Below, piece by piece: positions 1 through 64,000 of a DNA stretch of 64,000 nucleotides. The first letter of the stretch is position 1; every line of letters starts with the position of its first letter. Origin of the DNA: Eledone cirrhosa (taxonomy: Eukaryota); contig OZ024745.1 in the NCBI GenBank assembly GCA_964016885.1, positions 51,398,001 to 51,462,000 of the forward strand, written 5' to 3'. The notes beneath the pieces are model-generated. The model was not told the DNA's origin. It ran no database searches and worked only from the letters and a program-made list of their open reading frames with translations. The translations under genes were made by a program, and so were the position numbers.

Positions 1-12
1 CAGTCTAACATA

Positions 13-678
13 GTGACATCCATCTCCCCCACAAAGAAAACCAACACGGAAACATTACCAGCAAACATACCTCTTCCCTCCAACACTGAAGATAACCCAA
101 CGAATTCGGAGGAAGAAACGGAGTCCTTCAGACAGATTAAAAGGAAAAAAAGAAAACATGTGCAAAACACACAAGGACAAACAACCCCCACCCAAATCGC
201 AACACAATCCAACAAAACAGAAAACACCCCTCCAGCAACAAACAAAACCAAACCTGCCCCTCCCCTCTTCGAAACACTCACACCATCGGAACAAAAGACA
301 TTACACTATACTTACATCAACAGAAACAATAATAAATTAAATGAACTCATATACAATAATCCTTCGGTACAAACCGAAGGTGTAAACTTTGCTTCGTCAG
401 AAAACCACCCACATTTAAAACTAATAAAAATCCCAATGAACCTCTACCAAAAACTAAAAAAGGATTTTAAGGAGGACGTAGGACCACCCTCTGTCAAACC
501 CATAAACCGCGTCCTACTAAAAAGCTTTCCCCCTCCCCTTCCCCTCCCCAACACAACTCCAAACACCCCAACCCCACCACACACTGACGACCCCACACCA
601 CCACAAGACACCCCTTCACCCAACACCCCCGACACCATGGAAGTCGTGCAACCCGAACCCCGGGAAGCGGAAAGGTAG
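13..678 (+). CDS. ORF1p C-terminal part (Pro/Thr-rich, basic KRKKRK stretch)
   Basis: Open frame ending 33 nt before ORF2. It aligns to the downstream part of ORF1 in copy 2, which carries a CCHC-like knuckle. Confidence 0.7.
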   Translation: MTSISPTKKTNTETLPANIPLPSNTEDNPTNSEEETESFRQIKRKKRKHVQNTQGQTTPTQIATQSNKTENTPPATNKTKPAPPLFETLTPSEQKTLHYTYINRNNNKLNELIYNNPSVQTEGVNFASSENHPHLKLIKIPMNLYQKLKKDFKEDVGPPSVKPINRVLLKSFPPPLPLPNTTPNTPTPPHTDDPTPPQDTPSPNTPDTMEVVQPEPREAER

Positions 679-711
679 GTCTCTACACTCTCTTTTGGCT
701 CTGCCGCCCAC

Positions 712-3700
712 ATGGATGTGTTAAGAGTAGGATGTTTGAATGCACGTGGCCGGGGCTCAACTTGGAAGCAAGCAAAGCTTCTAAATGACCTCAGGTCATG
801 TAGTATAAATGTAATGGTTATCTGTGAGACTCGAATCAGCGTCATGCGGCAGCTGGCCCCCACCTTCGATGACTTTGAGGTGCATGCATCTCTCTGTCAA
901 CCTGGAGGTGGGGGTGGGGTTGTCGTACTGCTGCAAAAACACCTGGGTCTTGCCGTACAGGTTGTGCACTCGGACCCGGAGGGTCGTTTGTTGGTGCTAG
1001 ACGTTGGCAGTAGTGAAAGTGCGGCCTTGAGACTGGTCGCCGTCTACTCCCCTTTCGGAGCTGAACGGCCCGACTTCTTCCAACGTTTGGAGACTTTTCT
1101 GGGAACGTCGCGTTCCCTGCTTCTAGCGGGGGATTGGAATTACATCCTGGATGCACGTTGGGACTATGCAGGAGCATGTCCTAATAGAGGGGGGTGTAAC
1201 AGCCTCAAGGGGTTACTCGACCGTTTTAACTTGGTCGATAGATATCGACTAGATTTTCCAACTGTGCCTACCTGGACTTGGAGAAACCACAGTGGTCAAT
1301 CTAGATCGTACTTAGATAGATTCTTAGTTAGAAGTAAGGATAGGGACATATTAAGCTGTCCAGAAATGCGCACGGTTGGCTACACGGATCACAAATTAGT
1401 GACCTGCGTGGTCAATCTCGAGAAAACACATAGACAGGGTCCCGGTTACTGGAAACTTAATTTGTCTTTACCGGCAAAAGAGACTTACAGAAACCGGATT
1501 AGCAGATTAGTTAAGGAGAGGTTGACGGGTGCAATCGTCAACAACCGATGGTGGGCATCTCTCAAAAGAGAGATTAGAACAGAATCAATAAGTTATAGCA
1601 AGATGTTAGCTGCCGATAGGAATAGAAACGAGAAAGAATTAACAGGTAAATTAGAAGAGGCAATCAAGAGCGAAGATGTGGCCAGAGTGCTGGCATTGAG
1701 GACGGCCTTGAACCAGTTTTTCGATGCAAAGCATGAAGGCTGCGTCATTCGAAGTAAAATACGTGCTCTAGGTAATGAGGGGGCCAAAGCCGTTGGATGG
1801 GCCCGCGTGACAGAAGCTAAGAGTGGAAATCGATCCACCATCCGGTCGTTGCAAGACGAAGATGGACGAGTGATCCGGGAGCCTAAGCAGATGTGCGAGG
1901 CCTTTCAAAAGCACTTTGCCCGATTGTTCGGGGGAGGCGAGGGTCCGGGCCGGGGCGTGGATTTCGGTCCATACCTCGACGGCCTGCCGCGTCTCTCGAA
2001 CAAAGAGGCAGAGTCCTGCGAGGGACCAATCTCGGCTGATGAGATCGGAGATGCGCTGAGCCAATGCAGCAGACGCAAATCTCCAGGTCTCGATGGTATA
2101 CCTTACGAAATTTATTTAGCAATACCGGTCTTCTTCTCCGAACTCCTCGAAGCGGTCTACTGCAATTGGCAGCAGAACGGGAGAATTCCTTGTTCTGTAG
2201 CCAAGGGCGTAGTCACGCTGGTGAGGAAGGACGGAAACAAGGGGGATAGTATAAATAATTTTCGGCCCATAACCCTGCTAAACACAGAGTTAAAGATTTT
2301 GGCCAAGGTGTTAGCAAAGAGGTTGGCGCTTGTCGTGGGTGGCCTGGTGGGAGATGCGCAGACATGTGCTATCCCATCCAGGTCCATTCACGATAACCTC
2401 CACCTCATGCGATACATCATAGAGAGGGTTGGCAACAAACCCGGCTTCGGTGGGGCCCTGATCAACTTGGATCAGTCTAAGGCCTTCGATAGGGTCGACC
2501 ATGGTTACCTGGATGCGGTGCTAGCGGCGGCTGGGTTCGGTCCTGTTTTCAGAGGCTGGATCACTGCCCTACATAGCAACCACATCTGTTCTAGGATCAA
2601 GGTGAACGGCTACCTTTCGAAGCCGTTCGAAATCACACGATCCATTCGACAGGGGTGCCCTCTCTCCACCCTTCTGTACGTATTGACTCTTGAGCCTTTA
2701 CTGAGGAAGTTGGAGTTGTTGCAGGGTATCCCCCTGGAACCAGGATTGAGCAAAGCGGTGTCGGCCTACGCCGATGACGTAACAGTAATGGTATCAACCG
2801 ATTCGGAGATCGAGGCGATCGGTACCTTACTGGAGGAGTACGAAAGGTTGTCAGGAGCGAAACTGAACCGGAAAAAATCCATCGGGCTGCAACTCGGAAC
2901 GTGGAGAGGCAAACCGATGCCTCCTGACGGTGTCGTCGGACACTGGACGGAGGGCCCGGTAAAGTTGCTTGGGGTCTGGTTTGGACCGGACCTCCAGGTG
3001 GAAAAGAACTGGAACGAGGTTACGAACAAGGTGTTTGCACTAACCCAGAAATGGGCCAAGTGTAAGCTGTCCCTAAAAGGCCGGGCGGAGGTGGCGAACA
3101 TTTACATAGCGTCCGTCACTTACTACCGCCTGACTGTCGTGCCTTGCCCTAAGGAAACACTCACCACCATGGAACGCATGCTCTTCCAATTTCTTTGGAA
3201 GAAGCGTCCTCCTATGGTGAGAAGATCCATCTGCTGCCAACAACCTTCGAAAGGAGGGCTGGGGATGCCGTGGTTGATGATGCGTAGCCACGCATTAAGG
3301 CTACGGCACCTACAGGTATTCCTCACTGGTCAACCGGTGTGGGCTCCGTTCGTGAAACGAGCCTTTCCGAGACTCGTCTCACTCACCGAGCTACAGCAAA
3401 GATCCGGAAAGATCCGCAAAGATCCGGAAAACTGGGAGACTGGCACACTGAGTGTGCTCAGGCGCTCAGGGCTCTCTGGCAAGCGGGCCAGGCCATCGGT
3501 GGAGAATCCACCTCATCATTCTATAGAGGGCTGGTGGCTAGCAGGGGCGATGACACCCTTGGAGAGTCGCTGGACATGGAAGAAGACGAACTGGCCAGCC
3601 TGTTCGGTAGGACTTTCGGCCCAGGACCAATGGACAACTTCCAGAAGTCACTGGCCTGGCAGTGCTACCGAGGGGCTCTACCCGTTCGAGAGAGGCTCTA

Positions 3701-4157
3701 CAGACACGGGCGCCCGGGCAGGGATCCCTCAAAAAAGATTTGCCCTAGATGCGTGCGTCACGAAGAAACCGTAGCGCACGCATTGGTGCAATGTCCGGGC
3801 GTGGCTGATCTGTGGGGCTACGCCGAACAACTGCTGTCGCGGGTGGCGCCGATTAAATTGACCGCCGAGTCCGTGATGACAATCAAACTGCCTCCCCTCT
3901 TCACAAAGGAAGCAAAGGCGGTTTTTCTGTGCGTAATAGCCATGTTGAAAGAGGTTGTTTGGTGGACACGATTGAAAGGTCTGAGGTCAGGCAACTTCCT
4001 CCCTGGCCATAGTCTGGTCTACTTCTTCCGATATCACTTCGGAAGAAGGATAAGAATGGAGAGAGAGGTGCTTGGCCACAGGCAGTTTTATGAAAGGTGG
4101 GTGATAGTGGCGAGAATGGCTCGTGTAAATGGGCCTTCTCTGTATACCATCCTGTAG
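712..4157 (+). pseudogene. ORF2p (APE endonuclease + reverse transcriptase + C-terminal CCHC) with one frameshift near 3400
   Basis: EN motifs LNARG, ICET, GDWN, SYLDRF, TDH. RT motifs PGLDG, FRPITLLN, LDQSKAFDRV, RQGCPLS, YADD. The C-terminus CPRC..ETVAHALVQC lies in another frame (ORF 3339-4157). Confidence 0.92.
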
Positions 4158-4371
4158 GTAAAGAAGTAAAGGAGAGGGGAGCACCTTCTCCATGTGCTCC
4201 CCGGGCAAAGGATTGCACACTTTTTCGGGGGTGTGTGCAACCCCCATCACGTCCCCTCCCTTTTGAGGTTATTTTCGATTATTTTCATGTTACACCCTTT
4301 TTACTCGATTATATGTAAACTCCCCCTTTGTATTTGTCCCTTCTTTTTATGCCTTTATGGTAAATAAAGAA

Positions 4372-4507
<136 letters not shown>

Positions 4508-4722
4508 AGTATGTATGTATACGTACATACATATATGTATACAGACGTACAGTAGTATGTATATATATATACATACATGCACATATATTTATATATGTAC
4601 GTATGGGTTTACCGAACATTTATTATAATGTTCGGTTTGTTTGTAAACAACAAACAGCCCGAATTACGTCGTACAGTGTTCAGGCAACCATCGTCACCTT
4701 TTTGTTCAACACTGACACAGGA

Positions 4723-4765
4723 ACGATGTACTAGTTTCAAGCTTATTAGCTATCGTCAGCATCGT
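4723..4765 (-). ncRNA. Minimal type I hammerhead ribozyme
   Basis: Minus strand reads acgaug CUGACGA u-agcu-aaua-agcu-u GAAA cuag UA caucgu: 6-bp stem I, 4-bp stem II, palindromic stem III, GUA cleavage triplet. Confidence 0.85.
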
Positions 4766-5019
4766 ATACATCTCTGTCAGATGGTTGAACGTCTGAAAGT
4801 ATATACTTTCCTTATGCATATTAACGGCTGAGCAGCCTAATTTGCATATCGAGTGAGTTAGTCGGCCGGGCGCACCGAAAACGATAAATGCAAAAGAATG
4901 AAACGAAATTTCATTTCTCATTCTTAGTACGGCTGGTACTTAAATGTAAGTATGTATGTATACGTACATAGATATATGTATACAGACGTACAGTAGGATG
5001 TATATATATATACATACAT

Positions 5020-5081
<62 letters not shown>

Positions 5082-5203
5082 GTATGGGTTTACCGAACAT
5101 TTATTATAATGCTCGGTTTGTTTGTAAACAACAAGCAGCCCGAATTACGTCGTACAGTGTTCAGGCAACCATCGTCAGCTTTTTGTTCAACACTGACACA
5201 GGA

Positions 5204-5246
5204 ACGATGTACTAGTTTCAAGCTTATTAACTATCGTCAGCATCGT
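5204..5246 (-). ncRNA. Minimal type I hammerhead ribozyme (second unit)
   Basis: Same as 4723-4765 except one stem II change (C-G to U-G wobble), which is compatible with the structure. Confidence 0.83.
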
Positions 5247-5606
5247 ATACCTTTCTGTCAGATGGGTGAACGTTTGAAAGTATATACTTTCCTTATGCAT
5301 ATTAATGGCTGAGCAGCCTAATTTGCATATCGAGTGAGTCGGCTGGGCTCACCGAAAACGATATATATATATATATTATATATATATATATATTATATAT
5401 ATATATTATATATATATATAAGAAATAGAGGTGTGACACACGAGTTGTGATATATTAGTAAAAAGGAAAAGAAAATGCTGACAAATTTTTCCCAGTGAAA
5501 AATAGTTTAATTAGGAATGAGTATAAATTAGTTATAAGTATTGGGTAGTATTCAGTTTTAGTTTTAAATTTTTACTGGTTGCGCATTTCTAATGCTTTTC
5601 AAAAAT

Positions 5607-5684
5607 AATTTTGAGATAGAGCGTCCGTGATGTTTGCTCTGATCCACATCAGAGCAAACATCACGAGCGCTCTATCTCAAAATT
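5607..5684. repeat. Near-perfect hairpin (~37-bp arms, 4-nt loop)
   Basis: aattttgagatagagcg..gtgatgtttgctctgat ccac atcagagcaaacatcac..cgctctatctcaaaatt. Confidence 0.9.
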
Positions 5685-6795
5685 GGGTAGACCATTACTC
5701 AACAGAATAGTCGATACTCAACTAGCTGTTGAAATGTGTGTGTATGTGCGCAGGTGTGTGTGCGTGTGTGTGTGCGTGTGTGTGTGTGCGTTTAAATACC
5801 CCTTTGGTCATGATATTGCCAGAAAAGCCCGATACAACTACGCACCGATGACGTTGCATTTCATTTCTGAACATTCATGAGTGAACTGGAGCAACGTGAA
5901 ATAAAGTGTTTTCCTCAAGTAGTCAACTCATAACCCAGTCCGGGCATCCAACTCATAACTCTCTATCCTCTTAGCTACGTGCCATCATAATACATACATA
6001 TATCTATACAATACTCAGCCAGACTAGATATAATAAATAGATTTTCTTCAGCTGGGATTTGTAATTGTTAAACAAAATGTGTGCTAATGAAAAATGTCAG
6101 CTGATAGATCTGTTGTGCCAGCATTTATCATTACGAATAGGTGCTACAAAATATGGTTCACATTTGATAAGAAGAGGTGTGACAGAATCTAATTATTCCT
6201 TCTATAAATTCACTACTTATAGCTCCATATCTACGTCACTACGTCAACTATTCCATTCATATGTATGTCTACTCACTCATACAGATAGACAAAAAAAAAA
6301 TACGAAATGTATATTTATAATTTATAAATTAACATTTATTCAACTTCGAGGAAAAAGTACATATATCTGGATGTAAGCTTGTGTATGTAAGTGTTTGTAA
6401 TATGCATGTGTGTAAAGTGGGGAATAGGCAGGTTCATTGGAAGATATTGGAGCTTTTTGATATTGGTTTTGGCGCACTGAACTGTGAGTTCAAGTCCCAC
6501 CGGATCAACATAAATATTCATCCTTTGAAGGTTGATACATAAAGTATCACTACATTGTGCCAATTATTCCTCTATTGAACGTTCTCACGTTATCTCATTT
6601 CTATATCTTTCTAGATGAAATTCATTGTTCCAACCTTGAAGTGAATGGGCTCTGCTAAGTTTAACTGATCATATTACAACGAGACCCCTATGACTCCATC
6701 CGCAATGGGCATCATCGCGCCCATTTGAATCAGTTATGATGGTTTATGTGCTCTGATAATGAACTATTTTATGTAGCAAAAATATGGTGTAAACT

Positions 6796-6812
6796 TGTTG
6801 TTGTTGTTATGG

Positions 6813-6862
<50 letters not shown>

Positions 6863-7320
6863 CTTCTTCTTCTTCTTCTTCTTCTTCTTCTTCTTCTTCT
6901 TCTTCTTCTTCTTCTTCTTCTTCTTCTTGAATGGAGTGTCGTGATGGCAAGATACTCAAACAAGAATTCCAGCAGTCTTGACATAAGCAACCGCCACCAA
7001 TTGATCCGGCTGGATCTCCAAGTGAGACAAGCCTAGCTCTCAGTTTCAGCGTCTACACTTGAATTTTCTGTCTGTTGCTCATTTCCCGTAAAATAGGTTC
7101 AGTGATTCTTTCCTAAGACAATCTAAACTCATGACTGTTGTATCGGAGCTGTGATCTCTCAATTCGGAGATGTAGCGGCTCTAACTTCCGCAATTCTCTG
7201 ATCTCCGAGCTAAGGACTCTGTTGAGTAACGTTATTTAAAGATCCTTCGGTGGAACCTCATTTCGGCCGATTGTATTCGCGATCGTATTATTATTTCGGT
7301 CATATTCAATCGCCGCCGAA
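6796..7320 (-). mobile_element. RTE-like LINE 3' remnant with (GAA)n(CAA)n tail
   Basis: Minus-strand peptide RIQSAEMRF.RRI, typical of the RTE post-RT region, running into a (GAA)n/(AAC)n array at 6796-6927. Confidence 0.55.
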
Positions 7321-7430
7321 TTCTAAAACACACGTGTTTATTTACACGCATACGCTCCCCCCACTCACACACACATACACACACATGCACACATACACTC
7401 ACACACAGACGCATACACACACATACATAC

Positions 7431-7496
<66 letters not shown>

Positions 7497-7642
7497 TTTG
7501 AGTATATGTTGGTTGTATACCAACACCTCAATATGCAGCCTGGAGCACTCGACGAAGTGCGCAGGTTGGTTTGGTTACTCCGGAGTAATGTAAAATAAAG
7601 TTAAATAAAAAGTCAAATGTTTAAAATTTAGCTTCGTTTATT

Positions 7643-7697
7643 ACTGCTATATATATTTCAGTGACCGCCATCTTTGGCTGTGACCTCTTCAGGCAGT
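7643..7697 (-). ncRNA. Type I hammerhead ribozyme (left arm)
   Basis: acugc CUGAAGA ggucacagccaaagauggcggucacu GAAA uauaua UA gcagu. Confidence 0.7.
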
Positions 7698-7812
7698 TTG
7701 ATTCCAGTTCCTCAGTGAAATAACAACCCAACCAGGAACTGGTCATATCAGAGTATTGACAATATTATACACCTCAACAACATATGTACTTGTCTATACC
7801 ACACTAATTCCA

Positions 7813-7867
7813 ACTGCCTGAAGAGGTCACAGCCAAAGATGGCTGCCACTGAAATATATATAGCAGT
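7813..7867 (+). ncRNA. Type I hammerhead ribozyme (right arm)
   Basis: acugc CUGAAGA ggu-ca-cagcca-aaga-uggcug-cc-acu GAAA uauaua UA gcagu: stem I acugc/gcagu, palindromic stem III, AUA triplet. Confidence 0.8.
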
Positions 7868-7928
7868 AATAAACGAAGCTAAATTTTAAACGTTTGACTT
7901 TTTATTTAACTTTATTATATATATATAT

Positions 7929-8134
7929 ATAGGAAAATGTATGACCCCGACGGCAGAGCTCAAGCCGTTTCGACGGCTATCTCTGGACTAATATTTCTGT
8001 CCAGAAATAGCCGTCGAAACGGCTTGAGCTCTGCCGTCGGGGTTATACATTTTCCTATTTCCCACTCTACTACCCTATGTATTGAGTACTCTGATGCGTT
8101 ATGATCCATCTGGTTCCTTACCACAACTCCTTCG

Positions 8135-8136
<2 letters not shown>
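7929..8136 (+). mobile_element. Fold-back element with 3' half of an HHR plus ~80-nt tail (family B, copy 1)
   Basis: Arms 7929-7988 and 7999-8058. The right arm reads GAAA cggc..gccg UC gggg (stem III and GUC). Embedded in (TA)n. Confidence 0.75.
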
Positions 8137-8168
<32 letters not shown>

Positions 8169-8169
8169 C

Positions 8170-8349
8170 AACACGTAGGACCCCGACGGCTGAGCTCAAG
8201 CCATTTCGACGGCTACTAGAATTAGCCGTCGAAACGGCATGAGCTCAACCGTCGGGGTCCTACTTGTTCCTATTACCCACTCTAATACCCTAAATATTGA
8301 GTACTTTGGCGCGTTATGGTCCATCTGATTCCTTGCCACATTTCCTTCG

Positions 8350-8352
<3 letters not shown>
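8170..8352 (+). mobile_element. Fold-back element, family B, copy 2
   Basis: Arms 8170-8215 and 8223-8268, with the same tail as 8059-8136; flanked by (TA)n. Confidence 0.75.
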
Positions 8353-8443
<91 letters not shown>

Positions 8444-9314
8444 TTGAAGTATAGCGAAAGGAGTTGAATTACATATGTGAAAAATTATGACCAATGTTTT
8501 ATCAAGTGTTTTTTTTATTGTGGAAAACAAAACAATTAGAAAGTTAAACTGATAAAAATGAGAATTCATAGGAATTAAAGTGTAAGTTAATTTCGCTCGA
8601 AGAATAGATTAAGTTACGAGAAAGCCAACTGAGAGAACATACAAAAGAATTTCCAAACTTCAAATAATATTTGAGATATTAAAAAAAGTAAATGAATATC
8701 AGTTATCCTCATGGAATTTTCTTTTCTCTTTTCGAACAGTTGAAACAAAAATACCATAGAATTTAGAGCACTACAGCAAAATGTACAATAGCGGAAAGAA
8801 TTCACGAATAAGATAAAGGAAAAATAACAAATTACAACAAATAACGCTGACTGCCTAACGATAGGAAGATTCAATTAGACAATACGATTATATCAGAGTA
8901 CCATAGCTGAACACCATCAAAGACAAACCAATAATAAAAAAAGAACTTATTAAATGATATGCCATAACAAAAGCGAATCAGCAAGAATTACAACCAAAAC
9001 AAAATCAAAAGTAAAATTACGAATAAAAAATATAAATATTAAAGCAATAATACAAAATCGAAATAGAAAATTTGCCTCAAGAAAATGATGGTTATATTGC
9101 ATTATACATACATACAAACATACATATATACATACATATATAAACACACACACGCACATACATATAAATAGGGAGAGTTGAAATGTTAATTGAGTTAAAA
9201 GAGATTGACATTCGTGCAAATATAAATAAATCACACGGAAAGATAAAAGAATTTATAGAAGCTAAAGAAAATGAAATTTATGCAAAAACAGAGATGAGTA
9301 ACAAAACTAATTTA

Positions 9315-9365
<51 letters not shown>

Positions 9366-9511
9366 TATAGAGATGATAAGGCGTGCTTATAATAAGATTA
9401 GAAATTAATATGCTACTTTTAATTTTGATGGGGAGAATAAATGACAAAATAGATTTAAACAATAACGGCAAAAGTACAAACACCAACATCAGATTATATA
9501 GTAGTAGTATC

Positions 9512-9553
<42 letters not shown>

Positions 9554-10374
9554 TACTGTTGTTGTTGCTGCTGAAAGAAAATATCAGACAAACATTGGTA
9601 GAAATCATTTTAATGTGTTTTTTTTTTGCAATAAGATATTTATCTTCTCGATAAACAGACATCATGATTTGGCATTCTGCTAAGATAGCACACGAGAAAG
9701 TCAGCATGTGTGTTATGTATAGACTATAATCATTTTCAACATATAAGTTTACCTGTTAGGAGATGTCTTGATTCTGCTAAACTTAAATTTGAATAATATG
9801 TTTCAAGACACCCATTACAAATATATCGCTTTCTGAACGCGCCCAATATTCAGGATTGTCAATTTGCATATTTTTAGAACGACAAAATAAAAATCAATTA
9901 CATATATATCAGCCATAACGTCAAAAGGCCAGAAATGATAATCTTTGTCACACTTTAATATGTGTGAAATAACTACGAAACCTCGATCACATTTCACAAT
10001 AACACGAAATATATTCTATGTAAAGTAATTAAAATAATTCATTTTAATAAATGATTTGAAGTTATAATTCGTTAGCCATGGAATAATGTAGTAATAATGG
10101 TTTTTGTCAGTGGAAACAGTGGGAAGCCAATTGCAAGATAATTGTAGAAAAATTAAACACAGACGAGACGAAATAGCAAAAATAATTTTAAAAGAACTGA
10201 AGGCATTCTTAGGCTTATAATAGACACGGAAAGAACAATTTCATATGAATTCAGATGTGAGATGAAGTCCATCTGTTAATACAAAGCATATTCGTATACT
10301 CGTACAAATACATACATACGAACACAAACACACACACGCACACATATGTATACACACACACACACAAACACAAT

Positions 10375-10434
<60 letters not shown>

Positions 10435-10435
<1 letters not shown>

Positions 10436-11370
10436 GAGGGGTGACAAATGTTTTGAGCCTCCTAGAGACGGTAGAATATACAACTTCTTATTTATTTTTC
10501 ATTATAGTCTCCCTTTGAGTACATTCACTTCTTCCAATGGTGCTGAAGAGATTGGATCCCGTTGAAGTAGAACTGCTTAGTTTGGTGCTCCTGTTAGGTG
10601 CTCACAACATCTATGACGTCATCATCTGTGGCGTAGGTTGTTATATATTTTTTTATATTTCGGAGTAAATGAAAGTACTAGGACTGGCAAGTATGGTGGA
10701 CGAGTGACGAGTTGGAAACCCCAGTTATGGATTGTTTCCATTGTCACTCCCGAAGTGTGGGCAGGAGCATTGTCATGGTGGAACAAGTCTCCTTTTTTCA
10801 GCATTTCCTGGCCTCTTCTTGGTGTTGACGCGCAGAGGTTTAAGCAGATTGGTATGGTAGTGTCCAGTGATGGTGTTGCCTTTTTGGAGATAATCCTCCA
10901 ACAAAACTCCTTGTGCATTCTTGGAAATGCTAGCCATGACTTTTCCTTCTTCGAGGTGCGTGAGGGTTGGCGATTCCACTGTTTAACCTGCTCTTTTGCT
11001 TTAGGTTGGTAGTGCTGGACCCAGGGTTTGTACATGGTTAAATATTATGCCAGGAAATCTTGCAGATCAGCTCCAAAAACTTCTAAATTGATGGAGGACA
11101 TCGTACGACGAGAGCGTTTCTGTTCTTAACTCGAACGACGTGGAACCCAGCCTGCAAACCCTTTTATCAAATCAACCTCCTGGGAGATGACTAATATGTT
11201 TGCTATCTGGCAATATGTCAATCGTCGAACCTCCAAGGACAATTTCAATGTTCTTTGGTGTGGTCACTATTGACGAACTCCCAGACCTGGGGTCATCTTC
11301 CACAACTTCCTTGCCACACTAGAATTCATTGACCTAGCGTTTGATATTAGCATACGATGAGGCATCTCTC
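10435..11370 (-). mobile_element. Degenerate mariner (Tc1/mariner) transposon
   Basis: Peptides LFHHDNAPAHTS and QLVTRPPY (HPPYSPDL-like), GKVMASI..GVLLEDYLQKGNTITG. TIR-like start TA|CGAGGGG at 10435. The right boundary is approximate. Confidence 0.8.
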
Positions 11371-11499
11371 CTTAATGTGTGGATCTAACATATACACACG
11401 TCTCTGTCATTGGGATTTGAATAACATCACCTAGGTATATATGCATGCAATCTTATTTGTCTCATGAAGACAGACTTTCTCAATAGATGGGCTCATACG

Positions 11500-12240
11500 C
11501 TTAGTAGTTAGTAGATGCTGTTGGAGGGATATGATTGATGCGACACTCAAATTCTGTCTGGACTGATGTTAGGCCTATGTGGCACTGTTTACGTTTCAGG
11601 TAGAGGCGGTCTATATCACTCTTGGTGTAGACATTTCTGGTATAGTTTAAGATGTTTTTGTGTTTTAACATGGATAGCTTGGGTTTCATCTATCGTCCAA
11701 TCGAGTATTCCAAATGTTGGTATATTTTAGGACAGTCACAGCAAACGCATTGTGAGCAACTGTTTTATTGTATGCAGAGATTTAATCGATTTCCCCTCCC
11801 ACAAAATTGTTGGCCTTTTGCCTAAATCAGAACTTATTATTATTATTATACTTGGGTCGCTGTCATTGATGTTATGTAACTGGAAAGTTTGTTCAAATGA
11901 ATAGCAAGCCGCTACTTGCAGCCTGATATATTCAGGACATATCGGAGTGTTCTTGCTGTTACCAGCAAGCATGCCTTTTGAAGTGTTCCAAAAATAAAGG
12001 GCTGGACTAATGTTCTTTAACCATCCATGAAAACTGTTTGAGATAGTACCTACAGTTCCTATGACAATCAGGACCACCTTGATCTCACGACAGTGCCAAA
12101 TCCTTTTTAACTACCACTTTAAATCCAGGTATCGGTTAAATTTCTCCTTCTCCTTTTCTTCCACTCTTGTGTCCAAGGGACAGGCTACATCTACAATCAG
12201 ACACGATCTTTTTTCCTTGTCAATGAATTTCTGATGCCAT
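11500..12240 (-). mobile_element. R4/Dong-like non-LTR retrotransposon remnant (restriction-like endonuclease region)
   Basis: Minus-strand DIDRLYLKRK, CLIVDVACP.DTRVEEKEKEK..RY.DLK and VIGTVG motifs; fragmented. Confidence 0.65.
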
Positions 12241-15226
12241 TTTAGTATAGCGGATGCTCTAATCAGTCATACTGGCTGCAATACAGTGCGCAAATTCAAT
12301 AAATGCCTATTGATATACAGACATTTGCCTACGTTGCTAAAACCTAAAACAATGTAATTAAACGCATATGTGAAATATTTCAATAGTCATTCCCAAATAG
12401 CACGTTGAAATATTTCTATAAATTACATAGCATATTATCAAAATGATATATTCGTAATATATTAGAACCTAGCGCATGTTTATAGAAATCAATCCTATTA
12501 GAGAGAAAACTGAGAAGCAATTTCATTCACTGGGCATCTGCCAGATCTATAAATAGATGTCTAGAATTATAGTATTATGGAAATACATATGACAAATCTC
12601 CGGAGAATATTGTTTTTAATATTAATGTGATGTTGATAACTCAAATATTTTGAGATATTCTATTTTAAAATGTTGAGTATTTTATCTAATTAATTCCATC
12701 TTTAATGGATGTTTCCAGTTTCCTTTTAAATGTGTGTATGTGTACATATCAGGCAAATTCTGCGTAATATGTTTATCATTAATGGAAACAAGACCATCAA
12801 AACACTAATAAATAGCAACTTAACTCTCCATAATACAAGCATCAAATACTTTAATGAGTGTGAATTGAGAAGGAATATATGGCACCGTGGGAAGCAATTA
12901 ATAAAGAGATGGGAATTAATTAATGATATTGAATAAAATTTAGCTATTATAAATAATAATTATTTCTAATGTAAACACTATTGTACACATTTGGGAAAAG
13001 TTTACAGTATTAAACATTAACATAATTAAGTCACTTTTATCCGATCGGCACCAGAAAACTCAAAACCGAATTGAACCTGTAAGAAATTTGAAAATCGACC
13101 ATAACGAATTGTCATTAAAGACCATATTTTGTCATCCGTACTATCTAGCGGACCAGCAACCATACCCTATTATGACATTTAGAATTAAGTGTTCATTGTA
13201 AAGATGGTGTTAAGTTCCGATTTAAGAAATACGAATTACAAAACAAAGGTTTTAATGGAAATCAGACAATCATATAAATGAATATATAGAAAATACAAAA
13301 TACAACACACCCACACAGACACACAGACATACACACATACATACACACACACACACGCACACACACACATATACATATATATATCGAAAGAAAATTCAGC
13401 TATTCGGTGTCAATTAAATAATTTTTGTATCTAGGATTATTTTGATTACGGTATGGATGTTCCATTGTTGAAAAATTGACTAGTGCACATTTACATATTT
13501 CTAGTAGAATAATTCAGATATATCAAATAGGTTACACCCTTATTTCAGCAAATTGACTGGAGATGTCACAACATTGTATCATTTTATGCGTAACGTAGTA
13601 TCTAAAGGAAAATTGAAAGGGATTTAAATGGAAATGAAACTACTTGTGCCCTATTTTTTCAATTGTGTGTATCACATTTTCACTGGTTCTATAACTAGAG
13701 GAAATGCGCGTTTCTGTTCAGAAAAATATTGAGTAATGATCATACTTCTTGTGGTAGGCTGTCTTCATAATTTTACAAGGCAGAAATATCAGGTAAGTTA
13801 ATGCGTCCTGAAGTGAAATATCTGTCCCAGCACAGTATCAATCCCAAAGTAGCAATTGAATCACCCCTGTTATTTGTGGTAGGTATATTTGTATGGCATC
13901 TCCCATATATCTGATATATTTGGTTATCAAAAACCTCAAAAATCTGTCTTGATCAAACATAAAATTGTGTTTCTTATCGGTCTCTTGAGAAAGCAACATT
14001 TCATCCTATTTGAGAGCATAAATCATAATTTGGAAATGCCAAAATCCATGTTCCGTGTCATGGAAAATTTTGGAGTAGGATGCACCGCCATTATTTCGAA
14101 TACTCCTTCATACAAAGATTAATCGATTCCAATTAAATTTGTCTCTTAATCGAACCGCCCTATCTACATTTACAAACCTCATAAATGCTTTTACCACTAT
14201 TCAATTACCTATTTATGTTATCACAGCATTACATTTTCAGTGACTAAAGCATGCAAACAAGTACGGTCCGTTTTCTCTTCAAATATCCTGGAGAATGTAA
14301 CTTATCTTATGGCCCCCATATTCAATTTGAAGTAGTGATCGAAAACGGAGGAAGGTTTGACATGAGTCATGAAAGCTTGTCTCTGTTCTCCATTTTAAAA
14401 GCCAATTTGTAACCATAGCGTTTTTGGATTTGTAGATTGAGTCTCTAATAGAGAATTAAGAACCCATCAAGTGGGTTCAACACTGTTACGATTACCAAAT
14501 GCTTAACATTACATAAATATTTGGCATCAAATAAAATCTCATATAATTTCCATATAAAACCATCATTTATTACGATATTTTGAATGTATGCAAGTAAATG
14601 TATTAATATTAAAACTCTGAATTGCATGTCTTCAGGTAATAACCAAATATTTATACACTTACAAGTAATTATATGTAGGCCGCAATGAAATATATCAATA
14701 ACCTTTATATCATGTCATAAGCTCGTTCCGTGTCTCAGACGTCGCGTAGGAAAATTTTAGTACAACATTCACATTTATTTCATTTACGAAATGTGTGCTA
14801 TTTAGATGTACAGGAGGTAATATATACTTGCATGTTGTATAACATTATCAAGAATGAATATTTGACTGAAAGAATACCAATTCGAGACGAATATAAATTT
14901 CTTGCATTTTTCTACGCCTTATCTACAGTCAAAACTTCTAAAAAATGGGAATTATTAGTTAGCGTGACATTAGCGCAGTTGTGAACGCATTAGGGCACCA
15001 TTTGATAGATTCTGTGTTTGATTATTCACAGGCACCTCTATCCAAATTTTGCCTGTATTATTATTATTATGGTCATTTATGATAGAAAACACGTTTCAAA
15101 TTTTCAGGAGAATTCTTATGTCAGCCTATATATATATATATAATTGGTGTTGGATGCTTAAAGCGTCCGTAAGCGGTAGGCCGTATGAGCACTCGATGCC
15201 CTCACAGAGCAGAGTATGATATCACA

Positions 15227-15917
15227 GAAAAAAAAAGAATCAGTGTTGCGACGAAAGGAATTTATTGGACATATTACAATTGTTTCTCGGGCGACCAGCT
15301 CGAGGCACGTTCTTAATACAGGTTTTTTTCTTTTTCTTTTTCTTTTTGAAATATGTATGGTGGAGGGTATTCTAAGGCCGTGTCCTAGAAATGTTATGCT
15401 AAATATTCCTAAAATTTGTTTTTTAAAAATTCCCTCAAAATATTATTTACAATGACTGCCGCATACAGCATAATTCCGGGTGTGTACCTGACCGTTGTTG
15501 ACGAGGGCGCCTAGGGACAATGAAGACGTCGAAGTGATGCCAGCTGTGCAATATTACAGCCCTCTACCACCACAGTAGTAATTCTGATATATGAAGAAAT
15601 TTTGATTGACAGGTGGAGAAGAAGAACCAAGCAGTGGGCAAACATGAGTGGCTAGAAATACCGATGACGTGTACAATTCTTGACCACTCATGGAATGACA
15701 ACAACAGGATCTAAATCAACAAACGAAGGAATTCGATGTTAAAGGACAATGGGAAAGGGAAAAATCTGCTTCGTAGAATCGAGACGTATCCGGGGACCGG
15801 GCGCTTTCAGAGTAAGGTTTGATCACCATATCGATCGTGCCTCGAGCTGGTCGCCCGAGAAACAATTGTAATATTTCCAATATATTCCTTTCCTCGCAAC
15901 TCTGATTCGCTTTTTTC
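15227..15917. mobile_element. Inverted-repeat element (~82-bp arms, ~525-bp spacer) ending in (TA)n
   Basis: 15227-15309 is approximately the reverse complement of 15836-15917. The arm contains GAAA caattg TA (HHR 3'-half-like) but no CUGANGA. Confidence 0.7.
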
Positions 15918-16057
15918 AGTTATATATATATATATATATATATATATGAGGAACGATCGACTTTCGTCAAATCGGACCGAGGGAACAATGTTTCCGTTGG
16001 TCTTTCCAATTGCTAATACTATCTATCGGTCGCAACTCCAGGTAGAAGGAGCATATA

Positions 16058-16139
<82 letters not shown>

Positions 16140-16270
16140 GATAAATCTACCAAAATATACGGTATTGTCCAATCCGTATGAAGAGCTCAATGTAATCCAA
16201 ATATCATGAAAAGAGAAGATGTATTCAAATTTTTTTCGATGAAAATCACAGGAAAACAGAGTCAAGATAA

Positions 16271-16627
16271 ATTAATAAAAACAATGAATAAAAACAAAGA
16301 AACAGTTCCTTATATTAAAAAATTCATCATTTTACGATCGTTTCTAGGATATATATGTGTGTGTTGGTATGTATGTCATATAGATCTATGTAAACATTTT
16401 ACAAACTATCAGAGGAAATATACATACCTACACATATATTATTTCTGAAGACAGCATATATATGTGTAGGTATGTATATTTCCTCTGATAGTTTGTAAAA
16501 TGTTTACATATATCTATATGATATACATACCAACACGCACATATATATCCTAGAAACGATCGTAAAATTATGAATTTTTTAATATAAGGAACTGTTTCTT
16601 TGTTTTTATTCACTGTTTTTATTAATA
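16271..16627. mobile_element. Fold-back element (~170-bp arms, 16-nt spacer) in (TA)n
   Basis: 16271-16439 is the reverse complement of 16456-16627; the spacer holds CTGAAGA. Confidence 0.85.
16437..16572 (+). ncRNA. Hammerhead ribozyme with ~100-nt extended stem II
   Basis: uauuauuu CUGAAGA (16445), long stem II (auauauaugug/cacauauauau; gguauguauau/auauacauacc), GAAA (16553) cgaucg UA aaauuaug. The stem II base carries mismatches. Confidence 0.55.
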
Positions 16628-16657
16628 TATATATATATATATGTGTGTGTATGTATA

Positions 16658-16689
<32 letters not shown>

Positions 16690-17953
16690 ACCTTGCTACA
16701 TTATTCATGAACATTTTGAGCACTAACAGATGTTGTTTAAATATGTATAATGTGTGCGCAACAATATCACCACCCCTAAGTTACAAATAGTACTTAACTG
16801 ATGTTATATACTTGGGATTTTGGAAGGTTCATTCGTTAGTTGCATGAAGTAATTTCTGACTGTGAAAAGAATCTCGTCCATTTTGAGATTATGTAGGTGA
16901 TATTCTTGGAGACAAAAGATATATCCTTAAACCAAGGCTTACAAACTACCACATTTCAACATCGCCGTTAGAAATGCAGTTAAACTGTGATTAGATTATT
17001 TTAAAATTGTAAACAAGGACCTAATATCTCACAATATGAGATATATTTGTAGAAATTACTCAAAAATACACCTTCCATTACAAATTTCAGTTGGAATAAA
17101 TATACTATGAGGAAAATGAGTTGTACAATTTCTACTTTACAATAAGTGACGGGAGACATATTTGATATATTCTAGACTCATTAGCGAAGGATATATTTCG
17201 ATTATTTTGTTTTTATTTATTCTCAAAGTGGCATATTCTCTCGGGTATAAACGGTAACATTATGTAGCCATTGAATTCGACGTGCAGAATTGTCTATTTC
17301 TCATTTTGGAACAATTATCTTTTAGCGTATATATTAATGTTTATATACAAAACTTCGTTAATAATGACATCAAAAAGATGTAATAGTATCTCTCTCTCCA
17401 ACTATGTCTTTCTCCGTCCCACCCTTTCTCTCTCTGTCTCTCACGCTCACTGTTTCTCTCTATACACACTGACACACACATATATATATAGATATACTTT
17501 GATCCCCTTTGTTCAAATTAAATTCCTTATATCCAGCACCAAACAAAGTTTACCTGTATACATCAATTGATTGATCTTGAGAATAACCTCGAAAGAAAAA
17601 AACTTGCCGGAAGTCAATTTATGATCCATTTATCTAAATAATCGATTGATGAATAAGTTCTGGTGTCCATCAAAAGAAGGTTGAATGGTTGCTTAGGGAA
17701 AGTGTCTGTAGTAAACTTAGGCTGTTACATTGATATATTTCCTGTAAACCTTTTGTGTTAAGATACGTTTAAGATATCTTGATAGAACCACGCAACTTTT
17801 GGGACATGATGGCATAAGTAGGAATGGTTGTACAGACAGAAATATGTACACAGAGATGGATGTTTAAATATATACGTCTATGTTTAAATGAATATATTTA
17901 TAAGTGTCTTTAAACCCGTCATTGTACATGTACTTTCCAGATCTCAATTTATC

Positions 17954-18030
<77 letters not shown>

Positions 18031-18351
18031 ATAATAATAAAATTAAAGACTAAAATCCAAAGAGGGCTCGATAAAGAAAATATATATCAAATATATAAGA
18101 ACCGTAGAACAAATATTTATTAAAATAACAGATTAAAGTTTAAGCAAAGAATCGCTGCTTTCACCCTTAACGGGATCTTCTGAAACTAACAAAGTCTATC
18201 TGTAAACGCAGAACTGGATATTTCAAAAAACGTTGCAACCGGAGGAAGACAGGAAGACGATACTTTGGTTCGTGGAAACGTTCGCTGGCAAAGAACGGGA
18301 AAAAACGAATATAATACGTCATTAATAGGAGCGGTGAAAAACAATTACGCG

Positions 18352-18493
<142 letters not shown>

Positions 18494-18540
18494 AGAAGTG
18501 TAAGTTACATATATTAAAATTAAATTCCTTTTTTCACATT

Positions 18541-18596
18541 CGGTGTTATTTATATTTCGGAGTTAACCATTACAACAGCTATGACCTCATCAGGAG
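18541..18596 (-). ncRNA. Degenerate hammerhead core
   Basis: CUGAUGA, hairpin, GAAA uauaaa UA; stem I is not complementary. Confidence 0.4.
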
Positions 18597-18706
18597 GCTA
18601 GAATTTGAACAGGAAAAACAGAAAATATAACGATGGAATAAAGTTTGCTTCTGTTATTTTGATATGCTCATTGTTGAAGTTTGGTGTTGTTTTATCAAAG
18701 CACTGG

Positions 18707-18740
<34 letters not shown>

Positions 18741-18809
18741 GAAAAGAATGAAACGAAATTTCATTTCTCACTCTTAGTACGTATACATACTTATATATAT
18801 ATACATACT

Positions 18810-18890
<81 letters not shown>

Positions 18891-18906
18891 TATATATATA
18901 TCAGGC

Positions 18907-19032
18907 ATACATATATGTGTTCAAATCGTAAGGGACCAGGTTCGCTAAGATGAAAAAAATACTAACTATGGACAATAAGGTTTTTCACCTTAGCGAACCT
19001 GGTCCCTTACGATTTGAACACACATATGTATA
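18907..19032. repeat. Hairpin (~45-bp arms) next to (TA)n
   Basis: tgttcaaatcgtaagggaccaggttcgctaag / cttagcgaacctggtcccttacgatttgaaca. Confidence 0.9.
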
Positions 19033-19364
19033 TGTCTGTGTTTATCTCTCTTTTATATTCAATTATGATATACGGCTCGGAAAAATCTCTTTCCTATAGC
19101 TATTTTATTGTAAGAGACTATTTTGAGTTTCTAACTCAATATATACCTTTGATATATATATATATATATATATATCAAAGAATCTTGCTAAACAAATTAG
19201 GAAACGATATATATATATATAATGGAAAATTTGAACAGGAACAAAACAGAGAGGCAGTACAACGAATGTTTATTAATTTCACGCTCTCTCTCTATATATA
19301 TATATATGCGCATAATAAAATACTTGGAACTCTTTTAACCATCTTTTGATCTTATGATCTTATA

Positions 19365-19401
<37 letters not shown>

Positions 19402-19423
19402 AGATCATAAGATCAACAGATCT

Positions 19424-19527
<104 letters not shown>

Positions 19528-20246
19528 CACTAAACCCTTTCGACTTAAGAAGCATAGCTGCATATCATAGGCTTTAGTGGAATCCACAATCGAAGATTAT
19601 AAATTATAGGATGTTTTAGATTTATTTAAAGAGTATATTGAGTTAAGGGAGTGGAAATTATTTTTCCCTCTGTATATCGGAGGGCTATGCAATCATTATG
19701 TGGGTTCTTGAATCATAGGAATGAGCTTATATTAGCATGTCCACATCGCTTCGCATACTTCTTTTTCAATAGAAGTCATAACCCAACCTCATTCTCTTCA
19801 TTTGTTTTTATTAATCCTTTCTAACTTGTAGTTAGTTAGACCAGTATTTATATTAAAAATTTCTTTTCGCTACTTCCCACCCATCTACTAGCTTGTCTAT
19901 TTCACTTTACCTTCTTACTTGTTAATCTCCATTAAGTATTTCTAGACACTATAAATACTCATATATCATTCTCCAAATTTGTTTTATATATGTAAAACTC
20001 TCTATATAATAGAATAATTATATAATTCGGATTACTTCAACCTATTAAGCTTATATTAAAATCTGAATAGTAGAGCGTATGCATGTATATAGGCATGAAT
20101 TTATATGTGCATTTTATGTGTGTATATAGATTTATGTATACTCATGACCAGTAGTACATCTATCGGTCTCCCTATATGAAATACATAGTATTTATATATA
20201 TATAGGCTGTTGTATCTGTGCATATACTGAAGAAAACTTTGAATAA

Positions 20247-21948
20247 CACCGTGTAACATATTTTTTCTTCCCCGGTTCTATGTGTAATTTCCTGGTTTGG
20301 AATATCCCATTATTATAAACAAAACACTATTATTTAATCAGAAGTTTGGGTTTGTGGTCAGGAGTCTGATATTTCTAAATTTTCATAATTTTCAAGAAAA
20401 AACACATTTTGAAAAAATTTATCAGTTCATATAATTAAATCAACAGAATATATATTTATTTTATTACACAAGCTTATCAAAAGTAAACAAGTAAAAACAA
20501 ATAACACTTATAAAGCAACTTATACACGTCAGAAATGACTGTATTTCCTGGATTTGCGGTTGTAGTCCAGGTCGTATTCCCGCACTAGCCCCCAGATATA
20601 GTCCCACCCATCATTTTTTCATTGTAGTGGCCCTGGTACCTCCGCTCTATCTCTTTCACATCTTGGTGGAATCGTTCGCCTTGTTCTTCTGAGTAGGCGA
20701 CCATATTGTCCTTGAATTCTTCCAGGTGAGCGTCCAGCATATGGAGTTTAAGCGACATCCTGTACCCCATGGCGCCAAAAAGCCTTTATCAGATCCTGCA
20801 CCAGATGCTGGTAGTTTTCAGATCTGTAGTTGCCCAGGAAGCCGTTAACAACTGCTTTGAAACAGTTCCATGCTGTTCTCTCAATCCTATTGAGTTTATT
20901 GGGGAACTCGGTAGACTCAAACACCTTCTTTATCTGAGGTCCAACAAAAATTCCACCATTGATTTTAGCCTCAGATAACTTAGAGAAGAACTCAAGAAGG
21001 TACTTAAAAGCGGCTGATTTTTGGTTGAGAGCCTTCACAAACTGCTTCACCAACCCCAACTTAATGTGCAGTGGTGGCATGAGCACAATCCTGGGATTAA
21101 CCAGTGGCTCCCACATGACGTTCCGGGTCCCAACTACAAATTCTGTTCGCTGCTCCCAGTTCTTTCTTTTGTAGTGGTCAGGGGTGGCTCTGCTGTCCCA
21201 AAGGCAGAGGAAGCATTGGAATTTGATAAAGCCTCCTTGGAGTCTAAGCAGGAAAGACACTATCTTGAAGTCTTCAATGATTTCCCAATTGTACTGGTTT
21301 GATTGCAGAGCTTCCAAGAGGACTTTCACACTGTAGTAATCTTCCTTCAGGCAGACTGAATGAGCTAGGGGCAGTGTCGGGAACTTGTTTCCATTGTGGA
21401 GGAGGACAGGCTTCAAACTTGTGGTGGAGCTGTCTATAAATAGCCGCCACTCCTTGGGCACAAACGGCACCCCAATAACGTCAAACAGTCCGGGCACGTT
21501 ATGGCAGAAGCAGAGGCCATACCTAAGAGTGTAACATTCTGAGAAAGGTTCGGTGTCGACTTCTCTGACTTGTCACCTGTACTTCCTCCTTGACCAAGTT
21601 ACATTGCTTCATCCTGGAGACGAATGCTTAAAACACAACTTACCCTTTATTCAGGGTGCGACAATCCAGTATCACTTTTATAATTTTTTTTAGGTATTAC
21701 TGTTTATTTTATAATTTTCATTTAACCTGAAACATATATAAAAACATCATTTAACATAAGCAAATTAAACTTACATACAACGTAAAATCCGGCATACAAA
21801 TAATTCTAGTGAATAGCTTACAATGTTTACAAACCCAAACTTTTAACTGTTTAATAGCACTTTTTTATTTATTTATTAGGGACCTAAGCAACACAAAAAA
21901 GTGATTACAAGCCAGGAAGAGAGAAAAATAATTTTTTGTTACACGGTG
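20247..21948 (-). mobile_element. Chapaev3-like (CMC superfamily) DNA transposon, internally deleted
   Basis: TIRs CACCGTGTAACA / TGTTACACGGTG; 3-bp TSD TAA at 20244-20246 and 21949-21951. Confidence 0.82.
20585..21560 (-). pseudogene. Chapaev3-type transposase, frameshifted, N-terminus missing
   Basis: WRLFIDSS..SLK.VLLHNGN, CFLCLWDSRA, PPLHIKLGL, GFLGN, and after a frameshift MSLKLHMLDAHL..SEEQGERFHQD. Confidence 0.8.
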
Positions 21949-22274
21949 TAATCTGAGTCTTAAAACTCAAAATTGAAGGTTTACCTCCCTTTCTATAATA
22001 TTCTAATCCATTATTTTTCTCTATGTAAACGAGTTAAAAATAATTTAGTTAGCGTTTCAATGACGTAATAAACCAACCGTTAGCACCCTAATCATTTTAG
22101 TAGAGATGTAAAACAACATGTCCCTTCATCTATATAAACACGTTGAACTTAATTCTTTTAAATCTCAATTCCTTTTCAAGTAACTATATATTTTCTTATA
22201 CATTATTATGTATTAAACATATATGAACATATATACATGCGTGCGTATATGTATATAAATGTATATGTATACAA

Positions 22275-22334
<60 letters not shown>

Positions 22335-22337
<3 letters not shown>

Positions 22338-22514
22338 ATTCCGCGTTGAATCAGCGGTAACCATAGTAAGTAAGGTACTCAATACATTGCAGAGTATAAA
22401 AGTTTTAATATAGATGAGATTCTGTTTCATTCTTTAGAAATCATCAGAGATTCCTGATGATTTCTAAAGAATGAAACAGTTCTAGGTCTGTAGAATCTCA
22501 TCTATATTAAAACT
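22335..22514 (+). mobile_element. Fold-back HHR element in (TA)n (family A, copy 1)
   Basis: About 65-nt leader plus inverted arms around a 6-nt spacer (22448-22453); the left arm has an internal deletion. Homologous to 63703-63896. Confidence 0.85.
22447..22499 (+). ncRNA. Type I hammerhead ribozyme
   Basis: gagauuc CUGAUGA u-uuc-uaaa-gaa-u GAAA cag-uucuaggu-cug UA gaaucuc: 7-bp stem I, GUA triplet. Confidence 0.85.
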
Positions 22515-22789
22515 ATATATATATATAATCCATAAATACCTCTGTGTCTGTAAGTACTTGTTACAACATTACAGTTAATTCTTATTTGTGTATACACTCA
22601 CCCACATACAGAAACACACACACACACTCACTCACTCTCACACACACAACACACACGCACACAGAACATTGCCAATGATTCTTGCACATTTTATGGAGTA
22701 AAGTAGACACTCACACATTCCCAACGGCCAGTATAAAGTAAAGGTAAACTCAATTGACGAATGTGTTTATAATGACGGCCTGAACCTTC

Positions 22790-22855
<66 letters not shown>

Positions 22856-23283
22856 TTCATAGGGATATATGTATATATTTAGACATAGTCACAGATACAT
22901 ATATGAGTTTGGCTACCTTCAACGGTGTGGCTCAATGAAGAATTAATTAAGCAAATAATTATTAATCAGAGCTATATATAAAATTGCAAGGTTGAAGAAC
23001 TATTAGATAAAATATATACAGTCTTTCCTCTCCATAGTCCGTAGAAATCAACCACATAAATAATCATTTAAAACGAGGCTATAAGTTTAAAATGTAACTA
23101 TGAAGAAATAATAGACAAATGATACAGACTATCTTCCGCGAGAGACAGCCAGATAAAATCTATCTAGTCATTCCTTTTAACTTGTAGAAAAACGACTAGA
23201 CAAATTATCAACCAAAGTTAGAGTTAGGTCTAAAATAGAAGTTGGAAGAAAAAATGCATATAAACTTTACCAACATTCCTCTA

Positions 23284-23369
23284 GACTCGACTGCCGGCAG
23301 TTTCGTTCCTTTTTAGCAGATATTTCCGATCCTGGGTTTATCCACGAGGCTTGAAACTTATCAAGAGAC
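23284..23369 (-). ncRNA. Hammerhead ribozyme with U3-A8 variant core
   Basis: gucuc UUGAUAA guuuc...ggaac GAAA cugccggcag (perfect palindrome) UC gaguc. Confidence 0.68.
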
Positions 23370-23821
23370 ACCTTATGTCTGGACTAAAATTTCTACCGTG
23401 ATCCCGCTAGAAATGAATTTAAAAATGGCTAAGAATTATCATGTGGTTGATTTCTAAGGATTAGGGAGAGGAAAGACTGTATATATTTTATCTAATAGTT
23501 CTTCAACTATGCAATTTTATATATAGCTCTGATTAATAATTATTTGCTTAATTAATTCTTCATTGAGCCACACCGTGAAAGGTAGCCACACTCATATATG
23601 TATCTGTGACTATGTCTAAATATATACATATATCCCTATGAATTTAATATATACTCCCATAAGGTAGAGTAGCAGTTTAGGCAATATATGGCTGCGCATT
23701 CTAGCAACCAGCCTACTCGCCGCCTGGCAACCATCTACCTCGACCACTAGCCACATGATAATCCTTAGCTATTTTTAAATTCATTTCTGGCGGGGATCAC
23801 AGTAGAAATATTAGTCCAGAC

Positions 23822-23906
23822 GTCTCTTGATAAGTTCCAAGCCTCGTGGATAAACCCAGGATCAGAATATCCGCTAAAATGGAACGAAACTGCCGACAGT
23901 CGACAC
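23822..23906 (+). ncRNA. Hammerhead ribozyme with U3-A8 variant core
   Basis: gucuc UUGAUAA guucca...uggaac GAAA cug-ccga-cag UC gacac. Confidence 0.68.
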
Positions 23907-24223
23907 TAGAGGAATTTTGGGTAAAGTTTATATGCATATAACTTTACCAAAAGTTCCATTTTTTCTTCTAACTTCTATTTTAGACCTAACTCCGTTTAGT
24001 TGATTATTTGTCTAGTCATTTTCTACAAGTTAAAAGGAATGACTAGATAGATTTTATCTGGCTGTCCCTCGCGGAAGATAGGAGGTGATCATTTGTCTAT
24101 TATTTCTTCACGGTTACATTTTAAACTTATAGCCTCGTTTAAATGATTATTTATGTGGTTGATTTCTACGGACTAGGGAGAGAAAGACTGTATATATTTC
24201 ATCCAATAGTTCTTCAAACTTGC

Positions 24224-24259
<36 letters not shown>

Positions 24260-24543
24260 CAAAAATGGCGAGGTGTGTTTAAGTATAATAAATGAAGAAT
24301 TAGAAATATAAGTTAGGAATATCCGTCATCAGTTGTCTACTAGCCATCATAGGTATCTTTTCGCATCACAGACAAGTCTTTTTTTTCTATACCTCTAGTA
24401 GGGGGATAAAAGATACAATATCTAAAAGATACAATAACTTAAAGATTTGGTTGGAGAAAGTTAGTAATATATATATATATTTATATTATATATTAATATA
24501 TTATATATATCTTATATATAGTATAGAATCTATCTTACTAATA

Positions 24544-24611
<68 letters not shown>

Positions 24612-24616
24612 CTATA

Positions 24617-25488
24617 CAGGGTGCGGACGATATTTGTTCGCAATTTTCAACTGCTAATTTCATGCAAATATTTTCACTTCCGTTGTAAATTTGTCTTCAT
24701 AAAAACAGTGACTATATTTCCATATTTATTTGCAGAATAATTGATTTATGAATAATTTTGAACCTCCAAATTTGTGGAAGAGACACGGAGTTCTTGGAAT
24801 CCGCGCTGGGAGGACAAATAAGACCAGAAGATCAACTCCCAGAACAACAGGTGGCTCGCTGTCTCATCCAAAGACGTGCCCAGAGTCATGCAGACAAAGT
24901 TTCCAGCGACAACATTGGTCATAGGTGTCGTCAGCAGTCAAGGTGGCGTCATGCCACCTCACTTCTTCCCCGAGGGCCTCAAGCTGAATACCGATGGCTA
25001 CATCCGCGTTCTGAGCGAGGTAGTAAAGCCCTGGATCGACCAGGTAGCTGCAGGTAGGCCATACCTGTGGCAGCAAGACTCAGCGCCCTGCCATATCAGC
25101 CGAAAGACACAAGCCTGGCTGTCAGAGAACTTCATTGACCACACTTCACCTGACATCTGGCCTCCCAGCTCGCCTGACTGCAATCCCCTAGACTTCTTTA
25201 TGTGGGGCGCAGTGGAACGAGACACCAACAGATTTAGCAGCAATACGAAAGACGATCTGAAAGCTAGGATCACAAGTGCCTTTAGGGGCCTAAGTCGGGG
25301 ACAGTGACGAAGGCCTGTAGCCGGTTCTGAGGCCGCCTTGAGGCTGTCATCAAAGCCAATGGCGGGTCTATCGACTGAGATCGAAAGAACAAGTCATGAA
25401 GACAAACTGACAAAGTTTTAAATAATCTTAAAAATAAACTACTGTGTTAATCTTCCTAGACTTGCGAACAGTAGCGTCCGTGTACGTG
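24617..25488 (+). mobile_element. maT (DD37D) Tc1/mariner element, internally deleted
   Basis: ORF 24876-25307 has QQDSAPCH..WPPSSPDCNPLD with 37 residues between the last two Asp. 5' TIR TA|CAGGGTGCGGACG..TGTTCGCAA and a degraded 3' TIR at 25462-25488. Confidence 0.82.
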
Positions 25489-25545
25489 TGCGTACTCTGT
25501 GCGGACAGACTGGTAGGGGCGCGGTGTGAGAGATATATAGAGATA

Positions 25546-25579
<34 letters not shown>

Positions 25580-27672
25580 TCTCTCTCTCTCTCTTTATAT
25601 ATATATAGATATATATATATATATATAAATAGTTATATGGTAAGGTGTATACATTGGCTGGGTTAGTGAACACATTTAATAAAACTATACATACTTGTGA
25701 ATTCTTTTATCAATGTGATAACTCATTTTGTATTATTGATACGCAACATTATATCATACACATACGCTCGCTATTCGAGAAATCTTTAAATCAATTTTGT
25801 GCAATTTCATTGTCAATTAACGACCCTCTTAATTTTGGAATATCTGCAACTATTTTGATATAAGTATACTGTAACTAGTCTACACAGTATTTATATATAT
25901 TATATAATATTAAAATAAAGATATATAATATCAGAGATAATTAATTCATATCAACATAATTAGAGTTTTTTCGAAAGTATGATAAAGAGATGACAATATG
26001 AAATATAATCATAATTGAATATTTATGTATTCAAAAGGTAATATTACATTAATCATGCTGTAGTTCCTTCCTAGGGAATACGATTGTCACTTGGAAGATC
26101 GATTCTGAAGACAGAAGTTCGTGATCGATGAGAGTCGATCTGAGCTAGTCGTAGTCTATCTATATAAATATATATATATATATTATATATAGTATATATA
26201 GTAATATATATATATATATATATATACTATATATATATATATATAATATATATATATATATTACACATATAGTAGTAGTATGCAAGTTTCAATTACATTG
26301 TCTAGATAATACGTGTGACTATCAAATTGAAATTGACACACAACTATTATTTTAGTTTCTTTAACACCATCCAGTGAAAGACGTATTTCTATACTGAAAG
26401 TGAGAAATAATTAGTACATTCAGAACTTGTAGCTCATTCTATAAATTATTTTACTGGTAGCGTTCACATCTTTACAAGCAAGATATCGTCTGTAAAATCG
26501 ATATTATTCGCACGCTTGTACGATTTAATTTATCAACAGCATATGTAGGTAATATACCAGCCATATAATCATCTTAGAAAATGAAATATCACTCCTTTTA
26601 TATTCTAAACCAATATTATTCTCTTTACCTGGCATCATAAGAAATATTTCCCTTCAATTTAATGAAAACATGTCGGTTGTTGTTGTTGATGTACTTAATA
26701 AAAGTATTGCGCTCGTGAGAAAATCGAGATTGTCACTACCTTTGCAAAGTGTGGTGTGGTTTATTGCACAAAATTGGCTCTTCTTCTTCTTCTTCTTCTT
26801 CTTCTTCTTCTTCTTCTTCTTCTTCTTCTTCTTCTTCTTCTTCTTCTTCTTCTAATTTTGTGTTTTTCTCGAATTCAATTCGACTTGTTAAAATCTTTGA
26901 ACAGGTTTCTAAGTGATTTCATGATCATAAATGTCGACTCTACATAGGTGGAATTTATTTCAAATTCTGATAAAAAGATTGGAAGTTAGTTAAAGTAAAG
27001 TAAAAAAATAACACATCCTTTAAATATCTGAAACATCAGTCTTTGTATCAAAGTTGTCTATCAGCCTAACGTTGTTGAAAGGCATTCTGTATTAAAAATG
27101 CAGATGTTTGGTATACTGACATCATATTTTCCAATAATTGGAAAGATAAATTCAATCTGATTTGTCTATTGAATTTTGGGTATGACATTTTTATTAAAGT
27201 AGCATTCAGCTGTTGACACTACGCTGTTAATAATTATATTAATCTTCACCCCTCTATTTTTCTCTTATCATATTTTTCTCCTTTCCTCTTTTTCAAGATT
27301 TGTATATAAAACATGAGTCTATTTGACTAAACATCATATATTTACAGCACTCATTTTTTCTAGCCACTTCTCAGAATACTTGAAGTAGTATGCATTTGAT
27401 CATATTTTAAAATGGTAGATAGAGATATATAAACGGAAAATAAAGTGTAAAATATATTTTCAGACATATGAAGATATGTATGAATTACGAAGTGAGGAAA
27501 TATACATCTGCCTTTCGGTAAATTATTCATATCTTTATATAGATTATCGATAGTTGTATGTATGTATGTATGTTTGTGTGTATATATGTATATATATATA
27601 AATCTCTCTCTCTCTCTCCACACACACACACATGCACACACACATACACACACACAGACACACATATATATA

Positions 27673-27752
27673 GGCGCGTGGCTTAGTGGTTACGACGTTG
27701 GGCTCACGATCGTGTTGTGAGTTCAATTCAAGGAGTGGGTGGTGCGTTGAGT
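27673..27752 (+). mobile_element. tRNA-derived SINE head fragment (second family)
   Basis: GGCGCGTGGCTTAGTGGTTA (A box) and GAGTTCAATTC (B box). Confidence 0.6.
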
Positions 27753-28009
27753 AAAAGAGTTTGTGATGTCGTTAAACAAATGAGTTGCAATTTTACTGGT
27801 GCTAAGATGTCTTTGCCTACTTCTTGAACAACATACGTGACATGGGATTGTGTGCATTGAAAACAGCCAGAGTCACACAGAACACGCATTGCTCGGGCTT
27901 GTGCCTCGGATGGGTAATTTCTATGTGCAAAATAAATGGTCGCACGTGTGTGAAGAGGGCTTTTATCCTTTACTTATATATGAATTGTCTGCTTAAGAAT
28001 TTGGCAAAT

Positions 28010-28195
28010 AATTGTTTCTACTTTTGGCACAAGGCCAGCAATTATCCAGTACATTACTGGTACTTTATTTATCGACCTCGTAAGGATGAAAGGCAAAGTT
28101 AACCTCGACGGGATTTGAACTTAAACCGTAAAGGGACGTAACTATGCTAGAAAGCATGGCGTCCGACTCTCTACTGATACTGTCAATTCACCGTC
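28010..28195 (-). mobile_element. tRNA-derived SINE with 18-bp TSD
   Basis: Reverse complement of the 47450 family; aagaatttggcaaataat at 27995-28012 and 28196-28213. Confidence 0.85.
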
Positions 28196-30955
28196 AAGAA
28201 TTTGGCAAATAATGAGATGTAGAGTGTACATCGATTCAATTTTATTTCCTGATATATAGATGTGCTGATAGCTTACTTTTATATTAAGATTTAATTGATT
28301 AGTCATGTTACAGGAATTAATAAAAGAATATAGAAATTTATTTTGCGTATATGTTAATTAATTGTTTCCCTCAGAACCAACTAAAGTATACATGGATGTG
28401 GGTAGAATTAATATATCTATTCAAGCCTTTGTGGGGATATTAGGGAATTGTTAAATTAATCAGGCTAGAATCAGCGGAAAAGTGAAACGCTTTGTGATAA
28501 TGGTTACTGTAATTATTCAAGCTGAGCATGATCAATCAGTTAAATGACTGAGAGCCGCCATGTTAAAAAGGTAGCGTGCCTCCAAGTACAATACATCTTT
28601 CGAGCCTACATTGTTTGGTGTTAATCTGTGTCCACATATTCGAATACGTATTATTCAAGTTTTAACCAATTTACTTTTGCAAGTAAAGCAAATCGGTCGT
28701 GATCTGTCGTCGATATGGACGTACACAGCTTTGACCTCTTCCAGTGATATTACTGGCCTATCCGATGATACAGTATTTTGAAAATATAATCAGACACTGT
28801 TCTTAAAGTGTGACAAAAACAAATAAAAAAAAAAACAAGAAACGAATAAAAAAGCAACCCTCCCCCCCAAAAAAAACAAAAAAAAACAGCACAAAGTGTT
28901 ATGATAGGAGAGTAAACATCTGTATTCAAAGATATTATCGAAATAAAGTTCTATACAACCATAGGTTTAAGAGGAAGACTGACAGAGAAGAAAAGGATGT
29001 TTGATTCTACCCCTACGCTCTTCGTTGAGTTTGTTAGCCGGTTTTGTTTCATTTCAATTATGATACTCTTAGCTGGCCCTACGCCTCAACAATACCAAAA
29101 TATGGCTGTTTCCGTGACGTTTAGCCACACGGAAGTCTCGATGGATCATACTTATGATCAAAGTTATTCCAGTCAAGCTGATCTCATCTATTTTGTATTT
29201 ATTAGGAACCAAGTTCCACCCGAACAAACGTGTTTCTATTAAATAATTTAGATTGTGAATAAAGCAATATCTATATACTTTTATTTAGCTTCCCGGGCTA
29301 ACACGTAGAAACAGTCTTCCTCATTCACTTGTGTAGAGGTTCAAACATGAGCTCACATGGAATCAACTCGAGAATTCTGCGGATTTCGTAACGAAGTTAA
29401 CATTATTTTAAATACATAAATTATTGTTAATTTGTTTATATTTTCAACTCTTCAAAACTATTATTTAACTTGAACAGATATCAATTTTTTTAACATTGCA
29501 TCTTATACGTAGTGAGTAAATTGTTTGCTAACAATAAATTTTCCTCCCTCTTCAAACACTATGTCGCAAAATATAAAGGATAAAGAAAAAGAGAACTATA
29601 ACGCAGGCAAATTACGGAATATTAGTATTATTTATGTTAAAAAAAGGAAAAATATAAATATATGTCGTCTTTCATGGATAAAATAGATATGGAAGGAACT
29701 CCACATTTATATAAACAATATTTTCGATCTCTATACACATTAAAAGGTGTTAACATATATATAATTACGATATCGACAGTCAATAGCTGTGTAGTAATAT
29801 GTTCTTTTTATATGCTCCTGTATTTTATATATCGGCCACAATATGGCATTCTTCAATTTCAATTAATTCAAAAATTCAAATAATAATAACAATCTTTCAT
29901 TACATGAATATTTCTTTTATTAAATAACAATGCCAGATTTGAAATATTAGCATATATTGAAATCAATTTTCAATAACATTAAAAAACGTGTCTCGATATT
30001 GAATAAACCTAGTATGTACTACAGGGAATTGGCAATAAATGATTGAATCTTATGTTTTGCGCAATAATTGAGATTAGAAAATCATTGGTAAGCAAACTTC
30101 AGAAATTATTGAAGAGACGAGACAACAAGCCAAATTTAAATCAATATATTTGGTAGCTGTAGAAAGAAGTAATGACATGTCATATAAATAAAATAGGATT
30201 TGTGTCTAGAATGAGTATCCTCCAAAGATTTATGAACTGCTATATACTCTGCTCTTCTGGTAATCAATTATAGAAGAAAATATAATTGCCCAGGTTTAAA
30301 TTGTTTAGGTGTTAATACAAGAAATTACTAAAGTAATTGTCTCAATATAATGTTTATTTCTTTTTAAATATAGGCTCAATATACACACATTAAGGGACGG
30401 TAACTGTTTTGTTTACATCAAAGATATTTTATATATTTTCAGTTAAATTTTTGTGGCACATTGATATATTTATATAGAGATAAATTAAAATTTATATGAG
30501 ATTAATAATCACTATTTTTGCCTATCCTATTAGCGGCTAGCAATAAATCCCCTCATGTATATATTGAAATATGTACTTCTTATTTCCTCTTAAGTTCATG
30601 AAAGCTGTATATTGAGGTGAACAATACCGTAAGTTAGAAGAAATTACATTCTCATTGTAGCATGATATATTATATGTTGAAAATAAAATATTATAGTAAT
30701 AAATATGTTATTTAGTCTGATATACATTCTTAGGTATAAGGTGAATCATTTGTACGCAGTCGGATATATAGTGTACATATTCACCTCAGCACACACACAC
30801 AGATACACACATACACATATCGACCACTCCTATATATATATATATATCCATGTGTGTATGACGGGTGGGAGAATAGAGTATTCAATATAGAAGCAGAGTT
30901 TTAATATTCATTTTCTTAAGGGTAAATAGTGAGTCATGTAATACATGCATACACG

Positions 30956-31026
<71 letters not shown>

Positions 31027-31128
31027 TACTCCAGTGTAACAGGACTCACTATTTAGCCTTAATAAAATGAATATCACAATTCTACTTCGGTATTGAATAC
31101 TTTTTTCTCCAACCCGCCAACCATACAT

Positions 31129-31352
<224 letters not shown>

Positions 31353-31391
31353 TGATATATCCCTTGATGAAGTATCATACATTGTTATTAC

Positions 31392-31577
31392 GTGGATTGG
31401 CAGTATCGGTAGAGGGTCAGACACCATGCTTTCCAGCATAGTTACGTCCCTTTACGATCTGAGTTCAAATCCCGCCGAGGTTGACTTTGCCTTTCATCTT
31501 TCCAGTGTCGATAAAATAAAGTACCAGTAATGCACTGGGTAATTGCTGGCCTTGTGCCTAAAGTAGAAACAGTTATT
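31392..31577 (+). mobile_element. tRNA-derived SINE
   Basis: A box TGGCAGTATCGG, B box GAGTTCAAATCC, shared body; flanking repeat gttattacgtgg. Confidence 0.85.
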
Positions 31578-32961
31578 ACGTGGTCGATCATTTGTATTGA
31601 ATTGAAAGAAAAATGTAGCTATTTAAATTATTTCTAAAATATTCACAATTCAATATTTATCGGTGTCACTTACTTCATATAAAATGAGTGAAATGACGTT
31701 CCAAAAAAAAAAAAAAATGATAAATCAAAAGAACATTAACGTTGTTGACCTGAGGGATGTGCTTATCATATATTTAAATTTGAAATTATATTGCAAGTTA
31801 CTATCAAGCAAATGATTGTATGTCTGGCGTGAATATTTTCTCTTATTATCAATGGACGTTGATACTACAGGAGTTTCCAATATAATTTAGTGTTTACCAT
31901 ACACTAGTTAATGTATAGGCTTCCCCCACACACTGACACAAAAATATCATATATTATCTAACACATTAATGTAATCTATACGGATTCAACAAGAATAAAG
32001 ACTAATTACGTTTTTGTCGTGGATACAGTAGAAAGCCTACAAATTAATTCCTACTGGTGAATCGTTGCGAGTGTATGTGTACATATGTTATATCCTCAAA
32101 TCAATTGATTTTTGGTTAGATTGCAGCTGAAAATATTTTGGTGGAGATATGTAGATGCACAATATATGCTGTGAAGCGATAGGTGAATGGATATTTCCAA
32201 CATGGATTTAATATTATTACTGCCATAGAAATTCGATAAATTTTACAAATTTTCCATTGTAGTAAATTCCGATAATTGCGGTATGCTTCCGGTAATAATG
32301 TACATATATTACTTTGAATTTCATTGTTTAGAAACGTCTCACACTGATTCTTTATATGCATGTATGCATATGTGTAGTGTCTAAAACACGTGCATATATA
32401 TCCGCACACACACACACACACATAAATATATATATATTTATATATAGACTCACATGTAATTTGAAACAAAATCGTCAAAACCTAAATGACTATAATAGTA
32501 ACAATAGTCAATGACTATAATACTTGAGAAAATTGGTGGTATTCACTCGAGTCTAAAACTTAGTAGACAGAAACGTCAACGAGAAATCGAACCCAACATC
32601 TGTAGAATGTCAGGCGGTTCGTTAATCACTCCACAAATGATACCCTGCCATCTGACTGATCTTTTCCAGGAGATTATATGCCTAGAAATAGAACTGTGAA
32701 CATTATGTTACTTCAGAAAGTGTGGAATAACAATACATTAGCTGGAGAGTCTCATTTTATTATAGTGAGAATTTGACAGAGAAAGATTGGTGAACAGTAA
32801 GACTAACATAGCCTGGTTAATGATAGGGATACATCTGATGTTATATACGATATGTTTATGTATAAGAAACATATAGGAGCTTCGATACACGAGCGGGTAT
32901 ACATCAGTGATACCTATATGCAAATGAGCCTATACAGCCGATGCCTCTAACGTTTCATTAC

Positions 32962-33018
32962 CGAGTGAGTAAATATTGCTGAAGACGGATAATTAACCAG
33001 AAACATATGTCTGACTCG
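32962..33018 (+). ncRNA. Degenerate hammerhead ribozyme
   Basis: CUGAAGA cggauaauuaacca GAAA cauaug UC; stem I (cgagu/acucg) is displaced by extra bases. A decayed inverted copy lies near 32789-32822. Confidence 0.5.
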
Positions 33019-33180
33019 TTCACCAGCTACAGTAATGACTGCAACATGATCCCAGGTTAAAACATTCATATCGAGACTCTAGTATATTTACTATATAAGC
33101 ATATCACATATGCCTTGATAGTCACCCCTCTGACACACAGACACACACACACATGCGCGCGCGTGCGCAAATACACTCTC

Positions 33181-33215
<35 letters not shown>

Positions 33216-33258
33216 CATACATATCTACCTATCCATCCATCCATCTATCTATCTATCT

Positions 33259-36200
33259 CGTCTGGGATGCCACTTGCACCGACACTTTCTGCAGCTGCAA
33301 CCTTGTGCAGTCTGTGACTGATTTGCGAAGAGAAGCTGCCCTGAAAACTGTGATTTTCAGGACAATCTGAAACAAAACACGAAAACCGACTCAACTTTCA
33401 CAAGGCGAAATTGAGTTGGCTTTAAAAACTGCCTTAAAAGACATTGCTTTTATTCAGAAGGGTAGACTCTACGGGAGTTTATCCATTCTAATGAAAGACC
33501 AATTGACGGCACAGAAATATTCTGTGTCGCCAATTGTGTCACCGCTGTTCCCCTTTCTCCCCACTTACATGGGGAAAAGATCAAAGAAAATAAAAATCCA
33601 AAGTATCACACCAAATATTGATATTTGGTGGGTACTATGTGGAATTTTAAACCACGAAACAGACTATATAATATCGGTAGGTAAGTCCTCCGGCGACCTG
33701 TTCAGCGGAACTAGCCTGGAAGTTCTGGTACAAATGACACCAGATCGAATAGCTAGGATCCCGGAACGTGTGTTGCTGGGTGGGCTTATATACATAAACA
33801 TTTCAGTCGAGGGTAGGCGGCCCTCATGTCAGACATACAATCACTGCTCAAGCAGGGGTCACCTGAGAATTTCCTGTCCTCCGCTAACTAGCAAAAAAAA
33901 GGCACTACTGCCAACACCTTCAACACCAGCACAACAATCACCACCATCACCGCCACAGCAGCAACAACATGAAAAAATAGTGACAACAAAATAAACGACA
34001 AACACAGTCCCACCCAACCCCACCCCATCTAAAACAACTCCAGAAACACCCACACACATAACAGCTCCCCAAAATGTACCCCTCCCCAACAACACGGATA
34101 AGTCCTCATCATCGTCACCCAGTGACGATGAGGGAGAGCCTTTCCGACCAGTAAAAAGAAAAAAGAAAAGACATAACACAAACAAAAATGTAACAAACAC
34201 ACAAACACCAACACAAGCGACGCAAATAGCACAAACAAAAACACCCCCTCCTGAAAACAAAACACCTACTAGAAAACGTAAACACACACAAGAACCACAG
34301 ACAAAAAGCAACCCAACACAACAAAAATATTTCACCTACATAAATACTAACAATAACACTTTAACAGACACCATATATAAAAACCCTTCGGTGGCTACCG
34401 AAGGGAAAACTTTTACACACTCTTCGGAGAATCCTAATCTTAAAATGATTAGGACCTCCATAAACAGTTAAAAGAAAAATGTCCTAACGACGTAGGTAAC
34501 CCCTGCGTCAAACCCTACAATCGAGTCCTGTTAAAATGTTTCCCCACCCCCACCCCCATCCCACCAGACACCCCCTCCCCACCAACATCTCTGTCCCCAC
34601 CCCTCCAGCGACCACCACCCCACCAAACAACCCCTCCAACATCCCCATGGAAATTGTGCAGCCTGGTCCCCAGGAGACCATTCTTCATTTAACTTTTCAG
34701 CACCAACATGGCCAATATAAGAGTTGGATGTGTGAATGTACGCGGCATGGGGATGCCCTGGAAACAGGCAAACTCTTAAAAGACCTCAGGTCGCACAGTA
34801 TGGATGTAGTAGCCATTTGCGAGTCCAGGATCCACAGCGAGCGACAACTGGCCCCCATCTTCGACGACTTTGAGATCTATGCATCTCTCTGTCAGCCGAG
34901 AGGTGGGGTGGGCTTGCCGTTTTGCTGCGGAAACACCTGGACCTCGTAACACAGACGGTACATCTGGACCCGGAGGGTCGACTGGTGGTCCTAGTTGTTG
35001 ACTGTAGTGAAGGTGGAGCCTTCAGGCTAGTGGCCGCATATGCCCCATCCGGGACACCACGGCCAGACTTCTTCAAACATCTAGAGACTTTTCTGGGAAC
35101 GCCCGCTCCCTGTTGTTAGTGGGGCACTGGAATGGAATCCTAGATGCATGTTGGAACTATGTGGGAGCATGTCCCGATAGGTTGTAACAGCCTCAAACAG
35201 TTACTCGGCCGATTTGACATGGCCGATAGATATCGACTAGATTTTCCGACTGTGCCACTGTGGACGTGGACTAACGTAGCGGAACATCTAGATCGTACCT
35301 AGATAGGGTTCTAGTTAGAAAGAAGGATAGGGACATGTTAAGCTGTCCACAAATGTTCATGGTTGCCCATCCGGATCACAAATTACTGACCTGCTTAGTC
35401 GACCTTGACAAAACCCATAGAGAGGGACCGGCTACTGGAAGCTGAACTTGTCGTTACCGACATGCAAAGCCTACAGTAGACGGATTAGCACTTTAGTTAA
35501 ACAGCACTTGACAGGGGGGCCATTGTCAAAAACAGGTGGTACTCTCTCAAGAGGGCATTTAGATTAGACTCGATAGGTTTTAGTAAAGAATTAGTGTTAG
35601 ATAGAAATAAGACCGGAAAGGAACTGGTAGATAAAGTAGAAGAGGCACTTAGGAGTGGCAACGTAGCCAGCGTGCTAGCGACGAGAACGGCCTTGGACCA
35701 GTTCTTCGACGCAAAGCATGAAGGCTGCGTTGTCAGAAGCAAAATACGTGCTCTGGTAAACGAGGGAGCCAAAGCTGTTAGCCCGAGTGACGGAGGCGAA
35801 AAGTGGCAACAAATCCACGATTCGGTCTTTGAAGGACCAAGACGGACGCGTGGTACGTGAGCCGAAGCAAAAGTGCGCGGCCTTTCAGCGACACTTTGAT
35901 CAACTGCTCGGGAGGGCGGCGCGCCGGGAGGGGCTATGGATTTCGGTTCATACCTCGACGGCCTACCGCGACTCTCGGACAGCGAGGCGAATTTCTGCGA
36001 AACCCGATTTCGGCCGCTTAGATAGGGGACGCGCTGAGCCAATGTGGCAAACTCCAGGTCTCGACGGTCTACACATCGAAATTTACGTAGCAATGCCGGA
36101 CTTGTTCTCCGGTATCCTGGAAGCGGTCTACTGCAACTGAAGAATTCCCTGTTCTGTGACCAAGGGCGTAATCACGTTAGTCAGAAAGGACGAGAACAAG

Positions 36201-38294
36201 GGGGATGACAACTTCCGGCTCATAACTCTGCTCAACACAGAGTTACAGATTTTGGCCAAGGTGTTGGCAAAGAGACTGGCGCTTGTCGTCGAAAACCTGG
36301 TCGGAGAAGCGCAGTCCCGACCAGGTCCATACACGACCACCTCCACCTCATGCGATACATCACAGAGTGGGTAGGGTGTAAACCCGGCTTCGGTGGGGGC
36401 ACTGATCAACTTGGATCAGTCTAAGGCTTTCGATAGGGTTGACCATCGTTACCTGGATGCGGTGTTCGAGGCGGCAGGCTTCGGACCTATGTGCAGGGGC
36501 TGGATTGCTGCAATGCACAGCAACAATATCTGCTCAAGGGTCAAGGTGAACGGCTACCTTGGAGCCGTTCCATATCACGCGATCCATTCGACAGGGATGC
36601 CCTCTCTCCTCCCTTCTGTACGTACTGACTCTCGAGCCACAACTGCGGAAGTTGGAGCTATTGCAGGGTATCCCTTTGGAACCGGGACTGCGAAAAGCGG
36701 CGTATGCGTACGCCGACGACGTGACAGTAATGGTGTCGAGCACCTCGCAAATCGGGGAGATCGGCACGTTACTGGAGAAATACTAAAGGTTCACAGGAGC
36801 GAAGCTGAACCGGGACAAATCCGTCGGTTTGCAACTCGGAACGTGGAAAGGCAAACCGATGCCTTCCGATGACGTCGTCGGACGCTGGACGGAAGGATCG
36901 GTAAAACTGCTAGGGTTCTGGTTTGGTCCGGACCTCCAGGTGGAGAAGAACTGGGCCGAGAAGTGGGCCGAGTGCAAACTATCCTTGAAAGGTCGAGCGG
37001 AGGTGGCGAACACTTTTATAGCGTCCGTCATCTACTACCGCTTGACCGTCGTGCCTTGTCCAGCCCAAACGCTCACCAAAATGGAGCGCGTGCTCTTCCA
37101 ATTCCTTTGGAAGAAACGGGTTCCTTTGGTGAGAAGATCCATCTGCTGCCAACACCCTTCAAACGGAGGGCTGGGGATGCCGTGGCTGACGATGCGCAAA
37201 CACGTGCTCAGGCTGCGGCACCTCCACGTATTCTTCACCAGACAACCGGTGTGGGCCCCGTTCGTGAGGCGAGCATGCCCACAACTCGTCTCGCTGTATG
37301 AGCTGCAGTCCTGGGTCAAGCAAAGACAGAGGAAAATGGGCGACTGGCACATCGAATGTGCTCAAGCGCTCACAGTCCTCTGGCAAACGGACCCGGCGAT
37401 CAGTGGAGACTCCACTTCGACATTCTATAGAGGGTTGGTCCGTAGCAAGTGCGACGACACGCTCGGAGAAATTCTAGGCGTAGAGGAGGACAAACTGGCC
37501 AGTCTGTTCGGTAGGACCTTCCGCCCGGGACCAATGGACAAGTTCCAAAAGTCCCTGGCCTGGCAGTACTACCGAGGAGCTCTACCAGTTCGAGAGAAGC
37601 TCTACAGACACGAGCGCCCGGGTAGAGACCCTTCGAAAAAGACCTGTCCGAGATGCGTGCGCGATGAGGAAACCGTCGCGCACGCATTTGTACACTGCCC
37701 GCGCGTTACCAAACCTGTGGGGATATGTAAAACGACTATTGTCGCGGGTAGGACCAATCCAGTTGACCACCGAGTCCATTGTCATGATCAAACCGCCACC
37801 CTCCTTCAAAAACGAGGGAGAGGCGGTTTTCCTATGTGTTATGGCTATGGTGAAAGAGGTCATATGGTGGACGAGGTTAAAAGGGCTGAGGTCACGCACC
37901 TTTCTCTCCGGCGAACAACTGATTCGTTTTTTCAAATATCATTTTGGAAGAAGATTCAGGATGGAGAGAGAGGTGCTGTACCCCAGCACATTTTATAAAA
38001 GGTGGGTGAATGTGGCAAAGATGGTCCGAGTGGTTGGGCCTTCTCTCTATATAAGCCTGGAGGTTGAGGAAAAAGAGGAAGAGAGGAAGGGAGCACTCAT
38101 TCTTGCTGCTCCTAAAGATGAGGGTTGTACATTTTTTTTGGGTGTGTACAACCCCTGTGTAACGCCTCCCCCCCTATTGGGGATATAAATTGTTATTTGT
38201 TATTTTATTAATAGTTTTATTTTCATATACCTGTACGTAAACTCCCCATTTGTATTTGTCCCCTTATTTTGTGCCCTTGTGGCTAATAAAGAAA
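33259..38294 (+). mobile_element. L1/Tx1-clade LINE, copy 2, apparently full length but decayed
   Basis: ORF1 (33416 onward) with C..C..RGHLRISC knuckle; ORF2 fragments homologous to copy 1 (LDQSKAFDRV, YADD, CPRC..H..C) with many frameshifts; same 3' UTR and AATAAAGAA; (ATCT)n at the 5' flank. Confidence 0.9.
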
Positions 38295-38317
38295 TTTAAC
38301 TATCTATATATATATAT

Positions 38318-38388
<71 letters not shown>

Positions 38389-38876
38389 GAGAGAGAGAGA
38401 TGGTGAGAGAGAGAGAGAGAGTGAGAGAGAGAGAACGGCACCTTATATTTTGCATTATATCCTAAACGGACGGTAGTCCGTTTAGTAATATTGTTGTGGT
38501 CGTGTTTTCGTTGGCAATCGTCTGTTTACGACAGTACAGCGCGGCTCTACTTTATTTAACTGAGATAAAACTTATATGAGCATGAACAGTAGATCATTAC
38601 GCATCTTTTGGCTTAAAAATCTAGAAATTTGGTCCAGCGGGAAAAAGTTTATAATCAAAGTTTGCTAATAAATCTTGTGTTCAAGTGAGTGAGTAGTAAG
38701 CGTGACGCTAGGGGAGGTAATTCAGAAATGACGTAGCTTTGTAATTAAGCCAGTTGCCTCAACTAGATTGCAATTATACTCAAAAGAACTTTAAAATGTC
38801 AATCACTTGTCAGTAATTCACTATGATCATTTAATTATTAGATAGTTGTTGCTTGCATTGCCTTAAAAAATAGTAG

Positions 38877-39953
38877 ACCAGATAGAAAAATGCGTACAGC
38901 AAAAAAAGTAATATTGTTGGAATATAAACCTTTAAAAATACAGGACAAGAAACTAAAATAAAATTTTAAAAGAATAGGACAAGAAACTAAGATAAAACTT
39001 TAAAAGAATAGGACAAGAAACTAAGATAAAACTTTAAAGAATTGGACAAGAAAAAAAAAAATTTACAATAATATTAGTGGCAACATTTTTTTATTCGTTT
39101 CCTGTGCTATGCCCCAGTATCTTCTTGATTAGTGCATAATAATTGTCATGCTCTCATTGTGCGTTGCCCCTGAGCGGTTGGTTCTGGTTGGGGTTGGTTG
39201 GCTGAGCAGTTCTGCTCCGTCAGAATGACCATTGCAAGAAGAATTGGCCGATGCAGCTGCAGGTCTCCTCCAAGAATGCACTTCTGGTCCCGCAACACCA
39301 GACGAATATGGAGAAGACGACCGGGACAAGATGTCGACTCTGACCACCGACTACGGCACCTCCTTCAACCACCGGTCCTCCCTCCCGTCATCCCTCCAGT
39401 CCTCCTGCTCCCCCTTCCTGTACCAGAAAGCTGTGGCACGCATTCATCTGGACTGCCGGACTTGAACTCAAGGACAAGGTGCAAGGAGAAGATGAACGGG
39501 TTGGTCAAGATCAAGGATGAGCGGGACGACAAGACCGTCCGCTGCTGCTCAAGATCTGTGCTCATGGGCCCATGGGTCCATTCATATTATGCATGACACA
39601 TGAGGCGTGTCGCCGAATGATGAACTAGGGTATGGTTATGGCCCAATTGGTGTTCAAACCAGGATCCCCCGGTCTGACGACGACCTCTGAATGTGGAACC
39701 CAGAGCCTATGAATGTGGAACTCGATTTTTTACCAATAAAAATTTTGCCACTAATATTATTGTAAAATTTTTTATTTCTTGTCCAATTCTTTAAAGTTTT
39801 ATCTTAGTTTCTTGTCCTATTCTTTTAAAGTTTTATTTTAGTTTCTTGTCCTATTCTTTTAAAATTTTATTTTAGTTTCTTGTCCTGTATTTTTAAAGGT
39901 TTATATTCCAACAATATTACTTTTTTTTTGCTGTACGCATTTTTCTATCTGGT
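38877..39953. mobile_element. Foldback-like non-autonomous DNA element: ~220-bp TIRs with ~33-bp internal subrepeats around a GC-rich core
   Basis: 38877-39095 is the reverse complement of 39734-39953; ggacaagaaa occurs x4 in each arm. Confidence 0.8.
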
Positions 39954-39982
39954 TGAAGTATTTCTTGAAGTATATCTTATCA

Positions 39983-40291
39983 AAAGCAATATTCATAGCG
40001 TGGCTATATCTTTAGCAACACAATTACACTGAAATATAGACTCAGATATGCACATATATGCCTATATATATATAAACACACACAAACACACACATGCAAT
40101 ATGCATGTTATATATATATATATAAACACACATATATATAACATGCATATTGCATGTGTTTGTGTTTGTGTGTGTTTAAATATATAGGCATATATGTGCA
40201 TATCTGTATGTCTATGTGTGTGTTGTGCATATCTGAGTCTATATTTCAGTGTAATTGTGTTGCTAAAGATATAGCCACGCTATGAATGTTG

Positions 40292-40295
<4 letters not shown>
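39983..40295. repeat. Inverted repeat (~70-bp arms) with nested palindromic microsatellite core, ending in (TA)n
   Basis: 39983-40053 is the reverse complement of 40224-40295. Confidence 0.85.
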
Positions 40296-40339
<44 letters not shown>

Positions 40340-43300
40340 CCATATATATATTCCTGTCTGTAGGGCATTAAAGAGTAGAATAGAAATATCTATCCCAGTT
40401 CCCATTCATAGAGTAGCATTTAAATTGACTGTTCCAAAGCTGCGAAAATGATGGAGTGTTAAAACGTTAAAACATGCTCTCATCACAAAATACCTTTGTG
40501 TGTTATTGCATGATGCAGATAATCAGCATGGCGTTTCTGAGAGATTATAAATTACATTAGTGTCCCTTAGTTTGGCAGCAGTAATTTATCACGAAAATAG
40601 AAAAGAAGGAAAAAGCAACTCGTAAATTGTAATACTCTCACTATTTTTTTAATTGTCAAGGAAATGATATTACCTTAAATTCCTAAACATAATTTTTAAC
40701 AAAACAAAAAATAAAGCAAATAAAATAATTTATGAAAAAATCCATTATCACCTTTGCTACTAAATCTATTATTAAGCTAACGCTCCTCAAATGCAAGAAA
40801 ATCCCAACAATTTCTAATTGATTGATCTTCGTGGGTTATGGATTATCAACTGTAGCAATTAATATGTATAAGACACCCGATATATTGGCGATGATTACTT
40901 TAATGTAGTTCCCAGTGTGAGCAGTATCAATTATTTCATTGAGATATTCAAGATGATTCCTAATCAATGCAATTGCACTCTGAGAGCCAGCAATGATCAT
41001 GTATTAACTAGAGTATGGCTTCCATTGACGATGACGACTACGATAATGGTGGTCATGGTGGCGGTAGTAGTTCTGCTGCAGATAATTATAATAGTAGCTA
41101 AATTTCTGACAATTATTGCAATGCTATTGTTAAAATTTCAGAAGAATATACACAAAACGAGTAAAGAAGGAAAAAAGATACGCGGATGTTCTTATTGATC
41201 ATAGTGATAATGAGGTCCATAATGATCGACAATCATTTATCAAACTGAAGGTCAAAGTTTCGATTTCGTTTCTAGTTTAAATACTAATTCCCTTAGGTGC
41301 AGAATGCCAACTTCACAGTATGTACAACTTCTCTCGAAGTGTCAAGCCTTCATAATTCGTAAACAAGCTGGCAATATAAAAGGAACCTAACTATATTCTC
41401 CATTCTTTCACGGAACAGTTTTCATTTGGGAGTTGAGAGAATGTAACAAACAAAAGAATTCAGCTGCTTCACTATTCAATAACATTAATGAAATACAGAA
41501 ATGTGGTAAGTTACTTTCCTAAGGAAATACACGCAAAGAGCTAGGTAGCTTGGCAAAATGACTTATGCTTAAGTTTTGTAAATTATTATACAGTGCAGCT
41601 GGGAATGTAATATGATAAAAGATATCGACAAGAATATGCTAATTATATTTATTAGTTTGTAGTATTGTGCATATGTGAATTTTAACTAGCGATTGTGTCT
41701 GTTATTATATTGAAGATTACTTCAAATTTCATGTTTGGTTCTAAGCTATTCAGAATAATGATTCCTTACAATATTGAATTCCTTTTATCGTACATAAGGG
41801 ACACATTAGAGGGTTAGCATAGCAGCTAAAGTCTGTGCCAGCATAGTGCAGATATTAATTGAACAAAGAAATGAAAGGAAAAACGAAATGGAAACCGATA
41901 ATAATTGAAATCGGAAAATATATTATAAACTAAACAATACTGAATTTCGTGCGAGAAAACTAAACATTCAAAAAACTCGAAATATATGGAAGCGAAAACA
42001 GATGCTGTAACAAAGACTTTGTTTTTATATACGTGTATGTGTCTGTATTTGACCGTGCATACATATGGTGGCATTGATAATAGAGTGTATAGATATACTT
42101 ATATTTATTCATTTTGATACAACACAGCTATGTTTCAGCAAAGGTAGTCAATTGTTTTGTAAGCTTCTTCAGGAATGCTGTCGTGGTAGCCAATTATAAT
42201 ATTTTGTTTTTGGTATAGATGTAGCAGAAACCATATGAATTGAGATATAACCATATATGTGTGTAGGTGTTAATTTCATTAGCTAGGAATTGTTTAACAT
42301 ATTTATAATCCTTGAATTTAATTTTTTTCTATTTTACTGTGTAGGCAGTAAAATCAAGTGGGAGATTGACGAGAAATTCAGTAGATGCAGTATGGGGATC
42401 TTGTAAATTTCGTTATTATAATTCTATGTTAAAGCTGGAAGTAATATTGTTTTGTTTTTTCATCGGTTTAATTCAAAAGCTCCTTCTATAACAATATTAC
42501 CCAATATATACACCTTCGAGTGGTATTTCCTTTTTTTTTTTATTAGATTATGAACAACTGAAGTTACACGTAAACCTAAAACAGGAGGTTTTCTAGATTC
42601 TGTGAAAACATCTCTTACTATTTCACCACAGTAAAGGCGATATGTATTCTTGCATTTGTGTAATTGTTCTGCCTTGACTAATTCAGTATTCCATAGAATT
42701 ATGAACTATGGTGATGTCGTTCTATCCTGAAAAATATTTGATTCGACTTGGACATTTCCTAGCATCAACAATACTTAATTATCTTTACACTAGCTGGCAA
42801 GGGCTTTAGGAATCTAAGTCATCAATATAATTATATGATATCAGAAGGATATCATGTAATGTCAGTAAGCATCGTGATAAGATTACCAACATGCCAGCGT
42901 CGATAAAATAACTACTTATTAAAAAGACAGGAATGGCTCACCATATATGTCGATTGCACATTTCCATTCTTCGATTTAATAACATGAAAATACTTTTTGT
43001 ATATTGTCTATATTTTATATAAGCGTGTGTGTTGTTGGACAAACTTCTATCCCAACGAGCAGTGTTACATTTAATTCAATCGACGGAAGAACCATTTGCT
43101 GAAATTAACTTTCAAGTAACTGCGTATTCCTCTGACACTTGTACACTTAACAAAGTTCTCTGGGGGATTCAGTATGACATATTATGGCAAGGCTGGCTCT
43201 TTGATGTACAGGATTTTGGCAGATGAGGGAAATGGAGCAAGGTGAAATAATGTTTCTCGCTCAATGACACAACAGGCTGGTGTGAATTAGATTCATAACC

Positions 43301-45570
43301 TACGGAACATTAACTGAACATCCTAACCAATAATCCATGACTTCATAATCAAAAATACAATGACAAAAGTTGGACACTGTTGAGGAATATACTAGATAGA
43401 ACTTATTGTCTGGTGATAGCTAGATAATTGTTTCTACATGTGGCAGAAGACCAGCAATTACACCATTACAACATTACTGTTGCTTTATTTTATCGACCCC
43501 GTGAGAATGAATGTAAAAGTTAACCTCATAGGTAAAGTAAACTTCACATCGTAAATTTCCAGTTATTACATTATCAACATTGGGTTCTGTTTTTGAACAT
43601 TTAACCTTAGAGCGAAAATGATTATGGGTATATCAGGTGTTTTATTTATCTTAATTGCTGGATTTGATATTCCATAACCCATCAATATATTACTTCGAAA
43701 GCTGATTCTTTGAAATCAGTAAATCATACGACAGAAGATTCGTAAATGAATATCTGTAGACAGAAAAAAAAAATATTTTTAATTTCTACCTTAGCATACA
43801 GAAATTTAAATCTAATTTATTGCTGCTGATAAATATGCACATAGTTCTAATAGTTCTAAAAGATGCATGGTGGGCTTCATCATTACAATCGTTACCGTGA
43901 CGTTAACCATTCATTAGTGAAAATGATTTGTAATACATATGCTACTATTAATCTTAAGATTTTCTGAAGAATGAGATGTATTTCAAAGCTTGTCTTATTT
44001 AGAGAAAGTAGATTGCACATTTCGTTGGTTACACAGATTACACATTGTTGTAGAACAATAAGTTGCTGCTATAGAAAATGGAGATCCTTACAATATTCAT
44101 TTGTCAAATTATACTTTAAATCCACAACCTTATACTCTTTCTGTGAAAGGCAACACGTATATCCAATATACTATTCAATCATATAATCACAATAGGCACG
44201 CATGAATCAATACTGAAATTGCATGATGCCTTTTATGCGGCAAATCTACCTAATTCCTATTAGGATATATGATAATACATTACTTGAACAGTCCTTTTAA
44301 AATCTTATATCCACATTGATTCCAGATGCTCTGTCTAAAGAAATAGTCACATTAAAAGAACTAAGGAATGATAAGCAAACCAAATATTGTAAATGAAAAA
44401 CAAAATTGTTCTGAAAATATCTAACATCTGATATTAGCATTAGAAGAAATGATACATGTTTATACATACAGACACACACACATGCTCACACACTCATCCC
44501 CAATCACACACACACAAAAACAAAGCACCCACCCACACACCCATATATGCATGTTGGTATAGTGACTGAAAACAGGGATAAGTGTATTGTAGGAAATTTA
44601 TTTCTTACTGGAGAACATAATTGAAATAATGGGTGAGTTGTTTTCTGGTAATAAAATTGTAATTTTATCGTTGTTTATTTGTTCTCAAATTCGCCAGACG
44701 TATCTCTAAGAGTTAGTGTGTGTTGTGGCATAGTAATAAGTGGAAGTACAAATACGTATATAAAATTGTATACACAGGTTTGGGATACGGCTCTCCTGGA
44801 ACCAGGCTGTAGAAGAATGTCACTCAAGATCACGATTCTCTGTACAAGAGGCTCCACAGATAATACACAAAGGAGAAGGAAGAGAGGAAACCCCTGACGA
44901 GCGGATCAATCCAGCTTCTGAAACAAGCTGCTTGCAGAGCATCCTCCCCATAGCGAGGATATACGCAGCCGAAAGCATTTGAATATTCCAAACTGATCAG
45001 TAAACCACAACATTCTGCTCTCCTTCATACGCATTCAACGATGTATGTCGTAAGATGTAATGGATAGATCTGACAGGGAATGCACAGTTTTCCCCGTCTC
45101 ACTTTTAAATCAGTAGATCTGCTATCAACGTTTATCAAGTTATCTTGTCAAGAAGGTTTCACATTTTTTCTAGGACACGCTTTCTCTGCGCCATTTTCAA
45201 AAACGTACAGCGTATGGTAAATGATTTGCATTAAATTTAAAAAAACCTTTTGCCTGACGCATTAGCGAAAGAAATTCTTTCCGGGTATCTATGCAATTTA
45301 CTTATCGAAACGCTTGAACAATATCTGCGAAGGCATTTTGATAACGCCAATGTCAGAAATAGTAACGGTCACCATCAACAGTTACCCGCCTCTGTTTCTG
45401 CTGGAATCTGCCTGATGTCTCTAGTCACCAACTTCTAAAATCCTTTCAAATAGTTATCCGTAAAGATACCGTGTGTCGCTGGACATACAAATACATACTT
45501 ATATATACACAGCTATCTTGAAGCAAACACCTTAATTATATATATATACATACATATATATATATATACA

Positions 45571-45717
<147 letters not shown>

Positions 45718-46588
45718 TCATACATATATATATATATATATATGTATGAATATACATATATATATGTGTGTGTGTCTATATCTGTGTGTGTGTGTGTGTG
45801 TGTCTGTGTGTCTGTGTGTGTGTATATATATATTATACTTAAGCTTTGTTTCTAGCTCTTAGTTGAAGTTGCGGCATATAGGGGAAAGATCAATATTCCT
45901 GTCCTGTGTCCATTCCATACTGCGCCATTTGCACTGGATCTAGAAGTATCGATCTTAATATCCGAAACCATAAGGATTTCCATGTATTTCATCCGTTTCC
46001 CCGTTGACTTTCGCCAACCTTTTTATTCGTTTTGCATGATTTTAGCCACGTGGCACAGGTTTTCACATTAATATGTATTTAAGCTTTGCACAGGATTCTT
46101 TCTCTATTATTTCCCCTCTTTCTATTTCTTATTTAGTCTCTTTCTCACTTCGCCTCCTGCCTGCGTTCTATGTTCTCCCCACTCATTCTTTTTCTCACTT
46201 AATCGCCCAGTTCCTTCTGTGATATGGCTGTCTATATAGGATAACTTCCAAACGAACAATTTTTCTCACTTCCCCTTCTGGTCGTACATTCTCTTCTTGA
46301 CTAAAATGTCGGGCTTTGTTCCTATCTCTTCTTTCCTGTAGCAGCACACTGGTAAATGGCAAATATATATTTCTAAATACTCGAGAAACAAATCGTCTTG
46401 TCTTGTGTCCATTTGTTACTGCCTTATGTGCACTGGATCATGTGGTATCCTTCTTAAAGCATAGAAATCACGATGACCACTAGCGAAGGACTAATGAGGA
46501 AGGACTACCCTGTGTTTAATCCGATTATTCGTTGTCTTCACCCAGCTTTTTAAATTCATTTTGTATGATCTTAGCCACGCGGACACGT

Positions 46589-46630
<42 letters not shown>

Positions 46631-46734
46631 CACGGGGGCGGCTACACATCACGTCTTTCCATCGAATACTTTGTTCTCAGGTTCAAGAGATACATCCCTC
46701 TCCTAGTTTGGCACACACACACATAGGTGTATGC

Positions 46735-46881
<147 letters not shown>

Positions 46882-47449
46882 TGTGTGTATGTGTGTGTGT
46901 GTGTGTGTGTGAGTCTGTGTCCATCGGCATGTGTATATAACATCTTTTTCGTATATATTTAATAGGGTTATTATAAGTTGTTTAACATATTTAATATACA
47001 AATTTAGCACACATCCTCAAGGAGAAAAAAGTTATTGAATTTCTTTAAAGACATTTTGCATAATTAATTTTAATAGTGATTCCTTCATATGACTAGACGC
47101 TTAATAATATATTCTAATGTCTTCCTGTTTAGAATAGACTTGGAGATTTTTACATTAAAATATTTCATGTAGTTTCTGGAAAATGTACACGATATATTTT
47201 GTTTGAGCATTAGATGTGTCGAAATATAGACACTGTTTGCTATTGTATGACGACATGATATATTATATGATGAACATTTCTATTAACTGTTTTCTTCACA
47301 TAACTATCCAGCTGCGAACAACATAGACTCGTCTACTATATCTGAAAGTCTCATTCTAGCGAAAAATGAGATCACTTGATTCAGTCTATGCATTAAATTA
47401 TTTTTCAAGATACTATCTAGTTCATATTATTATATATAGGTTATATAAG

Positions 47450-47957
47450 GGCGGTGGATTGGCAGTATTGGTAGAGGGTCGGACGCCATTCTTTGACGCA
47501 TAGAGTTACGGCCCTTGCCATTCTGAGTTCAAATCCCGCCGAGGTTAACTTTGCCTTTCATCCTTACGGGGTCGATAAAATAAAGTACCAGTAATACACT
47601 GGGTAATTGCTGGCCTTGTGCCTAACGTAGAAACAATTATTATATATAGGTTATATAAGGGCGGTGGATTGGAAGTATCGGTAGAGGGTCGGACGCCATG
47701 CTTTGCAGCATAGAGTTACGGCCCTTTATGGTCTGAGTTCAAATCCCGCCGAGGTTAACTTTGCCTTTCATCCTTCTGGGGTCGATAAAATAAAGTACAA
47801 GTAATACACTGGGATAATTGCTGGCCTTGTGCCTAAAGTTGAAACAATTATTATATATAGGTTAACTTTGTCTTTCATCCTTACGGGATCGATAAAATAA
47901 AGTACCAGTAATGCACTGGGATAATTTCTGGCCGTGTGCCAATAGTAGAAACAATTA
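47450..47957 (+). mobile_element. Tandem array of tRNA-derived SINEs (two full, one 5'-truncated)
   Basis: Copies at 47450-47640, 47660-47850 and 47860-47957, each preceded by attattatatataggtta. Confidence 0.88.
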
Positions 47958-49697
47958 TATATATTAATTTATGCCTGTTCTTTGTAAAATCAACGTATAT
48001 CAGATTCCATTCTTCATTTCATCCATTACGTAACTAACAGATAGATACATCCGTGTGACATATTGCTTTTATCTACCCATAAGAATATAACATGTGTAAA
48101 TATGAAATTCATTAATATGAAATCATTACTTTCAGGAAATTATTGGCATGAAACATCTGATCTCATATAGTGGGATTATATTGATGAATTGTATTTTATT
48201 ACAGAATGTGTAAGTTATTTATAATTAACACACCCGTGTGATTGGTTATACTTCTATTGATTAAAATATCTTATTGAGTACTCATACTTTGTTGTTTTTA
48301 TAATAAACATCTCGTATATAATTATTTAGATGCAACACAAGGGAAGTTTTCAAAATGTGCTATATATCTTTGAGAATTTGACATCATCATGCAGGAAATT
48401 AACATGATCAATTTTGACATAATTTGAAAAATAATACTGCATGCATTAAATAATATAACGTGCATAAATTCAAAACCATGACCAGAATTGCAATGTCAAA
48501 TGGCGATTCGTTTGGAAGTGTTCTTCGTTTCACACCTAATTTTTTGTGTGCTCTAAATAATGTCGGTTTGTCTAGCTAATGCTTCTGAGTAAAATTGAGC
48601 TCTAACTTTTTTTGAAAATGCGAGTTACCTCATTTTGTTACACTTATTCAAATTCCAATTTGAAAGACTGTGTATATGTATATGAAAATTACCGTGCAAT
48701 TTGTAGATGTATTTACAATATAGTAATATGAAAGAAATTTTAATTTCAAGTTTGAAGATCTAAGATATTATATAAAAGGTATATATAATATTAAACTAAC
48801 ATTTGAAGTGTAATTAATAACTTATAGATTAATTTACCATATGCACTGTTATTATCTATAATTTTCAAAACGTAATAGTTGCCAGAATATGTAGTTTAGT
48901 TATCAAAATGCCTAGCGGTATTTGTTTATAACTATTTATGCTGAGGCTGACATGTTTTCGTCCAGCTACAGTTAATTCAATAAGTACCAGTTAAGTTGCA
49001 GAACGGTTTAATTTAATGTAGGTGTAGCCTTCCAGCAATATTAGAAATCATCATTCAAAATTAAAGAGTGTAGTTAATTACATCTCTTGATGTTCTAAAT
49101 TGAGATTCCACTGGGGTCATCTGTGCGTTCAACTGGAATTGATAACATGCGTTAAGTATTGCTGGCATTTAATGAATATGCTACTTCTCTAATGTCTGTA
49201 GCATTGTGTCAGTGTAAGAAATAGTTAACCAACATTAAATCACTTGTTCGTTTCATTCAAACGAATGAGTCAAGGTATGCGAAAGAGACAAAATAGTTCA
49301 ATATTTGGCTTAAGAAACGGACAAAAGAAGAAACACAGAAAAGCTAATCAAAAGTATAAAAAGGTCGTAAAGAAATAGAATTGAAAGTTTTATATTATTC
49401 ATAGAAGAATATGTCACGATTTTTAACGATTCTCTGCCAATAAATATTTTATGATTTTCACTTCAGTACGTATAGAGTATTATATATATGTACATATGTA
49501 CCTATATATGTATGTATGTTCTGATTTTCATAATTTTATAAATTTCACCAATACAGAGAGAGTCGGTTTCCAACAAGACTTTCTCATTGGGATTTATACA
49601 ACTACAACATCAACTAAGTGGATATGTATGTATGTATGTTTGCATGCGTGCGTGTGTGTGTAGGTAAGGATATTATTGTATGTGTGGATGTATATAT

Positions 49698-50485
49698 ACA
49701 CCCAACTCATATGGTGATTAGGCTTTGAAGGGGCGGCAGAAATGTATATCCATTCAACGTTTCTACAAATTTAAGGATTATATATATTTATATATATATA
49801 TATGTACATATATATATATATATTTGTGTGTGTGTGCTTGCGAGACGTGTGGACAGCGTGTGAAGAATTCATTTCTTGTGTTTAGGCAATCACTATTGCA
49901 TAATCTCTTTAGAATATTTATTCGTTCATCAATACATAGTCCACACGACGGATTTCCCCTTCCGTATGGCTTGGACTTAGTGATGACTTTCCATTGAATG
50001 GAGTAGTCTATACTTGAGTCCTTGAGGGACCATACGTGGCTCGCGAAATTCGTGGATGAACGTCTGTCCGGGTACCTAAAGGTCGACTGGTGGTTCAGGG
50101 AACGTTCCCTAAATCGGCCCTCCGCCATGCCCACATAGGATTTGACCTCCTGTGGTTGGTTTGGTCGGTTGGAAGTGACCACAGCTTCATAAATTACAGC
50201 GGGTGTGTTGCATTACTTTTGAAGGGGGCAAGCTTCGGGCGTACGGCAAGAGCACCCTGGTGGGGTGTTGCTCCTAGGGCTGCTGGTGATGTTGGCCTTC
50301 ATGTTCTTAGCGCAGGTGTATCCTAGTTTTACTTTGTGTCGGTTAAAGATGGAGCGGTATTTATGACCTATGGGAAAGTGTCTATCTAAGAGGGCTAGAA
50401 ATTTTTTGCCAGGGTGCTCTTGCCGTAAGCCCGAAGCTTGGACTGAGTGCGCTACCACTACGGATATTACCTTCCAATGTTCTAC

Positions 50486-50527
<42 letters not shown>

Positions 50528-50702
50528 GATAACAAGTTATCGTTATAGGTAATCCAGTTAGAAGTTGTGAGTGCTCTGTGTCGTGGATAGTTTTATCGTG
50601 CGGCTTTTTAGCGAACTCTAGACGCACACGATCAACGAAACAATTGTCATTACTTTAAATAAAGCCCTTATTGTACAGCCAACCATGATAATCTTCATTC
50701 AT

Positions 50703-50743
<41 letters not shown>

Positions 50744-50905
50744 GTTATATATAAATATATAAATAAACGCAAGCACACACACACATATATGTATATACAT
50801 TTATATATATATGCATATATATATAACCCTTAAATTTGTAGAAACGTTGAATGGATAGACATATCTGCCGCCCTTCAAAGCTTAATCACCATATGAGTTG
50901 GGTGT
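49698..50905 (-). mobile_element. Penelope-like element (Neptune/Naiad-type) 3' fragment with inverted pLTRs
   Basis: GIY-YIG coding fragment flanked by inverted ~80-bp repeats (49698-49777 and 50826-50905) containing GAAACGTT. Confidence 0.8.
49830..50410 (-). pseudogene. PLE linker + GIY-YIG endonuclease fragment
   Basis: FLALLDRHFP..IFNRHKVKLGYTC..CSC....CPL..C..VIYEA..YVGMAEGRFRER..NH..CGLCIDE..LNTRNE..CPH, with one in-frame TAA at 50213. Confidence 0.85.
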
Positions 50906-51669
50906 AAATCCCAACAAAACCTAAGTACCTTTACACGTCACTATTGTAACAAATTATACTTAACTCAACATATGGACTGAGTACTCTTACATTTGTATAT
51001 TTCTACCAAGCTTGTGTTACAGTATATATACCATAGGTGCATGGCGTATTAAGGCCATGGGAGAGAGGTATGAAAAACAAAACACCTCTATTCACACTGG
51101 TGCATGCCAGATGGTCCGCTACACGTGACATTAAGAACCTTTTACGACTGCTGAGTTATCTTCAACACAGCTGAACCTTCTGTTATCGAGGAGCGTGAGG
51201 CGGCCTAAGCGACATGGAGCCAGCTTGGCCTCCGCCCTGTGAACATCTATTCCCCTCTCCTTTTTTTAGACATTCCGTGGGGATTGGCCAATTATCTGGG
51301 TTATCACATGCTGTGACACCTCTAATGGCAAACTGTCCAAATATCGGCCGCTCCCTGATAAGTTTATGGTAGCGCCTATAGTAGAGGAGACTTCCGGTGT
51401 TCTTGGATCTCATACCACATCCCAACTCACTGCTATCGGTACGAACCCTGTGAGTTGGAGCGGCTGTTTCAGCGCGTCTCCCTCACCGTCCCCGGGGGCA
51501 ATATATTTGCCATCTTGTCGGCCGGGATCCAGAGGCGGAAGGTAAATTAATTGGAGGTGGATGATACTCATTTATCTCTATTTCTTTAAAATCTTCTTCG
51601 TTATACCTATATTTATTAAAATTATGTTTTTCAAATATGGAGGGCCGAAAGTTATCAAGGAATTATAGT

Positions 51670-52350
51670 TACCTGTCAGAAGATATGGCAACAAAGTGGC
51701 CAAAGGAGTGGACCCAATCAATGATGAGACCGATTCACAAAAACGGAAACCTAAAGTTTTGCCAGAACTACGGGACAATCTGCCTAATTAACCACTCCGG
51801 TAAATTACTACTAAGAGATCTTGTAAATACTTAAGGGAAAGGAATAGGAAATCTTGGCGGAAGAACAGGCAGGATTTAGGCCCCAAAAAGTAAATATCAG
51901 TTAACATCAGACAGCTCACTGAGAAACACCTAAAGCACCAACTGCCCTCTACCATAACATCATCGACTTTAAAAAAAGCTTTTGACCGCGTTTGGCATGA
52001 GGGTTTGTGGAAGTTGATGAAGGATTACAACTGTGTGTTCAACCTCGTTGAAGTCACAAAAAACATTGTATGATAACTGGAACGGTGCAGTTTCTGAATA
52101 ACAACAATGAAGAATTCTTCAGAACAACAGTGAAAAAACTGATGCTTGCCTTGTCTGGTCATATATCCCACCACAACTCCTTCTACAAAATCAACCTTCA
52201 GGGCACAGTTGAAGGAGGGTGAAGAACAGGCAAACAAAGAAAATTCTGGTCCGACAATATCAAAGACTGGATTAGTCACAACTGAGATCCTTCTACGTAT
52301 GACGGGAATAGAGACCGCTGGAGACAACTGAAAGCTAAAGCGTCTAGATT
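51670..52350 (+). mobile_element. RTE/BovB-like LINE remnant
   Basis: WPKEWTQS..PIHK.GN...CQNY.TICLINHSGKLL, EEQAGFR, IDFKKAFDRVWHEGLW, LQGTVEGG. Confidence 0.75.
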
Positions 52351-52815
52351 GGCAACCCGACGATTAGCTGTACAGGGTCAAGAAGCATGATGATGATAAT
52401 GATGATGAAACATAATGATGAAATTTTAACATGATGTTAAAATTTTAGTTATGCCACTGAAAAGCGCAAGTGGACAACATGAAAATTCGATAATGGGGTT
52501 TGATCGCTACATAAGAAGCAGTACCCCTGGCTTACATCGAGCAGTGGAATGATCACTGGTCTAAGTTTTTAGAAGAAATACATCTTTCCTAATATGTGTG
52601 TTTCTCTTAGCGTTAATTCGAATAGGTTTATAGACAGGCCCCATATAACGCATTAATATACTTTCCAATTCAATGTATATTTAAGGATGCAGCTGGTGTT
52701 TAGAATTAACTAACGTCAATAGTGCAACCCATTATGTTCTACGTAGGCTGAATTGATTTGTAACCAAATTGTTACATTATGTTTATCTACACACACACAC
52801 ACGCGCTCACAACAC

Positions 52816-52877
<62 letters not shown>

Positions 52878-52911
52878 ATACATACATGCATATATATATA
52901 TATACATACAT

Positions 52912-52942
<31 letters not shown>

Positions 52943-52971
52943 CATACATATACATACATATATATATATAT

Positions 52972-53031
<60 letters not shown>

Positions 53032-53105
53032 ATACTTGGGGAGGGTCATATTTGTGTAATATTGCCAGAATTAATAATATATATGTACGTATATATATAT
53101 ACACG

Positions 53106-53165
<60 letters not shown>

Positions 53166-54769
53166 TACAAATATTTTTTGAAAATATTTGTATTATAATA
53201 TTCATGAATAAATTAAACAAAAAATAATATGACAATGAGTCAGTTCATAAAGAGGATTAAAAATATAGAAATGTATAAGTCAGACAGAAAAATCTCACAC
53301 CAAGATAAAACAGGAGAATACATGATATAGAAAGGATGCTGAAGGAAACACGCATATAGGAGAAAGTGTGAGTTCTAGTCAAGAGGAAAATCGATCAATC
53401 AATCAATAGATTATTAATAAACAGAGACAAATATAATTGAAAGTTGACGTGCTAAAAAAGAAAATGAAGCTGAAAAAACTATTATTGATATAAAAGTTTG
53501 CGGAAATACCTCAGTTATTGATTCATTCATATACATATTTATAAGAACATAAAACATTTTTTATGAAATCTAAGTAGACATCTGGTTGTTTAAATATCTG
53601 AATGGATGAAAATGGTAGCTTATAAAATGCACTGTGTATTATTTATTAACATATCTAAGAATAAAATAATTTTATTTTCAGCGGATAATGATGTGACAGC
53701 TAATGTAAAGCTGTTTATTTCATATCTGCATGTTACGTATCTGTAATGAGGAGGATGTACAGATCTCCACAATAAATAATGTTTCCTTAGTGTTTATTTG
53801 ACAAATGTAGTGATTAAAACGAAATTAGCACCAATAAAATGTTTCATTGGAAAGTTAGTTATTATTATTAGCATTATTATTATTGCTTCGTGTCTAGACA
53901 CAACGTCTTAAATCGCTCTGTAAGTTTGTTCCGTTTTCACAGTTGCACAACATATCTTATAGAAATTTAGTAACTCATTTGAAGTTAATCTAACCAGTAT
54001 ATTCGTGATCTGGTTAGTTTATCTCTACTTGTAGGCTCAAAGGGGTAAAGCTGTGATTATTTATTAAACATGCCACTCAGTGTTTTGTTGAAATTAAGAT
54101 TATGGACAAAAATTGTGCATCCACTAAACAGAATTATCGGCTGTCCATAGAATGAAATAGTGAAAATTCAGAAAACAGTATCAGCAGCGGTAGCATCAAT
54201 TAAAACAAAGCAACAGTATTAGTTGCAGCAGTAAGAATACAACAAAAACAACCAACATCTAAAATCACGTTCAGGAAGCACGAATAAATTAGATGTTCCA
54301 CCACTGTGAATGTCTATTACTGTGAAAACCGGTGCCCCCACCATAATGACAGTAAGCACAGTAAAAACCAACACAACTAATACCACCATCACCACACCAC
54401 CACCATCACTATTGCAAAACCTGAAACAAAAACAAAAATAACAGTAACACAGGCAGTAACAGCAACACAAATAACATACACAATATTAACAACAATAACA
54501 GCTATAAAAATAATAATAATAAAAATAACAACAACAATAACAACAGCAACAACAACAACAAAAATACTTTTGTCGAAGAAAAGGACACATGTTTAGCTCA
54601 ACCAGCCAAACTAATAAAATTGAAAAAAGCCTGGGCTGGCTTAGCAATCCAACGCCCCCGAGGTGTTGGCAGAAATGCAGAAAAATATGGCCACTTACAA
54701 ATGCCTATCCACAAACATTAAACGTCCGGTGTGCAACACGATGGCAAATAGTTTACGGGCATTTCAGTT

Positions 54770-56400
54770 CTCTATAATAGGAATCAGGGCTATTGAGAAC
54801 AATAAAGTAAAAAGAGCGTCACCTTGGAAGATCCCTCTTTTTATATTGACATGTCGAGAACTAATGTTGGTGTACTCTGTGTTAACAATTACGTTTGTTC
54901 TTCAAAGCTTCATGACATTTTGTAGAATATTCATGATTACATGTGGCATTTTGAATATATTAGGCTTTCTCCTAACTAGGAGTGAGAAATGGAATCAAAT
55001 GCCTCTTATAATCTACACTTGCCTTTGAGAATTTTTTTTGTCTGTGGTGACTGTCATCATTCTGTTGGGCCATATATCCTTACGAGCCGCGCTTATATCT
55101 TTTTTGTTCACAAACAATATGTTTCTTGACAATGAAAACTTAAATGGAATCCGTTAGAGCGGATGTGAGGATTTTGAAAATTGATGTATGTAAGGCACGT
55201 TAACGGTCTATAATTTAGGGGGATTTTCATTTCAACATTTTTAGAGATCCATTAACCAGCCTCTTAGGGATGAATTGAGGTCCCTTTATTATAAAACTAT
55301 AACTTAAAGTTAACTTTTAGTGGGAAGTTGTCAAGTGATTAAACCAAAAATTGTGGATTTTGCCTTTTGTGAGATTTCAATTTAGTTTATTTATCCAATG
55401 CAAATTTAACAGTTACACTTAATCTCGCCCACATGTTTTTATATATATATATATCCAGTATTTTGCATTTCTAGGTTAATCCACTACACAATAGAGTCAT
55501 ACTCTTTTCATCAAACCATATTTTGCTAGAAATATAATACACATATATTTTTGTTTTTAGGGAGAACTTTTATATCGAATGTATTTTGTCCTATATGTCT
55601 GTAGAATATTCGGAGGTTATTTTCGAACATATCGCCTGCAAAGGAACTAAATCGTATTTGGTTTGCACATTTTGCTTTATCTTTATTGTTTTGATCTTTG
55701 ATTCTATTTCTTACTTTCTGCTTTTTGAAAGGTATATTTATTGTGTGTTTTTTTTGTCAATACATTTTAGTATTTCCTAATGTAGACCTTGTATCTTAAT
55801 TAGAAATCAGTGTTTTCATGTCAGAACGAAGAACAATGATTTATTCCTTGATTTTTCTTGCTATGTTGGCTGATTTCGAAGGTTTATTACTTTGCTGTTG
55901 AGTTTCATGCTACATGTTTTGATGCGCATAGTAACAGCACAAATCCATTTATCTCTATACTGTTTTGCAAAGTCGTTTTTACCTGAATTATAGTTTTCTC
56001 ATCTTTGTTAAAATTACGGATTTTTGGAAGATCATGGTGGTCATTCCTACCAATTATGTTGAACTTTGATACATTCAACGATTATTTCCTCTTCCAGTAC
56101 TGTCAGATTATTTCTGATAAAATTATCAGCAACAGATCCACTTAAATTGTCATAGGATTTATCATAATGTCCCCTGAATGCTCTCTGTGAAATACATTTT
56201 CTGTCTTCTTTCTCTTTTCATTATTGAGCTTCAACCGCACATTTTCTTTTATTCAATTTATGTTAATATCATAGAGTAGTTTAACCATAATAACATTTCT
56301 TCCTACATTCACAAATGTATTGCTGATGATGATCAGTCTTATGTTTCCATTATTTCTCTCCAGATCCCGGTTCCCAAATGAGAGGGAGGCCAGCGGGCAA
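54770..56400 (-). mobile_element. R4/Dong-like LINE RT remnant (not in ORF track)
   Basis: Manual minus-strand translation gives KIHNFW, NYRPLTCL, EQK..KRGS, DYK.AFDSISHS and IKRGIFQGD. The upstream boundary is approximate. Confidence 0.65.
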
Positions 56401-57315
56401 CACATTAGGATAGACCTTTGTGCTGCGGAAAAGATAGAACTCAATAATAAAAAAAACAACAGATTTAATCCAGGAATAGGTATCAGCTAGCATGGAAAAA
56501 ATATCAAGAAATAAAACAATGGATAAAATAACAATTATGCTTGCTGCCGATTCGGACGAGAATTGTACAGGCTACTAATTTGGAACGACCAAGAAAGGGA
56601 TCTAATTACATAGAAAAATGTTACTCTTACAAATTCTTTTATTTCTGTAGTAGTTTTTCCAAATTTAATTCCAATATAGTCTCGCTGTGTTGAAATTCTG
56701 TAACATGAAAGATCTCTAATACTGAATGTACGTCAAACACGTCCAGGATTTCACCGATGCGTTATTAAAGTTATATAAGAAATCTTAAATGATTACTTTG
56801 ACATTGTGTATAACCAGCAGAAACTGCTCTGTTCTCTGTGGTCTTCTGTGTTTAATAGTCTCGAAAACTCTTGATCTGTACCTTATTCGCGATTGATATC
56901 GATCCTGAAATGATTCACCTTTACTGAAATAAATAATAAATGTATTTTCCCATGTATTATCGGGTGAAAAAGGAAATCACTTTCAAGGAAATTATCTGAT
57001 ATTTAGAATTGGGCAACCGTAGATGGATTTTCTGTTAGAGCTTTGTCGACTGACTCGATATTGATATAATCAGAAATTGACAGATAATACAATTATCACT
57101 GCAAGACACCCTTGCGGGATATATTTGCTGCAAATATTTGTGGGACATACTCATTACAATATTACGAGTCAAATGGCAATTATATACGCTTATATAATGT
57201 ATGTAACGTAAGGATAACATATAGAGCTTATGTAATTGTGAATGCAAACGGATATACATTTTTCCAGGCTTTCACGTCTGATATATCTGATTAAATGACA
57301 TCTTATATTCATTAT

Positions 57316-57500
57316 GGTGAATTGGCAGTATCGGTGGAGGGTCTGACGCCATGCTTTCTAGCATAGTTACGTCCCTTTACGGTCTGAGTTCAAATCCCGC
57401 CGAGGTTAACTTTGCCTTTCATCCTTACGGGGTCAATAAAATAAAGTACCCGTAATACACTGGGATAATTGCTGGCCTTGTGCCAAAAGTAGAAACAATT
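57316..57500 (+). mobile_element. tRNA-derived SINE
   Basis: Same family as 47450 and 31392. Confidence 0.85.
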
Positions 57501-57619
57501 ATATATAGTAGAACCTGAATAATCATAAATGATATAGAGTTTTCTCTAAATTGCGTGAAAACTGTAATTGTACGTAATAGAAATCAACCAACGTCAATAT
57601 ATAGAAAATAATAATTAGC

Positions 57620-59797
57620 ATGCATACTTTGATTGCACCGCCTCCCGTTTCGAATCAGCCGAGAAGAATATTTGCTGCTATGAATCATGATCTTATCAAA
57701 ATGGCCTCCGACGAGATAAATTGGCGCAGCCTAACTGAAAATCAGTCTGTTGAAATTTTGTGGCGAGAAATAAAGAAAATTCTACTTGGGCTAACAGAAA
57801 TGGCAGTGCCACTGAGAACGCCAAAATGCAAGAAACACAAACCCTGGATAACAAAGACAATTATCCGCGAACGGAAGTTAAGAGACGCTGCTTGGGGGCA
57901 CTATCAAGAGACCATGTCTGCAGCGGCATTTGAAGTCTACAGAAAGCAGCGAAATCATGTCGAGCATATTTCCAGAAATGGAAGGCAAAGGTTTTAAAGG
58001 GAACTTGCAAATGATGCCGGTCGTAATCCAAAGTGCTTTTACGCTCACGTGCAGAGAAATCAAAAACTGAAATAAAAAACCCGGAGGTGCAGTTATTGAA
58101 CACGCTGACCAACAAGCTTCTCTTTTTGCCGATGTTTTCACAAATATCTTCAAAGAGGACGATGGCAGAGAACCTCCAAATCTAAACGTGATCGCCCCAC
58201 CAATGCAGCCAACCACCGCCAGATCTGACGAGGTGGAAAAGTTGCTTTTGTCCTTAGATATTGAATAAGGGGCATGGTCCAGACGGTCTACATCCAGCAA
58301 TTTTGGGTGCAGTTGCACCCAACCTTGCTAAACTTCTAGCCACACCATTCAACCTATCATTGGCTACCGGAGTTGTTCCTGCCGACAGGAAAGTAGCTAC
58401 AATTTGCACTATCTTTAAAAAAGGTGACAAAGAAGACCCGGGGAACTACAGACCCGTGAGCCTCACCTCAATTGGCTGTAAGGCCTTGGAATCTCTAATC
58501 AAGCGGGCAATTATGGCTCATCTTGTGTCTTTCACTGCAATTTCTCCATCTCAACACGGTTTCATCCCGAAACGTTCCTGTCTCACAAACCTACTCGTGA
58601 TGAATGGGTGACGAGAATGGGTGACGAGGATAATGGACGATGGAGATGCGGCCGATATTATCTTTCTCGACTTCGTAAAAGCCTTTGGCTCTGTCAACCA
58701 CCGCCTGCTCCTGTATAAGCTCAGAAACTATGGTCTCCATGATTCGATTATAAAGTGGATTGGATCATTTCTTGAGAGACGTACTTGCAGAGTTCGGATC
58801 AATAGCAGTCTGTCATCGGGGGTGGGTGTAGGCAGTGGCGTTTCCCAGGGCTCGGTGTATGGCCCAATTCCCTTCCTTCTATACATCGACATGCCGGACA
58901 TGATTGGTGGAAACGTGCGTCTATTTGAAGATGATGTGAAAATGGTAGCCCATAGGAGCGAGATCGACAATCTCAAGTCCAGCCTCCAGCGCGCCTGGAG
59001 TTGCGCTATTGACTGGGATTTATACCTCAAGGTCGATAAGTGTTGCCATATGGCAGTGGGTACACCTTATAACTCAGCTCTTACCTTCAACGGTGGCACT
59101 GCTCCTTTGAAGGAGGTTGAAGAGACTAAAGATCTTGGTCTGCTGGTCGACTCGTCCTTCAAACCATCAAAACATTGCATTCAAGCCGCAAACAAGGCAA
59201 AGAGCTCTCTTTTTCTTATTCGACGCTCCTTTGCCAACTCACTCCAGAAATTTTCAGGCCTCTCTATGTCGCCCTCTTGAGACCGCACCTAGCATACGGC
59301 ATCCAAGCATCAAACCCATATCTCATCCGGGATATCCATCACATGGAGAGAGTTCAACGACTAGCGACTCGAATGGTACAGGGTCTTCATGAGCTGCCCT
59401 ACGAAAGCCGGCTGAACCTCTTCTTGGAGCGTTGACGGCTACGAGGCGATCTCATTTTGGCTTACAATCTCTTCAATGGCCATTACGATCTCCCTCAAGA
59501 TCCCTTATTCACTCCGGCACTTGAAAGGGGTCTACGTGGATATGACAAAAAGCTGTTTCACCGCCGCTTTCGCTTAAATAGACGGAAAGCTGCTTTCTCG
59601 ATCCGCATCTCTGGACCCTGGAATCGGCTTCCAGAAGAAGTAGTCAACGCGTCAACCACGCAACAATTCAAGGCAAAATTGGACCGGTGTTGGACCACTG
59701 TGTTTCCGACTGTGTAAACTTTGCCCTCTCCCCTCCTTACATGACATCTGAAGCATCTATGTTTTATTTTCTGCCAAATATATTGAATTGAATTTGA
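57620..59797 (+). mobile_element. CR1-clade LINE, 5'-truncated, frameshifted
   Basis: GPDGLHP, PGNYRPVSLTS, QHGF..RSCLTNL, FLDFVKAF, GVSQGSV, FEDD, RPHLAYG, ERVQRLATRMV, WNRLP; ttgaa-repeat tail. Confidence 0.88.
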
Positions 59798-61186
59798 AGA
59801 GAATTAGAAGACAATATCATGGATATCGATAAGAATTGTGTTCACCAGAGTCAATAAAATATACCCTTGGGGGAAATAATTTGAATTGACTATCGTTCCT
59901 GTTATCCATGATTTAGAAAAATAAATATTAACACCAAAAACAAACTAGATGGAAATAATTTAATTATTAACATTAATGTTTTTTTTTTCGTTTATAAATA
60001 TTTCCCTCAATTTGTAGTCTTAAGATTATCAAAGCCTCTATATCAAAATTAATTCATTGATTCAATCAATACAATTCATAAAAATATATTTCTTTGAACC
60101 GTTAGATCTTTTCCCAAAGTAATGATGAAAAGTATGCATCAACGCTACTGTCTTCTGGGAGTTGGTACAGCAGCTGACAACAAACAACTATTAAAGATTC
60201 ATGAAGCTCTCATTTCATTTGATCATTCGGTAAGTTTCTTTTTTTTTAAATTAAGTATTTTTTCCTTTAATTTCATTGAACGCTTGTTAACATCGGTGTA
60301 AAAGCAATTTTGTTAGCAGAGATTTTTAATAAGTTTCATGAAATATTAGGATGATACTCAAGCAGACCAACGAATTAAATAGCCGCTGGAAAATCTCTTA
60401 CGTTGTATAGAACATTGAATTATTCTAGATAGCTATCTCTAATTCATAACTATATTCCCACTCTAGATTATTTTATAAACAATACTTGAGGCGGTCCATC
60501 AATATATGTCATTAAAATCCAATGCATCAAATGATGGTCTTCAAGCAATACATACATTCCCCACTTGACTGCAACTAAATACCATCTCTTGGCGAAACAT
60601 ACATAATGTGACCGAGAAGTAAAGTTTATAAATTCAAAATAATATCATCAATAAAACGTTCATATATAGCAAACTATGCAGATGCATAAAATTATGGAAA
60701 CATTTAGATTTTGTATTTTAGCTTCATCTCCACAGTCTATGCAGTCGAACCCATGACTTTGAGGCTCAGGCTGATTATTGAATAGACTCTTCACTCGGCC
60801 TGCCCGTGGAGTCCACTGCACCTCTGCCCCATACCACGCCACCGACACCCCACCAACCATTTAACCTACTACTCTTCCACCTTCATCTCCAGAAGACAAT
60901 CCTCCGCCTCCAGTTAGATCCACTTTTCGCAATCCCAACTCTCATTTCTTTTAAACATGCACGCTACAATAAAAACCTTCTGGTCCGAGTTCCCTCCCTC
61001 CTCTCCTGCAACACTTCTCTGCTCCGGACCTCGCAGCCACACATACAACTTCATTAGCCACACCATCGCTGGACTTGATGGCTGTCAACTTAGAGCTGGG
61101 CATATAGAAACACACACTCACACACACACACACGTACACAGATATAGGCGCACACACATACGCATACACGTGCGCACGCACACGCA

Positions 61187-61237
<51 letters not shown>

Positions 61238-61239
<2 letters not shown>

Positions 61240-61700
61240 AGGGCAGGTAAAATTCCCGAGATCGATTGACAAGTTCTCTCCAGCGGTCTCTGTCCCTCAT
61301 CATCGCTGACATGTTCTGCGTCTCCAAGAGACCAGCGTCTATCCTTAAAGCATCAACGTATGTTAACCTCGATCTTCCTCTTGCAGTGTGTCCATGCAGG
61401 GTTTTCCACAGGAGCACTGAGTGTAGTGTCAACTCTGAATGTTGGTGAGCATGTCCAGCTAACCTCAGTCTCCTCTGTGCTACTTTTGAGCTGGTACAGC
61501 TCTGAGGTCTTCATCCTCAGTGTATACTGATTAATGTTCAGAGCCATTCTCAGTATTCTCGTGTAGCACCAACCCACCATCTAAGTGAGTTTCTTGGTCA
61601 GTGACCAAGTCTCAGACCTGTACAGCAGCACAGACTCGACTGCAGCAACGAAGAGACGGATCTTCAGGTCCCCACGAAGGTCCGACTTCCACACCGATAT
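61238..61700 (-). mobile_element. RTE/RTEX-like LINE 3' remnant
   Basis: VESVLLY.SETW, CYTRILRMALNI, VLLW...G...RGR.RLTYVD, M.DRDRWR. Confidence 0.7.
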
Positions 61701-61918
61701 CAAAATATATAATTTAAATATACTAATACAATTAATTATTTGACTGCAATGCGAATGTATTATTAATTAACGAAAGTGAACAATGTTAATAATTACATTA
61801 AAAAGCAAATCATGATATACTTAAATATATTTTTATAGAAGAATTATAATATTTACCTGTAATTCGAAGTTAATCTTATGAAGACAGCCACACACACAGA
61901 CACACACAGACACACACA

Positions 61919-62082
<164 letters not shown>

Positions 62083-63124
62083 AATATATCTAATTTAATG
62101 ATTCAAGATAGAAATCTTTATAATGATAAAGGTATTTATATTGGTGATATTTTATTATCCATTCTATCAATTAAATTGCTTTTACCGAAATTCTACTCAT
62201 AATCGTAAATAACCTCTGTACGTTCAATGCAAATTGCATATGTATAAGGCAGTTTATATCTATAACTATCTATAAGCTTTTGTTGAGTAGTAATTGCTGT
62301 CTTGGGTATAAATAAAATAGAACTTTACGCAAAAATGTCATATATAACTACTAGTATTCATGTTCTTATTACCATAATCTAATTCCGTATGCGTTTAAAT
62401 TTTTATTTACTTTTATTTATATTTCCAAAATCAAAATGCTTTATCGTGATGTTAATATTTATTACAGCTCAATACGATTTTTTTAGGTGATTCGTATCAT
62501 AAATTATATTTTAACGATCTATTATTTTAATTTTACAGGATTTTATAATTTATGTCAAAACTGTATATTAGACAATAAACTGTGAAATTAATGATTTAGA
62601 TTATGGAGAGGAAGGCGCGCTGAATTGGAAAGCGCCGACGTGATATATTTGAGAATAATAGAGTATGAAATGTAAAGATTGAGAGAAAGGGAAGACGAGA
62701 AGCTATCAGCATCATTAATTAATTTAATTGTTTACGGAATAATGCTTATAGTATTTATTTAATCTTTTATTTTAGTTTGACACGAGATATAGTAAAATCA
62801 ATACTATAGTAGTATTAATCATTTAGTGCTCAGCTAAATCATATAATGTCATCAACATTTTCAGTGATAATAATCATGGCTCACGATCGGGATGTCTAGC
62901 TAAATATTCATCTAAACTTTTCTATGAAGGGCATTTTTTAACATGCTATATATCTGGTATGACCAGAATATAAAATAAAGATATTTCTCATATTTCGTAT
63001 ATTTTATATCTTTCAGAAAGCAATGTTTCATTGCAAATTGTTTTGTAAGAATTACTCAAAAGAGTTCATGAGAAATAACAATTCCTACGCAGTTGGAATC
63101 AACAACGTCGATTTTAACTACTAA

Positions 63125-63155
<31 letters not shown>

Positions 63156-63452
63156 AAAAAAAAAAAAAACCAAAAAAAAACCAAAAAAAAACAAACAAAC
63201 AAACCAAAAAAGAAAACATTTCCGTGTCAAGTATTTCTAAAAGTAGGATTTATGAATGTTTATCTTCAGATATTCTGCTTCACTATGTGACGACTATTTC
63301 TTCAACTTTCTATTAAGCTATGTACAATTGTCTGCAACTGTATCTATCGTTCATCCTTTCCATCAGAATAAAAGAGACCTGTCTAACTAGTTGTTTTGTG
63401 CATACAAATCTATCTATCTATATGTCTGTCTGTCTCTCTCTCTCTCTTTCTC

Positions 63453-63551
<99 letters not shown>

Positions 63552-63585
63552 GCACACACACACACATGTATATCCATATATATAT

Positions 63586-63669
63586 AACGAAGGAATTGTG
63601 GTAAGGAACCTGATGGACCATAACGCACCAGAGTACTCAATACTTAGGGTAGTAGAGTGGGTAATAGTT

Positions 63670-63672
<3 letters not shown>
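63586..63672 (-). mobile_element. Tail fragment of family B element in (TA)n
   Basis: Reverse complement of 8269-8352 and 8056-8136. Confidence 0.75.
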
Positions 63673-63702
<30 letters not shown>

Positions 63703-63892
63703 GTTATTCCGGGTTGAATCGGAGGTAACCACAGTAAGTAAGGTACTCAATACATAGCAGAGTATAAAAGTTTTAATATAGATGAGATTCTACAGGACTA
63801 GAACTGTTTCATTCATTAGAAATCATCAGCGATTCCTGATGATTTCTAATGAATGAAACAGTTCTAGTCCTGTAGAATCTCATCTATATTAA

Positions 63893-63896
<4 letters not shown>
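63703..63896 (+). mobile_element. Fold-back HHR element in (TA)n (family A, copy 2)
   Basis: Perfect 61-bp arms at 63769-63829 and 63836-63896 with a 6-nt spacer; same leader as 22335. Confidence 0.88.
63831..63879 (+). ncRNA. Type I hammerhead ribozyme
   Basis: gauuc CUGAUGA uuucuaaugaau GAAA cag-uucuaguc-cug UA gaauc. Confidence 0.82.
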
Positions 63897-63938
<42 letters not shown>

Positions 63939-64000
63939 AAGAGGTAAACAGAAATAACAACACAATCGGTACAGTATATGGAAGGTATATATTAGGTTAA

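What the first reader, a model, noticed from the sequence alone, without database searches (positions are those of the whole stretch)
23284..23906. Two hammerheads with the non-canonical core UUGAUAA (compensatory U3-A8 pair)
Seen: both inverted copies have UUGAUAA where CUGANGA is expected, with stem II (guucc/ggaac), GAAA, palindromic stem III (cugccggcag) and GUC all in register. The two stem I 3' strands (gaguc, gacac) each differ by one base from gagac, the perfect partner of gucuc. Known: C3-G8 is a tertiary Watson-Crick pair and U3-A8 is a tolerated rare swap. Inferred: this family uses a variant core that standard CUGANGA searches miss, with a large (~40-nt) stem II loop.
Basis: partly seen in the sequence, partly recalled or inferred. 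Interest (0 to 1): 0.75.

Follow-up and report, generated by a model that had tools for sequence, protein, structure and literature searches.

The report
Hammerhead core swap caught mid-step
These are two decayed copies of a small jumping repeat that carries a predicted self-cutting hammerhead RNA with an already published U-A pair in its core; related copies in the same genome line up as a series in which that pair likely changed back to the standard C-G through a U-G halfway form that was likely still being copied.

Summary
Both UUGAUAA hammerhead motifs are real. They sit in the two head-to-head arms of one insertion of a ~680-bp non-coding repeat with hundreds of copies, (TA)n targets and Penelope-type ends. 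U3-A8 is not new: it is published for Schistosoma Penelope-like elements and is the commonest core pattern in this genome (25,894 matches versus 6,259 for C3-G8). This scan noted U3-A8 retrozymes before on other DNA of this genome. It is also not fixed: 70 U3-A8, 15 C3-G8 and 12 U3·G8 among the first 100 of 236 family matches. What is new: the copies form a ladder, U3-A8 → U3·G8 → C3-G8, recovered also from non-ribozyme columns alone and oriented by an internal duplication. The U3·G8 step was itself amplified (G8 in 16 of 18 copies, 17 loci), although single changes of this pair showed low activity in a published mutational scan. The 42-nt loop holds a hairpin and a covarying pseudoknot strand; stem III is a 12-nt palindrome that favours dimers. 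Both window copies are damaged. Cleavage, expression and the helper element are untested.

The parts
22845..23446 (-). Left arm of the insertion: 602 bp of the circularly permuted unit; its 3' end is the far fixed end (about +435 from the cut site), joined to (TA)n
23441..24236 (+). Right arm: slightly more than one unit (23441-23525 recurs at 24153-24236); its 3' end is the near fixed end (about +304 in the family, +325 here because of a small insertion), joined to (TA)n. The arms share 6 nt at the junction (23441-23446)
23284..23369 (-). Hammerhead motif copy 1 (type I, U3-A8 core at 23364-23358, perfect 12-nt palindromic stem III at 23290-23301, predicted cut between 23289 and 23288); stem I carries a U-U mismatch
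23822..23906 (+). Hammerhead motif copy 2 (U3-A8 core 23827-23833, predicted cut between 23901 and 23902); stem I carries a C-C mismatch and the palindrome one mismatch
23371..23375 (-). Leader strand of the predicted pseudoknot in copy 1, damaged (UAAGG where the subfamily has CGAGG); the same strand is deleted in copy 2
23842..23846 (+). Loop-2 strand CCUCG of the predicted leader/loop-2 pseudoknot (copy 2)
23846..23874 (+). Hairpin inside loop 2 (GUGGAUA / UAUCCGC)
23955..24203 (+). Two diverged copies of an internal ~140-bp duplication (about 23955-24059 and 24099-24203), used to orient the family tree
22792..22851 (.). (TA)n target, left flank
24227..24256 (.). (TA)n target, right flank

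Best explanation
The two motifs are damaged copies of a predicted type I hammerhead ribozyme in the two head-to-head arms of one insertion of a ~680-bp non-coding repeat, likely a retrozyme-type element copied by a Penelope-like enzyme, and the family's copies form a ladder in which the 3-8 core pair likely changed from U-A through U·G to C-G. Shown: motif anatomy, covariation, unit length, (TA)n targets, two fixed 3' ends, the ladder and the amplified U3·G8 grade. Inferred: a multimeric or circular RNA is the template (arms run through the cut site, some exceed one unit, and 5' breaks are not enriched at the cut site); a Penelope-type RT/GIY-YIG protein acting in trans nicks (TA)n and starts reverse transcription at two internal sites, giving two arms and a ~130-nt tail; the ribozyme cuts after GUC mainly as a dimer through the palindromic stem III, helped by a leader/loop-2 pseudoknot, to release monomers. 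The window copies belong to the last U3-A8 subfamily before the A8-to-G step. Because they lie on opposite strands they cannot pair as a double hammerhead within one transcript, and each has a stem I mismatch and a damaged or missing pseudoknot strand, so they are probably inactive. I judge that the U3·G8 form kept reduced activity, or that cleavage was needed only occasionally, for long enough to leave at least 17 insertions.
For: Structure: 89.0% of cells paired over 90 copies versus 35-42% for slid partners; 142 cells with two-sided changes versus 55 in shuffles. Stem II occurs as GUUCC/GGAAC, GCUCG/CGAGC and GCUUG/CAAGC. Stem III is a palindrome in four main versions; outer pair G-C 64, A-U 55, G-U 8, A-C 2, and the inner pair, which would close a 2-nt loop in a monomer, U-A 74, C-G 36, U-G 13, unpaired 6 of 130; computed duplex -15 to -23 kcal/mol versus hairpin 0 to -1.4 for the perfect palindromes. 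Pseudoknot end pair U-A 42, C-G 23, U-G 6, unpaired 4 of 75, and GAGU/ACUC in the sister family. Element: direct spacings 675, 685, 693 bp (3 of 6 same-strand pairs); 3' ends cluster at two sites, 114 and 43 alignment ends. Ladder: tree of 159 copies with core columns removed; same order from 284 non-ribozyme columns; AU test rejects U3·G8 as a side clade, p 0.037, 51 rows; diagnostic columns right of position 8 match the U3-A8 neighbour at 15, the C3-G8 neighbour at 6, mixed 4, interleaved, so not one crossover; G8 in 16 of 18 copies of the grade against a background A>G rate of 0.018-0.027. Direction: identity between the two internal duplicates falls from 0.84 at the U3-A8 end to 0.655 at the C3-G8 end (rho -0.88, 139 copies), and both duplicate subtrees branch in the same order. 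Protein-coding Penelope-like elements in this genome carry a UUGANAA motif downstream of the endonuclease in 11 of 30 loci.
Against: No cleavage or expression data. No protein-coding element sharing this unit was found next to 190 fetched loci or among 30 endonuclease loci, so the helper is inferred. In a published pairwise scan of a type III hammerhead only the G3-C8 swap rescued this pair; U3-A8 and single changes were low (PMC9901934, passage). The hammerhead fold is not the minimum-energy fold in any of the 14 copies folded (2 to 12 kcal/mol higher, pseudoknot and dimer not modelled), though it is for a shorter stretch of L084. Covariation counts copies, not events: the tree implies only a few independent two-sided changes per helix, 'pairs with a change on both sides' did not beat shuffles (277 of 500), palindromes can be perfected by template switching without selection, and the pseudoknot end pair overlaps CpG sites. 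Own-partner pseudoknot length (4.2) is only modestly above cross-family (3.5). Terminal branch lengths show no age gradient across the steps of interest (rho 0.00), so direction rests on the duplication. Many copies were collected with patterns that required part of the core, which inflates core conservation. Bins were drawn after seeing the tree.
Confidence: 0.72

Rival explanations
1. Same element and same ladder, but the ribozyme is dispensable for insertion, so U3·G8 was an inactive passenger that drifted through and says nothing about tolerance of the wobble.
For: In vitro, hammerhead mutants of the anole Penelope element did not reduce insertion and unprocessed RNA was the main substrate (PMC11167929, parts 1-2 read). 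Arms run through the cut site and 5' breaks are not enriched there (3 of about 200 alignment starts in 23890-23909). Single changes of the 3-8 pair were low in activity in PMC9901934.
Against: Nine other core positions are unchanged across all eight subfamily consensuses while only 140 of 268 downstream positions are (partly forced by search patterns). The lineage passed through the wobble and not the C·A mismatch, and restored a Watson-Crick pair within a short stretch of the ladder.
Confidence: 0.35
2. The ladder is a recombination or gene-conversion cline between coexisting U3-A8 and C3-G8 families; U3·G8 copies are mosaics.
For: Subfamilies on either side have similar post-insertion divergence (median terminal branch 0.034-0.041), so they may have coexisted; reverse transcriptases switch templates.
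Against: Diagnostic columns are interleaved, not in blocks; the order is reproduced by columns 16 nt or more beyond the cut site and separately by each internal duplicate.
Confidence: 0.1
3. The unit is simply the terminal repeat (pLTR) of a protein-coding Penelope-like element whose full-length copies I did not find, not an independent retrozyme.
For: Inverted 5'-truncated arms, a tail and (TA)n targets are standard for such elements (bioRxiv 2021.04.23.441226, passages). Only a sample of copies and one endonuclease type were examined.
Against: Sequence upstream of the ribozyme wraps round into the unit's own downstream part in U3-A8, U3·G8 and C3-G8 copies alike; no open reading frame is continuous with it.
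Confidence: 0.12
4. The direction is the reverse (C3-G8 ancestral, U3-A8 derived through U3·G8).
For: C3-G8 is the near-universal state; a midpoint or sister-family root suggests it.
Against: Duplicate rooting; longest terminal branches at the far U3-A8 end (0.065) and shortest in the C3-G8 sister family (0.019) (sparse sampling can inflate the former); single-duplicate short-unit relatives are U3-A8.
Confidence: 0.1

Closest known systems
U3-A8 minimal hammerheads of Schistosoma mansoni Cercyon Penelope-like elements (Cervera and De la Pena 2014, PMC4209133; parts 1-2 of 4 read, supplements not read)
   Same: Type I topology, U3-A8 core, short stem I, palindromic stem III region, pairs of motifs on opposite strands 100-700 bp apart, dispersed truncated copies.
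   Different: Here stem III is a 12-nt palindrome, loop 2 is 42 nt with a hairpin and a predicted pseudoknot strand, there is no unpaired base between A9 and G10.1, and no coding element is attached. The paper's text does not describe a U3·G8 subfamily or a series.
Metazoan non-LTR retrozymes (Cervera and de la Pena 2020, PMC7229834, passages; Li, Clavereau and Pollet 2026, bioRxiv 10.64898/2026.07.22.740005, part 1 of 5 and passages)
   Same: Non-coding AT-rich monomer with one type I hammerhead, partial tandem copies, link to Penelope-like elements.
   Different: Monomer of about 680 bp against 170-400 nt; mostly two-armed inverted insertions of about one unit rather than tandem arrays; circular RNA not shown here; variant core.
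Natural hammerhead core variants and pseudoknotted hammerheads (Perreault 2011, PMC3088659; passages and section 7)
   Same: U3-A8 covariation in nature; about 40% of representatives predicted to use a pseudoknot between stems I and II.
   Different: Reported as isolated examples, without a lineage that links the states or a wobble intermediate in the passages read.
Poseidon element of the green anole (Frangieh 2024, PMC11167929; parts 1-2 of 4)
   Same: Two internal reverse-transcription starts that leave a tail; AT-rich targets; hammerhead upstream of the start sites.
   Different: That element encodes its protein and its tail is described as 30-40 bp; here the two ends are about 130 bp apart and the element is non-coding.

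Membership tests
Type I hammerhead ribozyme | Three helices around the core, open ends in stem I | tested here: met
   stem I 87.9%, stem II 90.0%, stem III 97.2% of cells paired
Type I hammerhead ribozyme | Core U4 G5 A6 / A9 / G12 A13 A14 / A15.1-U16.1 / H17 | tested here: met
   partly forced by search patterns, but intact in both window copies and in nearly all copies found by DNA similarity
Type I hammerhead ribozyme | Watson-Crick pair between positions 3 and 8 | tested here: met
   U3-A8 in both window copies; a wobble U3·G8 in one subfamily
Type I hammerhead ribozyme | [quoted passage not shown] | tested here: inconclusive
   Predicted 5-bp pseudoknot with covarying end pair, few independent events; damaged or deleted in the window copies
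Type I hammerhead ribozyme | Match to an Rfam hammerhead model | tested here: not met
   No hit at gathering score in 7 loci, three of them with a canonical core; none among the 150 of 188 rows listed at E<=5 for the window. Reflects the long loop 2; not a defining biochemical feature
Type I hammerhead ribozyme | Self-cleavage 3' of position 17 | not testable with these tools
   No assay; no RNA reads
Non-LTR retrozyme | Non-coding monomer with one type I hammerhead, repeated head to tail | tested here: met
   Periods 675-693 bp in 3 loci and wrap-round arms; no frame in the unit
Non-LTR retrozyme | Monomer of 170-400 nt | tested here: not met
   About 680 bp (about 540 bp expected for relatives lacking one internal duplicate; inferred)
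Non-LTR retrozyme | Abundant linear and circular monomeric RNA | not testable with these tools
   No RNA run available for this stretch
Penelope-like element (autonomous) | RT plus GIY-YIG open reading frame between pLTRs | tested here: not met
   None continuous with the unit; the RT in L061 is an unrelated element that a copy interrupted
Penelope-like element (insertion signature) | Inverted 5'-truncated arm, fixed 3' ends with tail, microsatellite target | tested here: met

The most novel reading that the evidence does not exclude
This repeat family is a fossil film of a ribozyme active site crossing a fitness valley: a master lineage went U3-A8 → U3·G8 → C3-G8, and the U3·G8 hammerhead, expected to be nearly dead, stayed active enough to spread because a pseudoknot and a 12-bp dimer helix buffer the core. 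It would be a natural, ordered compensatory path inside a catalytic centre, with every step available as real sequence for assay.
Probability: 0.35. Interest if true: 0.75.

Novelty: new variant of a known kind. Interest (0 to 1): 0.55.

Why it matters
The U3-A8 core itself is ordinary. The value lies in the series. How a compensatory pair in a catalytic core switches, and whether Penelope-type elements need their hammerhead at all, are both open; here neighbouring natural subfamilies differ at position 3 or 8 and each left dated copies, so the two questions reduce to one panel of cleavage assays. If U3·G8 cuts, context buffers a core pair thought intolerant; if it does not, an element spread with a dead ribozyme and later regained the pair, which limits what the ribozyme can be for. 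Practically, CUGANGA-only descriptors would miss most hammerhead-like motifs in this genome.

Tried and rejected
Rfam: only low-complexity microRNA hits in the window; nothing at gathering score in 7 loci. Expression: no RNA holder listed; the three runs laid were contigs of one sample and only showed the repeat's abundance; neither bears on expression. Helper element: tblastn with RT and endonuclease probes read from fetched loci found only unrelated neighbours; 30 endonuclease loci held only inserted fragments of the unit. Single-strand folding z-scores of the window copies are unremarkable (-0.45 and 0.52). An alternative helix between the upstream UUUUAGUCC and the strand after the cut site pairs in 86.7% of cells but shows no covariation (80 of 500 shuffles as high): left open, not claimed. 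Dating by arm divergence was too noisy to order the subfamilies. My first tree included non-homologous tails and lacked the near C3-G8 subfamilies; it made the single C3-G8 copy look like an isolated reversion and was replaced, where a small short-unit clade is still an artefact of aligned (TA)n tails (those rows were dropped). In one search the strand of L232 was set wrongly; counted correctly it would add a twelfth locus. Papers not held and therefore not read: Przybilski and Hammann 2007, Lunse 2017, Martick and Scott 2006, Nelson and Uhlenbeck 2008; Lunse 2017 and the supplements of PMC4209133 could already show similar architectures or U3·G8 variants. Searches that did not turn up a wobble-intermediate series: open-access library only; earlier notes.

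Full report
Observation. The window lies in a 3.0-Gb animal genome, at G000:C5:51398001-51462000. Both motifs are present in register, and a generic scan of both strands found no other hammerhead in the window. Copy 1 has stem II GUUUC/GGAAC rather than GUUCC, and only copy 1 has the perfect palindrome. Rfam reports no hammerhead here (150 of 188 rows listed) nor in seven related loci, three of which have the canonical core.

The element. The motifs lie in two arms that diverge from a junction at 23441-23446: 22845-23446 on the minus strand and 23441-24236 on the plus strand, each ending in (TA)n. The arms are circular permutations of one non-coding unit. Same-strand ribozyme pairs are 675, 685 and 693 bp apart in three of six loci with such pairs. 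Across the family, 3' ends pile up at two sites about 130 bp apart (114 and 43 alignment ends), while 5' ends scatter and do not favour the predicted cut site. Inverted truncated arms, a tail and microsatellite targets are described for Penelope-like elements (bioRxiv 2021.04.23.441226, passages), and two internal reverse-transcription starts were shown in vitro for one of them (PMC11167929). No coding element continuous with the unit was found. Strict patterns give 236, 260, 134 and 413 matches, so there are several hundred copies at least.

The ribozyme. On 90 aligned copies (90 of the 130 then in hand) the proposed structure pairs in 89.0% of cells, against 35-42% when partners are slid. 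Stem II has three main paired versions. Stem III is a 12-nt palindrome in four main versions; the inner pair, which cannot form comfortably in a hairpin, still covaries (U-A 74, C-G 36, U-G 13, unpaired 6, gap 1 of 130), and the duplex is far more stable than the hairpin. This points to dimer action, as proposed for Penelope hammerheads (PMC4209133; PMC6765202, passages). The long loop 2 contains a hairpin and a strand CCUCR complementary to YGAGG just upstream of stem I; the end pair is U-A in 42, C-G in 23, U-G in 6 and unpaired in 4 of 75 copies, and the sister family has GAGU/ACUC. Pseudoknots at this place are known (PMC3088659, section 7). These counts are copies, not events; the tree implies only a few independent changes. 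Against their subfamily, copy 1 has a damaged pseudoknot strand and a stem I mismatch, and copy 2 has lost that strand and has mismatches in stems I and III.

The core. Of 130 copies, 107 are U3-A8, 15 U3·G8, 1 C3-G8, 1 C3·A8 and 6 other; that sample was biased by a stem III pattern. A pattern that leaves positions 3, 7 and 8 free gave 236 matches; the first 100 listed are 70 U3-A8, 15 C3-G8, 12 U3·G8, 1 C3·A8 and 2 other (hand count; it excludes the more distant C3-G8 subfamilies). Genome-wide, a short-loop pattern that excludes this family gave U3-A8 25,894 (control 1,427), C3-G8 6,259 (125), U3·G8 370 (376) and C3·A8 671 (390). Coding Penelope-like elements carry a UUGANAA motif downstream of their endonuclease in 11 of 30 loci. 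U3-A8 is therefore common here and is in print: about 1,300 motifs in Schistosoma Penelope-like elements (PMC4209133) and natural examples in PMC3088659.

The series. From 188 extracted copies, 159 long enough were used (29 dropped as short, 13 further hits not parsed). With core columns removed the tree is a ladder: U3-A8 subfamilies, then a U3·G8 grade, then C3-G8 subfamilies. The window copies sit in the U3-A8 subfamily next to the U3·G8 grade. The same order comes from 284 columns downstream of the ribozyme on 151 rows. Holding the U3·G8 copies together as a side clade is rejected (p 0.037, 51-row subsample). The grade has G8 in 16 of 18 copies at 17 loci, where post-insertion A>G change runs at about 2% per site, so it was amplified. 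Columns that separate its two neighbours are interleaved along the unit (15, 6 and 4 mixed to the right of position 8), which argues against a single crossover. A few U3·G8 copies elsewhere on the ladder look like later single mutations.

Direction. The unit contains a ~140-bp internal duplication that some U3-A8 relatives lack. Identity between the duplicates falls steadily from 0.84 at the far U3-A8 end to 0.69 in the U3·G8 grade and 0.655 at the C3-G8 end (rho -0.88, 139 copies), and each duplicate alone branches in the same order in a 72-row tree with few columns. So U3-A8 is likely ancestral in this lineage and C3-G8 a return to the standard pair. Terminal branch lengths are flat across the steps of interest and give no independent support there.

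Meaning. In a pairwise scan of a type III hammerhead, all single and double changes of this region were low except the G3-C8 swap (PMC9901934, passage); Perreault 2011 states that covarying pairs were active in vitro in other ribozymes. An amplified U3·G8 subfamily thus means either that context buffers the wobble or that cleavage is not needed for each round of spread; the latter fits in vitro data on the anole element. I favour reduced but real activity only slightly, because the lineage took the wobble route, kept the rest of the core and restored the pair quickly.

Verdict. The flagged feature is real but known; the family is a long-unit relative of retrozymes with Penelope-type ends. The ordered wobble intermediate was not found in seven literature searches of an open-access library, with four key papers unavailable. 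Interest 0.55.

Noticed in passing
G000 genome-wide; L192-L210: One very abundant short U3-A8 family (core UUGAAAA, stem III palindrome ACCGGU) makes up most of the first 100 of 25,894 pattern matches and often occurs as close inverted pairs.
   Followed up: partly
L211-L240: Coding Penelope-like elements carry a minimal UUGANAA hammerhead-like motif 560-1030 bp downstream of the endonuclease match in 11 of 30 loci.
   Followed up: partly
window 23808-23819 and 23902-23918 (family-wide): An upstream UUUUAGUCC segment can sequester the strand after the cut site in a 9-bp helix that excludes stem I; conserved but without covariation. Could be an off-state of a circular RNA.
   Followed up: partly
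L141-L190: Along the C3-G8 part of the ladder the cut triplet changes from GUC to GUA and stem III gains a bulge, then shortens to an 8-nt palindrome in the sister family.
   Followed up: partly
L061:5839-9998: A family copy interrupts an unrelated Penelope-like RT and GIY-YIG frame (weak Pfam hits).
   Followed up: partly
window 38877-39953: 216-bp inverted arms (97% alike) made of 34-bp subrepeats around a GC-rich middle of about 650 bp; looks like a fold-back element that captured a sequence.
   Followed up: no
window 49778-50212 (-): Fragment resembling a Penelope-type GIY-YIG endonuclease by eye; no Pfam hit.
   Followed up: partly
window 475-4396 and 34489-38318: Two copies, 74.5% alike, of a LINE with endonuclease and reverse transcriptase motifs; the first has a 1031-codon open frame.
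   Followed up: no
G000:C1:6519941-6521556 and C1:14044535-14051131: Tandem arrays of other hammerhead repeats, 316-bp period with U3-A8 and 469-bp period with C3-G8.
   Followed up: no
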